Made by a program: the position numbers and the translations under genes | The notes under the pieces: model-generated | What the model saw: only the letters and a program-made list of their open reading frames with translations | What the model was told of the DNA's origin: nothing | The model's database searches: none | From: Acidobacteriota bacterium | GTDB lineage: Bacteria > Acidobacteriota > UBA6911 > RPQK01 > JAJDTT01 | Direction of reading: 5' to 3' | NCBI GenBank assembly: GCA_965217775.1 | Contig: CBDCJH010000002.1 | Span: 256,001-320,000, forward strand | DNA length: 64,000 nt | Part shown: positions 1 to 64,000 of the stretch, one piece after another | Numbering within the stretch: the first letter of the stretch is position 1 | Layout of the letters: every line of letters starts with the position of its first letter

Positions 1-1
1 C

Positions 2-1828
2 GAACCGGTTTTCCCTGAACTGGCCGCCGCCCGAACGGCTTTGGAGCGATTGCGGACGGGCGACCTGCCCGCGAGCTTGCAGACATACGACCGTGTCGTG
101 GTGGACGAGGTTCAAGACCTTTCCCTGCTCGAGTCGGCGGTGGTCGTGGAGTATTGCCGCGCTCTGGCGTTGAATCGAAATCATGCCCCGTGGCTACTGA
201 TGGCCTTTGATGACGGTCAGACCGTCAGGCCCTCCGGATTCGACCCGAATCGCCTCAACTCCCTGCTGAACGGCACGCTCACAAAACCCCGGGAGATTCC
301 TCTCGATCACAACGTTCGGAGTCCGAGTCTGATTTCCGACGTCATCGAACGAGCATCGAATCTCTACAGGCTGATCGACAAGGACTGGCGTCCGAAGAAC
401 CAGAAAAGCAGACAAGTCGAGGAAGAAATCATCGCCCGGCTCATCTACGTCTCCGTACCGGACCGGGAGAGCGCGGGCTCCTTGGTGGAGAAGCTGGACG
501 ATGTTGCCGATGTAGCAGTGGTCAGCCCAAAAGAAACGATTCCCGAATGGGTGCCTCACCAGCATCGCGACGTGATACACACACCTGAGTCCGTGAAAGG
601 GCTCGAGTACGGTTCGGTCTGCGTGCTGGACGTCGGGAAGCTCGTCAAGCAACTCCGCCACGACACGGAAAACCACGGTCCGCTGGAGATCCAGGCAAGG
701 CGCACGGCCATCGATGGCCTGCGCGTGGCCGTAAGTCGTGCGACGGAGAATCTGGTGTTCGTCGACGTTCAGCCTGACGAAAGCGAGAAACGAATCAGCC
801 AGGACCTGCTGAAAAGTCCCGAGGAATTCACGACTGAGGATCTGACGGAGTTCTTCCTGGATGTCGATCGACCTCTTGACGAGCGGATTCTGGTCAGAAG
901 TCGTGACGCATTGGCACTGGTGGACACGGTTCCTGCACGGGCGTGGCAGCGAGCCTGCCAAGCCCTGCGGCTGCTCGGCGAGCCGGAAGTGGGCGCTTTC
1001 GAAGCCGATGAGGCAATTCGCCAAGAAGTTTGCACGAGTGTGCTCCTGGTAGCCGCACGCAGGATGGTCGATGCTGCATTGGGGCATGGGGAACGGAACC
1101 AGATCGTCAACACGGCCAGGAAAGTGGCCTCGGTGTGGGGCAACGACGCACAGAGAAAGGCGTTTGCCAGTTTCAATCACTGGACGCGAGGGAGGGCAAA
1201 GGCGCCGTTCGCTTTGATCCGGGCGACGCTCGCCTTGGAATCACACGATCGCAGGTGGCTGCAGTCGGCTCTGCCGATCCTGCTCCAGTCCCTCTTGAGC
1301 GCGTTGCGCCGCTGCGCTGCCGAGCCGGCGTGGGCAGCTCGCTATTCGGGCGAGGTTGAGGTCTGGCTCGATCTGATCGGCTATACGGGCGACATGGCTG
1401 CCGAGGCGGAGGCATTGCGCAACCAGGCGATCGGTGTATTGGCGACGGCGGGCAAGTGGAGGGAAGCCGGTCGCGTGCTGTCACGGGTGGACTCTCCCGA
1501 TCCGCAGATGGCTGGAACGATCTTGGAGAATGTGGGCCGGAGACTCGAGGCCGCCGAAGAATTCGAGCGGGCGGGGCTCCCTGGAGACGCGTTGCACAAC
1601 TGGCGGGAATCCGGAAAATTCAATCGGGCCGTTCGGCTGGCAGAGGGCGAAGAGAAGGCCGATTTACAGTGGGTCGTAGAGCTGGAGGATCTGGTTGCAC
1701 GGCGCCCCGTGCGCCTGGAAGCTCGACTGAACGACACCGAAAAGAAAAACCTCAACAAGACCTTGCAATCGGCGCGAACTCCATTGCGTCGGCGACCCAG
1801 ATCACGACAGCAGGACCGTCTCTTCTGA
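2..1828 (+). CDS. UvrD/Rep-like superfamily 1 helicase, C-terminal part, with helical-repeat tail (5' truncated by window edge)
   Basis: Frame is open from base 2. SF1 motifs: VVVDEVQD (Walker B), FDDGQ, LDHNVRS, TPESVKGLEY, LRVAVSRA. About 330 further Ala/Arg/Glu-rich helical residues follow. Confidence 0.8.
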   Translation, partial: EPVFPELAAARTALERLRTGDLPASLQTYDRVVVDEVQDLSLLESAVVVEYCRALALNRNHAPWLLMAFDDGQTVRPSGFDPNRLNSLLNGTLTKPREIPLDHNVRSPSLISDVIERASNLYRLIDKDWRPKNQKSRQVEEEIIARLIYVSVPDRESAGSLVEKLDDVADVAVVSPKETIPEWVPHQHRDVIHTPESVKGLEYGSVCVLDVGKLVKQLRHDTENHGPLEIQARRTAIDGLRVAVSRATENLVFVDVQPDESEKRISQDLLKSPEEFTTEDLTEFFLDVDRPLDERILVRSRDALALVDTVPARAWQRACQALRLLGEPEVGAFEADEAIRQEVCTSVLLVAARRMVDAALGHGERNQIVNTARKVASVWGNDAQRKAFASFNHWTRGRAKAPFALIRATLALESHDRRWLQSALPILLQSLLSALRRCAAEPAWAARYSGEVEVWLDLIGYTGDMAAEAEALRNQAIGVLATAGKWREAGRVLSRVDSPDPQMAGTILENVGRRLEAAEEFERAGLPGDALHNWRESGKFNRAVRLAEGEEKADLQWVVELEDLVARRPVRLEARLNDTEKKNLNKTLQSARTPLRRRPRSRQQDRLF

Positions 1829-1933
1829 CGTACGTCAAGAATCCTATTTCCCCGGACGCCTGTGGAGACGGAACCTGGATTCTCGACCCCAGAAAGTCAT
1901 CGGCTGGCCAGAGTCCGGGACGCGCTCCGCCTG

Positions 1934-3550
1934 TCACTTGGATTCGTCTGCTGCAGCCTCGGCTGCGAGGTGTTTCATGGCGGCGAGCTCGGGCTGCCAG
2001 ATCGCTTCCAGTTCCTTGACCCGGTCCGGTTGAAGCCGTGCCAAGTCTCGTGATTCGGCGCGGTCCGTCGACAGGTCGTACAGCTCCCACGGGTCTCCCT
2101 TCGATGCGACCAGCTTCCAATCGCCGGTACGAACGGCTCGATTCCCCTCATGGAGCCACCAGAGGAATTCGCGATCGATCACCTTGTCCTCGGTGAACGC
2201 GCCCAGGAGACTTTGGCCGGGAGCGTCGGGGACAGGGTAGCCGGACCAACTCGCCGGTTTCTCGATTCCTACAGCTTCCAGGATGGTGGGAACGATATCG
2301 ATCACGTGACCCGGCGTGTGCCGGAGCTCGCCCCGGGCCCAAATCCCCTCAGGCCAGTGCACCACCAGCGGAGTGCTGATGCCGCCTTCGTGGACCCAGG
2401 TCTTGTGGCGCCGAAACGGAGTGTTGGAGGCGCTGGAGAAACCGGGGCCGAGACAGAGGTACGTGGCCGCGCTGCCGGGAGGGGCGTTGGGGTCGTGACC
2501 GCCGTCCCGCACCATGATCTCGGCGCTGGCGCCGTTGTCCGAGGCAAAGAAGATGAGCGTGTTCCGGAAAGCGCCCATGGCCTTGAGTTGCTCGATCACG
2601 CGGCCGATCTCACGATCCATTCGATCCACCATTGCCGCGTGGATCGCCATCTTCGTCGCCTGGAACCGCCGCTGTTCCTCCGTCAGTTCGCTCCATGGCA
2701 GCGGGCGGTTGATCTCGCCGGGCCCCAGCCTCTCGAGGGCTTCGGGAAAGTGATACGGGGGTCCGACCTCCCGCTCCAGCTCCGACAGGGTCGTGTTGAC
2801 CAGCCCCATCTCCTTTTGTCGAGCGAAACGCTGCTGCCGCATGACGTCCCAGCCGTCCAGATACCGGTCCCGGTAGCGTGCGATGTCCTGGGGCAGGGCG
2901 TGGAGGGGAAAGTGCGGCGCGATGAACGCGATGTAGTGAAAGAAGGGCCGATCGGCGTAGGTGTCGGCGTGCTCCCGCAGGCAGTCGAGAGCGTGGTCGA
3001 CGGTGGTGACCGTGGCGTAGTATCCGGACTCGTCGGCGGCCGGCTCGATCGGCGCGTCATCAATGTAGCTCCCCTTGGCGGTGAAGAAGTTGCCCTGGTT
3101 CCTCCTGTCCAGCGAGCGCTGGAAGCCGCCGTCCAACACCTTGCCGTCGATGTGCCACTTGCCGCTGTGGTAGCTGCGATAGCCTGCGGGTTCCAGCAGG
3201 TCCGGCAGCAACCGGGCCCACTCCGGACGAACGGTGACACCGCCCCCGCATTGACCGGGCAGCACGTCGCGCCGCACCTGCTGGGCGTAGTATCCGGTCA
3301 GAAGGGCCGCCCTGGTCGGCCAGCACCGAGTCGTGTTGTAGAACTGGGTGAAGCGCAGCCCGCCCGCAGCCAGCGCGTCCAGGTTGGGCGTCTCGATTTC
3401 GCCTCCGTAGCATCCCAGGTCCGAATACCCCATGTCGTCCGCCAGGATGAAGACGACGTTGGGTGGTTTCGTTCGCGTTTCCTCGGAGCATCCCTGAGCG
3501 GCAGTCAGGCATATCAGAAGGAACGTGGTGACGACGAACTGGTTTCGCAT
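1934..3550 (-). CDS. Arylsulfatase (formylglycine-dependent sulfatase), probable lipoprotein
   Basis: PNVVFILADDMG, CWPTRAALLTG (CxPxR), GKWH, SDNG and ELYDLSTD motifs. Signal-like N-terminus ending AAQGC. Start chosen at MRNQF. Confidence 0.92.
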   Translation of the reverse strand: MRNQFVVTTFLLICLTAAQGCSEETRTKPPNVVFILADDMGYSDLGCYGGEIETPNLDALAAGGLRFTQFYNTTRCWPTRAALLTGYYAQQVRRDVLPGQCGGGVTVRPEWARLLPDLLEPAGYRSYHSGKWHIDGKVLDGGFQRSLDRRNQGNFFTAKGSYIDDAPIEPAADESGYYATVTTVDHALDCLREHADTYADRPFFHYIAFIAPHFPLHALPQDIARYRDRYLDGWDVMRQQRFARQKEMGLVNTTLSELEREVGPPYHFPEALERLGPGEINRPLPWSELTEEQRRFQATKMAIHAAMVDRMDREIGRVIEQLKAMGAFRNTLIFFASDNGASAEIMVRDGGHDPNAPPGSAATYLCLGPGFSSASNTPFRRHKTWVHEGGISTPLVVHWPEGIWARGELRHTPGHVIDIVPTILEAVGIEKPASWSGYPVPDAPGQSLLGAFTEDKVIDREFLWWLHEGNRAVRTGDWKLVASKGDPWELYDLSTDRAESRDLARLQPDRVKELEAIWQPELAAMKHLAAEAAADESK

Positions 3551-3621
3551 GCCCATGACGCCAGTATAGCCGTTGGGTGAAAGCCTCCAATGGACCGTTC
3601 GGCGTGGTGCTTGCTGCGGCG

Positions 3622-4791
3622 TCATGCCCGGTTTCCCGCTCCCCACGCGGAAGTGAACGTATCACCCTCCTCGAAGCGGCTTGGCCGCAGTGGGTGGAGG
3701 TCGATCCTGGGATTCTGGCCCAGCATGATGCTGGCCAGGGATTCGCCGATGGGTGGTCCCAGCTTGAAACCGTGGCCACTCCCGCCGAAACAGGCATAGT
3801 AGCCGTCCGGGCCACCCTCAGGACCCACCACCGGATGCCAGTCATCGGTGATGGTGTAGATGGACGCCCATCCGCGGTCGAACTCGGCGTCTCGAAGTGA
3901 CGGAATGCGTCTGAAGAGTCCCCGCTCGATGCGGCGCCGGCTGTTCGCGTCCAGGCCGGCGTCGTAATCGTCGATGTCCAGCGGTTCGATTTCCTTGGGA
4001 TAGTCCAAGCCGGCCAGCAGTTTCCCTTGCCGTTGAGGCCGGAAATAAATGTGGCACCCGGGATCGGCGATGATGGGAAAGTGGCCGAAGTCCGACGGCA
4101 ACCGGAGCACCAGATCGACTTCCCGGCTCCAGCGGATGGAGTAGTGGCGGCCCGCTGACCTCCCCACGTGGAACCCCCAGGGTCCGGCGGCGTTGACCAC
4201 CAGCCGGGTCTGAATGACACCCTGGTCACTCTCGACCCCGCTGACACGGTCGCCGTCGACTCGAATCCTCCTTGCGGCGACGCCTTCTTGCGCGACCAGG
4301 CCCCACTTTGCCGCCGCCTGTACCAGTGTCCGTGTGGTCCGTACCGGGTCCGCGTAACCGCCGCGCGGCTGGTACGTTCCGCAGACGACTCCGTCCAGGT
4401 TGAACTGGGGCGCCAGTTCCTTGATCTCGTCCGGTCCGAGTTCCCGGGTCTCGGTGTGGTGTTCCCTCTCGGACTCGAGCACCCTTTTGCCGGCGGCGAC
4501 GTGCTCTTCCTCGAGCAGGATCATCATGCCGGTTCGCCGGAAGCCGGTGTCTCCACCCATTTCCTCATGATCGTTCTCGAACATCTCGAAGGACCGCAAG
4601 GCGAGCTGGACGGTGACGGGGTTGGAGTAGGAACAGCGGATGTTGGCCGCCGAGTGGCCCGTGCTCACCGCGGCCAGATGTCGCTTTTCCAGCAGAACCA
4701 CCTTGCCGACCCCCTTCTTGGCCAAGAAATGAGCCGTGCTGGCTCCCATGATGCCGCCGCCGATCACCACCGCGTCCGCTGTCTTTTGCAT
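3622..4791 (-). CDS. FAD-dependent oxidoreductase (DAO / sarcosine oxidase beta-like)
   Basis: VVIGGGIMG dinucleotide-binding motif, VVNAAGPW, GSGHGFKLGP. Start at MQKTAD. Confidence 0.88.
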   Translation of the reverse strand: MQKTADAVVIGGGIMGASTAHFLAKKGVGKVVLLEKRHLAAVSTGHSAANIRCSYSNPVTVQLALRSFEMFENDHEEMGGDTGFRRTGMMILLEEEHVAAGKRVLESEREHHTETRELGPDEIKELAPQFNLDGVVCGTYQPRGGYADPVRTTRTLVQAAAKWGLVAQEGVAARRIRVDGDRVSGVESDQGVIQTRLVVNAAGPWGFHVGRSAGRHYSIRWSREVDLVLRLPSDFGHFPIIADPGCHIYFRPQRQGKLLAGLDYPKEIEPLDIDDYDAGLDANSRRRIERGLFRRIPSLRDAEFDRGWASIYTITDDWHPVVGPEGGPDGYYACFGGSGHGFKLGPPIGESLASIMLGQNPRIDLHPLRPSRFEEGDTFTSAWGAGNRA

Positions 4792-4811
4792 GGTTTGTCC
4801 CCCGTTGAGAG

Positions 4812-4952
4812 AAATACCAAATCCCAAGCACCAAATCTCAAACAAGCACCAAATTCCAAACGGGGACCGAGTTCCAGATAGACGGTGCATGAGGTTCGTT
4901 TCCGGTTTGTGATTGGTGCTTGCCCTGGCCTTGGTGCTTGGTAATTGTTTGA
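4812..4952. repeat. Degenerate heptamer repeat (AAGCACC/AAATCCC-like units) present in both orientations
   Basis: AAATACC AAATCCC AAGCACC AAATCTC AAAC AAGCACC AAATTCC at 4812-4857. Complementary TTGGTGCTT units at about 4913-4940. Confidence 0.65.
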
Positions 4953-5056
4953 CACTTAATACCTGTATTGCTAGCCTTTTTCGCAAGTTTAACTCCTTTC
5001 ACTTACCATCCCTCGGCGTCGGTGGCGTCTGCCGCCTTGCTGAGTGGGAGAAGACT

Positions 5057-8000
5057 ATGAACCCATCCACAGCTATCCGACGCCTATTCCTCGGTTCGTG
5101 TTTGGTCCTGCTGACTCTGGTGTCTCCATCATTGTGGGCTCAGGGCGTGGGGTCCATCCTGGGAACCGTAACCGACGACGCCGGCGCCGTCATTCCGGGA
5201 GTCGAAGTCACCCTGTTGAACGAACTGACCGGACTGGGACGGTCCACCGTCAGCAGCGACGTCGGTTACTACGAGTTCCGTCTGCTCCCCATCGGGGTCT
5301 ATACGGTGCGCGCGGAACTCTCCGGGTTTCAGGCTTCGCAGAGCACCGGAGTCGAGCTCGAGACGGACCGCCAGGCGCGGGTCGATATTCAGTTGCAGGT
5401 GGGGGAGATCACCGAGACCGTTACGGTCGAGGGAGAGCCTCCTCTGATCGAGACCGAGACGGCCACCGTGGGCGAGGTGGTCACCGGAAGACAGATTATG
5501 GACTTGCCTCTGGACAACCGGCAGTGGCTCCGGCTGGCGACGCTGACCACGGGGGCCACTCCGGCCGCCCGGGACTTCCGTTCTCGCGAGGCCGGAGGCC
5601 GGGGCGTGACCATGCCTGCGGTGTCCGGTGGACGTCCCGAGGACAACAACTACCAGCTTGATGGTGTCGACAACCGGGAAATCGGGAGAGCCAATTTCGC
5701 CATCTCGCCCTCCATCGAAGGAATCGCCGAATTCAAGGTGAGAACCGGCGTGGTATCGGCGGAGCATGGACGGGTGGCGAGCGCTTCCATCGACGTGGTC
5801 ACCAAGAGTGGCACCAACGAAATTCACGGCAGCGTCTTCGAGTTCCTTCGCAACGATGTCTTCGACGCCCGGAACTTCTTCGCGCGGGACGTCAGTCCGC
5901 TCAAGCGAAATCAGTTTGGCGGCGCGATCGGAGGTCCCATTATCAAGAACAAGCATTTCTTTTTCGGCACCTTCGAGGCGTTCCTCCAGGACATCTCGGG
6001 TAACCCTCGCGTCGGAGTCGTGCCCACTCCTGACATGCGTCAGGGTGTTTTCTCAAGTCAGATCCGAGACACCATCAACGACAATCAGCCATTTCCCAAC
6101 AACACGATTCCCCGGGACCGGATCGATCCCATCTCCGCGCGGGTGATGGAGTTCATTCCTCTGCCCAACAGTTCCGACCCGGTCCGAAACTTCAACTACA
6201 TCCGGGACCCGACGGAGGAGAACAAGTATCTGGCCACTATCCGGACCGATCACAACCTGGGCGACGACGACCAGTTGTTCGTGCGCTACTCGCTGGATGA
6301 CGAAGAGATCATCTCGGCTTCCTCCCTGCCCACCAGCGTGGGAGGCGTGGTCACCACGGTCAAGAGCCAGGGGATCGCCGTCCAGGAGACCCACACCTTC
6401 AGCCCCCAGGTCATCAATGAAGCGCTCTTCGGCTGGACCCGTTTCGATCACACTCGGCTCGACGAGCATGCATTGAGAGAGGAAAACATCGCCCAGCAGT
6501 TGGGAGTCGAACTGGTGGGTTTAGATGGTGACGCTCAGGGATTCGGATTTCCCAGTATTTCGATCCGAGGTTTCCTGGCACCCGCGGGGACGATTCCCCG
6601 TCCTCGCAGCACGGACATCATCCATCTTCGAAACACCACCTCCATCACCCGGAACAACCATACGGTTCGGCTGGGTGGCGAATTCCGGGCCTACGACAGC
6701 GACAACTTCAGTCCTGGACAACTGAACGGCAGCTTTACGTTTCAGGGAAGCTTCACCGGAAATTCCTTTGCCGACTTTCTGTTGGGCTGGCCGCTTCGGG
6801 CCTTCCGAAACATCGGGCCCGCGGCGCAGAACGCCTCCATGCAGTACTACGCCGCTTTTCTCCAGGACGATTGGAAGGTCACGGACCGGTTCACCCTGAA
6901 CCTGGGTCTTCGCTACGAGTTGGAGACCGCAATGTCCGAGGACGAGAACGAGTTGGCGCTATTCGATCTGAATACCGACACGGTCATGTTTCCGGAAGAC
7001 ACCCGTGGCGTCGTGGAGGCTTTCTACAGGGAAGTCCTCCCGGACATCCCGATTGGTTTCTTTTCCGGCGGCCTCTACCGGGCGGACAAGAACAATTTCT
7101 CTCCGCGCATCGGGTTTGCCTGGCGACCCTTCGGCCACACCAGCACCGTGATCCGGGGAGGAGGAGGGATTTACTACACGGCTCCCCAGATGACCACTTT
7201 GCTGGCCTCGGTGAGTGCTCCTCCCTTCTCGCGGCGTCCTCAACTGGTGTCCGATTCCGCTTACCCGGAGCTGCGCTGGAACCCGGCCGGAGGCCTGGAT
7301 CAGGCCATCAAGGGACCTTTCACCTGTTTCTGCATGGTCACCCACGATCTTCCCTATGCCTACATGGAGCAGTGGGCGCTCACCGTGCAGCAGAAGCTGA
7401 CTTCGGACATGGCGTTGGAGTTGGGCTACGTCGGGTCCCACACCCTGGATCTGTTCTCCTTCATGCAACGCAATCTGGCCCCGCCGGGTCCGGGAAATCC
7501 GATTCTGCGGGCGCCCCACGGGCGCCACTGGGCGCGTATCCAGTCGAGCGAGCACGGGTTCACCTCTCGCTACAACGGCCTGACCATGAAACTGGAGAAG
7601 CGAGCGGCGGCCGGGCTCTCCTTCCTGGCTGCGTATACCGTGTCCAAGGCCATCGACCAGGCTTCCACCTGGAATGCGGTGAGCATTTCCCGGCATGACA
7701 ACCGGCGCGAGCTGGAGACGGGGCGTGCCGATTTCGACACTCTGAACCGGTTTTCCTTCGCCTACTCCTATGAGCTCCCGTTCGGCCCCGGCCGTGCCCT
7801 GTGGGGCGACGCCACCGGCTTTGCCGCTCGTTTGGTCGAGGGCTGGGGGATCCGGGGCATCACCACGTTCATGAGCGGCTTCCCCTTCTTTGTCCGGATG
7901 TCGGGCGGAGTCACCAACATGGGAGCGGGGGCGGCCCCTCGGCCCTATCGGAGAGCGGACGGCAACCTGCCCGAGTCACAGCGGAACATCAACCGCTGGT

Positions 8001-8284
8001 TTGACACCGCCGCCTTCGAGATTCCTCCCCGGTACACCTTGGGAGACTCCGGCCGCAACATCCTGGTGGGACCCGGCTTCAGCAACTTCGATCTCTCCGT
8101 CGTCAAGAGGACCCAGATCACCGAGACCCAGCGATTCGAGTTTCGCGCCGAATTCTTCAACGCCTTCAATCATCCCAATTTCGGCTTTCCGGCAAACAAC
8201 GTCTCCACGGCCAGAACCTTCGGCTTCATCAGCGGAGCCGGCAATCCTCGCATCATCCAATTGGGGTTCAAGTACTACTATTGA
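5057..8284 (+). CDS. TonB-dependent receptor, Oar-like, with N-terminal carboxypeptidase-regulatory-like domain
   Basis: GTVTDDAGAVIPGV, KSGTNEIHG, LQDDWKVTDRFTLNLGLRYE, C-terminal PRIIQLGFKYYY. Signal peptide after GGGAG RBS. Confidence 0.92.
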   Translation: MNPSTAIRRLFLGSCLVLLTLVSPSLWAQGVGSILGTVTDDAGAVIPGVEVTLLNELTGLGRSTVSSDVGYYEFRLLPIGVYTVRAELSGFQASQSTGVELETDRQARVDIQLQVGEITETVTVEGEPPLIETETATVGEVVTGRQIMDLPLDNRQWLRLATLTTGATPAARDFRSREAGGRGVTMPAVSGGRPEDNNYQLDGVDNREIGRANFAISPSIEGIAEFKVRTGVVSAEHGRVASASIDVVTKSGTNEIHGSVFEFLRNDVFDARNFFARDVSPLKRNQFGGAIGGPIIKNKHFFFGTFEAFLQDISGNPRVGVVPTPDMRQGVFSSQIRDTINDNQPFPNNTIPRDRIDPISARVMEFIPLPNSSDPVRNFNYIRDPTEENKYLATIRTDHNLGDDDQLFVRYSLDDEEIISASSLPTSVGGVVTTVKSQGIAVQETHTFSPQVINEALFGWTRFDHTRLDEHALREENIAQQLGVELVGLDGDAQGFGFPSISIRGFLAPAGTIPRPRSTDIIHLRNTTSITRNNHTVRLGGEFRAYDSDNFSPGQLNGSFTFQGSFTGNSFADFLLGWPLRAFRNIGPAAQNASMQYYAAFLQDDWKVTDRFTLNLGLRYELETAMSEDENELALFDLNTDTVMFPEDTRGVVEAFYREVLPDIPIGFFSGGLYRADKNNFSPRIGFAWRPFGHTSTVIRGGGGIYYTAPQMTTLLASVSAPPFSRRPQLVSDSAYPELRWNPAGGLDQAIKGPFTCFCMVTHDLPYAYMEQWALTVQQKLTSDMALELGYVGSHTLDLFSFMQRNLAPPGPGNPILRAPHGRHWARIQSSEHGFTSRYNGLTMKLEKRAAAGLSFLAAYTVSKAIDQASTWNAVSISRHDNRRELETGRADFDTLNRFSFAYSYELPFGPGRALWGDATGFAARLVEGWGIRGITTFMSGFPFFVRMSGGVTNMGAGAAPRPYRRADGNLPESQRNINRWFDTAAFEIPPRYTLGDSGRNILVGPGFSNFDLSVVKRTQITETQRFEFRAEFFNAFNHPNFGFPANNVSTARTFGFISGAGNPRIIQLGFKYYY

Positions 8285-8425
8285 TTTGGTATCAGTCCGC
8301 CGCTGGAGGAGTCGATGGGAGTGGGCGAGGGTCCCATTCCCGCTTGGCGGTGCCAACCGCACTCTGACCCGAACCCGTAGCGGACTTCGGAAGTCTTACT
8401 CCGGAATTGAATCAGACTTGGTGCT

Positions 8426-9586
8426 CTATTCGGCGATCCAGTCGGGATCGATACGCAGCAAGTCGCGCCGACTCACGCCGATGGATCGCTCGATCCGGTG
8501 GTAGCGGAGCAGAACGAACCCGTCGCTGATCTGGCACAGGAAGGGGTATCGCATGTTCGCGTTTCCCGGGTCAGGTGTGGAGGGTCCGGCGATCAGTTTT
8601 GAAGGACTCCAGGTCTTTCCGTCATCGCTGGATATCGCCACGTGCAGGTATTGGCGGCCCGCGCCCAAAACCCGCCCACCCGGGTAATTGTCCCAGTCGT
8701 TCCACGAGAGCATGAGCCTCCCATCCGCGAGTCTCAAGATTCCCGCGGGTGCGTTTGCCGCTTGGAACGTGGTGGGCGAGGAGGGTTCCCAACTGTTGCC
8801 GCCGTCGGACGAGAAGGTCTGGTAGAGCACTCCGTACTGGGAGCGAAAGATCATCCACACCCGACCGTCTTGCAGCTCGACCAGGACCGGCTCGATGGCG
8901 CCGGGATGACCCCGGCCCGGCCCGATGGAGATCCGGATGTCGTCCGGTCCCAGTTTCCAGGTTTCTCCCTGATCATCCGAGAAAATCACGATGATCCGAT
9001 ATTCGTATTCTCCCCTTTCAGGCAAGTAATTGTCGGTCGCGTAGTTTCCGGCCGTCAGGAGACGCCCATCGGAGAGTTCGATCATGGATTCGATGCACGG
9101 GAACCAGTGGTGTCCGACGTCGATCCGCTTGGGTTCGGTCCAGGTCCGGCCGCCGTCGGCAGATTTATTGTGGAGGAGCTCGGAGAGAGCGACGATCGTC
9201 GGGTCACCTCGCTTGGGATTGCGGTAGTAGCGAATGGAAAGCAGCTGGAGATTCCCTTTCCGGTCGAGGAGAAGGTAGGGACCCACCGACTGCCTGTAGA
9301 GGAACATCCTCCCGCGCCCGGCCGCGAACGAAAAAGCGATCTCCTCTTTCGACCAACTGCGTCCCAGGTCGTCGGAGTAACGAATGTAAGCCGGCGGCTC
9401 GGGACCGCTGAGCGCAGCATCTTTACTTGGACGCCCCAAGGTGTAGATGGTCAGCAGGCGTCCGTCCTGGAGTTGGACGATGTGACCGATCTTGCCATCG
9501 TAGTCGATGCGTTCGGGTCCGACTGCCGCCAGGGCATTGCCCCATGCGACCGACAAGCTCAGGAGCGAAAGGGCTACTCTTGGCAT
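8426..9586 (-). CDS. BNR/Asp-box sialidase-family protein (paralog group A)
   Basis: Five Asp boxes (SDDLGRSW, SADGGRTW, SDDQGETW, SSDGGNSW, SSDDGKTW) and a signal peptide. Confidence 0.85.
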   Translation of the reverse strand: MPRVALSLLSLSVAWGNALAAVGPERIDYDGKIGHIVQLQDGRLLTIYTLGRPSKDAALSGPEPPAYIRYSDDLGRSWSKEEIAFSFAAGRGRMFLYRQSVGPYLLLDRKGNLQLLSIRYYRNPKRGDPTIVALSELLHNKSADGGRTWTEPKRIDVGHHWFPCIESMIELSDGRLLTAGNYATDNYLPERGEYEYRIIVIFSDDQGETWKLGPDDIRISIGPGRGHPGAIEPVLVELQDGRVWMIFRSQYGVLYQTFSSDGGNSWEPSSPTTFQAANAPAGILRLADGRLMLSWNDWDNYPGGRVLGAGRQYLHVAISSDDGKTWSPSKLIAGPSTPDPGNANMRYPFLCQISDGFVLLRYHRIERSIGVSRRDLLRIDPDWIAE

Positions 9587-9677
9587 CGCGTCCTCCGATT
9601 CGGGGAAGGTGTGTAGTTTGTCGAGATCATAGACGGAGGCGGTTGAAAAAACCAGCTTGGAAAGGAGCCCCGCCGAC

Positions 9678-10658
9678 TCACGGAGATCGGCGAGGCCGGC
9701 CGATCAGAAGACCCGGAAACCTCGATCGGGCACGATCTTCCCCGGAAATTCCGTAAAAGACTCCGCGCGAATAGAGGAATTTGGTGTCACACAGTCCCAA
9801 TGGGAGGTTCGAGATCAAGACGTAGGTATCGTTGCGAGGATCGTAACGGTACACGTGATCCAGGAAGCGGTCGCTGTAGCCTCCGAACAGGTAGAGGAAA
9901 TTGCCGGCGGGCTCGGCCCACCAGGCACGGGCGGCCACGGGAGTCGAGCCTAGCCGTTCCCATTGCTCCGTAGCCGTGCGCAGCCGGTAGGCGTCGTCCA
10001 AGTTGGTGAGGGGATCCCCACGCTTCTTTTTCAAGGACCCACCGAAGAGATAGATGTCGCCATCGAACGAGGCGGCCGTATGGATGACCCGGGGGGACCC
10101 GGGTATCGGCGGCAGCCGGCGCCAGCGTAGGTCACGTAGATTCAGAACCCACGCCTCATTGGTCGCCCGATCCAGATCCGTGATGCTGGGTCCTCCCCCG
10201 AGCAGATAGATTCGCTCCCCGACGGCCGCTGCCGCCGTGTAGTAGAGGGAGGACGGAGTCTCTCCGATCCGAACCCATTTCGCGCCACTGAGGCGGTAGA
10301 TGTCCCGATGGGAGGATGTTTTTCCCACGCCGCCCAGCAGATAGAGAGAGTCCCGCACGGCCACCATGGCGCCGTAGGCCAGCGGGCGGGGCAGGGAAGG
10401 CCATTGCCGCCACTCGTTTCGCTCGGGATCGTAGTAGTCGACGCGATCCACCCAGAGCTTCTCCCCCGCTTTCCAATAGGTCCCTCCCGCCAGCACCAGA
10501 CCATCGCCGTGGCGGGCCGCGTAGTAGCCGCCCCGCGGCAAGGGGGGATCGGTTCCCCTGGACCAGGATATCCGGTTGGCGGTGGGAGCCAGCAGAGCAC
10601 CGCCCGTCGCCAGAAGTATCCCGGCCAACGCTAACTTCTGTCCAATTTCCATTGACAT
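9678..10658 (-). CDS. Secreted Kelch-repeat beta-propeller protein
   Basis: Repeated LYLLGG / IYLFGG ... YDP ... W Kelch units and a hydrophobic N-terminus. Confidence 0.82.
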   Translation of the reverse strand: MSMEIGQKLALAGILLATGGALLAPTANRISWSRGTDPPLPRGGYYAARHGDGLVLAGGTYWKAGEKLWVDRVDYYDPERNEWRQWPSLPRPLAYGAMVAVRDSLYLLGGVGKTSSHRDIYRLSGAKWVRIGETPSSLYYTAAAAVGERIYLLGGGPSITDLDRATNEAWVLNLRDLRWRRLPPIPGSPRVIHTAASFDGDIYLFGGSLKKKRGDPLTNLDDAYRLRTATEQWERLGSTPVAARAWWAEPAGNFLYLFGGYSDRFLDHVYRYDPRNDTYVLISNLPLGLCDTKFLYSRGVFYGISGEDRARSRFPGLLIGRPRRSP

Positions 10659-10767
10659 GAACGTCCGTCCAGCAACCGCGGCGAGTCGGTACAATCGGTG
10701 AAATCGTTGAGCTATAGTGGTTTCTAACACGACTCCACGACCCCGGACCAGCACAATCCAGGAGAGG

Positions 10768-11880
10768 ATGAAATCAATGAAACCCACCCGATGCTCCCTT
10801 GTCTGTCTCATTCTTCTTGCGGCGTATCCGTTCGGTCCAGCGGACACCACTTTGCAGGCAGAAAACTTCGAGGTCATGGTCGCGCCTCTGGTTCCCCACA
10901 AGCGCTACGGAGCCCCCGCGTTGGTGGAGCTGAAGGACGGCCGAATCCTCCTGGCGTACGATGAGTGGACCATCCTGGGTGAGACCAATGATTTCTCCGA
11001 CACCCTGGTGAAGGCCCGCTACTCGGAGGATGGTGGACGCACCTGGGGGCGTCCTTTCGTCCTGCAGGAGAACTTTTCGCGAATGGGCCGGATCGGAAAC
11101 CCGAACCTGTTCCGACTTCAAAGCGGCGGCATCGGGTTCGTCTACAGCGAGCTCAACTCACATACCGACAAAGTCTACTTCTTCAAGACCTCAACGGACG
11201 AAGCCGAAACCTGGTCCTCCCCGGTCCGGGTGACCGGCGAGCCCGCTTACTACGTCATGAACAACCATCGAGTCATCCAGCACAGCTCCGGACGACTCCT
11301 GGCCCCTTTCTGCTTCGTACCCGACATATCCAAGCGGCAAGACTATTCCTTTATCGGTTTCTGCTACTACTCGGATGATGACGGAGCTACGTGGCATCGG
11401 GGCAAGAAGGTGGAGCTGCCTCGGTATCCGGTGGGGATTCAGGAACCTGGTCTGGTGGAACTCAAGGACGGGTCGGTCCTGATGATCATCCGCAACGCCC
11501 ACGAGCGGGTCTACAGATCCGTCTCCCGAGATCGCGGGGAGAGCTGGTCCGACCCGAAACCCATGGAGCAGCTGGTGGCCCCCGTCGCTCCGGCGACCAT
11601 CATGCGGGTCCCTCGCACCGGAGATCTGGCAATTGTCTGGAATTACTCGCCCAAGGTCAGAACACCCTTGGCCATCGCCGTTTCCAAGGACGAGGGTGGA
11701 ACCTGGGAGAACATCAAGTACCTGGAGTCGGGATACTTTTCGTATGCCTACTGCGCCTTCCTCTTCCCGGCGAATTCCGACCGGCTGCTCCTCTGCTATT
11801 GGGTCAGGAACAGCCACCTGCAAGGGACCATCGGATTAAAGGTGAGGGGGATCGATGTGGAGTGGTTGTACGAGGAATGA
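10768..11880 (+). CDS. BNR/Asp-box sialidase-family protein (paralog group B)
   Basis: Asp boxes SEDGGRTW, STDEAETW, SDDDGATW, SRDRGESW, SKDEGGTW; QEPGLVELKDG; signal peptide. Confidence 0.85.
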   Translation: MKSMKPTRCSLVCLILLAAYPFGPADTTLQAENFEVMVAPLVPHKRYGAPALVELKDGRILLAYDEWTILGETNDFSDTLVKARYSEDGGRTWGRPFVLQENFSRMGRIGNPNLFRLQSGGIGFVYSELNSHTDKVYFFKTSTDEAETWSSPVRVTGEPAYYVMNNHRVIQHSSGRLLAPFCFVPDISKRQDYSFIGFCYYSDDDGATWHRGKKVELPRYPVGIQEPGLVELKDGSVLMIIRNAHERVYRSVSRDRGESWSDPKPMEQLVAPVAPATIMRVPRTGDLAIVWNYSPKVRTPLAIAVSKDEGGTWENIKYLESGYFSYAYCAFLFPANSDRLLLCYWVRNSHLQGTIGLKVRGIDVEWLYEE

Positions 11881-11939
11881 GGAGGAAAATTCCAAACAGG
11901 CTATCGATCAGTGCTTTAGAAATGGGAGATTCTTGGAAA

Positions 11940-13586
11940 TTAATTCCCCAATATGACCGGCACAGACTGTTCCCTCGCTCGTCCTGAGACGTCGTCTTTG
12001 ATGTTCACGCGAAGGATGTATCGACTGCGAGGCAGGCGGCTGAGATCGAGTTCCGAAAGGAAGGCGATGTGGCTCTGGGTCAGTTCGGTGCCCGAAACGA
12101 GGCGCAGGCCTCGAACCATCTCACCATTCGGGCTGTAGATCCCTCCGGTGACGGTGACGTCAGGCCCTTGGGCCGCCTGGTCCACTTCCAGTTCCGAGAC
12201 CTCGAAGTAAACGGCGATTCTCCCCCGATTGACGATGGTCGATCCGATGGTCGGGAAGAACTTGTAGCCTCCCCAGATGACGAAGGGGTCGGTGATCTGG
12301 CGGTCTTGCTCTGGGGGAAGCACCTGCTCCGCCAACAGTATGGAACTCAAGAGCAACGCCTGCGGCTGGGACGGCGGGATCACGAATCCCTGTGCCAGGG
12401 TTCCCATCTCGCTGGAGGTGACGTCCTTGACCGCCGCTGTGAGCTTGTAGCGTCCCGGCTGGAGACGGGTTTTCTTCTGAAACAGGATGCGTTCTTTCTT
12501 GAGCGGACCCTCTCTCACTTCCCGGTAGAGTTCCTCTTCGAATTCGTAGACGACCCTCCGATTGAGGTCTTCAATCACGCCGTAGACGTGGGCCTCGGTC
12601 CGCAACAAGCCTTGGTCAAGCCGCCGGTAAGTCAGGTGATGGTTCGGGATCTCCAGCGTCAGGAAGACCAACCTCTGCCTTTCGGTCATGGGAAACCAGT
12701 CGGCCCTCGCTCGGACCGGAAGGTTGCCGTAGGTGACTCTGGTCCCGACGATGGCCTTCAGGTCGGCGAACTCGATCCGGGGCGGCCTCATAATGTCAAA
12801 GTGGTTGACGAGCCGGTCGAAGGGATTGTCCGAGGAGATGAAAGCGGACTCGCCCGGCAGCCCGGAAGGGCGCATCAGCAGACCGGAGCGGACCCGGCCC
12901 GCCCGATCGGTCAGTCCCATCTCCTCGCCCAGGGTGAGTCCAGCCAGACCCACCTGAAAGAAGGCGTCCTTTTCTGAATCCCGGAGTGCCAGCCGATATT
13001 CGCCACTTACGGTGGGGTCCACGAATTCCAACTCGATTCCGTCACCGACGCCATCGATGTGGCGGTAGAACCACCGCTCGAAGGGGTGGGTGGTGGTGCT
13101 TCCGCCTCCCTCCGACAGTCTGCGGTCGTACTTTCCGCCGGTCGGGTTTCGCTCTACACTGTCGGGAGGTCCCAAGGTGATGTAGATGCGGCCCCGGTCG
13201 GTGGCCCAACCGGGAAGTCCCGACCGAAAGTTCTCGTTGGAATAGGCGATTCGCCGGTAGTGCTCGGTCTGGAATTCATTGACGCCGTCACGCGGCGTGG
13301 GATCGCGTCTCTTCCAGAACTGCTCGATGAAACGGTCCCGCTCAGCGTCGGTGGTCAATCCTTCAAAGACCGACTTCTCTTCTGGAGTGATGATATAGAC
13401 CACGTCCTGCTCGACCCATTTCTTGTAGACGTCATGAAGCTCTTCGTTCCGCGACGGCTGGGCTGTGGCAAACCCCGGCAATACGGAGAAAAGGACTCCC
13501 CAGAGGACCGGCAGGAGGAGAAAATTTCGTATTGTTTGGAGGCCGCAAACAAGACAGGCGAGCAGGCTGGCGGCATCAGCACGCAT
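11940..13586 (-). CDS. GWxTD domain protein
   Basis: KKWVEQDVVYIIT, FIEQFWKRRDPTP, EHYRRIAYSN, GWATDRGRIYITLGPP. Start uncertain. Confidence 0.9.
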   Translation of the reverse strand: MRADAASLLACLVCGLQTIRNFLLLPVLWGVLFSVLPGFATAQPSRNEELHDVYKKWVEQDVVYIITPEEKSVFEGLTTDAERDRFIEQFWKRRDPTPRDGVNEFQTEHYRRIAYSNENFRSGLPGWATDRGRIYITLGPPDSVERNPTGGKYDRRLSEGGGSTTTHPFERWFYRHIDGVGDGIELEFVDPTVSGEYRLALRDSEKDAFFQVGLAGLTLGEEMGLTDRAGRVRSGLLMRPSGLPGESAFISSDNPFDRLVNHFDIMRPPRIEFADLKAIVGTRVTYGNLPVRARADWFPMTERQRLVFLTLEIPNHHLTYRRLDQGLLRTEAHVYGVIEDLNRRVVYEFEEELYREVREGPLKKERILFQKKTRLQPGRYKLTAAVKDVTSSEMGTLAQGFVIPPSQPQALLLSSILLAEQVLPPEQDRQITDPFVIWGGYKFFPTIGSTIVNRGRIAVYFEVSELEVDQAAQGPDVTVTGGIYSPNGEMVRGLRLVSGTELTQSHIAFLSELDLSRLPRSRYILRVNIKDDVSGRAREQSVPVILGN

Positions 13587-13708
13587 GGGATCAATGAATG
13601 CGTCTATTCGACCGGATTGTTGCAGAGCTTCCCGTAGGGTTCAAGCTGGAGTTTCCCACCGTCCAGGGACCAGACTGGACCCGGCGCTCGCGACCAATTT
13701 CAACGGGC

Positions 13709-15367
13709 ATGATGCGTTCGGTCTGGATCCTGGGACTGCTCCTGTCCACGCCCTGGGCGGCACCGATTCCAGGCAGCCGGAGTCGGGATAAACAGGTCGA
13801 GTTCGTCGACGTAACAGCTCGGTCCGGAATCTCTTTCCGGCATTTCAACGCGGCCACCGGCAGAAAGTACCTGGTCGAGACCATGGGGCCGGGGTGTGCC
13901 TTCATCGACTACGATCGCGACGGAGACCTGGACATCTACTTCGTCAACGGACAGGCCCTTCCCGGATTCCGGCCATCGGACCTCCTGACCAACCAGCTCT
14001 TTCGCAACAACGGCAATGGGACCTTCACCGACGTGACCGAAGCCGCCGGTGTCGAGGGGCCCGGCTACGGCATGGGTGTCGCCGTGGGGGACTATGACAA
14101 CGACGGTTTCCCCGACCTCTACGTCACCAACTATGGACCGAACCTGCTGTACCGCAACAACGGGAACGGGACCTTCACCGACGTCAGCCGGCGAGCCGGA
14201 GTGGGCCACGATTCGTGGGGTGCCAGCGCCGCCTTTTTCGACTATGACCGGGACGGAGATCTGGACCTCTACGTCACGAACTACGTCGCTTTCGACCTCC
14301 GAAACAATCCCTTCTGCGGCATTGGGTCCCACTCCCGTTCGTACTGCCACCCCGATCACTTCAATGGCGTTTCGGACGTCCTTTACCGTAACGACGGTGA
14401 CGGCAGCTTCAGCGACGTGACCCGGGAGGCCGGCGTATTCAATCGGGAAGGAAAGGGTCTCGGCTTGGTGGCGGCGGACTTCAATCGCGACGGCTATCAG
14501 GATCTGTACGTGGCCAACGATTCGGTGGCGAATTTTCTGTACCTGAACCAGCAGGGACGGAGGTTTTCCGAGGTCGGCTTCTTCTCGGGATCCGCCTACA
14601 GCGGCTATGGGGAACCCCAGGCGGGAATGGGCGTGGCCGTCGGCGACTACGATGGCGACGGTTGGGCCGACCTTCTGGTGACCAACCTCTCTCTCGAAGG
14701 TTACGTCCTCTACCGGAACGAAGCGGGTGACCGGTTCGCGGATGTCACCTTTCCGGCCGGGATCGGGGCTCCCAGCCTCCTCCTCACCGGCTGGGGTACG
14801 GGGTTTTTCGACTACGACAACGACGGGGACCAGGATCTGATCGTGACCAACGGCCACGTGATCGACAATATCGAGGTGAGCCAGGATACTCTGACCTACC
14901 TGCAGCCGAAACGCTTGTTCGAGAACCATTCGGGAAAATTCACCGAAGTCACCGGATTGTTGGGGAACGACCTGGTCAAGCCGGCCGCGGGGAGGGGTCT
15001 CGCCTTAGGGGACTACGACAACGACGGGGACGTCGACGTGCTGGTGACCAACTGCAACCAGCCGCCGAATCTGCTGCGCAACGATGGGGGCAACGACAGG
15101 AACTGGCTCCAGATCCGCCCCCGTGGGCGTCGCAGCAACCGCGACGGCGTGGGAGTGGTCATTCGGGTCACGGCCGGGGATAGAACTCAGGTCGGGGAGG
15201 CCGTTGGCGGAAGCAGTTACCTCTCCACCCATGATCGGCTGCTGCATTTCGGCTTGGGCCGAAATCACACCGTCGACCGAATCGAGATCCAGTGGCCCTC
15301 GGGAGCACGAGAGGTCCTGACCGAAACCGAAGCGAATCAGCTGTTGACGATGGAGGAACCGGAGTGA
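13709..15367 (+). CDS. CRTAC1-family protein (FG-GAP repeats + ASPIC/UnbV domain)
   Basis: Multiple DYDxDGxxDL repeats; C-terminal GSSYLS..D..LHFGLG and IQWPSG. Confidence 0.9.
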   Translation: MMRSVWILGLLLSTPWAAPIPGSRSRDKQVEFVDVTARSGISFRHFNAATGRKYLVETMGPGCAFIDYDRDGDLDIYFVNGQALPGFRPSDLLTNQLFRNNGNGTFTDVTEAAGVEGPGYGMGVAVGDYDNDGFPDLYVTNYGPNLLYRNNGNGTFTDVSRRAGVGHDSWGASAAFFDYDRDGDLDLYVTNYVAFDLRNNPFCGIGSHSRSYCHPDHFNGVSDVLYRNDGDGSFSDVTREAGVFNREGKGLGLVAADFNRDGYQDLYVANDSVANFLYLNQQGRRFSEVGFFSGSAYSGYGEPQAGMGVAVGDYDGDGWADLLVTNLSLEGYVLYRNEAGDRFADVTFPAGIGAPSLLLTGWGTGFFDYDNDGDQDLIVTNGHVIDNIEVSQDTLTYLQPKRLFENHSGKFTEVTGLLGNDLVKPAAGRGLALGDYDNDGDVDVLVTNCNQPPNLLRNDGGNDRNWLQIRPRGRRSNRDGVGVVIRVTAGDRTQVGEAVGGSSYLSTHDRLLHFGLGRNHTVDRIEIQWPSGAREVLTETEANQLLTMEEPE

Positions 15368-16506
15368 TGGCGTCGCCGGACCGAGCTGGCTGGTTCCGGC
15401 TGTTTCTCTCCCTGGCCCTACTGGGGAGTCCCTTTGCGTATGGCGATTTCTTGAAAGCTTGGTCCCAGGATCGCCAGGCGCTGCTGCGGGAGGGCATCCA
15501 AGCCCTGCGTCGGGACGACCTTGCTGCTGCCGTAAGGGTCCTGGACAAACTTGTCAGACAGCGACCTCATTTTGCGGACGGGCACTACTGGTTAGGCTTG
15601 GCTCACCTGGAACAGAATCAGACGGCCCGGGCGGAGGAGGCTTTGAGCCGGGCAGTCGAACTCCAGCCGCGTTACCCGGAAGCCTACAATGCCCTGGGAG
15701 TTCTCTACGATCGCCAGGGACAGTTCCAAAAATCCGAAACCGCCTTCCGGCAGGCGATCGTCCTGAACCCGGAGCATGCCGGGGCCCATTACAATCAGGC
15801 TCTCAGCTACGCAACGCAGGGAAGATTGCAAGATTCGCTTGAAGCTCTCGAGCGAGTTCTGGATTTGGACTCGTCTCACGCACAGGCTCATTTTCAGCTG
15901 GCTCTGGTCCACTTCAGACAGCACCGATTCAGCGTGGCTGCGGCCTGGTTCGAGAAGTACCTGAAACTGAGACCCGGGGATCCGGAGGGTCATCTCAAAC
16001 TGGGCGACGTCCAATACAACCGGAAGAATTTTCGGGCCGCGATCCAATCCTTCGAGCAAGCCACCCGACTGGATCCCAACTCGGCCCAGACTCACGCTCA
16101 CCTGGGCTATGCCTACCGCACCGTCGGCTTCTACCGGAAGGCGTTCGAATCCTTGCGCCGAGCGGTGACAATCGATCCGGAGAATGTCGAAGGTTGCTTC
16201 AACCTCTCAGTGCTTCTCTTTGAAGAGGGCGATGTGAAGCAGGCCGAAGCGTACTTGGCGAAGGCTCTTCGCCGGGATCCGAGGCATTTGCCCTCCCTCT
16301 TCCATCGAGGGAGGATCCACCTGAGTCAGAACCGGCTTCAGGAGGCGGCCGCCGATTTTGAGCAAGTTTTGGCTGAAGACCCCGACCGGACTCAGGCCTA
16401 CTATCAACTGGCCCAGACCTACCAGCGCCTGGGCCGACACGGGGCCGCAGGGGAAGCGCTGAGGAGGCTACGTCGGTTCGAGAAGGAACTCCGGCGGAAC
16501 TACTGA
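15367..16506 (+). CDS. Tetratricopeptide repeat protein
   Basis: Tandem 34-aa TPR units. ATG overlaps the upstream TGA (TGATG). Confidence 0.88.
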   Translation: MASPDRAGWFRLFLSLALLGSPFAYGDFLKAWSQDRQALLREGIQALRRDDLAAAVRVLDKLVRQRPHFADGHYWLGLAHLEQNQTARAEEALSRAVELQPRYPEAYNALGVLYDRQGQFQKSETAFRQAIVLNPEHAGAHYNQALSYATQGRLQDSLEALERVLDLDSSHAQAHFQLALVHFRQHRFSVAAAWFEKYLKLRPGDPEGHLKLGDVQYNRKNFRAAIQSFEQATRLDPNSAQTHAHLGYAYRTVGFYRKAFESLRRAVTIDPENVEGCFNLSVLLFEEGDVKQAEAYLAKALRRDPRHLPSLFHRGRIHLSQNRLQEAAADFEQVLAEDPDRTQAYYQLAQTYQRLGRHGAAGEALRRLRRFEKELRRNY

Positions 16507-16509
16507 AAG

Positions 16510-16600
16510 AAAGCACCATATCCCAAGCACCAAATTGGGAATGACCCGGTTTCCGTAGCGGGTTCGAGATTTGATCTTGGTTTGGAATTTGGCGCTTGCC
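16510..16600. repeat. Second copy of the degenerate heptamer repeat
   Basis: AAGCACC ATATCCC AAGCACC AAATT followed by inverted GATTTG..TTGGAATTTGGCGCTT, between convergent genes. Confidence 0.55.
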
Positions 16601-16603
16601 TCA

Positions 16604-17845
16604 TCAGGGGCCAAGCGCCTCAGAGTAGATCCAATCGATGTCCAGTCCTCTGATCTTCAGTCCCTCGGAAGTGGGATTACGCTGGCCGACCTTGTAGCTC
16701 AGGAGCATTTGGTCGGTCCCTTTGGGAAAGATGAACGCGGGATAGTGGGACGCCAGATATTCCGTCTCCAGGTATTTGACATTTTCCCAGGTCTGCCCTT
16801 CGTCTTTCGAAAGAGCGAGCGCCAACGGCGTCCGCGCCTTCTTGGGTGAGTAGTTCCAGACGATCACCAGGTCTCCGGTGCTCGGAATTCGCATGATGGC
16901 GGCGGGAGAACGAGGTGCGACCAATTGCTCGATAGGCTCCGGATCGCTCCAGGTGAGACCTTCATCCCGGGAGTAGGACTTGTACACTCGCTCGTGAACA
17001 TTGCGGATGACCATCATGATTGAGCCGTCCTTGAGCTCCACTACACCCGGTTCCTGAACCCCAGTCGGATACTTTGGGAGCCGGACCGTGGATTGGCTGC
17101 GATGCCAAGTCCGACCGTCGTCGTCGGAGTAGAGGCAGAATCCCTCCCACGAATACCCACCTCGTCTGGAACCACGGGAATCGAGAGGAGATCCGTAGTA
17201 CTTTCGGGCGTCAGGGATAAAAGAGAAAGGGGCCAGGAGACGCCCTGATTCAAGCTGGATCACCCGGTGGTTGATCAGAATGTAGTAGGCGGGGATTCCC
17301 GTCATTCTCACCGGTTCGGACCAAGTCTCGCCTTCATCGCCGGATCTCCTGATGTAATAGGGGAAATTCCGGTAGGAGTTCATTTCTCCGTAGAAGAAGG
17401 CGATTCCTCCGCTCCGGAGCCGGAGCAGACTGGGCGGTCCCGAGCGGCCGAAACTGTCCTTGGAGGTGATCTCATGCAGGATGAAGGGCCGTCCCCAGGT
17501 CCGCCCGCCGTCCCCCGAGATCCTGCCGGTGACGTTGGCCGGCGAGCGGTCAATGGTCTCCCCCAGAATGGTCCAATTGTTGTATGCCAGCAGGATCCTT
17601 CCGTCCTTGAGCTGGACCATGGTCCCGTTGCCGTAGCGTTTGTACGGAACCATGGGCGCCACCATCACCTCGAAGTTCTCCGCCGGCAGAAGAATGGACG
17701 TGGCCCACCAGATCAGCGCCGTCCTGCAGCACAGTTGCCACGATCGGTAGAGTCTCCTCCGATTCTCGCCACCGCATCTCAATCCGCAGCGCCTTCGATC
17801 CTCAGCATATGGCACGGTCTGTTCCCCCTTCTGTCTCGGTTCCAA
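16604..17845 (-). CDS. BNR/Asp-box sialidase-family protein (close paralog of 10768-11880)
   Basis: AENFEVMVAPMVPYKRYG...WTILGET nearly matches the paralog; five Asp boxes. True start probably downstream of the called one. Confidence 0.83.
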   Translation of the reverse strand: MEPRQKGEQTVPYAEDRRRCGLRCGGENRRRLYRSWQLCCRTALIWWATSILLPAENFEVMVAPMVPYKRYGNGTMVQLKDGRILLAYNNWTILGETIDRSPANVTGRISGDGGRTWGRPFILHEITSKDSFGRSGPPSLLRLRSGGIAFFYGEMNSYRNFPYYIRRSGDEGETWSEPVRMTGIPAYYILINHRVIQLESGRLLAPFSFIPDARKYYGSPLDSRGSRRGGYSWEGFCLYSDDDGRTWHRSQSTVRLPKYPTGVQEPGVVELKDGSIMMVIRNVHERVYKSYSRDEGLTWSDPEPIEQLVAPRSPAAIMRIPSTGDLVIVWNYSPKKARTPLALALSKDEGQTWENVKYLETEYLASHYPAFIFPKGTDQMLLSYKVGQRNPTSEGLKIRGLDIDWIYSEALGP

Positions 17846-17859
17846 TCAGGTGACTGATC

Positions 17860-18305
17860 CTCGACCCAGTCGGGATCGATGCGGAGCAGATCACGCCGGC
17901 TCATCCCGATGGTTCGCTCGATGCAATGGTAGCGGAGCAGAACGAACCCGTCGCTGGTCTGGCACAGGAAGGGGTATCGCATCTGGGCGTTTCCGGGATC
18001 AGGCGTTGAGGGTCCGGCGATCAGTCTGGATGGACTCCAGGTCTTTCCGTATGATCCGACTTCTCTTTCGACCAACTGCGTCCCTGGTCATTGGAGTAGC
18101 GAACGTAAGCCGGCTGTTCGGGCCCGTTGAGGGAACCGTCCTCGCCTGCCCGTCCCAGCGTGTAGAGGGTCAGCAGGCGTCCGTCCTGGAGTTGGACGAT
18201 TTGACCGATCTTGCCGGTGTAACGGATGCGCTCGGGTGCAACTTCCGCCGCAGCATTGCCCCAAACGGCTGTCACAGTCAGGAACAGCAGGATTGCTCTT
18301 GGCAG
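17860..18305 (-). pseudogene. Internally deleted, frameshifted copy of sialidase-family gene 8426-9586
   Basis: N-terminal ~83 aa (PERIRYTGKIGQIVQLQDGRLL...SNDQGRSWSKE) is joined near 18055 to the C-terminal ~60 aa (GKTWSPSRLIAGPSTPDPGNAQMRYPFLCQ...RIDPDW) in another frame. The start codon reads CTG where the paralog has ATG. Confidence 0.88.
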
Positions 18306-18439
18306 GGTCCGGTTCGAATTGTAGTTTGGGGCTTGTTCCAGGGACAACCCCCGCCTGGAATGAAGCTGGCTCCAAGGCTTCGGTGGCGACGGCGGACGAG
18401 GGGATTCGGGAAACTGGCATTGAAAATCGGGATTTGAAA

Positions 18440-20962
18440 ATGAAAACTTTTTCGGCTTTTGGAATTTTGAATCTGTTACTGACACTCTCGTTGATGCTTG
18501 AGGTTTTCGCCCTGGCGTCGGCCGAAGCCGGCGTCCCGCTCGATTCCTATCTGGAGGGTGCGGCTCCACCGTCCGAGGTCGTCTCCGGCTTCACCCTGGC
18601 GTTCGAGGGGGATCTGGACCACGCGGTACAATTCCAACTGGGTCCGTCTCCGGCGCTCCTGGTTCGCGCCGATCTCACCTTTCCCAACGGAGGATCGACT
18701 CGCCAGGAGCGGTACCTTGAAGCCTCCAGCGATGCCCGCCGGGTGAGTTTCGGCCTCGGTCCGCTGCTGGGACACGGGCCCTGGGCGCATCGGCCCCGGC
18801 AGTTCTATCCCGGGGAGTACACGCTCAGGATCTCGGGCCGGGATCCGGTTACGGAAAAAATCCTCTTCCTGACTCTGTTTCGCCTTCCGCCCCAGGAATG
18901 GATCTGGGCCGACCTGGATCGGCTCCTGTACATCGACGACGCCCAAGCAGGCCTGGACCTGAAACTGCTCCCGGGCGCCCTGGTAGACGAACTTCCGGCG
19001 GTTGTGGATCTGGTCGAGCCTTTGACCGGCCAACGGGTCGCCGAGCCCGTTCGGATATCGCTGACCCGGCGCAACACCCGCGTGACCCTCTCCCTGGAGG
19101 ATCTGCCGCCGGGAACCTATCGGGCTCGCGTCCGGTTCCTGCGGGACGGGGTGGTCTCCCCGGACGGGGTGGCCAGAACCCTCCAACTCTTTCGAAACGG
19201 ACCGGCGCCGCGCGTGGGCGATGCGGCCAAGATCGGCGATGGACCGCAACTCCTCGTGGACGACTACCTGGTCGCCGAGTCGCGCGGTCTCCGCAAAGTG
19301 TTTCACCCGGCGCGAAAAGTGACGGACGGGCCCATCCTCTCCCCCGACCGGCCCTATGAAGGCCACTCCATCCTGTTGGACAACTCGGCCCGCTACAATC
19401 GGGAAAAGAATCGCTACGAACTGACCTACCGCCACGTCAACTACGACCAGACCCGCTATCACATGCTGGCCGTCTCAGAAGACCTTCTCACCTGGACGAA
19501 GCCGGATCTGGGTCGAGTGGAGTTCGACGGCTCGCGAGCCAACAATATCCTGGCCGGGTTTGACGTGACAAAGCCGGGGGAACTCTTTCCCGTCTTCGCC
19601 GGTGTCTGGGACTACGCGCGCCGGGGAAACCCGGACCTGCGCCGGGCCCGGCTGTGGCTCTTCACCGGCCGGCAGACGAGTGATCGATGGGCCCTGAGCC
19701 GCGGCTACTATCTGGTGGTCTGGGACCAGGACGGGAAGAGCTACGTCACCAGCCCGACGCCGGTGTTTGGGCTGGGACAGGGCGGCACCGAAACCATGTC
19801 CGTCTCCGGCGACACCTCGGCGGCCATGGGCTACGACGGCGCCACCGGCGAGTTCGTGGCTTACACTTCCCCGGGTCCCCCCAACCGGGGGCGCGGCCGG
19901 ATCCGGTACGACAACTCCACCAAGGCCCGGACCCTGGCCCGTCACGCCACCCGGGATGGCATCAACTGGGAGGCTCGTTATCTTTGGGTTCCCGAGGTCT
20001 CCGATCCCAACCTCCACAACTACGGCTTCCGCGTGCGGAAGAGCGGAGACTCGTACCTGGGGTTCTTCCCCCGCTACAACGTCCGCACCCAGCACCTGGA
20101 TCTGCAGCTCTGGGTGAGCCGCAACGGCGTCCACTGGGAGCAGCCGGGCGGAGCTCAGGCATGGCTGGCCAACGGCCCGCCGGGATCGTTCGACTGGGGG
20201 GTCGTCTACATGCCCACCGGCTGGCACCGGCAGGGCGGGCGAACCCGAATTTTCTATCACGGGGCCAACTACCTCCACTTCCACGCCTGGGTTCGCGAGA
20301 AGCTCTCGGGTCTGTACAGCGGCATGGGGGGGAAGGACGCGCAAGATCTTGTTACCGACGAGGCCTTCGTGGAACGTCCCTACCTGGCGCCGCCCTCGAC
20401 CAGAGGCTTCTCCTGGTCACTGATGCCCTCAGGTTGGAGCTGGAGACGGGGAGCTCATGGCACGGTAGACGATGCCAGAATCCGCTTCTGGGCGGATCTG
20501 ACCGCCAATACCGGAGAGACGCCCGAGTCGTTCCTTTCCAAAAGCCCCGACTTCCGGATCTGGCCCGGTCTGGCCGAATTCCGGACCAACGGTTTCGTCT
20601 CCCGGAGAGCCGGCCGCGATATAGGGGTCCTGACCACCCGTCCGCTCGTCTTCCAGGGCCGGCTCCTCACGGTCAACGCCCAGGTGCCTCAAGGAGATCT
20701 GAAGGTGGAGGTGCTGGATTCCGAGGGGAATCCCCTTGAGGGGTACACCCAAGCGGACTGCGTTCTCGCCAGCTTCGACGGCGTCCTAGAGCCGGTTCGT
20801 TGGAGGCATCGCGGGGACCTGGGAGAGCTGGCCGGCCGTCCCGTGCGCCTGCGGTTCTATCTCCGGCAGGGAGACCTCTACGCCTTCCGGATCCACCACG
20901 CGGAACCCGTGGCGGATGAATTGATCGAGCCGTTTCCCGGCTCTGAGTTCATGTCGTTCTGA
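18440..20962 (+). CDS. Large secreted hypothetical protein with glycoside-hydrolase-like beta-propeller region
   Basis: Signal peptide; SEDLLTWTKP, TRDGINW and SRNGVHW propeller-type repeats; C-terminal LTTRPL...VRLRFYL beta-rich domain. Function is inferred. Confidence 0.6.
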   Translation: MKTFSAFGILNLLLTLSLMLEVFALASAEAGVPLDSYLEGAAPPSEVVSGFTLAFEGDLDHAVQFQLGPSPALLVRADLTFPNGGSTRQERYLEASSDARRVSFGLGPLLGHGPWAHRPRQFYPGEYTLRISGRDPVTEKILFLTLFRLPPQEWIWADLDRLLYIDDAQAGLDLKLLPGALVDELPAVVDLVEPLTGQRVAEPVRISLTRRNTRVTLSLEDLPPGTYRARVRFLRDGVVSPDGVARTLQLFRNGPAPRVGDAAKIGDGPQLLVDDYLVAESRGLRKVFHPARKVTDGPILSPDRPYEGHSILLDNSARYNREKNRYELTYRHVNYDQTRYHMLAVSEDLLTWTKPDLGRVEFDGSRANNILAGFDVTKPGELFPVFAGVWDYARRGNPDLRRARLWLFTGRQTSDRWALSRGYYLVVWDQDGKSYVTSPTPVFGLGQGGTETMSVSGDTSAAMGYDGATGEFVAYTSPGPPNRGRGRIRYDNSTKARTLARHATRDGINWEARYLWVPEVSDPNLHNYGFRVRKSGDSYLGFFPRYNVRTQHLDLQLWVSRNGVHWEQPGGAQAWLANGPPGSFDWGVVYMPTGWHRQGGRTRIFYHGANYLHFHAWVREKLSGLYSGMGGKDAQDLVTDEAFVERPYLAPPSTRGFSWSLMPSGWSWRRGAHGTVDDARIRFWADLTANTGETPESFLSKSPDFRIWPGLAEFRTNGFVSRRAGRDIGVLTTRPLVFQGRLLTVNAQVPQGDLKVEVLDSEGNPLEGYTQADCVLASFDGVLEPVRWRHRGDLGELAGRPVRLRFYLRQGDLYAFRIHHAEPVADELIEPFPGSEFMSF

Positions 20963-20999
20963 ATCGGATTCCCGGGACTGCCAAGCGCTGGAGTCGACC

Positions 21000-22595
21000 C
21001 TACCCGCTGCGCAGCACCTGTCCCGGCCTGGCCCCGGTCAGGCGTCCCGACTCCAGGACCGGCGTTCCATTGACCAGTACGTGGACCATTCCCCGGCAGA
21101 CCTGGTTTGGATGGAATGTTGTTCCGCAGTCGGTGAAGGCGTCGGGGTTGAAGATGGCCAGGTCGGCCCAGTTGCCCTTCCGGATCGCGCCCCGGTCCGT
21201 GAGACCCAGGCGCGCGGCGGGGAATGAGGTCATGCGGCGGACGGCTTCCTGGGGCGAGAGCAGGTCCTTGTCCCGGACGAAGGTGCGGTAGAAGTACCCG
21301 GCCCAGGTGTAGGCGCCGTGAAAGGTCTCGTTCCTCAGAGGGCCGTCCGGGGCCAGCGCGATGGCGTCGGAACCGGGCATGCAGTGGGGACTGGAGAAGG
21401 GCAGGTGGAGGTCCGCTTCCTCGTAGGCGAAGCAGATGACCATGGTGGCGTGCAGGTCGTCGATCTCCGCCAGCAGGATCTCGCAGACCGTGTCGAAGAT
21501 CTCCAGGTTCCAAGTCTCGGCAATCTCAGCCAGACTCTTCTGGGAGATCTCCGGCAGCGCCCGGCTCCGGAAGACCACGATCCGGTTCCAGTCCCGTTGA
21601 GCCAGCGAGAGGATGATGCTGTGGTGTTCGCTCATCTCCTTGCGGATGCGGGGATCCTTGAGCCGTTCGGCGATGGCTCCGGGGCCTCCCTCCAGCGCCC
21701 ATTGGGGAAGCATGGTGCTGAGGTTGGTGGTGCCGAAGATGCGCGTGTGCTGGTCGAAGGTGACGTCCTGGCCGCGGGCACGGGCTTCTTCCACCTGATC
21801 AAGGGCCTGCCGGACCGCCCAGTGGCTGTCGGAATCCAGCCGGGCCACGGTGGCGATGTGCGAGATCTGCAGCGGGATCCGAGCTGCAGCCGCGGTCCGG
21901 ATCGCCTCGGCTATGGTCTCCCGGGCCTCGCCCGCCCGGTTTCGAGTGTGGGTGGCGTAGAAGCCGCCCGCCTTCCGGGCCACCCGGCACAGGGCCGCCA
22001 CCTCCTCTTCGCTGGCGCCCTGCTCGCAGTTGTACTCCAGCCCCGTGGAGTATCCGAACGCCCCTTCTTCCAGGGCCTGGGAGAGCAGCTTCTTCATCAG
22101 TCTCAACTCTCCCGGGTCGGCGGGACGATCCGCCAAGCCCAACGTGGCCAAGCGAAGGTTGCCGTTGGCGGCCAGGGTGGCGACGTTGAGGGCCGGTTGG
22201 AGGGACTCCAGGTGATCCAGGTATTGGGCCATGGTCTTCCAGGGGATGCCCAGGGAGGACTGGTAGCCGTAGATGTTGCTGGCCGCCAACTCCACGCTCT
22301 CCACCGGTGCGCAGCCGTGGCCGCAGTTTCCGATGACTTCCAGGGTCACACCCTGGCTGACGGCGCTGACCGCCCGGGGGTCCACCACCAGGGAATAGTC
22401 GGAGTGGCTGTGGATGTCGATGAAACCGGGTGTCACGTAGAGGCCGGAGGCATCGATCCGGGGGACGTCTGCAACGGCTCCGAGGTTCCCGACGTCCGAG
22501 ATTCTGCCCTGGGAGACGGCCACGTCACCGGTTCTCGGCGGGGCGCCGGTCCCGTCCAGCAGGGTCCCGTTGGAGATGATCAGTTCGGGTGGCAT
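21000..22595 (-). CDS. N-acyl-D-amino-acid deacylase (D-aminoacylase) family amidohydrolase
   Basis: PGFIDIHSHSD, GVTLEVIGNCG, STGLEY, MTSFPAARLGLTDRG. Confidence 0.9.
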   Translation of the reverse strand: MPPELIISNGTLLDGTGAPPRTGDVAVSQGRISDVGNLGAVADVPRIDASGLYVTPGFIDIHSHSDYSLVVDPRAVSAVSQGVTLEVIGNCGHGCAPVESVELAASNIYGYQSSLGIPWKTMAQYLDHLESLQPALNVATLAANGNLRLATLGLADRPADPGELRLMKKLLSQALEEGAFGYSTGLEYNCEQGASEEEVAALCRVARKAGGFYATHTRNRAGEARETIAEAIRTAAAARIPLQISHIATVARLDSDSHWAVRQALDQVEEARARGQDVTFDQHTRIFGTTNLSTMLPQWALEGGPGAIAERLKDPRIRKEMSEHHSIILSLAQRDWNRIVVFRSRALPEISQKSLAEIAETWNLEIFDTVCEILLAEIDDLHATMVICFAYEEADLHLPFSSPHCMPGSDAIALAPDGPLRNETFHGAYTWAGYFYRTFVRDKDLLSPQEAVRRMTSFPAARLGLTDRGAIRKGNWADLAIFNPDAFTDCGTTFHPNQVCRGMVHVLVNGTPVLESGRLTGARPGQVLRSG

Positions 22596-22767
22596 TGCCG
22601 GGTCAGACCAAGGTCAAGCATCGCGTTGCATTCGGGACAAGGATAGTTTTGATCTCCTTGCCGGTAAAGCTCCAAGGGACTTGCAGGAGTTACCCTGCGA
22701 GGGAAAAATCCAATGGCAACCAATTTTCAGAGCCGATCTTGATCTGGAGAAGAAGGGGAACAGCCAC

Positions 22768-23655
22768 GTGAGAATTACATTACTGGGCACCGGGACTCCG
22801 ACACCCTCGGTCAAGCGGGCCGGTTCGGGCTATCTGGTGGAAACCGAGTCAGAGAGTTTTGTGTTCGACTGCGGGCCCGGTTCCTACAGCCGTTTTCTGG
22901 AGGCGGGGAAAGCGCCGACCGGGATCACGCAACTCTTTGTAACCCATTGGCACTATGATCATTGCACTGATCTTCCCCACTACGTTCTCCAGCGCTGGGA
23001 TCAGGGGGCGGGGAAGATCCCCGAGTTGAAGATCTATGGTCCTCGGCCGATCCGGCGAATCGTGGCAGCCCTGTTTGAAAAAGACGGGGTCTTCGATTCC
23101 GATCTGGAGGCCAGGACCCGGAACGAAATGAGTGTGGCGATTTATCATGCCCGCGGCGGCACCGGGGCGAGAGAACGTCCGCGGCCCATCATTGCCGAAG
23201 CGGAACATGGATCCGAGTTCCGGGGAGACAATTGGACGGTCCGGGCCATTGAAGTTCCCCATGTTCAACCGTATCTGCGCTGCCTGGCCTATCGATTGGA
23301 CTCGGAAGAGTACTCTCTGGTTTACAGTGGAGATTCAGGTCCGACCGATCGCATGATCTCCTTTTCCGAAGGTGCTGACGTGCTCATTCACATGTGCCAC
23401 TACCTCACGGGAACGGAGTTGAACGAAGCCATGTCAAGGGGTTGCGGAAGCCCTGGAATGATTGGTGCTCTGGCCCGGGACGCAGGTGTCAAAACCGTTG
23501 TTCTGACTCATATTACGGGACAGATCGACAAACCGGGCGTGCGGGAACGGGTCATCTCGGAAGTTCGTGAGATCTTCCGGGGCACCGTCATATTTGGCGA
23601 AGATCTGACTGTGATCTCCCCGGAATCGACCGGTCGCGCGGGTGTGCTTCTTTGA
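22768..23655 (+). CDS. MBL-fold metallo-hydrolase (RNase Z/AtsA-like)
   Basis: LLGTGTP, FDCGPG, THWHYDH (HxHxDH), YSGDS, LTH. GTG start after AAGGGG RBS. Confidence 0.85.
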   Translation: MRITLLGTGTPTPSVKRAGSGYLVETESESFVFDCGPGSYSRFLEAGKAPTGITQLFVTHWHYDHCTDLPHYVLQRWDQGAGKIPELKIYGPRPIRRIVAALFEKDGVFDSDLEARTRNEMSVAIYHARGGTGARERPRPIIAEAEHGSEFRGDNWTVRAIEVPHVQPYLRCLAYRLDSEEYSLVYSGDSGPTDRMISFSEGADVLIHMCHYLTGTELNEAMSRGCGSPGMIGALARDAGVKTVVLTHITGQIDKPGVRERVISEVREIFRGTVIFGEDLTVISPESTGRAGVLL

Positions 23656-23759
23656 CCCGCATTTCTGAATGGGGGGGCGCGGCGGCGATGGGCCTGGGTC
23701 CGTGCGGGAGGAATTCGAAGCTGTTCCTGTTCAATCCGCGTTGGAAAGCGAGGAAGCAG

Positions 23760-25844
23760 ATGGAAGTTGGCGCGACGACGGGGCTGATATTGGTTCTGGT
23801 TCTGTTGTTTGCCGGTTCTTGCGGGCCGGGAGCCGAACCGAGTGAGAGTCCGCCAGTGACGACGAGTTCGGAAAGACCCGCTTGGCTCGACGAGGAGCCC
23901 ATCATCATCGTGGGCGGTTGGGACGACATGCCTCTCTTTCGGCGGCGGGTGGGCAGCCTGAGGACCTGGCACGAAGAGGCGTACGAGCAGGCTCACACCG
24001 AGGAGCGGGTCCTCCAGTTGAAGGAACTGGGCGTCACCATGGCGGTGCTCCACTTCTACAAGGGCTTCGGGCTCGAGGCCGAGGCTGAGCACCTGGCCTA
24101 CGCCCGGAAGCTGGCCGAACTGTGCCGCAAGCACGGCATCCGGGTGGGCGTGTACGTGGGGAGCACCGTGGCTTACGAGACCTTCCTGCTGGAGAAGCCG
24201 GAGGCCGAAGCCTGGTTCGTGCCCGACTACCTGGGACAACCGGTCCATTACGGCCGCACCCAGACCTTCCGGAAACGGGTCTATTTCGCCCATCCCGGCT
24301 ACAAGGAATACATCCGCAAAGTGGTCCGCATGGCGGTGGAGGACTTCCAGGTGGACCTGATCCACTTCGACAACACCAGCACGCAGGGCCGCAGGCCAAT
24401 GTTCTTTCATCCCATGGCCATCGAGGATTTCCGGGAGTTTCTCAAGAAAAAATACACCCCGGATTTGTTGAAGCAGCGGCTGGGTTTCAACGATCTCCGA
24501 TACGTCACCCCGCCGGTGCACGAGGCCCCGCTCTCCACCATCAGCGACCCCCTCTTCCAGGAGTGGGCCGACTTCCGCTGCCATCAGTTGACCGAGTACT
24601 ACCGTGAGATGAAGGAGTACATCCACAGCCTCAATCCACTGGTGGCGGTGGAGAACAACCCTCACTCCGGCATGTCGGGCCTGAACACCGTCTGGGAGCA
24701 GGGGGTGGACTACCCTCGTCTCCTGGAGCAGACGGACATCGTCTGGACGGAGGAGGGCAACGAGGCCGGAATCAGCCCCGAGGGGGTGTTGATCTCAAAG
24801 ATCCGGAGCTACAAGACGGCCACCGGACTGGGAAACAAAATCTTCAGCTACACCTTTCGGACTCCCCTGGCGGTGGCCGAAGCCATGGCCTACAACCGGG
24901 GTTGCCTGGGAATGGTGGGAGGCATACAGGAGTACCCCGATCCGCCCCCGGCGCAGCGGCGCTATGTCCGCTTCTACCGCGACCGGTTCGACTATTATCG
25001 GAAGCCCGAGAGCGCCGCCGACGTGGCTGTGTTCCACTCCTATGCCACCATGGCCTTCAACAACGACCGCCCTTACCAGAGCACCTTTCTCTTCGAACAG
25101 GCCCTGATCCAGGCCAAGGTCCCTTTCGACCTCATCTTCGACCGCCATCTTTCCGATCTCTCGCGCTACCGGGTGCTGGTCCTGGCGGATCAGGAGTGCC
25201 TGAGCGATGAGCAGATGGAACAGATCCGCGCTTTCGTGAAAGGGGGAGGGGGATTGGTGGCCACCGAGCACAGCTCCCTCTTGACACCCTGGAGAAGCCG
25301 CCGCCGCGACTTCGGGTTGGCGGATCTCTTCGCGGTCCGGGCTCCGGAATTCGTGCCCTGGCCCCGGCAGCCCGAGGCGATTCTGCGGATCGATCCGGTC
25401 CGGCGCCGCGAAGGCGAAGGCCGTGTTGTCTACCTGCCCGAGGTGAAACCGGCCGTCGAGAAACCGGCCGCGGAGCCCATGACCAGCCGGTATTGGCACC
25501 TTCCCGTCAACTGGAAGGAACTGGTGGAGTCGGTCCGATGGGCCGGCGGCGGCGACCCGCTCTTGGAGATTGACGGGCCGCTGACCGTCACCGCCGAGTT
25601 GCTGAGCCAGGAGCGGGAGAACCGCCTGCTCCTGCATCTGGTCAACTACGGGATGGAAGAGAACCCGCTGGTCCGGGACCTGCAGATCAACCTCAGACCA
25701 GGAGAGAGAAAGGTCCGGAAGGTCTACACGCTGTCCCCCGACGGGGGAGAGATCCCCGACCTGAAGTTCCGAGCCGAGGGGAGTCGGATCCGGTTCACGC
25801 TGCCCCGGCTGGAAACCTACACGCTGGTGGTGATTCAGCTCTGA
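23760..25844 (+). CDS. Putative lipoprotein, glycoside-hydrolase-like TIM barrel + beta-galactosidase trimerisation-like domain
   Basis: LFAGSC lipobox-like signal; DLIHFDN; LSRYRVLVLADQECLSDEQMEQIRAFVKGGGGLVAT typical of GH42 middle domains. Confidence 0.6.
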   Translation: MEVGATTGLILVLVLLFAGSCGPGAEPSESPPVTTSSERPAWLDEEPIIIVGGWDDMPLFRRRVGSLRTWHEEAYEQAHTEERVLQLKELGVTMAVLHFYKGFGLEAEAEHLAYARKLAELCRKHGIRVGVYVGSTVAYETFLLEKPEAEAWFVPDYLGQPVHYGRTQTFRKRVYFAHPGYKEYIRKVVRMAVEDFQVDLIHFDNTSTQGRRPMFFHPMAIEDFREFLKKKYTPDLLKQRLGFNDLRYVTPPVHEAPLSTISDPLFQEWADFRCHQLTEYYREMKEYIHSLNPLVAVENNPHSGMSGLNTVWEQGVDYPRLLEQTDIVWTEEGNEAGISPEGVLISKIRSYKTATGLGNKIFSYTFRTPLAVAEAMAYNRGCLGMVGGIQEYPDPPPAQRRYVRFYRDRFDYYRKPESAADVAVFHSYATMAFNNDRPYQSTFLFEQALIQAKVPFDLIFDRHLSDLSRYRVLVLADQECLSDEQMEQIRAFVKGGGGLVATEHSSLLTPWRSRRRDFGLADLFAVRAPEFVPWPRQPEAILRIDPVRRREGEGRVVYLPEVKPAVEKPAAEPMTSRYWHLPVNWKELVESVRWAGGGDPLLEIDGPLTVTAELLSQERENRLLLHLVNYGMEENPLVRDLQINLRPGERKVRKVYTLSPDGGEIPDLKFRAEGSRIRFTLPRLETYTLVVIQL

Positions 25845-25902
25845 GCGCCAGTTCGACGGAGTGCCGGGAGCGAGGGAATCCGGGAGAATTCCTTCATGGG
25901 GT

Positions 25903-28269
25903 TCAGAAGTGGAGCCGCTTCAGCGGCACCCGCTCGTACCCTTCCTGGCCCTCGACGACCCGGATCAGTTGGCCCGAACTCACTTTACCCAAACGCTGGG
26001 TCTTGCCGGTCGTGGGCCAGAAGATCTCGACCTCGCTGGCCGACGCGGCCCGGCCCAGGCCGATGGTCTGGCGCAAGGGGTTGCCCCCGAAGCTTCCCCC
26101 GCTGTTGACGTGGCGGTAGATGGATCGGCTGGCGCCCTCTTCCACGACCTGCACCCGGATCCGAGCGCCGATGGCGGAAGCGTTGGACTCCCGGCCCACC
26201 AGTTGGATGGCCAGCCAGTGATTGTCGTTTCCGGGGTTCTCGTAGAGGGCGTCGTTGAAGGCGTCCACCGGGAAGGCGCCTCCCATCTGCTCGAAGACGT
26301 CCAGGTCGCCGTCGTTGTCCAGATCGGCGAAAGCGACGCCGTGACCCTTCTGAAGATGACCAAACCCCCCCGCTATGGTCACGTCCTCGAACCCCTGGCC
26401 AGCCTGGTTCAGAAACATGAGGTTGGGGACGATGCTGGCGAGACTGGGATCACCGGTTCCCAGGTAGAAGTCCAGGTAGCCGTCGTTGTTCAGGTCGCCG
26501 AAGTTGGAACCCATGGGCTGCATGGGCACGGTCAGGTTGCGCTCACTGACCACGTCCCGAAAGCCACCTCGGCCGTCTCCCTCGTAGAGACAGGCCTTTT
26601 CGAAATCCGGGGAGAGTCCCAGACGGTAGGAGGCCTGGTGACCGATGTGACCGGCGTAGCTGGAGACGAACAGGTCCAGATGCCCGTCGTTGTTGTAGTC
26701 CCAGAACCAGGCCGGAAAGCTTTTGCTGGGACGCCCGACATCCAGCTTCACCGTGACGTCTTCGAAGGTTCCGTCTCCCCGGTTCCGGTAAAGCCGGTTC
26801 GGGTCCCGGTAGTTGGAGACGTACAGATCCGGATAGCGGTCCCCATCGTAATCTCCCCAGGAGACCCCCTTGGTGAAGGCGTAGCCCTTAACGCCGGCCT
26901 GCTCCGCCACGTCCTGAAAGGTGCCGTTCCCCTGGTTTTGGAACAACTGCCAGGGGGCCTGGTAATCCCTCAGAGATTCGTTTCCGATGAAGAGGTCCAG
27001 ATCGCCGTCGTTGTCGTAGTCGGCCCAGCCGGCCACCTGGGTCGGATAGGAGACCTCCGCCAGGCCGGCATCGAAGGTCACGTCCTGGAAACTGCCGTCC
27101 CCCCGGTTCCTCAAGAGGGAGTTGGGGTGCTGTCCCTCCACGCCGCACCAGGCTCCGCGCAGAACCAGAACGTCCAGGTGCCCGTCATTGTCGTAGTCGG
27201 CATGGAGCATATTGAGACCTCCCCAGAGTCCCTCCAGGCCCGCCTCCCGGGATCGCTCCCGAAAGGTCCCGTCTCCGCGGTTGCGAAAGTAGCGCATCGG
27301 GCCGGAGGCGTCCCAGGTAGAGGTGAGGATGTCCAGGTAACCGTCCCCGTCGAAATCGTCCACGATGGCCCCACCGGCCAGATTGAAGCTGCTGGTTCCC
27401 AGTTTCAGGGCGATGTTGCGGAAGCGCCGGAACGGGACTCTGGACTGGAAGGTCGATTCGGGGATCCGGTAGCGGGCCGGAACGCCGTCCGGGTACTGGT
27501 CCAGCGTCATGTAGGCGATGTTGAGGAGCCAAAGGGACGGATAATAGTAGCCGTAGCCCTCTTCCGGAGAAGAGTTGTCCAGCATCTCGGTAAAATACCG
27601 AATGGCCCGGGTGGATCCCTGCGGGAGGGAGTGGATTCCTTCTCCCCGCAGAGGGAGTATGCAGCGCTCGGCACCGTGCTGGACGGTGCAGTTCTGGGTC
27701 TCCCCCATCCGCATGTAGGCCACGCCCAACTCGAAGATGGTCTGGTCCACCTTGGTCCGCTGGAGATGGGTGCGGACTTCGGGCAGGAGATCATAGGCGG
27801 CTTTCAGGTGCTCGATGCCTGCCTCCTCCTCGCCGAGCCGCACCTCGGCGACTCCCAGGTCCAGCAGGATGTCCCAGCGGTTCAGGTTCTTCCAATAGGA
27901 GGGAGTGTCCGGGTCGGAGGCGCTCTGTTCCAACTCCTCCAGCTGGCGCCGGTAGTCGCGCACGACGCTGTCTCCCTGGTAGGGATTCTTGCTATCCGTC
28001 TCGACGGCTACCTGCCGAAGAACCTGGAGCATGCGCCGGTGTCCCGGGGAGAGATCCCGATCAGCCGCTGGGTGGTCCCCCTTGTCCTGGATTGCCGGGT
28101 TCGGATGGTGATGGTGTGGTTTCTTGGGATCCGAAGTCTGGACCGGCAGAAGAGGTTGGGAGTGTCCCAAAATGACGGCTGCCACCAGAGCGGCCCGCAT
28201 CGCCGCGCCAACGGAATTACCGGTGACACGCCTCGCCGACAGCAACCGCAATGGGCGAACTTCAGTCAT
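25903..28269 (-). CDS. CRTAC1-family FG-GAP/ASPIC-UnbV protein with N-terminal helical (TPR-like) domain
   Basis: DFDGDG / DYDNDG repeats, GFGHLQKGHGVAFADLDNDGDLD, SGGSFG...IGLG. N-terminal ETQNC...CILPL region. Confidence 0.88.
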   Translation of the reverse strand: MTEVRPLRLLSARRVTGNSVGAAMRAALVAAVILGHSQPLLPVQTSDPKKPHHHHPNPAIQDKGDHPAADRDLSPGHRRMLQVLRQVAVETDSKNPYQGDSVVRDYRRQLEELEQSASDPDTPSYWKNLNRWDILLDLGVAEVRLGEEEAGIEHLKAAYDLLPEVRTHLQRTKVDQTIFELGVAYMRMGETQNCTVQHGAERCILPLRGEGIHSLPQGSTRAIRYFTEMLDNSSPEEGYGYYYPSLWLLNIAYMTLDQYPDGVPARYRIPESTFQSRVPFRRFRNIALKLGTSSFNLAGGAIVDDFDGDGYLDILTSTWDASGPMRYFRNRGDGTFRERSREAGLEGLWGGLNMLHADYDNDGHLDVLVLRGAWCGVEGQHPNSLLRNRGDGSFQDVTFDAGLAEVSYPTQVAGWADYDNDGDLDLFIGNESLRDYQAPWQLFQNQGNGTFQDVAEQAGVKGYAFTKGVSWGDYDGDRYPDLYVSNYRDPNRLYRNRGDGTFEDVTVKLDVGRPSKSFPAWFWDYNNDGHLDLFVSSYAGHIGHQASYRLGLSPDFEKACLYEGDGRGGFRDVVSERNLTVPMQPMGSNFGDLNNDGYLDFYLGTGDPSLASIVPNLMFLNQAGQGFEDVTIAGGFGHLQKGHGVAFADLDNDGDLDVFEQMGGAFPVDAFNDALYENPGNDNHWLAIQLVGRESNASAIGARIRVQVVEEGASRSIYRHVNSGGSFGGNPLRQTIGLGRAASASEVEIFWPTTGKTQRLGKVSSGQLIRVVEGQEGYERVPLKRLHF

Positions 28270-28273
28270 GAGG

Positions 28274-29515
28274 CTAGCCGGGAATCTCCCAGTAGGAGCC
28301 CCGAATGCTGGTGACCCCGTCTGGTTCTTCCCCGTAGTAGATGGTGAACAGATGCCCCGGCCGGTATTCGATGGTCACCGGGTAGCCCAGATTCCGGTTC
28401 GGGAAATCGCCCTGGATCAGGAACTCCTGCTCGTAGTCCCAGGTCTGACCGCCGTCGCGGCTCTGGCAGGCTCGGATCCCGAAAGGCGAGCGGCGATGGC
28501 CGTAAGTGACCAACAGCCGGCCGTCGGAAAGGTGCAGCAGGTGCCCCGGATAGCCCCAGACGCGGGTCTTGCGGACGGGGGTCCAGGTGGATCCATTGTC
28601 CGAGGACTCGCTCTGGTGCAGGTAGCGGGTGCTGGTGCGAATCATGGCCACCACCTTCCCGCTGGGAAGGACTGCCGCCGTGGGTTCGGAAAAATCACCT
28701 TCGTCCACCTTTCCGACGACCACCGGACGGCTCCAGGTCAAACCGCCGTCCCGGGATCGCACCGCATAGGCGGTACGATTCAGCGGGTGGTCCGCAGTGA
28801 CCATGAGGACGCTTCCGTCCTGCAGTTGAGCTACGCCCCGGGGCGTATAGCCTCCCATGTAGGGTTCGGTGGGGATCCGGACCGTTCGGTCCCAGGTGCG
28901 GCCTCCGTCGGAGCTCAAGTGGACGTAGCAGCCGCCGTTGGCCCGGGCCCAAGGGTAAAGGCTCCGGTCAAAAGCGGAGTCGGAAGCTGCCGGCAGCCAA
29001 CCCCCTTCTCGGCTGGTTCTGAGCCAGATCTCCTCTCCCTGGGACGCGAGTTTCCTCCCCTGGGCCAGGGGATACCAGAGGAACTGCCACTGGTTCAGGA
29101 CCACCGTCCCGTCCCGAAGTTGGGCCAGGCCCGGGCACTCGACCCCGTACCAGTCCCAGTTGGGCGCGGCCTCCGGAGGGCTCCAGGTGCGGCCCTCGTC
29201 GTCGGAACGGGAGATCAGGTTGTGGAAGTGGGGATCACCCGGCGGGTGGGTGTAGGGGGTGATTCTCTGGCACTCGTTGAACGCAGTGACCCACTCGCCG
29301 TTGGCCAGCCGCACGATGGAAGCATGGGAGCAATAGGCAAAGGGATCGCGGTAGATGATGATGTCCCGGCGATTCGGGGCCGGCTGCGTGTGGGGATTGG
29401 GCTCACCGGGATCACCGTTGTACTGCGCTCCAGCCGGAGCCGTCGAGAGGACCGCCGCCAAGGCGCCGCCTCGTTTCAGAAACTCTCTTCGCTGGAACGA
29501 TTCTGGATAAGTCAT
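28274..29515 (-). CDS. Tat-exported BNR/Asp-box sialidase-family protein
   Basis: QRREFLK twin-arginine signal; Asp boxes SDDEGRTW, SSDGGRTW, SRDGGLTW, SSDNGSTW, SRDGGQTW. Confidence 0.85.
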   Translation of the reverse strand: MTYPESFQRREFLKRGGALAAVLSTAPAGAQYNGDPGEPNPHTQPAPNRRDIIIYRDPFAYCSHASIVRLANGEWVTAFNECQRITPYTHPPGDPHFHNLISRSDDEGRTWSPPEAAPNWDWYGVECPGLAQLRDGTVVLNQWQFLWYPLAQGRKLASQGEEIWLRTSREGGWLPAASDSAFDRSLYPWARANGGCYVHLSSDGGRTWDRTVRIPTEPYMGGYTPRGVAQLQDGSVLMVTADHPLNRTAYAVRSRDGGLTWSRPVVVGKVDEGDFSEPTAAVLPSGKVVAMIRTSTRYLHQSESSDNGSTWTPVRKTRVWGYPGHLLHLSDGRLLVTYGHRRSPFGIRACQSRDGGQTWDYEQEFLIQGDFPNRNLGYPVTIEYRPGHLFTIYYGEEPDGVTSIRGSYWEIPG

Positions 29516-29675
29516 GACTTTTCACAGTCTAACCCGGATTTTTGGAGGTCGGCAACCCGCAGCCCAAGGCGAGTGCGAACCCCATATCCGAAGTCTTGGA
29601 GAACGAGGTCCGGTTCCTCCAGGCGCGTTATCATTACTGACCCGCCGGATCGAAAATTGACTGTCTGAGAGGCTC

Positions 29676-30707
29676 CTAGCGGCCGATCAGGGACTTGCGG
29701 AGCTCCGCCAGTTCCTTCTGGAGCCGCCTGACCGTCTTCACCAACTCGGGGAATCGGTGCATCAGGATGTAGTTCCGTTTCCAGAGTGTGGTTTCCATCT
29801 CCGGTGATCCGGAGACGACGGTCCCCGGGGGAACGTCCCGCCCGATGCCGGTCTGAGCCGTCGCCACGACCCGGTCTCCGATCTTCAGATGGCCGGCCAC
29901 GCCCACCTGCCCCGCCAGGGTCACGTGGTTCCCGATGGTGGTGGTCCCGGCGAGCCCGGTCTGGGACGCCAGAATATTGTGGGACCCGAGGGTCGAACCG
30001 TGTCCGATCTGGACCAGGTTGTCGATTTTCGTCCCTTTCCCGATACGAGTCTCACCCACGGTTCCCCGGTCGATGCAGGCATTGGCGCCCACCTCCACGT
30101 CGTCTTCCAGAATCACCACGCCCGACTGGACCATCTTGAAGTAGCTGCCGTCGGCACGGGGAGCGAACCCGAATCCGTCGCCTCCGATGACGGCCCCGTT
30201 CTGGAGGATCACGCGGTCGCCCAGCCGGCAGTGCTCACGTACCACGGCGTTGGAATGGGCCACGAAGTCGTCGCCGATTCGGGCGTGGGGATAGACGACC
30301 ACGTTGGGGTAGATCACGGCGTTGCGGCCCACCCGGACCCCGTCGCCGATGACCGTATGGGCTCCGGCGGAGTGGTTCTCTCCCAGTTCGGCGGTCTCGG
30401 CGATGATGGCCGTGGGGTGGATTCCCCGAGTGACGGACGGGGGCCGGTAAAAAAGGGGGATGGCACGAGCGAATGCCAGGTAAGGATTGTCGCTGAGCAG
30501 CGTCGGAAGGCCGGTATCGGGCGCGTCCCGCGACACCACGATGGCTCCGGCTCGAGTCGACGGGATCTTGGAGTAGTACTTGGGATTGGAGACGAAAGTG
30601 AGTTGGGTCGCCGTCGCCTCCTCGATGCCGGCCACCCCGTCGATCTCGGTTTCAGGCGATCCCCGGAGTTCGCAGTTCAGTTCCTGGGCGAGATCTCCAA
30701 GCTTCAT
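29676..30707 (-). CDS. lpxD: UDP-3-O-acylglucosamine N-acyltransferase
   Basis: Hexapeptide repeats, IGGDGFGF, VEVGANACIDRG, TKIDNLVQIGH. Confidence 0.96.
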   Translation of the reverse strand: MKLGDLAQELNCELRGSPETEIDGVAGIEEATATQLTFVSNPKYYSKIPSTRAGAIVVSRDAPDTGLPTLLSDNPYLAFARAIPLFYRPPSVTRGIHPTAIIAETAELGENHSAGAHTVIGDGVRVGRNAVIYPNVVVYPHARIGDDFVAHSNAVVREHCRLGDRVILQNGAVIGGDGFGFAPRADGSYFKMVQSGVVILEDDVEVGANACIDRGTVGETRIGKGTKIDNLVQIGHGSTLGSHNILASQTGLAGTTTIGNHVTLAGQVGVAGHLKIGDRVVATAQTGIGRDVPPGTVVSGSPEMETTLWKRNYILMHRFPELVKTVRRLQKELAELRKSLIGR

Positions 30708-30818
30708 TCCGTACCCCGTGACACCCGAACCTGCGGGTCAGATGAGAATGATAGCGTAACCGCGGGTTGACGCGTTTGGTAACGCCGGTTTCGATTCCCT
30801 CAAGCAAGTGACCGCGGG

Positions 30819-32426
30819 ATGGTCCAAGCCGACAATCAGGAGTCCCAACGAAGGATTCGGTCGACTCGAGCCGCCCGGAGCATCAGCGCCGCCGTTTTAC
30901 TCAGCCGGATACTGGGTCTGGTCCGGGACCGGTTCTTGGCGCGGCTCTTCGGAGCCGGGGCCTACATGGACGCCTACAACGTGGCGTTCCGGATACCCAA
31001 TCTCTTCCGCGATCTCGTCGCCGAAGGAGCATTGAGCTCGGCGTTCGTCCCCACCTTCACGGAGATCCTTCGCCAGCAGGGCAAAGAAGAAGCGTGGCGC
31101 CTGGCCAATCTGGTGGTCAGCGCTCTGCTCTTCGTTCTGGGGCTGCTGGCGGTGGCGTTCTTCGCCCTGTCCGATTATTGGGTCTATCTGCTGGCGGCGG
31201 GGTTTGCGAGCGATCCAGGCAAGCTCGAGGTCACCTCCCACTTGGTTCGGATTCTCTCCCCCTTCCTGATTTTCGTCTCCGTGGCCTCGATCCTGATGGG
31301 GATGCTGAACGCGCTGAATCGCTACTTCGTCCCCGCGCTCGCCCCGGCGCTGTTCAACCTGGCCCTCATTTTTTTCTGTATTTTCATCGTCCCCTGGTTC
31401 GAGTACGAAGGGATCCTTGCCGTCTATGCCGTGGCTCTGGGCGCCCTGGTGGGCGGGGCTCTTCAATGCGCTATCCAGTTCCCCCTCCTCTACCGGCAGG
31501 GATACCGATTCCGTTTGGGTCTCGACTTCCGGCACCCGGCGCTGCGCCGGATCGGGCGGCTGGTAGCGCCGGCTCTACTGGGAGTCAGCGCGCTTCAGAT
31601 CAACGTTCTGGTCAACACGCAGTTGGCCTCGTTATTGGGCGGCGACGGACCCATCTCCTGGCTCAACTTCGCGTTCCGGATCATGTACCTGCCCATCGGA
31701 CTCTGTGGAGTGGCGGTGGGCGTGGTGAATCTCCGCGAGGTGTCGATTTCGGCCGCCCGGGAAGAATGGGACGGGCTCAAGGCGATGGTGGCCCATTCGG
31801 TCAAGACCGTCTCGCTGATTGCTCTGCCCGCCGGTGTCGGGCTCCTGATCCTGGCCGGACCCATCGTCCGTCTGCTCTTCGAAACCGGCGAGTTCACCGC
31901 CGAGGCCACCCAAAAGACCGCTTCCGCCTTGATCTGTTATTCCTTCGGGCTGTTCGCCTACAGTTGCATCAAGGTCTACGCCCCCACCTTCTATGCCTTG
32001 GGAGACACGCGGACGCCGGTGCGGAGCAGTCTGATCGCCGTCGCCACGAATCTGGCCGTGAACCTGCTCCTGATCTGGCTGCTTCCCCCCGCCCACAAGT
32101 ATCTGGGTCTGGCTCTGGGGACGGCCGTTTCGGTCTGGGTGAATCTGGCTCTCCTGATCCGTGCCTTCGGTCGCAGAGTGGGCTCGTCGGCGTCGCATCG
32201 AGTGGCTTCCACCGTGGCCAAGAACCTGGGGGCGTCGATCCTCATGGGGATCCTGGTCGTATTGCTGGGGAGCTATTTCCAACTGGATGTGGCTCGAAGC
32301 ACGTGGCTGGGGGACGCGGCGGCGCTCTTCGGATGCATCGGCGCCGGAGCTCTCTTCTATTTTGCCTGTTGCCGCCTCCTGGGTGTCGAGGAGGTCGGAC
32401 ACCTTTTTGCCCGACTGAGAAAATGA
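30819..32426 (+). CDS. murJ: Lipid II flippase MurJ
   Basis: SRILGLVRD, AFRIPNLFRDLVAEGALSSAFVP, many TM helices. Confidence 0.96.
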   Translation: MVQADNQESQRRIRSTRAARSISAAVLLSRILGLVRDRFLARLFGAGAYMDAYNVAFRIPNLFRDLVAEGALSSAFVPTFTEILRQQGKEEAWRLANLVVSALLFVLGLLAVAFFALSDYWVYLLAAGFASDPGKLEVTSHLVRILSPFLIFVSVASILMGMLNALNRYFVPALAPALFNLALIFFCIFIVPWFEYEGILAVYAVALGALVGGALQCAIQFPLLYRQGYRFRLGLDFRHPALRRIGRLVAPALLGVSALQINVLVNTQLASLLGGDGPISWLNFAFRIMYLPIGLCGVAVGVVNLREVSISAAREEWDGLKAMVAHSVKTVSLIALPAGVGLLILAGPIVRLLFETGEFTAEATQKTASALICYSFGLFAYSCIKVYAPTFYALGDTRTPVRSSLIAVATNLAVNLLLIWLLPPAHKYLGLALGTAVSVWVNLALLIRAFGRRVGSSASHRVASTVAKNLGASILMGILVVLLGSYFQLDVARSTWLGDAAALFGCIGAGALFYFACCRLLGVEEVGHLFARLRK

Positions 32427-33322
32427 AGGACGAAACGCGCCGGCGGGCCTTCGAGAGCTATATCAACTACCTGGTCGTGGAGCGGGGGCTCTCCCCCAAC
32501 ACGGTCGAAGCCTATCGCCGGGATCTTCTGGAGTTCCTCGCTTTCCTGGAGGAACGTGAGCTGGAGTTGAACCAGGCGGAAAGACAGGATCTGTTCAATT
32601 TTGTGCGCCGCCTGCACCAAAGGCTCTCGGTCTCCTCCATCATGCGTAAGATCGTCAGTCTTCGATCCTTCTACCGTTTTTTGCTTTTGGACAGGTACGT
32701 GGAGAAGGATCCCACCGAGACCCTGGAATCGCCCAAGCTCTGGAGAAGACTGCCGATCTATCTGGAGCCGGACGAGGTCGAACGTCTTCTGGAGGGTCCG
32801 GATCTCTCCACTCCATACGGCCTGCGGGACCGCACCATGCTGGAGGTTCTCTATGCCACCGGTCTGCGGGTCACGGAACTGGTCCAGGTCCGGGTCCGCG
32901 AGGTGAGTCTGGAGGCGCGTTTCTTGCGGACCATGGGCAAAGGAAGCAAGGAGCGATTGGTTCCGCTGGGGGACGAGGCCGCGGAGTTCGTGGACGCCTA
33001 TCAGCGGGAGGCAAGGCCCTATTTTCTCCACCAGCGTTTCTCGAGTCCGTTCCTCTTTCTGACCCGGCGGGGCGGACCCATGACCCGCCAGAATTTCTGG
33101 AAATTGACCCGGAACTACGGCAGGAGGGCGGGAATCGACGGAAAGCTGAGTCCCCACGTGCTGCGTCACAGCTTTGCCACTCACCTGCTGGAAAATGGAG
33201 CCGACTTGAGGGCGGTCCAGGTGATGCTGGGGCATGCCGACATCTCCACCACCCAGATCTATACCCACGTCAGCCGGGAGCGCCTGAAGAAGGTCTACAA
33301 CAAGTTCCACCCCCGGGCGTGA
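32423..33322 (+). CDS. xerD: Site-specific tyrosine recombinase XerD
   Basis: VERGLSPNTVEAYRRDL, LYATGLRVTEL, GKGSKERLVP, SPHVLRHSFATHLLENGADLRAVQVMLGHADISTTQIYTHV. ATGA overlap with murJ. Confidence 0.95.
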   Translation: MKDETRRRAFESYINYLVVERGLSPNTVEAYRRDLLEFLAFLEERELELNQAERQDLFNFVRRLHQRLSVSSIMRKIVSLRSFYRFLLLDRYVEKDPTETLESPKLWRRLPIYLEPDEVERLLEGPDLSTPYGLRDRTMLEVLYATGLRVTELVQVRVREVSLEARFLRTMGKGSKERLVPLGDEAAEFVDAYQREARPYFLHQRFSSPFLFLTRRGGPMTRQNFWKLTRNYGRRAGIDGKLSPHVLRHSFATHLLENGADLRAVQVMLGHADISTTQIYTHVSRERLKKVYNKFHPRA

Positions 33323-33387
33323 ACCCGGTTCACGCACCACGTACCATGGCGGGACCACGGAATCTCGGCGCGAAAGGAATCTGATCC

Positions 33388-33909
33388 ATGCGAACTCTCT
33401 GCTGCCAGCTCTTGAACAGCTCTCTGGGCACCTTTCTCCTGGCCGCCTCCGATCAGGGGCTCTGCCGGTTGCTCCTCCCCGGCGAAGCGGACTGTTCCGG
33501 ATGGTTCGACAGGCATTTCGGGGGGCCGGCAGCTCCGGGATGGAACCCGGTTCTGCGGCGTGCAACGGCGCAGTTGGGGCAGTTCCTGGCGGGGGAAAGA
33601 CGAGAGTTCGATCTGGAGCTGGATCTGAGGGGGACGCCGTTCCAGATTGAGGTCTGGACCCGGCTGCGATCGATCCCCTTCGGCCAGACGCGAAGCTATG
33701 GCGAGGTGGCGGCCGGGATCGGGCGTCCCGGCTCCTCGCGCGCGGTGGGTGCGGCAACGGGCCGCAACCCACTACCCTTGGTGGTTCCCTGCCACCGGGT
33801 CATCGGTTCCAATGGACGCCTGGTGGGTTATGCGGGCGGTCTGGACCTGAAGCGGCAGTTGCTGGAGTTGGAAGGCGTCACCGTTCCGGGTCCGGCTGCC
33901 GCCAGATAG
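33388..33909 (+). CDS. ogt: Methylated-DNA--protein-cysteine methyltransferase
   Basis: GTPFQIEVW, RAVGAA, VPCHRVIG active-site motif. Confidence 0.93.
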   Translation: MRTLCCQLLNSSLGTFLLAASDQGLCRLLLPGEADCSGWFDRHFGGPAAPGWNPVLRRATAQLGQFLAGERREFDLELDLRGTPFQIEVWTRLRSIPFGQTRSYGEVAAGIGRPGSSRAVGAATGRNPLPLVVPCHRVIGSNGRLVGYAGGLDLKRQLLELEGVTVPGPAAAR

Positions 33910-33987
33910 GAGACTCTGGACCCGGAGGGCAACTCTCGTCGCCGATGGACTCGGAAGAACTTCCCCAGGCACTCCTCAAATTCCGCG

Positions 33988-35370
33988 CTATCGCTCCTCA
34001 ACTTCCTGCTCTGGCGCCGGCACCGCCGGGTCATCGGTCAAACGCCCCAACATCTCATAGATTCGAATGATGCAATGATCCACGATCCGTTCGCCGGCGC
34101 CCGGTTCGATTCGAGCCCAGATATTCTTGGCACCGTGGCCGCCTTCGGTGGCCGCACGAATGGTCGGAAAGTAGCTGAAGAATCCGTTCGCGTAACCCAG
34201 GAAGAAACTATCGGAGACAGGAGACCGCTCGCGCCAGTTCATCTGGAACTCAATAAACGGCTCGCCCGGCATTCCCATGAATGCAATTTGCTTGTTGATC
34301 AGAATGGTGGTGACGGGAACTCGCTTTTCCGGCTTGATTTCGGGCAGATAGTACTGGCGGAGTTCGGGTTCCACACTCTTCTCAAAGGCTTTCATGTACT
34401 TTTCCAGGTCCCAGCGAAAACCGAACGTCAGCCAATCTTCGGAGAAATCGAGGCTCGCTTCAGGGGACGGTTCGGTCCGGATCTTCTTGGCCACGCGAAC
34501 GGCTTCCTCGCCTAGCGTTTCCCCGCTCCACTCCATTCTTGCGACCGGGTCTTCTGCAAGAGGCACGCCCGTGTAATAGGTGTCGATGTCGCCGGCGCCG
34601 CCGTTCAGGAAGAACCCCATGGTCTGAGGGCCGAAAGCCTCTTCCACGGTATTGCACATGACTCCGGGGAAATCGGCCGAATACTGCTTGAGGTTCGCCA
34701 TCACCACCACCGGGTGGCAGGCGTAGTTCACGAGAATGGCCAATGGCTTTCGGTTTTCGGTGTCTATGCGCAGGACTGCCACCGTGGGATCGAAGGGGGC
34801 GGTAGGAATCCTGGTCGGGTTCCTGAACATCATGGTCACGGTGCCGTCCGGGTTCAGTTTTCTCCGGTTGTGGCCGATGTAGGCCATTCCGTAACCTGTA
34901 CCCAGCCACGCCTCCGCCGCCCGCCCGTGAGCTTTTTCAGTGGCTTTTGCGATTTTCGCGACGGCGTCCTCCTGCCAGGCCACCATGCCGGTCAAGGGAA
35001 AATTTTCATTGATGGGAATAATGGGAGCGGAGTGAGTGTGGGTCGCGACCATGAGCACAAAGGAGATTCCGCTTGATTCCTTGACTTGTTGGCGCAGACG
35101 CTCCATCAAGGGTTCCTGAAAGACCCGGCAGAGATCGACCGTGATCAGTGCCAGCCGTGTTTGATCAACCTCCAGCACCAGGACGCGCGCGTACAGTGGG
35201 TCATGGGCTCCGGTGGCCAGCGTCGTCCCGGAACCGAGCATGTATTTGCCCGGAGCCGGAGTAATATCAACCTTGGCCACCCCGGCTCTCAGGTTGGAAC
35301 CATGCACCCACGGGCTCACCGTCAGGCCCAACAGACAAATACCAAAGCCAACCTTTTTCAGATCCGTCAT
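33988..35370 (-). CDS. Neutral/alkaline ceramidase-like protein
   Basis: AGVAKVDITP, HDPLYARVLVL, ATHTHSAP, NYACHP, GGAGD, PGEPF, GYANG. Start after GAGGAG RBS. Confidence 0.8.
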   Translation of the reverse strand: MTDLKKVGFGICLLGLTVSPWVHGSNLRAGVAKVDITPAPGKYMLGSGTTLATGAHDPLYARVLVLEVDQTRLALITVDLCRVFQEPLMERLRQQVKESSGISFVLMVATHTHSAPIIPINENFPLTGMVAWQEDAVAKIAKATEKAHGRAAEAWLGTGYGMAYIGHNRRKLNPDGTVTMMFRNPTRIPTAPFDPTVAVLRIDTENRKPLAILVNYACHPVVVMANLKQYSADFPGVMCNTVEEAFGPQTMGFFLNGGAGDIDTYYTGVPLAEDPVARMEWSGETLGEEAVRVAKKIRTEPSPEASLDFSEDWLTFGFRWDLEKYMKAFEKSVEPELRQYYLPEIKPEKRVPVTTILINKQIAFMGMPGEPFIEFQMNWRERSPVSDSFFLGYANGFFSYFPTIRAATEGGHGAKNIWARIEPGAGERIVDHCIIRIYEMLGRLTDDPAVPAPEQEVEER

Positions 35371-35499
35371 TGGATTCTCCTCGATTGTAAGAAGTTGCTG
35401 AAGACACTTCGCCTCAGACCCGTTGGCAGTGTATTCGACGCCTGAAAAAAAGAACGGCAAGACGTGAGTCTGCCTGTTTCCCCAACGGCGAACTGACGA

Positions 35500-36651
35500 T
35501 TATTGAGGCTTTTCTTGAAGACCACTCTCGATGGCGAGATGTTTTTCCCGCCTCATTTTCTGTTGAATCGCCTGAAAGCGCTGAAGTTCCTCCAGGGCTT
35601 TTCCCACGTTTCCCAATTTCTTATGGATCTGGGCCAATTGATAGTGGGGAGCAGGTTCATCGGGGTCCAGGGCGATGGCCCGTTCTACGGCTGCTGCTGC
35701 CTCCTCCCAACGCCCCTTGCCGGCATACGCCTTCGAGAGTTCCAAAAATGCTTGGGGGAGCCGGTCGTTGGCACGCAACACTATGTTGAGATGCAGAATC
35801 GCCTCGTCAAACTCCTGCTCCATATTCTTGATGACAGCCAGGTTCAGACGTGCGATCGGAAGATCCGATTCCAATTCGAGCGCCTTCTCCAGATAGGGCC
35901 GGCCGTCTTCGTACAGCCCCTTCTCCAGGTATAGAATCCCCACAGCCTGGTTGAGTCCAGCCAGATTCGGGTCAAGGGCAAGTGCTTTGTGGTATTCGCT
36001 CAGGGCCTCCTCCGGACGGCCCTGAAAAACGTACGCCTCAGCCCGTACCTGATGGGTTCGGGAGGAGCCGGAGTCGAGCTTACGGAGCCGTTCGTAAATT
36101 TGCTCGAACTCGACAAACTTTCTGGTGTTGAGGTAGGCCTGCGCCAGCATGTGAAGGACCGGGACATGGCCGGGATCTCTTCGGGTCACCTCCTGGAGCA
36201 AATCGATCGCCTCACCGAAACGGTTCAGCGCCAAATAAGATCCAGCCAGGCACAACTGAAGGCTGATGTCCCCGGGACGAGCGGCGATAGCCCGCCCAAG
36301 AGGACCGAGTGCTTTCTCGTATTCGTAAAGAAGATAGTAATCGAGCCCCAGAAAAAGGTTCGCCTCGATCATGTCGGGATCGAGCTGCAATGTTTTTTGG
36401 AAGGCTCCTGTGGCCGCTTCATATTTCCCCTGGAAGTGACGGGCAAGACCCAGCCCATAATTGGCATCGGCGCTTTCGGGAGACAGCCTCAATATGGCCA
36501 GGTAGGTCTGCTCGGCTGAAACCCAATCTTGTCGTTTTGCCGCCTCGGAAGCCTGTTGGTAGTATTGCCCGAGCTGTTGCCGCTGGGGTGGAGTCTGAAG
36601 ACCTGAAAGCAGGAGCCCCGAGAGCAAGAGACCGACCAGCATTGCAGGCAA
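35500..36651 (-). CDS. Tetratricopeptide repeat protein
   Basis: Signal peptide and tandem TPR units ending HYQLAQIHKKLG. Confidence 0.87.
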   Translation of the reverse strand: MPAMLVGLLLSGLLLSGLQTPPQRQQLGQYYQQASEAAKRQDWVSAEQTYLAILRLSPESADANYGLGLARHFQGKYEAATGAFQKTLQLDPDMIEANLFLGLDYYLLYEYEKALGPLGRAIAARPGDISLQLCLAGSYLALNRFGEAIDLLQEVTRRDPGHVPVLHMLAQAYLNTRKFVEFEQIYERLRKLDSGSSRTHQVRAEAYVFQGRPEEALSEYHKALALDPNLAGLNQAVGILYLEKGLYEDGRPYLEKALELESDLPIARLNLAVIKNMEQEFDEAILHLNIVLRANDRLPQAFLELSKAYAGKGRWEEAAAAVERAIALDPDEPAPHYQLAQIHKKLGNVGKALEELQRFQAIQQKMRREKHLAIESGLQEKPQ

Positions 36652-36721
36652 AACCTACCAAGGCCGGCAGTCGGCATTCAAGTTCGGGTCAGGAGAGAAG
36701 CACGGTTTAGGAGGTCCCTCC

Positions 36722-38770
36722 ATGGTGCGAGCAAATTCACGGAGCGGGGACCGCTCCCACCTTCAATACCAGGTGAAAATCCTCTACACGCGCGTGCCGA
36801 TGCGCGACGGAGTGGAGCTGGGAGTGAAGATAACGCGGCCGGACGCGGAAGGCCGATTCCCGGCGGTAATGGAATACAACCCTTATCGCCGCATCAGAAA
36901 ACCCTTGGCCGACTATCGAGAGGAGTACCCCCCAGTCGTTCCCTACCTGGCCGGGCGCGGATATGTCATTGCCCAATTCGACGTGCGTGGTACGGGCAAT
37001 TCGAGTGGATGGAGCAAGGACATCTACTCTGCGGACGAGCGGCAGGACGGGTACGACATGGTGGAATGGATCGCCGCCCAATCCTGGTGCAACGGCAACG
37101 TGGGGATGATCGGCAAGTCCTACAGTGCAGTGGTGCAGTGGCAAGTCGCGGTGCAGGCGCCCCCCCATCTGAAAGCCATCATTGTGCGCTCGGCCAATGA
37201 CAACGTCTATACCGAGTGGACCTATCCGGGGGGTGTCCTTCGTCCCTACATGTTCGACAGTTACTCCGCTCTGATGAACGCCTACAATTTCTCGCCTCCC
37301 GACCCGGAGATCGTGGGAGAGAAGTGGAGCGAGATCTGGCAACAGCGCCTGGAAAACAGCCAACCTTGGGGCATCGGTTACATTTCGAATCAACTGGATG
37401 GGCCCTATTGGCAAGACCGGTCGCTGTCGACGGACTACGGCGCGGTCCAATGTGCCGTTTTCGTAATTGCCGGCTGGTCGGACTGCTATCCCACGGCGCT
37501 GTTGCGTGCCTTCTCAAAACTGAAGGTTCCCCACAAGCGGGCCTTGGTGGGTCCCTGGGGGCACTGGTACGGCGAAGAAGAATGCGCCGTGCCCGGCCCC
37601 AGGATCGATACCCGTCCGCTGTACCTGAACTGGTTCGACCACTGGCTCAAAGGGATCGACAACGGGGTGATGGACGAGCCGCCGGTCACTTTCTTCGTCA
37701 AGCGGTACAGTCCGCCTTCCGCACGGATGCCCCTCGAAGAAAAGGGTTTCTGGCGATCGGAGCGAGAGTGGCCGATCGCCCGGACCCGGCGCACGCCCCT
37801 CTACTTTCATTCCCACGGGAAGCTGAGCCCGGAGCCCTGTGGCACGGTCGTTGAAGAGCGGGACGAATACCCTTACAACCCTGGCGTGGGAATCACCTCC
37901 GGGATTCACTGGGGGGGAGGCATACTGCCCTGGGGAACGCCCATCGACCAGCGCTGGGACGAGGCGTATTCGGTGACCTATACAACGCCTCCACTGGAAG
38001 AAGATCTGGAGGTGACGGGAACCCCCACGGCCGTCATCTACGTCTCCTCCACGGCCGAGGTGGCCTACTTTCGGGTCAAGCTCATCGATGTGGCGCCGGA
38101 CGGCACTTCCAAACTGGTTCGCTATGGAGGCTTGAATGCCACCCACCGCGACTCCCACTTCGATCCCGAGCCTCTTACACCCGGGCAAGTGTATGAACTC
38201 AAGATCGACCTGAAAACGATGTCCTATATTTTCGGGACCGGGCACCGGATTCGCGTGGCCATTGCCAGTGCCGACATCCAGAATGCCTGGCCCACAGCCG
38301 AACCTGCCATCAATACGATCCATCGAGGCAGCCGCTATCCGTCACATATCGTCTTGCCCGTGATCCCCGGGCAGAATGCAGAGCTGCCCCAGCCCGATCT
38401 GGTGCGATTGTCCAATGCCGACCCACAAGACTTGTCCACACCGGAGGAATACTCGATCACCCACGACCTTGTGAATCAGAAGACCATATTTCGCATTGCT
38501 CCGGTGCACGTGCCCGAATCGGCCGGTTTTGACCTGCAACAGCATTCCAGCCTCACCGTCTCCACTGTCAATCCTGCCGAGGCGGTACTGAAGGCCTATT
38601 GCGCCTACACTCTCAAGCAGTTGGGTTCAGACATACGGATAGAGGCCAATGAACTGACCACCAGTGATGAGACGGCTTTTCGCCACCTGGTGCAGTTGAC
38701 GATAACGGTCGATGGGAAGCTTCACTTCAACAAGAGCTGGTCTCGTACGGTGCCCCGACTCTTGAACTGA
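36722..38770 (+). CDS. CocE/NonD family serine hydrolase
   Basis: VPMRDGVEL, DVRGTGNS, WCNGNVGMIGKSY nucleophile elbow, VGPWGH, PepX_C-like tail. Confidence 0.92.
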   Translation: MVRANSRSGDRSHLQYQVKILYTRVPMRDGVELGVKITRPDAEGRFPAVMEYNPYRRIRKPLADYREEYPPVVPYLAGRGYVIAQFDVRGTGNSSGWSKDIYSADERQDGYDMVEWIAAQSWCNGNVGMIGKSYSAVVQWQVAVQAPPHLKAIIVRSANDNVYTEWTYPGGVLRPYMFDSYSALMNAYNFSPPDPEIVGEKWSEIWQQRLENSQPWGIGYISNQLDGPYWQDRSLSTDYGAVQCAVFVIAGWSDCYPTALLRAFSKLKVPHKRALVGPWGHWYGEEECAVPGPRIDTRPLYLNWFDHWLKGIDNGVMDEPPVTFFVKRYSPPSARMPLEEKGFWRSEREWPIARTRRTPLYFHSHGKLSPEPCGTVVEERDEYPYNPGVGITSGIHWGGGILPWGTPIDQRWDEAYSVTYTTPPLEEDLEVTGTPTAVIYVSSTAEVAYFRVKLIDVAPDGTSKLVRYGGLNATHRDSHFDPEPLTPGQVYELKIDLKTMSYIFGTGHRIRVAIASADIQNAWPTAEPAINTIHRGSRYPSHIVLPVIPGQNAELPQPDLVRLSNADPQDLSTPEEYSITHDLVNQKTIFRIAPVHVPESAGFDLQQHSSLTVSTVNPAEAVLKAYCAYTLKQLGSDIRIEANELTTSDETAFRHLVQLTITVDGKLHFNKSWSRTVPRLLN

Positions 38771-38836
38771 TTACGCTTTTTCAGGCCGGACTCGAAGGGA
38801 AGCACGGAAAAAGGGCCAGTAACTTTGTCGCCTTTT

Positions 38837-39757
38837 TCAAAATTCCTTGGAATGGCGAATGGCCCAAATCCAGGTCGCTCCCTCTTTTCCTCCCACCAGC
38901 CCATCCCAGGTGGAGTTCAGGTACAGAGTCCGGCCGTCGTAGCCCAGCCAGGGGCAGGTGTCGGTTCCGGGAGTGTTGATCCGCGGACCCATGTTCTGCA
39001 AGGGAGTCCATTGACCGTTGACTCTTCTGCTGATGTAGAGATCCACACTATCGCTTAGCGAATCATTCCTCCGCAGTGGAAGGATGATCGTGGTTTCGTC
39101 GGGATTGACGGCCACGTCGTTTTCGTCGCCGGCGCCGTTGACGACCGGGCCCAGGTTGACGGGCTCTCCCCACCGGTCCCAGCCGGAGCCGATGCGATCA
39201 CTGGTGTAGACGTCGAATCCGCCCTGTCCTCCCGGCCGATTGCTGGAGAAGTACAGTCTTCTCAGGTCCTTGGAGAGCAAGGCTCCGAATTGGACCGTAT
39301 CCGGAAGACTGACGGGAGGACCCAACAATTCGGCTGTGGACCAGGAGCCGTCACGGAAATGGGAGATATAGACGCGCGAGGATTTGCTGAAATCGTCGCT
39401 GCGCAGGAAAACCATGATGCTCCCGTCAGCCGAGAGTTTGGCATCGGCTTCGTGGGACCCGGTGTTGACCTGCGGGCCCGCATTGAAGGGTACGGACCAA
39501 CGCCCGTTCTCCAGGCGGGAGAACCAGATATCGAGCTTTCCCCGACCCTCCGGATGGTCTATTTGAAAGGCCAGAAGCCTCCCGTCTTCGGTCTCACTGG
39601 CACAAAAAGGTTTGGCGTCTTTCTCAAGCGGGATCGAAAGCCTGGATATGGCCAACTCTTCATTCTGGCCGTGAACGGCTGTTTCCAGGCTCAGCACCTG
39701 GAAAGCGACCAATCCCGATGTGATCGCGGCCGAGCAAAGCAATCGCAAATACGGCAT
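38837..39757 (-). CDS. PD40 (WD40-like) repeat protein
   Basis: LYFSSNRPGGQGGFDVY and PVNLGPVVN repeats; signal peptide. Confidence 0.85.
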   Translation of the reverse strand: MPYLRLLCSAAITSGLVAFQVLSLETAVHGQNEELAISRLSIPLEKDAKPFCASETEDGRLLAFQIDHPEGRGKLDIWFSRLENGRWSVPFNAGPQVNTGSHEADAKLSADGSIMVFLRSDDFSKSSRVYISHFRDGSWSTAELLGPPVSLPDTVQFGALLSKDLRRLYFSSNRPGGQGGFDVYTSDRIGSGWDRWGEPVNLGPVVNGAGDENDVAVNPDETTIILPLRRNDSLSDSVDLYISRRVNGQWTPLQNMGPRINTPGTDTCPWLGYDGRTLYLNSTWDGLVGGKEGATWIWAIRHSKEF

Positions 39758-39807
39758 CCGATGGTCCCCCCTTTTCGGCCCGAGGATTTTTCTCCTGTTT
39801 CAACGCC

Positions 39808-41355
39808 TTAGGGACGTGAATACTTGGCCTTTGCCTTGAGTTCTTGGAATCTCCTGAGATGATCTTCTGCCTTCTGGTGCTGCTGGAGCCTCTTGTAGAG
39901 GAGCCCGAGACGATAGTGGACTTCCTCCTCGAGCGGTTGGAGCTTGGAGCTCAGCTCGTATTCCCGGCTTGCCTCCTCCAGTCTTCCGTGCCTTTCCAGC
40001 ACCTTTCCCAGGATGAAACGGCAGGCGGCATCGTTGGCATCGACTGCGATGCCCCGCTGAGCCATCAGGAGCGCCGGCTCAAGCTGGTTGTGGCGTTCCA
40101 GAGCCGTGGCATAGACGTAATAGAGGAAAGGGTCTCTTGAATTAAGACTCAGGGCCTGCACATAGGCCTCCACCGCCTCGTCATAGGCGCCCAACTCCAG
40201 TTGGCTGTTCCCCAGGGCAAGATATGCGGCATAGAAATCGGGTCTGTTTTTCACCGCCGACGCCGAGGCGTCCCGGGCCTCCTCGAAACGATTTGCGGCA
40301 TGATGACTTCGGGCCTGGGTCAGAAGCAGATCCGGATCGTCCGGGAATCGGACAATTGCATATCCGAGAAGATCCCTGGCCAGCGGAAACAGGTTCTCCT
40401 TCAGCAGCTCCATTGAAATATCGAAGAGAAACTTCGGTTCGCTGGCCGTCGCAGGCATTCCCCGCTTGAGGGTATTGGAAGCCTCCGCCTCTTTCCCCTG
40501 CTTCAGGTGAGCGACGCTCAAGAGTCCATAAAGTTTCAGGGGCATTTTCGCGCCGCCGCGGGTGTACGGTTCCAGCAGCAGCACGACTCGTAAATAGTCC
40601 GCCTCCAGGTAGCAGGCATAGGCCAGCCAATAGTTCACCGGGAACGAGGACTCTCGCCTCCGGACCAGTTCGAACTCGGCGATGGCTTCGGAAGCCAGAC
40701 CGCGTTCGAGCATCCACTTGCCCACGCGCGTATGGATGACGGTATCGGCAGGCAGGATCCGTCTGAGCCGAGTAGCCAGGGGAACGGCCTCACGTGTCCG
40801 TCCCAGGTCGAGGTAGATTTCGACCAGGTAGACGAGTATCGCAGGGTCTCCCGGTCGCAGATGATGAGCACGCTCGAGAGCCGCCAGGGCGCGGGGCAAG
40901 TTGGCCTTCTTGAGATAGAGCAGGCCCAGGTTGTAGAAGGCGGCGGCCCGGTCAGGGTCCAGCTTGGTCACCTGCTCGAACTGCTCGATCGCCTTCTCCT
41001 GGTTGTCCAGACGCAGGTAGGTGACGCCCAGGTCGTTGTAGGCTCTCAAATCTCCGGGTTTCAACTCGAGAACACGCTCGAATTCGTGCACGGCTTCGGC
41101 ATAGCGCTTCATTCTCGAATAGACCATGCCCAAGCCACCGTGCAGGGAGGGTTCATCGGGGTACCTGTCGAGCAGAGCCCGGAAGGCTTTTTCGGCGTCT
41201 GCGAGTTTGCCTTCCTGGAGCAGGCGAAAAGCCTGCTGCGGATTCTGCCCGGCAACCTCGCCCTGCAGGAAAAGACCCACCAGCAGGATGGTCAGTAGGC
41301 GAGAACCCGGGATGTAGCGGGCCTGGCGGAAAGTGCCCTTCTGCTTCAGCCTCAA
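39808..41355 (-). CDS. Tetratricopeptide repeat protein
   Basis: Tandem TPR units directly downstream of a CRTAC1 gene. Start uncertain (TTG chosen). Confidence 0.85.
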   Translation of the reverse strand: MRLKQKGTFRQARYIPGSRLLTILLVGLFLQGEVAGQNPQQAFRLLQEGKLADAEKAFRALLDRYPDEPSLHGGLGMVYSRMKRYAEAVHEFERVLELKPGDLRAYNDLGVTYLRLDNQEKAIEQFEQVTKLDPDRAAAFYNLGLLYLKKANLPRALAALERAHHLRPGDPAILVYLVEIYLDLGRTREAVPLATRLRRILPADTVIHTRVGKWMLERGLASEAIAEFELVRRRESSFPVNYWLAYACYLEADYLRVVLLLEPYTRGGAKMPLKLYGLLSVAHLKQGKEAEASNTLKRGMPATASEPKFLFDISMELLKENLFPLARDLLGYAIVRFPDDPDLLLTQARSHHAANRFEEARDASASAVKNRPDFYAAYLALGNSQLELGAYDEAVEAYVQALSLNSRDPFLYYVYATALERHNQLEPALLMAQRGIAVDANDAACRFILGKVLERHGRLEEASREYELSSKLQPLEEEVHYRLGLLYKRLQQHQKAEDHLRRFQELKAKAKYSRP

Positions 41356-41365
41356 GGTGCCGGCC

Positions 41366-43081
41366 TCAGTTTTTCTCAGCCTCAATCCCGATGCCTTCCC
41401 TGATGGTGAGGAACTGATTGGCTGCGACCCCGGCGAATTTTTCCACCGACCCATCGGGCCATCGGACTTCCACATCCGTCTTGCTTGCGGTCCCCAAACC
41501 GAAATGCAGTCTCAGGTCGCTTTGTGAAGCGTAAGTCCCGCCACTGCGCACTTCCTTGATCAGTCGTCGGCCTCCGCCCGCGACCACTGAAATTCGCGTG
41601 CCGATCGCACTCCGGTTCGAGCGGTTGCCAATGGCCGACAATACGATCCAATTCCCATGTGGTCCGAAGTTCTTATAGAGGCTGGGCCTCCCGTTCTCGT
41701 TGTTCACCAGGATTTCGAGCGTCCCATCGTTGTCGAAGTCTCCGAGAGCAATGCCCCGGCTGGTCTGTGGCTGCAGTAAATCCGCTCCGGATGACGCGGT
41801 GACGTCTACAAAAGTGCTCCTGCCCGTGTTCCGGTAAAGGACTTTCCGCTGCCTGTACCGGGACCGAAATCCGTGGCCGTCGATTTCCGGGTAGACGTGA
41901 CCATTGGCGATGAAGATGTCGTCGAAACCATCCTGATCGTAATCAAGAAAGCCGACTCCCCAGCCCAGATATGCCAGATTCACTCCCAACCCGGCTTCAA
42001 ACGTAGCGTCACTGAAGGTGCCGTCGCCATGGTTCTTGTATAGACTCGATTTGTCGTCGGAAAAATTCGTCTTCACGATGTCCAGATCACCGTCGTTGTC
42101 GTAATCACCGGCATCGACGCCCATGCCGGCCTGCTCTTTTCCATCGCCGCTGTAGGCCACTCCTGCCAGCAGACCCATCTCGGAGAAGGTTCCGTCACGA
42201 TCGTTGCGAAACAGAAGATTGGGTGTCGAGTCGCAAGCGACGTAGACGTCGGGCCAGCCGTCGTTGTCATAATCCGCCACCAAAACCCCTAGTCCGTATC
42301 TTTCACCGGCGGCGGTGATCCCGGCCGGTTCGCTCACATCGGTAAATGTCCCATCGCCTTCGTTCCGATAGAGATTCGAGGGCAGGCCCTTCAGACCTCG
42401 AGGACCGCACATGACGGGAATCCCCTTCCACAGGCAGTTGGAATTCTCTCCGGGACGGGGAGCGGACTCCGGATCGAAATCGATGTAGTTGGTGACGAAA
42501 AGGTCGAGGTCCGAATCCCGGTCGTAGTCCAGGAACGAGCAACTCACGCCCCACAATCTGTGCTTTGTGTACAGCCCCGCCTTCCGCGTGACATCCAGAA
42601 AGGAGCCCTCTCCGGTGTTGCGGTAAAGCACATTATGTCCGTAGTAAGTCAGGTAGAGATCGATCCAGCCGTCATTGTCGTAGTCTCCGGCGCACACTCC
42701 CTGGCCCCAGCCTGATCGCACCAGTCCTGCCTGGCCGGTGACGTCGCTGAACCGGCCATTGCCGTCATTCCGATACAAGCGGTTGGAAGGCTCGGCGCTC
42801 CCCGCGAACCCCTCGCTGCGGCTGGCCGTCATCAGGAAAATGTCGAGGTCGCCGTCGTTGTCGTAATCCAGAAAGGCACAGCCCGCTCCGGTCGTTTCCA
42901 GAATGGTTTCTTTCCGCTCTATTCCTCCCGAATAACAGACGAAATCACCCAGTCCGGCCTCGGCTGCAATATCCACAAAACGGGCCCCGGGAGGGCTTGA
43001 ACCGGACTCTTTTTGCCCCCAGGCGGAGACCCATAGGAAGCAAAGAACCATCGGGATATGGATCGTCTTTTCAAAGCTCAT
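41366..43081 (-). CDS. CRTAC1-family protein (FG-GAP + ASPIC/UnbV)
   Basis: DYDNDG repeats, CLWKGIPVMCGPRGL, SGGTYASQSDLRLHFGLG, VRWPDG. Confidence 0.9.
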   Translation of the reverse strand: MSFEKTIHIPMVLCFLWVSAWGQKESGSSPPGARFVDIAAEAGLGDFVCYSGGIERKETILETTGAGCAFLDYDNDGDLDIFLMTASRSEGFAGSAEPSNRLYRNDGNGRFSDVTGQAGLVRSGWGQGVCAGDYDNDGWIDLYLTYYGHNVLYRNTGEGSFLDVTRKAGLYTKHRLWGVSCSFLDYDRDSDLDLFVTNYIDFDPESAPRPGENSNCLWKGIPVMCGPRGLKGLPSNLYRNEGDGTFTDVSEPAGITAAGERYGLGVLVADYDNDGWPDVYVACDSTPNLLFRNDRDGTFSEMGLLAGVAYSGDGKEQAGMGVDAGDYDNDGDLDIVKTNFSDDKSSLYKNHGDGTFSDATFEAGLGVNLAYLGWGVGFLDYDQDGFDDIFIANGHVYPEIDGHGFRSRYRQRKVLYRNTGRSTFVDVTASSGADLLQPQTSRGIALGDFDNDGTLEILVNNENGRPSLYKNFGPHGNWIVLSAIGNRSNRSAIGTRISVVAGGGRRLIKEVRSGGTYASQSDLRLHFGLGTASKTDVEVRWPDGSVEKFAGVAANQFLTIREGIGIEAEKN

Positions 43082-43257
43082 GCGGGGCGAGCCGATCCAA
43101 TGGCTTGAAAATCCAAGGTACATGCAAGCGTAGCACAGCACCCGAGGTGGTCCTCGGCATTTTTCTTGACCCTTGCCGACGGATTCGTGTACGTTTGTCT
43201 ACGACTGTTGGAATTTTAATTCCACGCCCCCCCGACCCGCCTGTCAAGGAGGACGCG

Positions 43258-46200
43258 ATGATGCAGACTTCTCTCTTTTCTGCCAAGAAAACCCTTCTGC
43301 TTTTTGTTCTGCTGGTGTTTGCCACCGCCGGTGCCCAAGGCCAGGTCAAGAGCACCATCTCGGGGACGATCAAGGATGACACCGGCGGGGTGGTGCCCGG
43401 CGTCGACGTAACAGCCACCCATCTGGGGACCAATATCACCCGTTCGGTGGTTACGGGCGATACGGGTGGTTACGAAATTCCTTTTTTGGATCCTGGAATC
43501 TATCGAGTTTCGGCTGAGATGGCCGGATTCAAGACGGCTGTCGAACCGGGTGCCGAACTGGACCTTGCCACCAAGCTTCGCGTCGATTTGACGCTGCAGG
43601 TGGGTGAGATCGGGGAGGAGGTGGAAGTCCGGGCCGCGGTGCCGCTGGTCGAGACCGAGCACTCGGAAGTTGGGGGGACGATCAAAGAAGAGCAGATGCG
43701 CCAGTTGCCGCTGTTGACCCGCAACTACCAGGCATTGGCGACCTTGTTGCCCACCGCTGTCACTCCCGTTCCCAGTGCCACCGGTTACATACCCAACCAG
43801 AACCGCGGTAATTATTATCAGCTTGCCGGTCAGCGGGGAGCTTATACCTCCTACACCATCGACGGAATCGACTCGAATACGGTTTGGATTCAAACCCAGT
43901 CGGCCACTCCGTCCTTGGATTCGCTGCAGGAATTCAAAGTCAAGAGCCATAATTTTTCGGCTGAACAGGGTCGGGGATCGGTCCAGTTCATAACCACGAC
44001 AAAAAGCGGCACCAACGAATTGCGTGGCGCGATCTACAACTACAATCGAAACGACGTCTTCAACGCCAACAGCTTTTTCAGCAATCGCGCCGGGGCGGAT
44101 AAAAACGCATTCAACTACAACCAGTTCGGCGCCAACGTCGGGGGACCCATTCGGGTGCCGGGCTATGATGGCCGAGACCAGACCTTCTTCTTTTTCGCCT
44201 ACGAAGGAACCCGTTTTCGCCAGAGTGCAACCAGCTTCGGGAGATTTCCCGACCCCAGGTGGCTCCAAGGGGATTTCTCCACTCTGGGGAAGACCATTTA
44301 CGATCCCTGGACGACTGTCGAGGATGCAAGTGCGCCGGCGGGATACACCCGGCAGCCCTTCCCGGGAAACCAGATTCCCAGCAACCGTATCAATCCTCAG
44401 GCCAAGACCCTGATCGGTCTAGATCTGATTCCGAGCCCCAACCACGAGGAAGGGACGACGCTGCCTGGAAACAGCAATTTCCTCGGAGCCACGTCGAGCC
44501 CGGAGGATATCAACTTCTGGACCGTGCGCATCGATCACGTCATCTCCGACAGCGATCAGATCTACGGGCGCTACATGGAGTCGATCGACCGCAAGCGAAG
44601 AGGCAACCTGGTGCCTCTCTCCGGCACCAATAACGACAACAACATGCACAATGCGATGATGTCGGAGATCCATACGTTTTCGCCCACCACCGTCAATGAG
44701 CTGCGCGTCGGCTACAACCGGGGAAACTGGTTCGGAGGACAGGACGGATCGGGGGATGTGGACTATTCGTCAGAAGTTTTTGGATTCAAGAACATCGGCG
44801 GCTCTCCGCTCGGTTTTGGACTGCCCAGCTTCGGCTGGAGCAACTACACCCGCGTCGGGCCAACCCCGGACGCACCTTTCGGTGCTCTGAACAACACCTA
44901 CCAGATCTCCGACAACCTGATGACAAGGTATGGGAATCACTCGATCAAACTCGGCTTCGATATCCGGGAGATTCGCATGCGCTGGCTGGCTCAGGCCGGC
45001 ATCCGGGGGAACTTCACCTTCAACGGGATTTTCTCGCAATTCCCGGGAGACACTGCGACGGGAAGTCCGTTCGCGGATTTCATGATGGGACAGGCACAAG
45101 AAACCTGGGGATTAGCCGGCAACGGCACCGGTTACTTCAATCAGAAGCTGTGGGGGTTCTACCTGCAGGATGACTGGAGAGTCTCTTCTGAGCTAACCGT
45201 GAACCTGGGTCTGCGCTACGAGTACTATGAGCCTTGGAATGCGATACGGGGAGATTACTCGGTATTCGATTTTGTGGCTCCTCCGGGAAGCTGTTTTCGG
45301 GATACGACTCCCTGCCCACCCACTCCCCTGGACGCTGCCGAGCCGGGCGAGAGTTACTACAATGCCGACAGAAACAACTGGGGTCCAAGAGTCGGTCTTG
45401 CGTACTCCCCCTTCGGAGACAACAGGACGGTCATTCGCGCCTCGTATGGCATCTTCTACTCTCCTCCCGATGCCACCGACCAGGTCAATGGGGCCCTGAA
45501 TCCGCCTTCCAACGTCCTGCGGTTCATCAACCCCGCGACCTTGTATACCGATCTGGACACCAATGACTTGTCCAAATTGTTCCCGGTTGCCGATATCACT
45601 CGTGCAGATTTTCCCCAGATCACCGGACCCACCTGGCATCCCTCCCTGGCCGGCGCCACCCTGCATTCGGTAACCCGGAAGTTCGACGATGCCATCATCC
45701 AACACTGGCAGTTGACGGTGCAGCGGGAAGTCGTCAGAAACCTGCTGGTTGAAGTGGGTTACGTGGGTTCACACGGATACCATGGCCAGCGCCGCATCAA
45801 TTACAATCAGGCGCACCTGGATCCCCCGGGAGTCACGACATCCTTTCGATCTCGGCTGCCTTATCCGGACCTGTCGAATTTCACCTTCATCATGGAGCAC
45901 AGTGCTCAGAACAATTACAACGCGGGTCTGATGCGCGTGGAACGGAGGTTCGACCGGGGCCTCTCGTTCATCTCCTCTTACACCTTTGCCAGAACGCTTG
46001 ATGATTACGGCAACCTCAACGATGCCACCGGATTCTGGGCCCAAAATTCGTATGACAAGAAGGCCGAGAAGGGCTTATCCCAGTTCCACGCCAAACACCG
46101 GCTGAGCGTCGGGTACATCTGGGAACTTCCGGTGGGTCGCGGCAAACGCTTCGGATCCGGTATGCACCCGGTGATCAATGGAATCTTCGGCGGCTGGCAG

Positions 46201-46644
46201 CTCAGCGGAATCACCACATTCCAGTCCGGGAGCCCCAGGATCATTCGACCGTACCCTCGCGATTTCAGTAACACGGGTCAGTTCTGGTGGGCAACCAGGC
46301 CGAACAAGGTCCGGACGGGCAAGGTGAAAACCTTGAATCCTCGTGCCAACAACTTGCGCTGGTTCGACACAAACTACTTTGCGAATCCGGAGGTGGGAAC
46401 GTTCGGAAATACGGGCCGCGGTGAGGTCTTGGAGCCGGGAATCCGCAACTGGGATCTCAACGTGTCCAAGAGTTTCTACATCGGAGAAACGGCCAGGATA
46501 CAATTCCGTGCCGAATTCTATAACGCCTTCAACCGCGCCCAGTTCTTCGGTTTCGGCAACTCTGTGGGATCGAGCAATTTCGGAATCATCTCCGCAACGC
46601 GTCCGCCGAGGAACATCCAGTTGGGACTTCGCCTGGAATTCTAA
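43258..46644 (+). CDS. TonB-dependent receptor, Oar-like
   Basis: AGGAGG RBS, signal peptide, KSGTNELRG, LQDDWRV..LTVNLGLRYEY, C-terminal PRNIQLGLRLEF. Confidence 0.92.
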   Translation: MMQTSLFSAKKTLLLFVLLVFATAGAQGQVKSTISGTIKDDTGGVVPGVDVTATHLGTNITRSVVTGDTGGYEIPFLDPGIYRVSAEMAGFKTAVEPGAELDLATKLRVDLTLQVGEIGEEVEVRAAVPLVETEHSEVGGTIKEEQMRQLPLLTRNYQALATLLPTAVTPVPSATGYIPNQNRGNYYQLAGQRGAYTSYTIDGIDSNTVWIQTQSATPSLDSLQEFKVKSHNFSAEQGRGSVQFITTTKSGTNELRGAIYNYNRNDVFNANSFFSNRAGADKNAFNYNQFGANVGGPIRVPGYDGRDQTFFFFAYEGTRFRQSATSFGRFPDPRWLQGDFSTLGKTIYDPWTTVEDASAPAGYTRQPFPGNQIPSNRINPQAKTLIGLDLIPSPNHEEGTTLPGNSNFLGATSSPEDINFWTVRIDHVISDSDQIYGRYMESIDRKRRGNLVPLSGTNNDNNMHNAMMSEIHTFSPTTVNELRVGYNRGNWFGGQDGSGDVDYSSEVFGFKNIGGSPLGFGLPSFGWSNYTRVGPTPDAPFGALNNTYQISDNLMTRYGNHSIKLGFDIREIRMRWLAQAGIRGNFTFNGIFSQFPGDTATGSPFADFMMGQAQETWGLAGNGTGYFNQKLWGFYLQDDWRVSSELTVNLGLRYEYYEPWNAIRGDYSVFDFVAPPGSCFRDTTPCPPTPLDAAEPGESYYNADRNNWGPRVGLAYSPFGDNRTVIRASYGIFYSPPDATDQVNGALNPPSNVLRFINPATLYTDLDTNDLSKLFPVADITRADFPQITGPTWHPSLAGATLHSVTRKFDDAIIQHWQLTVQREVVRNLLVEVGYVGSHGYHGQRRINYNQAHLDPPGVTTSFRSRLPYPDLSNFTFIMEHSAQNNYNAGLMRVERRFDRGLSFISSYTFARTLDDYGNLNDATGFWAQNSYDKKAEKGLSQFHAKHRLSVGYIWELPVGRGKRFGSGMHPVINGIFGGWQLSGITTFQSGSPRIIRPYPRDFSNTGQFWWATRPNKVRTGKVKTLNPRANNLRWFDTNYFANPEVGTFGNTGRGEVLEPGIRNWDLNVSKSFYIGETARIQFRAEFYNAFNRAQFFGFGNSVGSSNFGIISATRPPRNIQLGLRLEF

Positions 46645-46667
46645 CCCCACGGAGAGCACTGGGAATG

Positions 46668-46697
46668 AAAAAAGGGGCGGTCTTCCGCCCCTTTTTT
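46668..46697. terminator. Bidirectional rho-independent terminator
   Basis: AAAAAA-GGGGCGG-TCTT-CCGCCCC-TTTTTT between convergent genes. Confidence 0.9.
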
Positions 46698-46713
46698 CGT
46701 GGTCCGCCGGACA

Positions 46714-48351
46714 CTACCAGAGGACCACAAATACAATGTAGCCCGAAGTGCCCAGTACCGCGGCGGCCCAGAGGGCGGGGGATGCCCACCAGGGAACGCC
46801 GCCCTGAAACGGTGACAGGGCAATCTCCCTGACCGTTCCTTGGGAGCGCGCCAGCCAACCGGAGGGCCGAGTTGTCATTGGGGCCGTGCGCTGACCAGGC
46901 GACGGAGACACGACGCCCAGGATCATCGACGCGCACAACATCGCGGCGGCAGTCACGCCGGTCGTCCAAAGGTAAGCCACGAATTTGTCCGTCAACCACA
47001 GCGGAAGGTGCGCTTCGAGCGCGACTACCGACAGTCGGAAGGCGGGTCCGGCGATCAGGCCGACAAGGCCGGCGCGCCTGTCCACTCTTGTCGTTGAGCC
47101 CACCAGGTACACGGTCATCAGAGGGGTCACGAAGACACTGGTGATGCCGACGAAGAACTCCACGATGTTCTGAGCGCGAAGGATAAAGGGTACGTAGAGA
47201 AACGTAATAGCCACGATGAACACGGTGGCCATCCGGCTGACAATCACGTAGTGACGATCGTCCCTGTCGGGTACGAGCAGACGAGCGTAGATGTCACGGG
47301 TGAAGAGCGCAGACAGGGCGACTCCAATTCCTTCGAAGGTACTGACGGCGGACGCGATCATTCCGGCGACGACGATGCCCTTCAGTCCGGAGACGAGGTA
47401 TTGATCGACCAGCCGTGGATAGATCAGGTCCGGGTTGGACAGGCCGGGAACCAGTGCCCGCCCAAGCAGTCCCAGCGAGCTGCTGAAGTAACCCGAGAGA
47501 ATGATCAGCGCGGTGCCCGCGACGACGGACATCTTCAGATCCCACAGGGACCGGGCGCCGAACATCTTCATTGTCTGAGTGTGGTTCACCACAAAATAGC
47601 CGGTGGCAATCAGGCACCATCCGATCACCACCACAACCGGATGACTGCTCGCATCACCCCCGCTTCCAATATGCAGCAACGTCTGTGCTTCTCGCTCACC
47701 GAGCTGCCCGATCAGCGCGGCCTGGGTGCCGGCCCAACCCCCGGCTTCCTGCCAAATGACGGACCAGAGCACCAGAGTCGAGAAAAGCATGAGGGCGCCG
47801 AGCAGAACGTCTGCGGCGGCAACCGTTTTCAATCCGCCCCAGGCGGCGTAAAGAGTCGTTGCCGCGGTCAGCCCGACAATCAGAATCCAAGCGCTGTGGG
47901 AAGGGAGGGCGACCACTTCGGTCAGCATGAGATGCAAGGCCACGGCTATGGTTGCCAGGGTGGCCGTCCGGTACTGGATCTGAACCAGAACGCTGATGAT
48001 CCTCGCCGAGATGCCGAACCGGTGCTCGAGGTATTCCGCGTTGGTGAACAGCCCCGCCCGGTACATGCCCGGCATAACGACGAAGGCAGCAATCATGCCC
48101 CCGACACCGACTCCGAACACAACCCCCGTGAACATCACCAGACCATCCTGGTAGGTCGCGCCGTTGACGGCGACGTATTCGCCGCCGTCAACCGAGGTAG
48201 CGAACATCGAGAGGCCGATCAGCCAGAAGGGCAGGCTGCGTCCGCCCAGAAACCAGTCCACATCTGATCGTGTCTTGAGCGACCGGATGGAGGCGTACCC
48301 GAAGATCAGGAGATTGAGCGCGATCACTATGAACCAGTCGATTCCTGCCAT
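46714..48351 (-). CDS. Sodium:solute symporter (SSS family)
   Basis: FLGGRSLPFWLIGLSMFAT, EYLEHRFG, GGLKTV...D, many TM segments. Confidence 0.9.
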   Translation of the reverse strand: MAGIDWFIVIALNLLIFGYASIRSLKTRSDVDWFLGGRSLPFWLIGLSMFATSVDGGEYVAVNGATYQDGLVMFTGVVFGVGVGGMIAAFVVMPGMYRAGLFTNAEYLEHRFGISARIISVLVQIQYRTATLATIAVALHLMLTEVVALPSHSAWILIVGLTAATTLYAAWGGLKTVAAADVLLGALMLFSTLVLWSVIWQEAGGWAGTQAALIGQLGEREAQTLLHIGSGGDASSHPVVVVIGWCLIATGYFVVNHTQTMKMFGARSLWDLKMSVVAGTALIILSGYFSSSLGLLGRALVPGLSNPDLIYPRLVDQYLVSGLKGIVVAGMIASAVSTFEGIGVALSALFTRDIYARLLVPDRDDRHYVIVSRMATVFIVAITFLYVPFILRAQNIVEFFVGITSVFVTPLMTVYLVGSTTRVDRRAGLVGLIAGPAFRLSVVALEAHLPLWLTDKFVAYLWTTGVTAAAMLCASMILGVVSPSPGQRTAPMTTRPSGWLARSQGTVREIALSPFQGGVPWWASPALWAAAVLGTSGYIVFVVLW

Positions 48352-48480
48352 GTCCCGTCCGTCTCGAACTCGCCGGCCGCGGCGAGGAGATCACGAATTC
48401 GAAGTCAGTATGGGTGTGGTATAAATCTATTTCAAAGCCTTCCAACCTCTGACTGTGACACGGCGAGACATTTTCCAACC

Positions 48481-49791
48481 ATGAAATCTTTTCGTTGTTT
48501 CAAATTCTTCGTACTTATCCTGATCATGGCCGTTTCGGGAACTCTTCCCGGAGGAGCCGCCGGAGACTTTCGGGCCTCCTCCGTGAAGGTGGATATCACC
48601 CCGGAAGAATCTCTCTGGCTATTGGGCTATGGCCCGAGGAAATCCGAGGGTGTGCACGACCGCATCTACCATCGAATCGCTGCCATGGATGACGGGGAGA
48701 TGCAGTTTTTTCTCGTCTCCTCGGATCTGGCCGCCATTTCGCCCGCCTTCTACGAGCAGTTTTGCAGAGAATTGGAGCAGGAGACGGGTATCCGGTCCGA
48801 GCAGGTGTGGTGGACTCTGACTCACACCCACTCGGCTCCCGAGGTGGGCTCGCCGGGCCTCATCATGAGCATGCAGCCTGAGAGGTTCTCGCACGAGCCC
48901 AATCCTGAGTATTCCGAGTCGGTTAAAGCCAGATTGATCGAGGGCATTCGGGAGGCCCGGTCAAGGCTGGAACCGGCGCGGCTGGGAGTGACGACCGGTC
49001 ACTCGATGGCGAACATCAACCGGCGCGCCATCGATGTTGACGGGCGTGCCTCCTATGGGATGAACCCGGAGGGAGCGGTGGACCGCCAGATCGGTCTGAT
49101 TCGGCTGGACCGGTTGGACGGGTCGCCGCTGGGCCTGATTGCCGTTTATGCCATGCACGGGACCGTTCTCGGGGCCGAAAACCTCCTGATCAGCGGAGAT
49201 GCTCAAGGGATTGTGGCCGAGTACGTCGAGGAGAAGGTGGGTGCGCCGATGCTGCACATCAACGGTGCAGCCGGGAACATATCCCCTCTCTACAGTACCT
49301 ATCCGGATTTCAAGAAAGGTCACATTACCCAGTTCAACGTCTTGTTGGGGGATCGAATCCTGCAGGCGAACCGTTCCCTGAAGACCGGCACTTCAAAGGT
49401 CGTCTTGTGGACTGGAGAAAAGGTCATCGAGACTCCCCGCAAGGCCGGCTTCGGCTGGGTCGAGGAACTGGCACACTACCTTCGAGAGACGGAAACCGGA
49501 GTGAGCCTGATTCGCGTACCGGTCCGCTTCCTGAAGATCAACGATGATCTCGTCCTGTGGACGGCGCCGGTCGAGCTGTTCTGCGAGATCGCCATCAACG
49601 TACGCAACCATTCTCCCTTTCCCTACACGTTCTTTGCCGGCTACACGAATGGTTTTCTGGGGTATTTGCCCACCCGGCAGGCGTTCGCCGAAGGCGGTTA
49701 CGAACCCGGCCGCGTCTCACCCTTCACCGAGCAGGTCGAAGACGATTTCACCCAGGGGGTGAGCACCTATCTGCAGGGGATGCCTCGGTAG
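48481..49791 (+). CDS. Neutral/alkaline ceramidase-like protein
   Basis: KVDITP, THTHSAPE, YAMHGT, GAAGN, GYTNGFLGYLPT...EGGYE; signal peptide. Confidence 0.8.
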   Translation: MKSFRCFKFFVLILIMAVSGTLPGGAAGDFRASSVKVDITPEESLWLLGYGPRKSEGVHDRIYHRIAAMDDGEMQFFLVSSDLAAISPAFYEQFCRELEQETGIRSEQVWWTLTHTHSAPEVGSPGLIMSMQPERFSHEPNPEYSESVKARLIEGIREARSRLEPARLGVTTGHSMANINRRAIDVDGRASYGMNPEGAVDRQIGLIRLDRLDGSPLGLIAVYAMHGTVLGAENLLISGDAQGIVAEYVEEKVGAPMLHINGAAGNISPLYSTYPDFKKGHITQFNVLLGDRILQANRSLKTGTSKVVLWTGEKVIETPRKAGFGWVEELAHYLRETETGVSLIRVPVRFLKINDDLVLWTAPVELFCEIAINVRNHSPFPYTFFAGYTNGFLGYLPTRQAFAEGGYEPGRVSPFTEQVEDDFTQGVSTYLQGMPR

Positions 49792-49808
49792 CGACTCTTT
49801 CGGTCAAC

Positions 49809-50900
49809 ATGATGATTGTCGACACTCACGCTCATGTCTGGCCGCATCCTGGCCGTGATGAACATGGAACGGTCGAGGAGCGGATGCGATTTCAACAGCG
49901 GCATATGCTCTGGCACATGCAGGGGATTCGCCGTCTTTCCGACCAACATCCGGTGAACAGGCGAACACTGGATGACGGCCGGGGCACCGGCCTGAGCAAC
50001 ATGTTCGATGTGAACTTCCGCCCGGGAGAGCATGGCCGTCTGGTCTGGACCCATGAGGGCGAGGACTACTTCGTTCAATGGATGCCCGCCGCATTACAGG
50101 CATTCGAGGCGCCGGCCGAATTGATGATCGCTCAGATGGACGGGCTCGGTGTCGACGTCGGCGTCATTTCGCGGGCCCACATCTACGGCCGCCTCAATGA
50201 CCTGGTGGCGGACGCGATGAAACGGTTTCCCGGCCGCTTCGTGGGCGCAGCCGAAATCGACGAATGGCGGGCCTATGAAGACAGCCAGATCGCGGAATTG
50301 ACCCGATGCGTGGAAAGCCTCGGGATGCGGGCGCTGTATTTCGACGGCACCGAGTCATTCTTCATGGTCGATTACAAGACGTTCTATGACCAACCCGAAT
50401 TCAGGACGTTTTGGCAACAAGTCGCCAGGCTGCAGATTCCGATCCTATGGCACCTGCGGTGCCGCAACGAACTCAGTCCGGCTGATTTTGCCAATGAGTT
50501 GCAGGTTTTCAGGGCATTTGTCGAAAAATGGCCGAACATCAACTTCGTCATCACGCACTGTTTCGAGATGAACCACTTCGAGAACGACAGGCTCAGCAGC
50601 CTCGTACTGGAGATCTGCCGCCTTCCCAATATCCATCTGGAACTGCTGTTCCCGATCATGAACGGTGCACGTTGGGAGTATCCGTATCCCCAGGCGCAGG
50701 AAATCATCAAGCAACTCTATGCTGAAATCGGCGCCGGTAAGATCATGTGGGGATCGGATATGCCGGCAGTCGAGCGCGTTTGCACCTACCGCCAGTCGTT
50801 GGACTATCTACGCTGCCACTGCGGCTTCATCGCCCCGGACGACATGGAAAAGATCCTGGGCGGCAACGCGGTGAAGCTGTTCGGTATCGACGGACCGTAA
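49809..50900 (+). CDS. Amidohydrolase_2 family protein
   Basis: IVDTHAHVW, IMWGSDMP, KILGGNAVKLF. Confidence 0.87.
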   Translation: MMIVDTHAHVWPHPGRDEHGTVEERMRFQQRHMLWHMQGIRRLSDQHPVNRRTLDDGRGTGLSNMFDVNFRPGEHGRLVWTHEGEDYFVQWMPAALQAFEAPAELMIAQMDGLGVDVGVISRAHIYGRLNDLVADAMKRFPGRFVGAAEIDEWRAYEDSQIAELTRCVESLGMRALYFDGTESFFMVDYKTFYDQPEFRTFWQQVARLQIPILWHLRCRNELSPADFANELQVFRAFVEKWPNINFVITHCFEMNHFENDRLSSLVLEICRLPNIHLELLFPIMNGARWEYPYPQAQEIIKQLYAEIGAGKIMWGSDMPAVERVCTYRQSLDYLRCHCGFIAPDDMEKILGGNAVKLFGIDGP

Positions 50901-50939
50901 ATCGACGCCGTATCCAGGCCGCTGCAGAGCCCCGCTCTA

Positions 50940-51100
50940 GGAGCCTGCGCCGCAGAAATTGATCTACTGCGAAAGCGGTAGAATCGGTCCAGATTTCCCC
51001 GATTTCTCGGCGAATAGAACAACTATGCACCTCCAAATCGAGAAAATCTGGCCTCGATTCCCCACTTTCTCGCTACGATCATTTCTACGGCGCAGACTCC
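50940..51100. repeat. ~161-bp palindromic MITE-like element
   Basis: Terminal IRs GGAGCCTGCGCCGCAGAAATTGATC and GATCATTTCTACGGCGCAGACTCC, plus inner arms CCAGATTT..CGATTT..ATAG / CTAT..AAATCG..AAATCTGG. Confidence 0.75.
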
Positions 51101-51107
51101 AACAGAC

Positions 51108-52322
51108 TCAGTTGGGTTCTCCACTCGCAGTGTTCCCGATCAGACCCAGTTTCTCCCATTCCTGCAACTGCTGTCTGATCGGTTCCACCATCTTCGGATT
51201 GCGATTCACCTGCAAGAACTGACGAAACTCACTGGCAGCCGCGGCAACATCCCCTTTCTTGACCATGATCATTCCAAGAAGGTAATGAGCCACGGGGTAG
51301 TTGGCGGCCTCACTACTCTGCCTTACATGACGAATTCTCTCTTCCGCCAATTCGAACTGTCCCAATGAAACACCCGCCACGGCGTTAAAGTAATAAGCTT
51401 GTGTCATATCGGGGCTGAGCTCGATGACTCGACTCGTAAGCTGGGCCACATCCTCCCACTCCTGTCTTCTCACCTGGATCTTGGCAAGCGTGAGATAGGG
51501 AGTGATGTAGTTCGGCTCCTCGGCCACCGAGCGCCGGAATGCCTCACGGGCTCCGGACCCATCCCGAAGCGCCAGTCGGACTTCCCCCAGAAGGTTCCAG
51601 GCCTCTGCAAACTGGGGATACCGTTGTACGGCTCGTTCCAGACTCCGTGCCGCCTTCGAATAGTCGGTCTTTTTTTTCCTGAGTTCTTTCACTGCCTTGT
51701 CAAAGGCTCGTCTCGCCTTTTTCGGAGCTTGCAGAGTGCTCCTGCTGACGACTGTCCCGTAACCGCTGTCGAGTCGATACAGAACGATCAGCCCCACGTC
51801 CGGATTGTCCAACGACTTGCGGACTCCCAGCGGAACGATTTCGGATCGAAACCCCGGCAAATTGGCTTGCAACTCGCACGTCGCCAGGTTGAGCGAATCA
51901 AAGCTCAACGGATGACCACCGCCAAAGTTCTGTTCCTTGGCGCTGATCTTTCTGGCATTGGAGCCGAAGAGATTGGACGGAGCTGTCGAAACACTGGCGT
52001 CCATGGAGGCTGTCGGAACAACCTGCCTTGAAGTTCCTATTTCGAAACTGAAAGCACCGCTGGCCGAGGTGTAGCTTTGCCGGTACACGGAGCCGTTGCA
52101 AACCAAGTCGACGAGAACTTGCTCGGTCGGCACGATTCCATCATCCGTAACGACTTTTCCCTGAATATAGACCGGTCTTTGGCGGCGACCCTGATCAATG
52201 GTCTGCCCCTCCCTGCGGAACTCAGGCGGTTTCTTTTCGGACGGTTCTCCCTGTTGCTGAGCTGCGCCAGACGCCACCAGGAAAGGGAGTAGGCAAACGG
52301 CAATAAGGGATATCTTGAGCAT
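51108..52322 (-). CDS. Secreted protein with N-terminal beta-sandwich domain and C-terminal TPRs
   Basis: Signal peptide, IQGKVVTDDG...C...C domain, APKKARRAFDKA linker, TPR units. Confidence 0.8.
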   Translation of the reverse strand: MLKISLIAVCLLPFLVASGAAQQQGEPSEKKPPEFRREGQTIDQGRRQRPVYIQGKVVTDDGIVPTEQVLVDLVCNGSVYRQSYTSASGAFSFEIGTSRQVVPTASMDASVSTAPSNLFGSNARKISAKEQNFGGGHPLSFDSLNLATCELQANLPGFRSEIVPLGVRKSLDNPDVGLIVLYRLDSGYGTVVSRSTLQAPKKARRAFDKAVKELRKKKTDYSKAARSLERAVQRYPQFAEAWNLLGEVRLALRDGSGAREAFRRSVAEEPNYITPYLTLAKIQVRRQEWEDVAQLTSRVIELSPDMTQAYYFNAVAGVSLGQFELAEERIRHVRQSSEAANYPVAHYLLGMIMVKKGDVAAAASEFRQFLQVNRNPKMVEPIRQQLQEWEKLGLIGNTASGEPN

Positions 52323-52551
52323 CGACGACCTACCTTCGTGGATGTGCTTCAGAAGGCCAAGACCGTATCGCGCTAGTAGGATACTACTCCTCATGCCGCC
52401 ACGATGGGAAGGAGAAAATCGGAGAAACCACGGTGGGCAGAGGGTCAGGTCAAGCGGTATTGTCTGGGCGGTCCTTTGCCATTTGGGATACCAGTGACGG
52501 CCGACACCTGAAAGGTTTTAGGTCCGGCCATCGAATATTTTGGGAATTATA

Positions 52552-54210
52552 TAGTTCCCATCCGGAAAGCCGTAAGTTATTGGGAAATAAAGAGTAAGGA
52601 GGTATTTTCAAGCCCCGGTTTTGTCATAGTCATTTGTTATTCTATTGGTCCCAAACGCAAGAAACCAAAAGACTTACACAAAACCGAGGGCTTGAACAAT
52701 GCGTCGAAAACGGCAACCCCAGCGTCCGCTTTCCGGCCTCTGGCCCGATCACCGACTCGCCCAGGAACTGAGAGCCGTTTCCAAGATCTTGGACGACAAC
52801 CCTTCGATCCTGGAGCTGGTTCTACACGATCTGTGTGACACCGGCAGTTCCGGCCAGGGGGCTCCGGGATTCTCCGCAGAGCAGGTGCTGCGCTCGGCCA
52901 TCCTCAAAAACTGGCATCAGCTGTCCTACGCCAAGTTGGCGTTTCTCTTGAGCGACTCCCAAAGTTTTCGTCGCTTCGCCCGCCTGCCCTGGCACTGGTC
53001 CCCCAGCGCCTCCTGCCTCCAAGAGAACATCAGCCGCATCCAAGCCTCCACCTGGGGACAGATCAACCGGCTCCTGGTCGGTTGGGCCGACCGCCAGGGA
53101 CTGGAACGGGGCCGCAAGATTCGAGCCGATGCCACCGCGGTGGAAAGTCACATCCCCTATCCGACCGATTCCCAGTTGCTGTCCGACGCGATTCGGGTCA
53201 TCACTCGAACCCTTCGCCGGTTGTCCCGGCGTCACAAGATCGTTTTCCATGATCACCAGCTCCGGGCCAAGCGTCGCTGTATGAACATCCGAAACCACCG
53301 AGGGGCGCGGCGCCGGCGAGCGTACCGGGATCTGTTGAAGGTCGCTCGCAAGACCACTCATTACACCCGGATGGCGCTGCAGCAAGCTCACCTGTGGACG
53401 GATCCCCGCAGCCAGGTCAGGGCCGGGAAACTGCGCCATTACTTGGACTTGATGACGCGGATCATCGATCAGACCGAGCGCCGTGTCCTGCACGGGGAGT
53501 CGGTTCCGGCCCAGGAAAAGGTCCTCTCTCTGTTTGAGGAGCACACCGACATCATCAAGAAGAAACGGCGGGAAACGGTCTTCGGGCACAAGCTGTACCT
53601 GACCGGTGGCGTCTCCGGCCTGATTCTGGATTTCGAGGTCGTGCGGGGGAACCCCAACGATGCCGCTCAGTTCCAGCCCTGGCTCAAGCGTCAGTACGAC
53701 CTTTACGGCCGCTGGCCTCGACAGGCCAGCTTCGATGGGTGCTTCGCCTCCAAGGCCAACCTGCAGTGGGCGAAGGACCAGGGCATCCGGGACGTCGCCT
53801 TCGCCAAGAAACGCGGGTTGAAGGTTCGCAAGATGGTGCGCTCGAGTTGGGTCTACCGGCAACTGCGACGCTTTCGGGCCGGGATCGAAGGTTGCATCTC
53901 GATGCTCAAGCGAGTCTTCGGTCTCCGACGCTGCAACTGGAAAGGCTGGGCCCACTTTCAGCAGTACGTGGGCCTCTCGATCACCAGCTTCAACTTGCTG
54001 GTCCTGGCCCGCCTGCTGCTCTGAGCGCAGCCTTGTAATCGATTGCCAGACGGCGGCTTTCAGGGACCCGTGTGTCCAATAATCCGTGCCGCCCCCCAGA
54101 GGAGTCGACATTCTTGCTGCCGACCCCAGTCGGTCCCACTTTATTGCGGCTTCTACACCTTGCCTCACCCTATCCAATCCCTGAAAATCGGACTTTCCGG
54201 GTGAGAACTA
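52552..54210 (+). mobile_element. ISNCY/IS5-like insertion sequence
   Basis: Imperfect IRs TAGTTCCCATCCGGAAAG and CTTTCCGGGTGAGAACTA flank one transposase gene. No clear direct repeat. Confidence 0.85.
52699..54024 (+). CDS. DDE transposase (ISNCY/IS5-like)
   Basis: RADATAVESHIPYPTDS, EKVLSLFEEHT, FGHK, SFDGCF, FRAGIEGCISMLKR. Confidence 0.92.
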   Translation: MRRKRQPQRPLSGLWPDHRLAQELRAVSKILDDNPSILELVLHDLCDTGSSGQGAPGFSAEQVLRSAILKNWHQLSYAKLAFLLSDSQSFRRFARLPWHWSPSASCLQENISRIQASTWGQINRLLVGWADRQGLERGRKIRADATAVESHIPYPTDSQLLSDAIRVITRTLRRLSRRHKIVFHDHQLRAKRRCMNIRNHRGARRRRAYRDLLKVARKTTHYTRMALQQAHLWTDPRSQVRAGKLRHYLDLMTRIIDQTERRVLHGESVPAQEKVLSLFEEHTDIIKKKRRETVFGHKLYLTGGVSGLILDFEVVRGNPNDAAQFQPWLKRQYDLYGRWPRQASFDGCFASKANLQWAKDQGIRDVAFAKKRGLKVRKMVRSSWVYRQLRRFRAGIEGCISMLKRVFGLRRCNWKGWAHFQQYVGLSITSFNLLVLARLLL

Positions 54211-54453
54211 ACTAGTTCTTGGAATTGGGCTTCCATAGAATCAGTCTACTCGTCGGGGACCCACACTCTTAGCGGGCCAAAGTTTCCCGATTTTTGGAAA
54301 CATTCGACCCATTCCACTTGTCAAATCGTCTTACTCTCCTATTCTCAATCGCTTGCATTAATGACGCCCCGAAATTTGGTGAAACTCCTGGGGCAAAAGA
54401 GCCAAGCTGGCGATCTTGGCCGAACACATCGAGCAGGCGGCGAAACGCATCTA

Positions 54454-55930
54454 GCAGCCCGTGGCAAAAGGCCTGATTTCTCCGGCTATTGTTCTTTCTG
54501 CAAGCTGACGCGGAGATGGTTTATTGATGGGTCCGAGAAGCTAAAACTGCAAATCGAGCCGGATCGCCGCGCAAAAGCGCTCCCAGAGCCGATTCCAGCC
54601 GATCCAGTGGCCCATTTTCGCCGAAAAATGCGTAAAAAGCCGGCCCCGGATGCGGCCCTGGAGACTTCGAGGCGTACCCACCCCCGTCAGGTGGCGCATC
54701 AGCAATCCCAGATTGAATCCACACACATGGATCAGCAGTCGCTTGCGCACGTTCGCGTGGCCCCGGACGAAGATCCGACGCAACCCTCCCGTGCCGAACT
54801 GGTGCGCGAACGGTCGCTCCACCAACTCGCTCCGCTGCCGTTGCAACCGTCGCCCCCGCCTCCCCCGGATTCGTCTCCGAGCGCGCGTACACCGGCGCCT
54901 GGTACTTCCGGTTCTTCCCCTTCCAGTTCCGCCGGCCCCGATCCGTTTCCGACAGATACCCCCGCAGCCCCTGCTCCTTCAACCCCAGAACCGTCTCGTT
55001 GCTGTGGTAGCCCTTGTCGGCCACCACTTCCCGGACCTCCGCTCCCGACCCGACCGCATTCACCTCCTCTTTCGCCATCCGGAGCGTTCCACCCATCGTC
55101 TGAGTGTCCCCCAACTCCTCCGGCGCCGTCACCGCCACCACCGCCCCCGTCTCCAGGTCCACCGCCTCTTCCACCTTGTGTCCCAATCGGGTCCGCCCGT
55201 CCTTCAGCTTCGTGATCTTCGCGTCCGGATCGTGCGGATTCACCCATTCCTTGTTGCTCGTCTTCTTCTTGCGCTTGCGGTCGAATCGAACCAGTTCCTC
55301 CCGGGTCGGTGTCGGGACCCCCGAGGCTTCCGCCAATCCCCTCACGAACGTCTCATAGTCTTTCCCCGTGTCCCGGCGCACCAGGCTGCGCATCGCCGCG
55401 TTCGCTTCCAATGTCGTCGCGTCGATCCCGATCGTCTTCCCCTGCACCAGTCCCGCGTCCGACAACTGCTTCAGCACCCAGCGGAACACCTCCCCGTGTG
55501 TCTCCACGTCGATCCGCCGCCGCGTCCGCGACAAGGTGGAGTGATTCGGGGGCGTCTCCTCCGGATCCAAGTCCAGAAACGCCCGCACACTCATCGAATC
55601 CGCCACTCGCCACGCCATGGCCCGTTCCGAGTTCAGCCCTTCGAAGTACCCCACCAGCAGCATCCGGAAATACCGTCCGGGGCGCAGACTCGGCCGCCCG
55701 ATCCCGTCGGCGTAAAACCGCGCACACAGTCCTTCCACGAAGGCGTCGAACCCCACTGTCTCCAGCACTTTGTTCAATCGCTCGTAGAAGGGATGCCCCG
55801 GACTCCGAGGCAGTTTCTGGGTCGCGACCCACATCCCTCGCTGCCGCCCTCCAGACGGTTTCTTCCCCATGGCCATAATGTCATTTTATGTCAGAAATCT
55901 GACTTTTCCCGGACTTTTGCCACGGGCTGC
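54454..55930 (-). mobile_element. IS5/IS1182-like insertion sequence, copy 1
   Basis: Perfect IRs GCAGCCCGTGGCAAAAG / CTTTTGCCACGGGCTGC, each flanked by TA in a CTAG context. Confidence 0.9.
54541..55876 (-). pseudogene. Frameshifted DDE transposase (copy 1)
   Basis: GRPSL, IDATTLEANA and VADKGY lie in one frame; the catalytic VERPFAH region lies in another. One extra base near 54880 (GCG CGCT CGG). Confidence 0.8.
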
Positions 55931-56376
55931 TAGGGGGATTCCCAATTTCCGTTTCTACGCGATTGCCGATGGGATCAAGCATTTCTTGTTTGGCCGGGCC
56001 ACTGGGGTCGGTCCGCCTCGACTCGATCCTTGCGCGAACCTGCTTCCCTTGTTCTCCTGGACCTCCAGAAAAATGGGGAAAGTCCGGCGACCCAGGTATT
56101 GACAACTTGGTACGAAGCAAGTAAGAATAACTGCACATTTGTGGTTACTGGCCACTATCCTCGGAGCCTCGTCGCAAATTGGCTAATATTCCTCCAAGAT
56201 ACCGCGCACGATCCCGGAAAATCCTTTTCTCCCAAAGAACCCATGGCGATCCGGGACGGACGGAGTTTGCAGGCTGCAGGATCTCGACTTATGCCAAATT
56301 GCAGGTTCTAGTTCATTTGCCATCAGCGACAAACATACATTGAACGCCGGATTAAAAAGGGTAAGGAGTACGGAAG

Positions 56377-56964
56377 ATGGGTGAAAATACACCAGCACGA
56401 CACAAGAGTAAGTTTTGGAATCAACCAATTGTCATCGGGATAACGGGCGCTATTGGAGGCGCACTGCTCACAAGTGTGATCGTCACAATTGTTACAGTAG
56501 TTACGTCGAAGGGCGAATTAGTGCTCACACACAGCGATATTGACGTCAAGGCATCTACAATCAAGAAACTTGTAGATGAACATGAAAAGGCAATTAAAAT
56601 ATTTGAAGAAACTGTACAAGCCGTGACGAAAGAGCTGGACGCTGCTCGCCGCCAGTTGTTAGAGCAGAGAGCTACTGGAAAAGCCACCCGCAATATGGAA
56701 GGCCAGCGGATTGGGAGGAATTTAATTTACATTAACCCGTACAGTGATGCTCGGCGCTTCGGGATTAATGAGACCGTCAACATCTCAAGTCAAGGAAAGA
56801 CCGTGCGTGCCGTGGTCGCAGGAACGATCGACAATGCAGCAGATCCGACCAATGTTTGCAAGTTGAATGTCGATACGGCCGAAGAGTTGGGTGTTACTAA
56901 ATCGGACGGGATTGCACTAGTGACGATCGGCCACGTTTTAAGCGAAAAACCGGACGAAAAATAA
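56377..56964 (+). CDS. Hypothetical single-TM protein with coiled coil and beta-rich C-terminal domain
   Basis: AAGGAG RBS; hydrophobic stretch at about residues 18-42; heptad-like segment; visibly AT-richer than host genes. Confidence 0.7.
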   Translation: MGENTPARHKSKFWNQPIVIGITGAIGGALLTSVIVTIVTVVTSKGELVLTHSDIDVKASTIKKLVDEHEKAIKIFEETVQAVTKELDAARRQLLEQRATGKATRNMEGQRIGRNLIYINPYSDARRFGINETVNISSQGKTVRAVVAGTIDNAADPTNVCKLNVDTAEELGVTKSDGIALVTIGHVLSEKPDEK

Positions 56965-57018
56965 ATTAGTGGCACCCTTATTTTGGGGATTATATGCGAA
57001 AGTGCCGAAACCTGAGCA

Positions 57019-57201
57019 TTAACGCCGGTTCCGTGGCCGGTCTATCCATCTGATATTCACGGGCTGGACCAATGCACGGGCCAGCTCCTCGAAGTCTGCT
57101 TCCACGCGCATATCCGGTTCCAGTTCGGCCTTGGTCGGTTGGTAGGAATCCTTGACCAGTTCGATGGTGGGATGTTGGGGATTGTGTCTGGGTTTCTTCA
57201 T
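57019..57201 (-). CDS. 60-aa hypothetical passenger protein of IS1595
   Basis: ATGA overlap with the upstream frame; ends just inside the IR; protein-like composition (YQPTKAELE...FEELARAL). Confidence 0.6.
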   Translation of the reverse strand: MKKPRHNPQHPTIELVKDSYQPTKAELEPDMRVEADFEELARALVQPVNIRWIDRPRNRR

Positions 57202-57700
57202 GCGGCCCTCGGCATCCTAGGTTGCTTCCCCTCAAAGGAGTCTTCCGGCGTGATTTGAATCTTGGGCAGGTCCATGAAGCGTCCGGCGTTGACGGCGGCA
57301 TTTCTCATGCCGTTGGTCACTCGGTCTCGAAAGCAGGTGAAGATGCCGAGATCAGCTCCGGCCTGTTGACGTGCGCCGTTGAAGGCTTGGACGTGTCCGG
57401 GATTGGTAGAGGCGCCTTTGACCTGAGAAACGATGTCAATGAACCGGCCCTGGCGGATCGGGAGCCGTCCCACGCCGTCAATTCCGCCATGCCGTCTCTA
57501 GATTCGGTTCGGCTCCATACCGTCCACCAGAGCAGCAGCCCACCTCTCAAACCGGAATTTATCGATGCTGGCAAGCTCCTGAGCGTGTGTGATGGTAGGG
57601 GGAAGGCCAATGTATTGGGTGTGTTCCCAACGGATTCGTCCGGGACATCCTCCCGCATGACTTCAAGGTTGTCTCCAAAGCTCAGTCGATTTTCGTTCAA
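57198..57700 (-). pseudogene. Decayed DNA methyltransferase-restriction endonuclease (Mrr-like) fusion
   Basis: N-terminus FGDNLEVMREDVPDESV jumps near 57627 to another frame reading ELASIDKFRFERWAAALV...*...GGIDG...IVSQVKG...LGIF. Internal TAG at 57498-57500. Confidence 0.75.
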
Positions 57701-58648
57701 CCCACCAAATCCTTGTAACGCAGCCGCTTTCCCACCATCCGGTCAGCGACCAGGGCCATTTGATCCAACGTGTCCATGCGCCTTAGGTTGTGACGTGCGG
57801 CAAACTCTCCAACGTATCGGTCGCTGTGCTGTTCCGAGAAGTGGTGAAAGGTTCCGTGGTAACTCCGCTTCAACATGGACCAGAACGATTCGGCTCCGTT
57901 GGTGTGGCAGTGGCCTTTGACGTACTCCTGAAGAGAATGTCTGACCGTCTCGTGATTGACAAGCCGACCGTAAGAGGTTGAATCGTCCGTGTAGATCTTG
58001 GCATCTTCTCCCACGTGCTCCAAGACGAAACGGGAGAGGGTTTCAGACTTGGTGTCAGGGACGACTCGGGCCGACACTTGGTTGGAGGGGCGATCTTTGA
58101 CGGCAGCCACGGCCGTCTTTCCAACGGCTCCACGTCCCTCCAGTTTGGCGCGTTTGGCCTTCGGCATATTCTTCCGCTTTCCGCCGAGATACGCTTCGTC
58201 AGCCTCGACCGGGCCGGAGAACAGGGCCATTCCAGTCAGGTTCAGACCTTTCCGTATCCGGTGAGCAAGGTGCCAAGCCGTCTTCTGTGTGTACGTCCAG
58301 GTCACGATGCAGCTTCATGGAAGAAACGCTCTTGAGGCTGGTAGTAAGGAGGTAGGTCGCAAGCAACCAAGTCTGATAGCCGAGTTTGGAGGACTGCATA
58401 ACCGTCCCGACCCGGACGCTGAACCGCTTGCCGCAATCGCGGCAACGATACGGCATGGAAGGATGCTTGGCTCCGGTCTGGACGTTGGTGGAGCCGCAAT
58501 GGACGCAACAGACTTCCTCCGGCCACCGCCGCTTTATGAACCATTCCTCAGCGGCTTTATCGTCGGGAAATCTCTTGAAGAATCCGCGCAGTGAAAGTCC
58601 CTCTCGGAACGCCTTTCCGGGTGCCTTGTTCCGTGTCTCGTAACTCAT
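57697..58648 (-). pseudogene. IS1595 transposase with one frameshift
   Basis: Zn ribbon CVHC...CRDC, SSMKLHRDL | TQKTAW, VEADEAY, IYTDD, HTNGAESFWSMLKR. Extra base in the CACACA tract near 58290. Confidence 0.88.
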
Positions 58649-58673
58649 TGCATCCTCCTGACTTACAAGACAT

Positions 58674-58702
58674 ATTCTATAGGAAAGTACCGGGGTTGTC
58701 AA
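58674..58702 (-). promoter_or_regulatory. Sigma70 promoter of the IS1595 transposase
   Basis: TTGACA (58702-58697), 17-nt spacer, TAGAAT (58679-58674), then AGGAGG RBS at 58659-58654. Confidence 0.85.
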
Positions 58703-58775
58703 CCCCTACGGGCAACCTTTTCGGAACTTTCGTATATAATCCCCCTTATTTTCGATGGGGGATTACTAACTTAAC

Positions 58776-60771
58776 CCCAGATTATTCATCACGCAAACAT
58801 AAAATGAGCAACCGTTCCCGCCATGTCGAGTCGGATCAGAGGGTTACAGGATACCCACAGAAAACAGCTGAGACCCGACCTGGGTGAAACGCTATCTTTG
58901 TTTTCAACGTCGGTTTAAACCCAGGATTCAAGTGGGTCCGAAACCCAAGCATTTCCACGGTTTGCGTCCCCTCCAAGGGCGGCAAGAAGAGGTGGCGTGC
59001 CCGTCATTTGTGGTATGATTATGGTGCTAAGAAACAACCACAAAGAACGGAGCACACCATGCCTGAGACGATACCGCAGATCCGGCCCTCATTCAACCGA
59101 TCCCTCCGCCTCGAGACCCGCCCCGAGTTGCTCAGTGCGGACACGGGAGCCCTGGTGCAGCGGGAGATGATGGATCGCAGCGGCCTCATCGATTGGTTGA
59201 CCGAGCGGTTGCACGATCCGCGACACCCGAGTTCGATCCGCTATCCGCTGTCGGATCTGCTGCGGACTCGACTCCTGCTGCTGGGGCAGGGCTGGCGCGA
59301 CCAGTCCGACGCCGACCGCCTGCGTCAGGATCCGAGCTTGCGGGTGGCGAGCCAGAGCCGTCGGGGCACGGCGGCCTTGGAGGAGGGCCACGGGCTGGCG
59401 TCACAGCCGACCTTGTCCCGACTGTTGGACACGCTCAGCCGGGAGGAGAACCTTCCGGTCCTGCACCAGGCGGTGACCGAGCTGGCGTGCCGTCGGATCG
59501 AGATGATCGAAGGCCGGCGGCGAAAACGGGGGAAAAAGACCCCACGGAAGAAGAGACGGAAAAAGACGATGTACCTGGACGTGGACGGTCTCCCGGTGGA
59601 GGTCCATGGGCATCCCCTGGGAAGCGAGTGGAACGGATACTATCGCCAGCGGATGTACCACGGGTTGGTGGCGAGTTGTGCCGAGACGGGGGACCTGATC
59701 GACGGGGAGATTTTTCCGGGAGCCAGCTACCTGGGAAAGAAGGCGCTGAAGTTGACGCTCCGGGTGGTGGACCACTGTCGGGGGCGTCTGTGCGGCTCAA
59801 TGATCGTGCGGATGGATGCGGGGTTCCCGGAGCCGGGGCTGCTGAAGGGGCTGGAGTCGAGAAGCGTGCCCTATATCGCTCGAATCCGCAAGAATGAGGT
59901 CCTGAACCGGATGGCGAAGCCCTACTTGACCCAACCGGCGGGGCGATCCCCGAAAGCACCGCCGAGGCTCTGGTTCCATGAGCTGACCTATCAGGCGGAG
60001 AGTTGGGATCGGGCGCGCCGGGTGGTGCTGGTGGTGCGGGAGCGACCGGGGGAGTTGTATCCGGATCATTTCTGGTTGCTGACGAGCCTGAGTCGGAAGC
60101 GATACGAGGCGGAAGCATTGCTGGCAAAGTATCGCAAGCGGGGGAAGGCGGAAGGGCACATGGGGGAGTTGATGGACGTGCTCGATCCGGCCTTGTCCTC
60201 CGCGAGCCGGCCCAAGACACACTATCGGGGCAAACCACTGAAGCCGGGAGCCAAGCCGGAAGCGACGACGGAGGCCGGGGTTCGACCCCACAACGAAGTC
60301 TTGTTCCTGCTGAATCTGCTGGGGTACGAGATCCTGCACCTGGGTCGGGTGCTGATGGAGCAGGCGACGCGTCGGGGCTGGAGTCTGCGTCGTTTTCGCG
60401 AGCGGGTGTTGCGAGTGGCGTCTCGGGCGTTGCGTCAGGGGAGGCGATTGATTTTCGTCATCAGTCAAGGGGCGACGGACTGGAAGCGGTTGTGGAAGAG
60501 CCTGGCGCGGGTGTCCTGGGCGCCGGGATAGTGGACGGAGGAGGAATCGGGCCCGTGGAAGGGACCGAAACGGTGGGAATTTCTCACCGGAAAGTCAACC
60601 TGTCGGCGGGTGACGGTCCCTCTGGCCGGAAAACGGTTTATGACAGGTTCAACAGTCCTGTTTTTGAGCCGATTCAGTCGAATCGACAGAGGTTCAACAG
60701 AAACCGGGCTCCGACTGCACGAAAACGCCGGGTTGGAAGCCCTTATCAACATGTCCCATGAATAATCTGGG
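58776..60771 (+). mobile_element. IS1380-family insertion sequence
   Basis: Perfect 14-bp IRs CCCAGATTATTCAT / ATGAATAATCTGGG; 5-bp direct repeat TTAAC at 58771-58775 and 60772-60776. Confidence 0.92.
59059..60531 (+). CDS. IS1380 DDE transposase
   Basis: LSADTGAL, LHDPR, LASQPTLSRL, LDVDG..VEVHG, VRMDAGF, YRKRGKAE. Confidence 0.92.
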   Translation: MPETIPQIRPSFNRSLRLETRPELLSADTGALVQREMMDRSGLIDWLTERLHDPRHPSSIRYPLSDLLRTRLLLLGQGWRDQSDADRLRQDPSLRVASQSRRGTAALEEGHGLASQPTLSRLLDTLSREENLPVLHQAVTELACRRIEMIEGRRRKRGKKTPRKKRRKKTMYLDVDGLPVEVHGHPLGSEWNGYYRQRMYHGLVASCAETGDLIDGEIFPGASYLGKKALKLTLRVVDHCRGRLCGSMIVRMDAGFPEPGLLKGLESRSVPYIARIRKNEVLNRMAKPYLTQPAGRSPKAPPRLWFHELTYQAESWDRARRVVLVVRERPGELYPDHFWLLTSLSRKRYEAEALLAKYRKRGKAEGHMGELMDVLDPALSSASRPKTHYRGKPLKPGAKPEATTEAGVRPHNEVLFLLNLLGYEILHLGRVLMEQATRRGWSLRRFRERVLRVASRALRQGRRLIFVISQGATDWKRLWKSLARVSWAPG

Positions 60772-60890
60772 TTAACTTGACAAACCGCATACTAACCCCA
60801 CCCCATTGGAGGTCCAATACTCCGACACTGTGCTCAGGATTTTCTTGAATCAGAAGGGATTGCCAAGACGGCAGACCTGCTGGGCATTTA

Positions 60891-62367
60891 GCAGCCCGTG
60901 GCAAAAGGCCTGATTTCTCCGGCTATTGTTCTTTCTGCAAGCTGACGCGGAGATGGTTTATTGATGGGTCCGAGAAGCTAAAACTGCAAATCGAGCCGGA
61001 TCGCCGCGCAAAAGCGCTCCCAGAGCCGATTCCAGCCGATCCAGTGGCCCATTTTCGCCGAAAAATGCGTAAAAAGCCGGCCCCGGATGCGGCCCTGGAG
61101 ACTTCGAGGCGTACCCACCCCCGTCAGGTGGCGCATCAGCAATCCCAGATTGAATCCACACACATGGATCAGCAGTCGCTTGCGCACGTTCGCGTGGCCC
61201 CGGACGAAGATCCGACGCAACCCTCCCGTGCCGAACTGGTGCGCGAACGGTCGCTCCACCAACTCGCTCCGCTGCCGTTGCAACCGTCGCCCCCGCCTCC
61301 CCCGGATTCGTCTCCGAGCGCGCGTACACCGGCGCCTGGTACTTCCGGTTCTTCCCCTTCCAGTTCCGCCGGCCCCGATCCGTTTCCGACAGATACCCCC
61401 GCAGCCCCTGCTCCTTCAACCCCAGAACCGTCTCGTTGCTGTGGTAGCCCTTGTCGGCCACCACTTCCCGGACCTCCGCTCCCGACCCGACCGCATTCAC
61501 CTCCTCTTTCGCCATCCGGAGCGTTCCACCCATCGTCTGAGTGTCCCCCAACTCCTCCGGCGCCGTCACCGCCACCACCGCCCCCGTCTCCAGGTCCACC
61601 GCCTCTTCCACCTTGTGTCCCAATCGGGTCCGCCCGTCCTTCAGCTTCGTGATCTTCGCGTCCGGATCGTGCGGATTCACCCATTCCTTGTTGCTCGTCT
61701 TCTTCTTGCGCTTGCGGTCGAATCGAACCAGTTCCTCCCGGGTCGGTGTCGGGACCCCCGAGGCTTCCGCCAATCCCCTCACGAACGTCTCATAGTCTTT
61801 CCCCGTGTCCCGGCGCACCAGGCTGCGCATCGCCGCGTTCGCTTCCAATGTCGTCGCGTCGATCCCGATCGTCTTCCCCTGCACCAGTCCCGCGTCCGAC
61901 AACTGCTTCAGCACCCAGCGGAACACCTCCCCGTGTGTCTCCACGTCGATCCGCCGCCGCGTCCGCGACAAGGTGGAGTGATTCGGGGGCGTCTCCTCCG
62001 GATCCAAGTCCAGAAACGCCCGCACACTCATCGAATCCGCCACTCGCCACGCCATGGCCCGTTCCGAGTTCAGCCCTTCGAAGTACCCCACCAGCAGCAT
62101 CCGGAAATACCGTCCGGGGCGCAGACTCGGCCGCCCGATCCCGTCGGCGTAAAACCGCGCACACAGTCCTTCCACGAAGGCGTCGAACCCCACTGTCTCC
62201 AGCACTTTGTTCAATCGCTCGTAGAAGGGATGCCCCGGACTCCGAGGCAGTTTCTGGGTCGCGACCCACATCCCTCGCTGCCGCCCTCCAGACGGTTTCT
62301 TCCCCATGGCCATAATGTCATTTTATGTCAGAAATCTGACTTTTCCCGGACTTTTGCCACGGGCTGC
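60891..62367 (-). mobile_element. IS5/IS1182-like insertion sequence, copy 2 (direct repeat of copy 1, offset 6437 bp)
   Basis: Same IRs; identical translated ORFs in the track; TA flanks (TTAG / CTAG). Confidence 0.9.
60978..62313 (-). pseudogene. Frameshifted DDE transposase (copy 2)
   Basis: Same split as copy 1, frameshift near 61317. Confidence 0.8.
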
Positions 62368-62461
62368 TAGTAGGCTGGACCGAACAATTGGAAGGGAAAA
62401 CTCCCAAGGCGATAATTATCAACGTGGGGAAGAAGCCTCCTCCAGATTGACCCTTCACCCG

Positions 62462-62562
62462 TGCCATAATCCCCGACCAAGCTCCTGACCCGGAGCAACT
62501 AGGCCCCGCTACTGTCAAGCTGCGCCCACCATGACGACCCGGACGCGGTCGTGGCGGGGCCT
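62462..62562 (+). promoter_or_regulatory. Extended -10 element followed by a structured leader / candidate ncRNA
   Basis: TGCCATAAT at 62462-62470; hairpin GCTCC/GGAGC (62481-62496); 12-bp stem AGGCCCCGCTAC / GTGGCGGGGCCT (62501-62562) enclosing a GACC/GGTC hairpin. Confidence 0.5.
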
Positions 62563-62597
62563 TCCACAAAAACTCTAGCTCGGAAAGGATCAATGCG

Positions 62598-62732
62598 ATG
62601 CCCCCACAAACCTACCACTTTCCGTTCACCCGCACGGTTATTTCCGTCGTCATCGGCCTCATCGTCTACGACTTGCTCACGCTGGTAGTCACCGCGTTGG
62701 TAACGGTGATCACGAACTTCGTGATAGGCTGA
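62598..62732 (+). CDS. 44-aa hydrophobic membrane peptide (below ORF-track cutoff)
   Basis: GGAAAGGA RBS 8 nt upstream; MPPQTYHFPFTRTVISVVIGLIVYDLLTLVVTALVTVITNFVIG; the stop abuts the next start. Confidence 0.55.
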   Translation: MPPQTYHFPFTRTVISVVIGLIVYDLLTLVVTALVTVITNFVIG

Positions 62733-62930
62733 GTGATGCAAAACGTAGACTTCTGGATGAAGAATGACAGGGGTCGTTTCCACCTCCACCTTGAAGGCGA
62801 AGGCCCATCGAAACTCAACATGAAGGTGGGGTGGAAGGATCAGAACTGCAATGCGGCGTTGAGTAGGCGTGAGGCCAGGGCGTTGGCCTGGATGCTGCTA
62901 TATCTATCGGAGGACATAAGCTGGCGTTGA
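62733..62930 (+). CDS. 65-aa hypothetical protein
   Basis: GTG ATG starts immediately after the preceding TGA; beta-like N-terminal part then a helix (LSRREARALAWMLL). Confidence 0.5.
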   Translation: MMQNVDFWMKNDRGRFHLHLEGEGPSKLNMKVGWKDQNCNAALSRREARALAWMLLYLSEDISWR

Positions 62931-62935
62931 GCAGG

Positions 62936-62944
62936 TGGTAGAAT
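62936..62944 (+). promoter_or_regulatory. Extended -10 promoter
   Basis: TGGTAGAAT matches TGnTAnnnT, 7 nt before the tRNA-like element. No good -35 seen. Confidence 0.55.
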
Positions 62945-62951
62945 GAACGAT

Positions 62952-63028
62952 GGCAGGATAGCACAATGGCAATGCGCCAGCTTGAGGAGTTGCGGCCTCT
63001 CTCGTGGAGATGTGGGCTCGATTCCCAT
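62952..63028 (+). pseudogene. Degenerate tRNA-Leu(GAG)-like element lacking the 3' acceptor strand
   Basis: GGCAGGA-TA, D arm GCA/CAATGGCAA/TGC, anticodon arm CCAGC-TTGAGGA-GTTGC, long variable arm, T arm GTGGG-CTCGATT-CCCAT. It continues TTGGATC instead of the expected TCCTGCC. Confidence 0.65.
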
Positions 63029-63052
63029 TTGGATCAACGGATGGAGGAATTA

Positions 63053-64000
63053 ATGAACTACGCTTACTGGAGGAAATGTGATTTTCAAGTGCATAGTCCT
63101 AGAGATCCAAACTGGACGGGGCCGAGTTTGGCAGGTGATGCTGAACGATTGCAATGGGCTAGAGAGTTCATTGACCAATGCGTTTCTAAACAACTAAAGG
63201 CAGTAGCACTCACGGATCATAACGACATGGTTATGGCGCCCTTTGTACAGAAAGCTATCGAGGAGCGAAAGGGGAATGATCCCGAGTTCGATCTTTGGTT
63301 CTTTCCTGGAATGGAGATTACGGCAAGGGGAAGGAAGCAATGTATCATCATCTTTGACACCGATCTCTCAGAAGAACGTCGTGAACAAGTCCAAGGAAAG
63401 CTAGGAATTTTATATCCCGATAGTCAAGAGGATCAGGTTGCTCCATCCCCGGTAAGACAACTGGAGGTTAGCTATCCACAGATTGCTTCCCTACTTGATG
63501 AACTGGAAGGCTTGCGCGGTAAGTACATTGTCCTGCCTAATGTCTCACAGGGCGGCAGCCATACGGTCTTAACTCACGGTGAACATAAGGATTTTCTTAG
63601 TATGCCCTATTTCGGGGGCTATCTCGACGGAGGGCAGACCATAGAAACACTCGGACAGCGAAACCGCCGTCGACTGTCGGGCAATAATTCGACGTGGTCC
63701 CGCAGGTTTATTTATCCACTCCCAACTTCAGATAGCCGATCGGCAGACTTTAGTACGCTCGGAACAAATGATACTTGGATTAAAGTTGCCGAGCCAACTG
63801 CCGAGGCAATAAGACAGGCATTTCTTGCCCATCAGTCCAGAATTCGGATCGAAAAACCGAATCTCCCATCTTCTGTAATCACTAAAGTAAGGGTTGAGTC
63901 CTCGACGATATTAGACACAACGGTTCTGGAACTCAGTCCCGAGTTCAACGCAATTATCGGTGGCCGAGGGAGCGGAAAGAGTACTTTTTTGGAGTACGTA
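63053..64000 (+). CDS. PHP-domain + P-loop ATPase protein (Ppl/TrlF-like), 3' truncated by window edge
   Basis: GGAGG RBS; 316 open codons: MNYAYWRKCDFQVHSPRD, VALTDHND, FPGMEIT, TSDSR, WIKVAEPTAEAIRQA, FNAIIGGRGSGKSTFLEY (Walker A). Absent from the ORF track because there is no stop in the window. Confidence 0.88.
   Translation, partial: MNYAYWRKCDFQVHSPRDPNWTGPSLAGDAERLQWAREFIDQCVSKQLKAVALTDHNDMVMAPFVQKAIEERKGNDPEFDLWFFPGMEITARGRKQCIIIFDTDLSEERREQVQGKLGILYPDSQEDQVAPSPVRQLEVSYPQIASLLDELEGLRGKYIVLPNVSQGGSHTVLTHGEHKDFLSMPYFGGYLDGGQTIETLGQRNRRRLSGNNSTWSRRFIYPLPTSDSRSADFSTLGTNDTWIKVAEPTAEAIRQAFLAHQSRIRIEKPNLPSSVITKVRVESSTILDTTVLELSPEFNAIIGGRGSGKSTFLEYV

Follow-up and report, generated by a model that had tools for sequence, protein, structure and literature searches.

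A probable tRNA-Leu(GAG) relic at the 5' edge of a TrlF-family defence gene in an Acidobacteriota genome

A sequence resembling tRNA-Leu(GAG) lies immediately upstream of a TrlF-family gene in the window, the whole stretch of 64,000 nucleotides of an Acidobacteriota genome that was analysed, and it is probably the decayed relic of a tRNA gene that became joined to a horizontally acquired TrlF gene in a region rich in insertion sequences (IS), possibly supplying it with a promoter. The relic would stand directly 5' of a single-gene defence cassette, encoding a Ppl-like PHP-nuclease/ATPase of the TrlF family. The tRNA-derived part would stop at the T-stem 3' strand or just past it (position 63028), and the gene segment, together with its GGAGG, would begin at about 63042, so that the original 3' acceptor strand and CCA would be gone. 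A real tRNA gene may once have stood at this place, or it may have come in with the cassette, as the tRNA-bearing end of a small island that targets tRNA genes; in either case an IS-mediated rearrangement would have removed the partner repeat and any integrase. The promoter-like box TGGTAGAAT, located 7 nt 5' of the old tRNA start, may still drive TrlF, giving a leader of about 100 nt in which the old T-stem strand would pair with sequence just 5' of the ribosome-binding site. As a whole, the site looks like an ordinary scar, and not like a new RNA switch. The features discussed below are listed in Table 1.

Table 1. Location of the features at the junction between the tRNA-like sequence and the TrlF gene (window positions).
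Feature	Position	Strand	Basis
IS5/IS1182-like insertion sequence, left bound of the unique segment	60884..62370	-	near-identical copy and transposase domains
Extended -10 promoter-like box TGGTAGAAT	62936..62944	+	pattern match; predicted
tRNA-Leu(GAG)-like pseudo-tRNA	62952..63036	+	Rfam RF00005, class-II model, comparison with host tRNAs
Hairpin CCAUUUG-GAUCAA-CGGAUGG	63025..63044	+	folding energy and pair probabilities
Shine-Dalgarno GGAGG of the TrlF gene	63043..63047	+	read from the sequence; junction about here
TrlF-family PHP-ATPase gene, 922 aa	63053..64000, on to window-equivalent 65821	+	NCBIfam NF045780

In a permissive Rfam scan of positions 62700-63300 the tRNA model RF00005 matched the pseudo-tRNA on the plus strand with 24.2 bits (E 0.012), under the gathering score of 29 bits; at the gathering score no tRNA match was found anywhere in the 64-kb window. 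The match covers the full model (positions 1-71), with a variable insert of 15 nt, and the D, anticodon (GAG), long variable and T arms are all recognisable, which agrees with the fold claimed in an earlier note on this DNA. Pairs are formed at 3 of the 4 positions of the D stem, 4 of 5 of the anticodon stem, all 5 of the T stem and all 4 of the variable stem (UCUC/GAGA). The anticodon loop, UUGAGGA, is canonical, with U33 and a purine at position 37, and the T loop, CUCGAUU, has C instead of U at position 54, its other conserved positions being intact. The 3' acceptor strand and CCA had been described as missing, and indeed the acceptor stem forms 4 of 7 pairs (G-C, G-U, G-U and A-U) with three central mismatches, and CCA is absent 3' of the sequence. 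A class-II tRNA model, built from the host's own tRNAs, scored 23.2 bits at this site (E 0.013 in 819 kb) and aligned the same arms; with filters off it scored 19.9 bits, leaving the acceptor unsupported and marking five acceptor pairs as non-standard. The sequence is not a working tRNA. The covariance-model similarity to tRNA expected for such a fold was found, below threshold; the pseudo or truncated tRNA-Leu expected from ARAGORN was not called at the site. This program reported no tRNAs in the 64-kb window and made no call at 62952-63036 at 95-80% of its thresholds, the 80% setting yielding 11,365 calls genome-wide. Because of this excess, the 'tRNA-Leu' at 62717-62798 and the 'tRNA-His' at 62944-63009 that appeared at 70% of the thresholds were rejected as noise.

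The similarity of the site to tRNA exceeds chance, with a genome-wide E of 0.03 that is not overwhelming. When the 6.4-Mb genome was scanned with Rfam, 50 tRNAs scored at least 43.8 bits; they were followed by the pseudo-tRNA at 24.2 bits, and the next RF00005 match below it reached 17.9 bits (E 1.67). The pseudo-tRNA is the only sub-threshold tRNA match in this genome with E below 1. Regarding its identity, comparison with 59 tRNAs, 40 from the host and 19 from homologous loci, placed the host's six tRNA-Leu genes in the top six positions, with identities of 63-69%; the chance that six Leu genes fill the top six is 1 in 462 when the 11 class-II tRNAs are ranked at random. To judge from this ranking, the tRNA-like sequence is specifically Leu-like. 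An intact host tRNA-Leu(GAG) is present elsewhere, at C2:596934-597021.

The downstream gene is, by its profile matches, a full-length member of the TrlF family and Ppl-like. Its predicted product scored 432.8 bits against NF045780 (TrlF_fam_ATP, cut-off 350), covering profile positions 2-944 of 944, and 205.5 bits against the Ppl profile, which is under the cut-off of 1000 for that profile (PADLOC Ppl E 1.6e-44). Among the Pfam domains of the protein, SMC_N and AAA_23 pass their cut-offs and the PHP domain is weak (17.9 bits, under cut-off). In the accessible part of its description, TrlF is the temperature restriction locus F of Photorhabdus laumondii (bioRxiv 10.1101/2020.06.02.129163); a reading of the name as 'tRNA-Leu fragment' was dropped for this reason.

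The G+C content of the TrlF gene is about 48%, against 62% for the genome, and the low-G+C tract is limited to about 62900-66000. A step in G+C occurs at 63040-63050, from 53-58% over 62800-63049 to 45-50% from 63000-63099 onward; at the step itself the values drop from about 55% to 45-47%. By blastn, homology to the TrlF gene of a congener (73% identity) starts at 63042, 11 nt 5' of the ATG, and ends 7 nt past the stop codon, extending no further; the copy of the congener sits at a different locus, which is empty in the genome studied here. These features place the pseudo-tRNA at the boundary of apparently horizontally acquired DNA. The tRNA-like G+C of the relic does not assign it to one side of the junction or the other. 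The 65- and 113-aa ORFs adjoining TrlF and a 96-aa ORF on the minus strand matched no Pfam family, and no counterpart of the 44-, 65- and 113-aa ORFs adjoining the gene was found beside TrlF homologues.

Both the relic and the gene are located within 62371-66241, a segment of unique sequence between IS elements, around which transposases of the IS5-like, IS110, IS1595, IS4-like and ISAs1 types are found. The element forming the left bound has a 1487-bp copy, 99.9% identical, at 54447-55933, and its 451-aa ORF contains DUF772 and DDE_Tnp_1 transposase domains. The ORFs scanned with Pfam in the window from 43 to 64 kb and in the next 10 kb encode transposases, a DNA methylase and housekeeping genes, with no integrase among them. 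A repeat search of L001 2300-6700 revealed no partner direct repeat of the tRNA 3' part, and the missing 3' piece, for which the earlier note had proposed a search at the other end of the island, had no copy in this region. A genome-wide motif search for the expected 3' end, comprising T stem and acceptor, returned chance-level matches only, and was too permissive to be informative. The sole exact 12-mer for the lost 3' end, at C2:99171 on the minus strand, has no T-loop in front of it and was rejected. In 40 other related genomes, 8 of them of the same genus, the 690 nt of 62371-63060 had no match, and these genomes yielded no orthologous tRNA and no empty site.

Homologous loci were also inspected for tRNA genes. 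A tRNA on the same strand is located upstream, within the fetched flank, at 10 of the 160 homologous loci, and on the opposite strand at one of the 160. In particular, tRNA-Met lies 168 nt upstream of the TrlF homologue in L060 and 285 nt upstream in L020. Direct repeats of a tRNA 3' half flank the TrlF homologue in L033 (46 nt), L123 (56 nt) and L120 (94 nt), and the scanned ORFs of the tRNA-flanked mini-islands in L033 and L123 include no integrase. TrlF/Ppl-like genes repeatedly neighbour a tRNA, mostly in the same orientation, which may be of help in the mapping of defence islands, and some of them occur in mini-islands that have no integrase among their scanned ORFs and carry repeats of a tRNA 3' half at their borders. 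The earlier note had offered two explanations of the site, a tRNA-mimic switch and a tRNA gene that was broken by the integration of an island and whose promoter now drives the incoming gene. The second fits better: its tRNA origin and its junction are supported by the Leu-like relic, by the step in G+C and homology and by the tRNA-flanked homologues, and what it lacks is a displaced 3' end, an att repeat and an integrase.

The sequence between the IS element and the gene contains the signals that had been proposed for expression of TrlF. The extended -10 box claimed 7 nt upstream of the tRNA-like start was recovered as TGGTAGAAT. The pattern TGNTANAAT matched once in the 64-kb window (both strands), at TGGTAGAAT, with 1.4 matches expected by chance; a two-hexamer consensus promoter scan did not list this site, and no -35 partner was found for it. 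Promoter activity of TGGTAGAAT and its use by the TrlF gene are predictions made from the sequence. The claimed GGAGG is likewise present ahead of the ATG at 63053. A 36-codon upstream ORF starts at an ATG in the GTAGAATGAACGATGGCA region and runs into the TrlF start, its stop codon and the ATG of TrlF overlapping in TAATG. The competing hairpin proposed to cover the start of the ribosome-binding site was reproduced by folding: of its arms, CCAUUUG (63025-31) takes up the T-stem 3' strand, and CGGAUGG (63038-44) extends over the first two Shine-Dalgarno bases. Taken alone, it has a predicted energy of -6.8 kcal/mol; its pair probabilities in the leader ensemble are 0.53-0.99, and it is also contained in the minimum-energy fold of 62951-63075. 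The unpaired probabilities along GGAGG are 0.05, 0.43, 1.0, 0.42 and 0.05. As modelled, this is an ordinary, modest 5'-UTR hairpin.

No tRNA fold is predicted for the pseudo-tRNA. The cloverleaf has an energy of -6.2 kcal/mol against -26.4 kcal/mol for the minimum-energy fold, i.e. it is 20 kcal/mol worse, and the tRNA-like sequence is no more stable than its shuffles (z +0.48, 134 of 200 shuffles folding equally well; z +0.38 in a second shuffle test). The pair probability of the T stem is 0.0 in the leader ensemble, against the above values for the competing hairpin, and so no balanced two-state alternative is predicted.

No comparable leader was found upstream of homologous genes. The earlier note had looked to conservation upstream of homologues, and at none of the 160 homologous loci did either tRNA model have a match 100 nt or less from the gene start; under identical Rfam settings the leaders of L002 and L003, representing the two closest lineages, gave no tRNA match. 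Four leaders could be aligned, a small set from two lineages only; their consensus fold has an energy of -6.64 kcal/mol, its covariation term is +1.06, and its shape is not that of a cloverleaf. A search with the leader against all homologous loci by nhmmer returned nothing below E 50, and the 117-nt leader gave just 20-52 nt matches, with E of at least 0.3, in phage and plasmid collections. The best TrlF homologue is 69% identical among 185,579 species genomes and 58% among metagenome contigs, and therefore no close leader is usable for covariation. Among 13 public runs, none of them listed as RNA, contigs of four were compared with this region. Those of X5 and X6 bridge 62342-63367 with 3-4 differences, so that they come from this very organism and bring no new leader variants; X11 spans part of the gene only.

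Two other explanations do not involve a function for the tRNA shape. It is unlikely, in view of the comparisons made, that an ordinary 5' UTR or spacer, never a tRNA gene, just happens to score weakly on tRNA models, as might be suspected from a score under the Rfam gathering threshold, from the silence of ARAGORN at any reasonable threshold, from the failure to find an att partner, an integrase or an orthologous tRNA in the regions and genomes searched, and from the fact that the site was picked by eye out of 64 kb. A chance resemblance would, however, have to account for the sole match in the genome-wide gap between true tRNAs and noise, found again by the independent class-II model of the host tRNAs, for the six tRNA-Leu genes outranking all other tRNAs compared, for the retention of the anticodon-loop hallmarks, and for the frequent adjacency of the TrlF family to tRNA genes. 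Quite improbable is an explanation in which GTAGAATGAACGATGGCA (62938-62955) is an old selected regulatory sequence and the likeness to tRNA is secondary. The leaders are otherwise unalignable save for this one stretch, in which 17 of 18 nt, 13 of them exact and contiguous, match the leader of the Parvibaculum/Hoeflea TrlF lineage, at a similar distance to the start in L003, L004, L005, L017 and L102. Candidate roles for such an element, common to distant TrlF genes, would be that of an operator and that of an upstream-ORF start. The rest of the leader gave z of 2.9-3.5 in global alignment to L003, L004 and L006, with 3-6 of 500 shuffles attaining the observed score, and the 36-codon ORF with its stop overlapping the TrlF start is also in keeping with an upstream-ORF role. 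However, the five loci with the motif belong to one near-identical lineage and so amount to a single observation, and shuffled upstream regions reached a score of at least 27 in 21 of 300 sets and of at least 29 in 8 of 300, which leaves the family-wise support for the match marginal. The nhmmer search points the same way, as does the closest homologue, L002 (69-70%), which is without the motif; the copy in L003 shares bases with the stop codon of a preceding gene, which has no counterpart in the window, and the upstream ORF in L006 has no start codon. With the two genes that precede TrlF in the L003 lineage, tblastn detected no remnants in the window region or in the genome. The match at 62938-62955 could nevertheless make part of the leader older than the junction model implies.

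The switch proposed in the earlier note would be a functional tRNA-mimic leader, in which a tRNA-Leu-like domain is sensed or cut and the hairpin gates the ribosome-binding site, thus coupling tRNA status to TrlF translation. The sensing or cutting could be done by a synthetase, by RNase P or Z, or by a tRNA nuclease of phage or defence origin. What speaks for it is the arrangement, with class-II arms lying exactly between the promoter-like box and the ribosome-binding site, a T-stem 3' strand able to pair with sequence overlapping the start of GGAGG, and a hairpin that partly masks the Shine-Dalgarno sequence, as seen in the low unpaired probabilities of its first two bases. Recognition by RNase P and synthetases requires the acceptor stem of the tRNA, and here this stem is broken. 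Also against it are the predicted energy of the cloverleaf, its unpaired T stem and a stability no better than that of shuffles. A tRNA-like match was not found within 100 nt of the start at any of the 160 homologous loci, nor in the L002 and L003 leaders under the same Rfam settings; the four-leader alignment has a weak consensus fold and an unfavourable covariation term. Besides, the mechanism published for Ppl, in the accessible part of its account, has to do with NTP depletion and with 3'-OH ends of DNA, and not with tRNA (PMC12904381). Such a switch is on these grounds very unlikely. Least probable among the readings considered is that a dead-looking tRNA-Leu has been kept on purpose, the nascent leader being transiently tRNA-like and its cutting or recognition by some host or phage factor deciding whether the T-stem strand is available to close the hairpin over the ribosome-binding site. 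Transcription would in that case begin from the tRNA 5' end, and the factor could be a modification enzyme, RNase P or Z, or a tRNA nuclease. An attack on the tRNA pool during infection would thereby be answered by a change in TrlF synthesis.

If the preferred reading, a decayed tRNA-Leu(GAG) relic joined to an acquired TrlF gene, is right, the site is one more tRNA-gene scar marking the entry of foreign DNA. The relic would locate the 5' edge of the cassette with a precision of about 13 nt (63029-63041), and would suggest a way in which an incoming gene that lacks a promoter may be expressed from that of a dead tRNA gene. It would be remarkable if a defence gene were truly controlled by a tRNA-mimic switch, but no measurement made here points to one.

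Photorhabdus trlF is found in an operon with trlR and trlG, according to the accessible part of the published description (bioRxiv 10.1101/2020.06.02.129163). The TrlF gene described here, unlike that one, stands alone, its Pfam-scanned neighbours being transposases, a DNA methylase or proteins of no family. No mention of a tRNA-like leader was found in the accessible parts of the literature using the term TrlF.

The leader of the Escherichia coli thrS gene is a tRNA-mimic translational operator, and operators of this type, like T-box leaders, are conserved, stable and located on genes of tRNA metabolism. With these the site shares a tRNA-like element beside the ribosome-binding site and a possible competing hairpin. 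It differs in that the element is unique to one locus, has no predicted tRNA fold and precedes a defence gene of the DNA-nuclease type; the permissive Rfam scan of 62700-63300, which extended to E 10, contained no T-box match. The E. coli thrU-tyrU-glyT-thrT-tufB operon is a unit in which tRNAs and an mRNA are co-transcribed, and the order found here, a tRNA-type promoter followed by a tRNA-shaped sequence and by a protein gene on the same strand with its own ribosome-binding site, is similar. In contrast to that operon, the tRNA part here is dead, so that neither a tRNA product nor processing by RNase P or Z would be expected, and transcription is predicted only.

An island that targets a tRNA gene usually rebuilds it and displaces a 3' fragment. 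The site described here departs from this pattern, since it is the 5' three-quarters of the tRNA that survives and the 3' acceptor strand that is missing; moreover, the whole tRNA body has decayed (63-69% identity), and the searches for a partner repeat and for an integrase found none. In other respects it resembles the tRNA fragments at island borders (attL/attR), since a tRNA-derived sequence edges apparently horizontally acquired DNA with a defence gene as its cargo, and members of the TrlF family are themselves enclosed by repeats of a tRNA 3' half in L033, L123 and L120.

The Rfam tRNA model aligned as a whole with the sequence directly upstream of the TrlF gene at 24.2 bits (E 0.012 in a 601-nt, all-family search), below the curated cut-off of 29 bits. 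Pair-by-pair reading revealed the D, anticodon, variable and T arms recognised in the earlier note, and bore out the loss of the 3' acceptor strand and of CCA, which is absent 3' of this relic. ARAGORN called zero tRNAs in the window and still made no call at this site when its thresholds were lowered to 80%, which yielded 11,365 calls genome-wide. At gathering thresholds Rfam produced no match anywhere in the window.

Features of the probable tRNA-Leu relic, the TrlF gene and their surroundings (window positions unless a locus is named)
Feature	Position	Remarks
tRNA-like sequence	62952-63036 (+)	
D stem		3/4 pairs
Anticodon stem		4/5 pairs; canonical loop UUGAGGA with anticodon GAG, U33, G37
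Variable region		15 nt; 4-pair stem UCUC/GAGA
T stem		5/5 pairs; loop CUCGAUU, C in place of U54
Acceptor stem		4/7 pairs, 2 being G-U; three central mismatches
Extended -10, TGGTAGAAT	62936-62944	
Shared stretch, GTAGAATGAACGATGGCA	62938-62955	
Shine-Dalgarno, GGAGG	63043-63047	
TrlF ATG	63053	
TrlF ORF	63053 to window-equivalent 65821	922 aa; extends beyond window
Upstream ORF (MNDGRIAQ...)	62943-63053 (+)	36 codons
Inverted repeat	63023-63035 / 63104-63116	13 nt, 85% complementary
Hydrophobic peptide ORF	62598-62732 (+)	44 aa
Small ORF	62733-62930 (+)	65 aa
Convergent ORF	L001:5863-6204 (-)	113 aa; good ribosome-binding site
Unique segment	62371-66241	
IS5/IS1182-like element	60884-62370	left bound of unique segment; 99.9% copy at 54447-55933
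IS110-family element		right bound of unique segment
IS1595, IS4-like, ISAs1 transposases, DNA methylase		near unique segment
L033, repeat of tRNA 3' half	3246-3291 and 6859-6904	46 nt, 96%
L123, repeat of tRNA 3' half	1985-2040 and 7509-7564	56 nt, 89%
L120, repeat of tRNA 3' half	1853-1946 and 7448-7541	94 nt, 86%

In a search of the 6.43-Mb genome with the same family, 50 tRNAs scored at least 43.8 bits and the relic came next (24.2 bits, E 0.03), followed by a match of 17.9 bits (E 1.67). Two models were built from host tRNAs, with 30 class-I genes in R1 and 10 class-II genes in R2; R2 detected the relic at 23.2 bits (E 0.013, 819 kb searched), and R1 gave only 11.9 bits, which agrees with the relic being a long-arm tRNA. 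Of 59 tRNAs compared, 40 belonging to the host and 19 lying close to homologous genes, the host's six tRNA-Leu genes matched best and took the first six places, at 63-69% identity. Chance resemblance to a tRNA is therefore unlikely, and on the genome-wide and R2 scores together with the six Leu matches it was concluded, from sequence comparison, that the relic is probably a decayed derivative of a tRNA-Leu gene. An intact tRNA-Leu(GAG) is encoded elsewhere in the host (C2:596934-597021, 45.3 bits), so that this decay costs nothing. The leader could instead hold a conserved motif unrelated to tRNA, which is still less probable. It was compared among 160 homologous loci (L002-L081 and L083-L162), 80 from species genomes and 80 from metagenome contigs, with 28-69% identity to the query; these leaders cannot be aligned, except for GTAGAATGAACGATGGCA, of which 17 of 18 nt are shared, about equally far from the gene start, with L003, L004, L005, L017 and L102, one near-identical Parvibaculum/Hoeflea lineage. 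The TrlF proteins concerned are only 58% identical. In L003 (counterpart at L003:3906-3923) this sequence runs into the stop codon of a 297-aa upstream gene that has no counterpart in the window. Considered singly, the match looks striking (z ~5.5); however, when 153 upstream regions were shuffled, their maximum score reached it in 8-21 of 300 sets, and family-wise support is marginal. Between L003 and L006, identity is 81-88% over the TrlF leader and first ~250 nt of the gene (L003:3855-4254) and 96-100% elsewhere; this divergent stretch is a recombination patch or a fast-evolving N-terminus.

The extended -10 box and the GGAGG ribosome-binding site proposed in the earlier note were both located. 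The 3' end of TGGTAGAAT lies 7 nt upstream of the relic, and TGNTANAAT is matched nowhere else in the window (64 kb, 1.4 matches expected by chance); a two-hexamer promoter scan did not list it because it is without a good -35 box. The hairpin CCAUUUG/CGGAUGG was likewise recovered, with a computed energy of -6.8 kcal/mol, and in the ensemble of 62951-63100 its pair probabilities are 0.53-0.99 and those of the T-stem pairs 0.0. The tRNA-mimic switch which these elements had suggested, coupling tRNA processing or cleavage to translation of the defence gene, is very improbable and found no support in computation or sequence comparison: the cloverleaf reaches a computed energy of only -6.2 kcal/mol against -26.4 kcal/mol for the minimum-energy fold, the acceptor stem is broken, and a tRNA-like match 100 nt or less from the gene start is absent from all 160 loci (R1 and R2 models, E up to 10). 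The leaders of L002 and L003 also lacked a tRNA match when scanned with Rfam as permissively as the window had been. Folding is no better than that of shuffles (z +0.48 over the 85 nt; +0.38 over the leader of 125 nt), and by these calculations the leader RNA would be neither tRNA-shaped nor toggling. The minimum-energy fold of 62951-63100 is a single long structure across the leader and early TrlF codons; a 13-nt inverted repeat pairs the end of the relic with TrlF codons 18-22, enclosing the ribosome-binding site and start codon. A 36-codon upstream ORF crosses the tRNA-like sequence, with AGGTGG a few nt ahead and a stop overlapping the TrlF start (TAATG); its translation would require a transcript that begins 5' of the -10 box.

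The G+C content of the genome is 62%, and the ~62900-66000 tract alone falls to ~48%, with a step at ~63040-63050 (100-nt resolution). The closest TrlF homologue, with 69-70% amino-acid identity, is found in a same-genus genome (G006, locus L002) at another locus, where ~3.3 kb (L002:3861-7152) stands in place of a 154-nt intergenic spacer that is undisturbed in the host (G000 C2:2842531-2842685). Nucleotide similarity between the two copies is 73% and is confined to the region from -11 of the ATG through +7 after the stop. The tRNA-derived part (to 63028, or 63036 by model alignment) thus meets the gene segment (from ~63042) within ~13 nt, and the G+C step and the homology limit therefore place the junction where the acceptor 3' strand is expected. 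The L002 insertion shows no repeats at either edge, and the gene ahead of it ends ...RLGFSLRQTNLYRYSLE.

The segment carrying relic and gene is unique in the genome and is bounded by insertion sequences; the ORFs scanned around it included no integrase, and the 690 nt at 62371-63060 had no match in 40 other related genomes. Small ORFs lie upstream and downstream of TrlF; the 65- and 113-aa ORFs belong to no Pfam family, and none of the three has counterparts next to TrlF homologues. Immediately ahead of the IS110-family transposase gene lie 288 nt (L001:6242-6529, window-equivalent 66242-66529, L001 being the host's own locus) that are 78% identical to G000 C2:4434002-4433728. The latter sequence starts 21 nt beyond the tmRNA gene and probably represents the left end of a related IS110-family element that has inserted beside ssrA. 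A ~168-nt repeat (L002:484-652), with dozens of copies at 92-98% identity in the host and the congener, looks like a MITE. On the 144-kb host contig C1, tRNA-Cys, tRNA-Asp and tRNA-Phe duplicate main-contig genes with equal scores; as the assembly has a listed contamination of 7.5%, this contig may have been duplicated or may be foreign.

A true tRNA lies upstream on the same strand at 10 of the 160 homologous loci, at distances of 168 (L060), 285 (L020), 715 (L033), 775 (L032), 975 (L123), 993 (L131), 1164 (L037), 1285 (L134), 1663 (L062) and 2440 nt (L009), and on the opposite strand at L002 only; a convergent tRNA lies 124-330 nt downstream of the gene at L025, L090 and L027, all these counts being descriptive only, as the loci are not all independent lineages. 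At three loci the tRNA 3' half is repeated. The L033 repeats flank 3.6 kb holding the TrlF homologue alone, the direct repeats of L123 and L120 are ~5.5 kb apart, and the repeat-bounded TrlF islands span 3.6-5.6 kb. No integrase was present among the ORFs scanned within the L033 and L123 islands. The three small islands may have decayed, or they may be cassettes that were mobilised in trans.

We infer, as the rather probable history, that a tRNA-Leu gene was truncated by the joining of the TrlF ORF and then decayed, its promoter possibly being reused. A TrlF ORF that brought its own ribosome-binding site would have joined the tRNA gene, cutting off everything past the T stem; that tRNA gene may have been a resident copy that was redundant, or it may have formed one end of a small tRNA-targeting island arriving with the cassette. 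Decay would have followed because the gene was redundant, the old tRNA promoter may now drive the defence gene, and the hairpin would be a by-product within the new 5' UTR, covering the Shine-Dalgarno in part. The integration scar offered as the other option in the earlier note stands only in part, because the predicted partner repeat was not found; IS activity on either side would account for the missing repeat and integrase. Such a relic is an ordinary kind of feature, with little of note in it.

The downstream ORF is a full-length member of the TrlF family of AAA-like ATPases (NCBIfam NF045780; 432.8 bits, cut-off 350) and is related to the anti-phage protein Ppl. A link of the name to tRNA-Leu was rejected, as TrlF takes its name from the temperature restriction locus in Photorhabdus laumondii (bioRxiv 10.1101/2020.06.02.129163). 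In a 2026 review (PMC12904381), E. coli Ppl is described as a single-gene ssDNA exonuclease which NTP depletion and DNA 3'-OH ends release; no tRNA figures in this mechanism.
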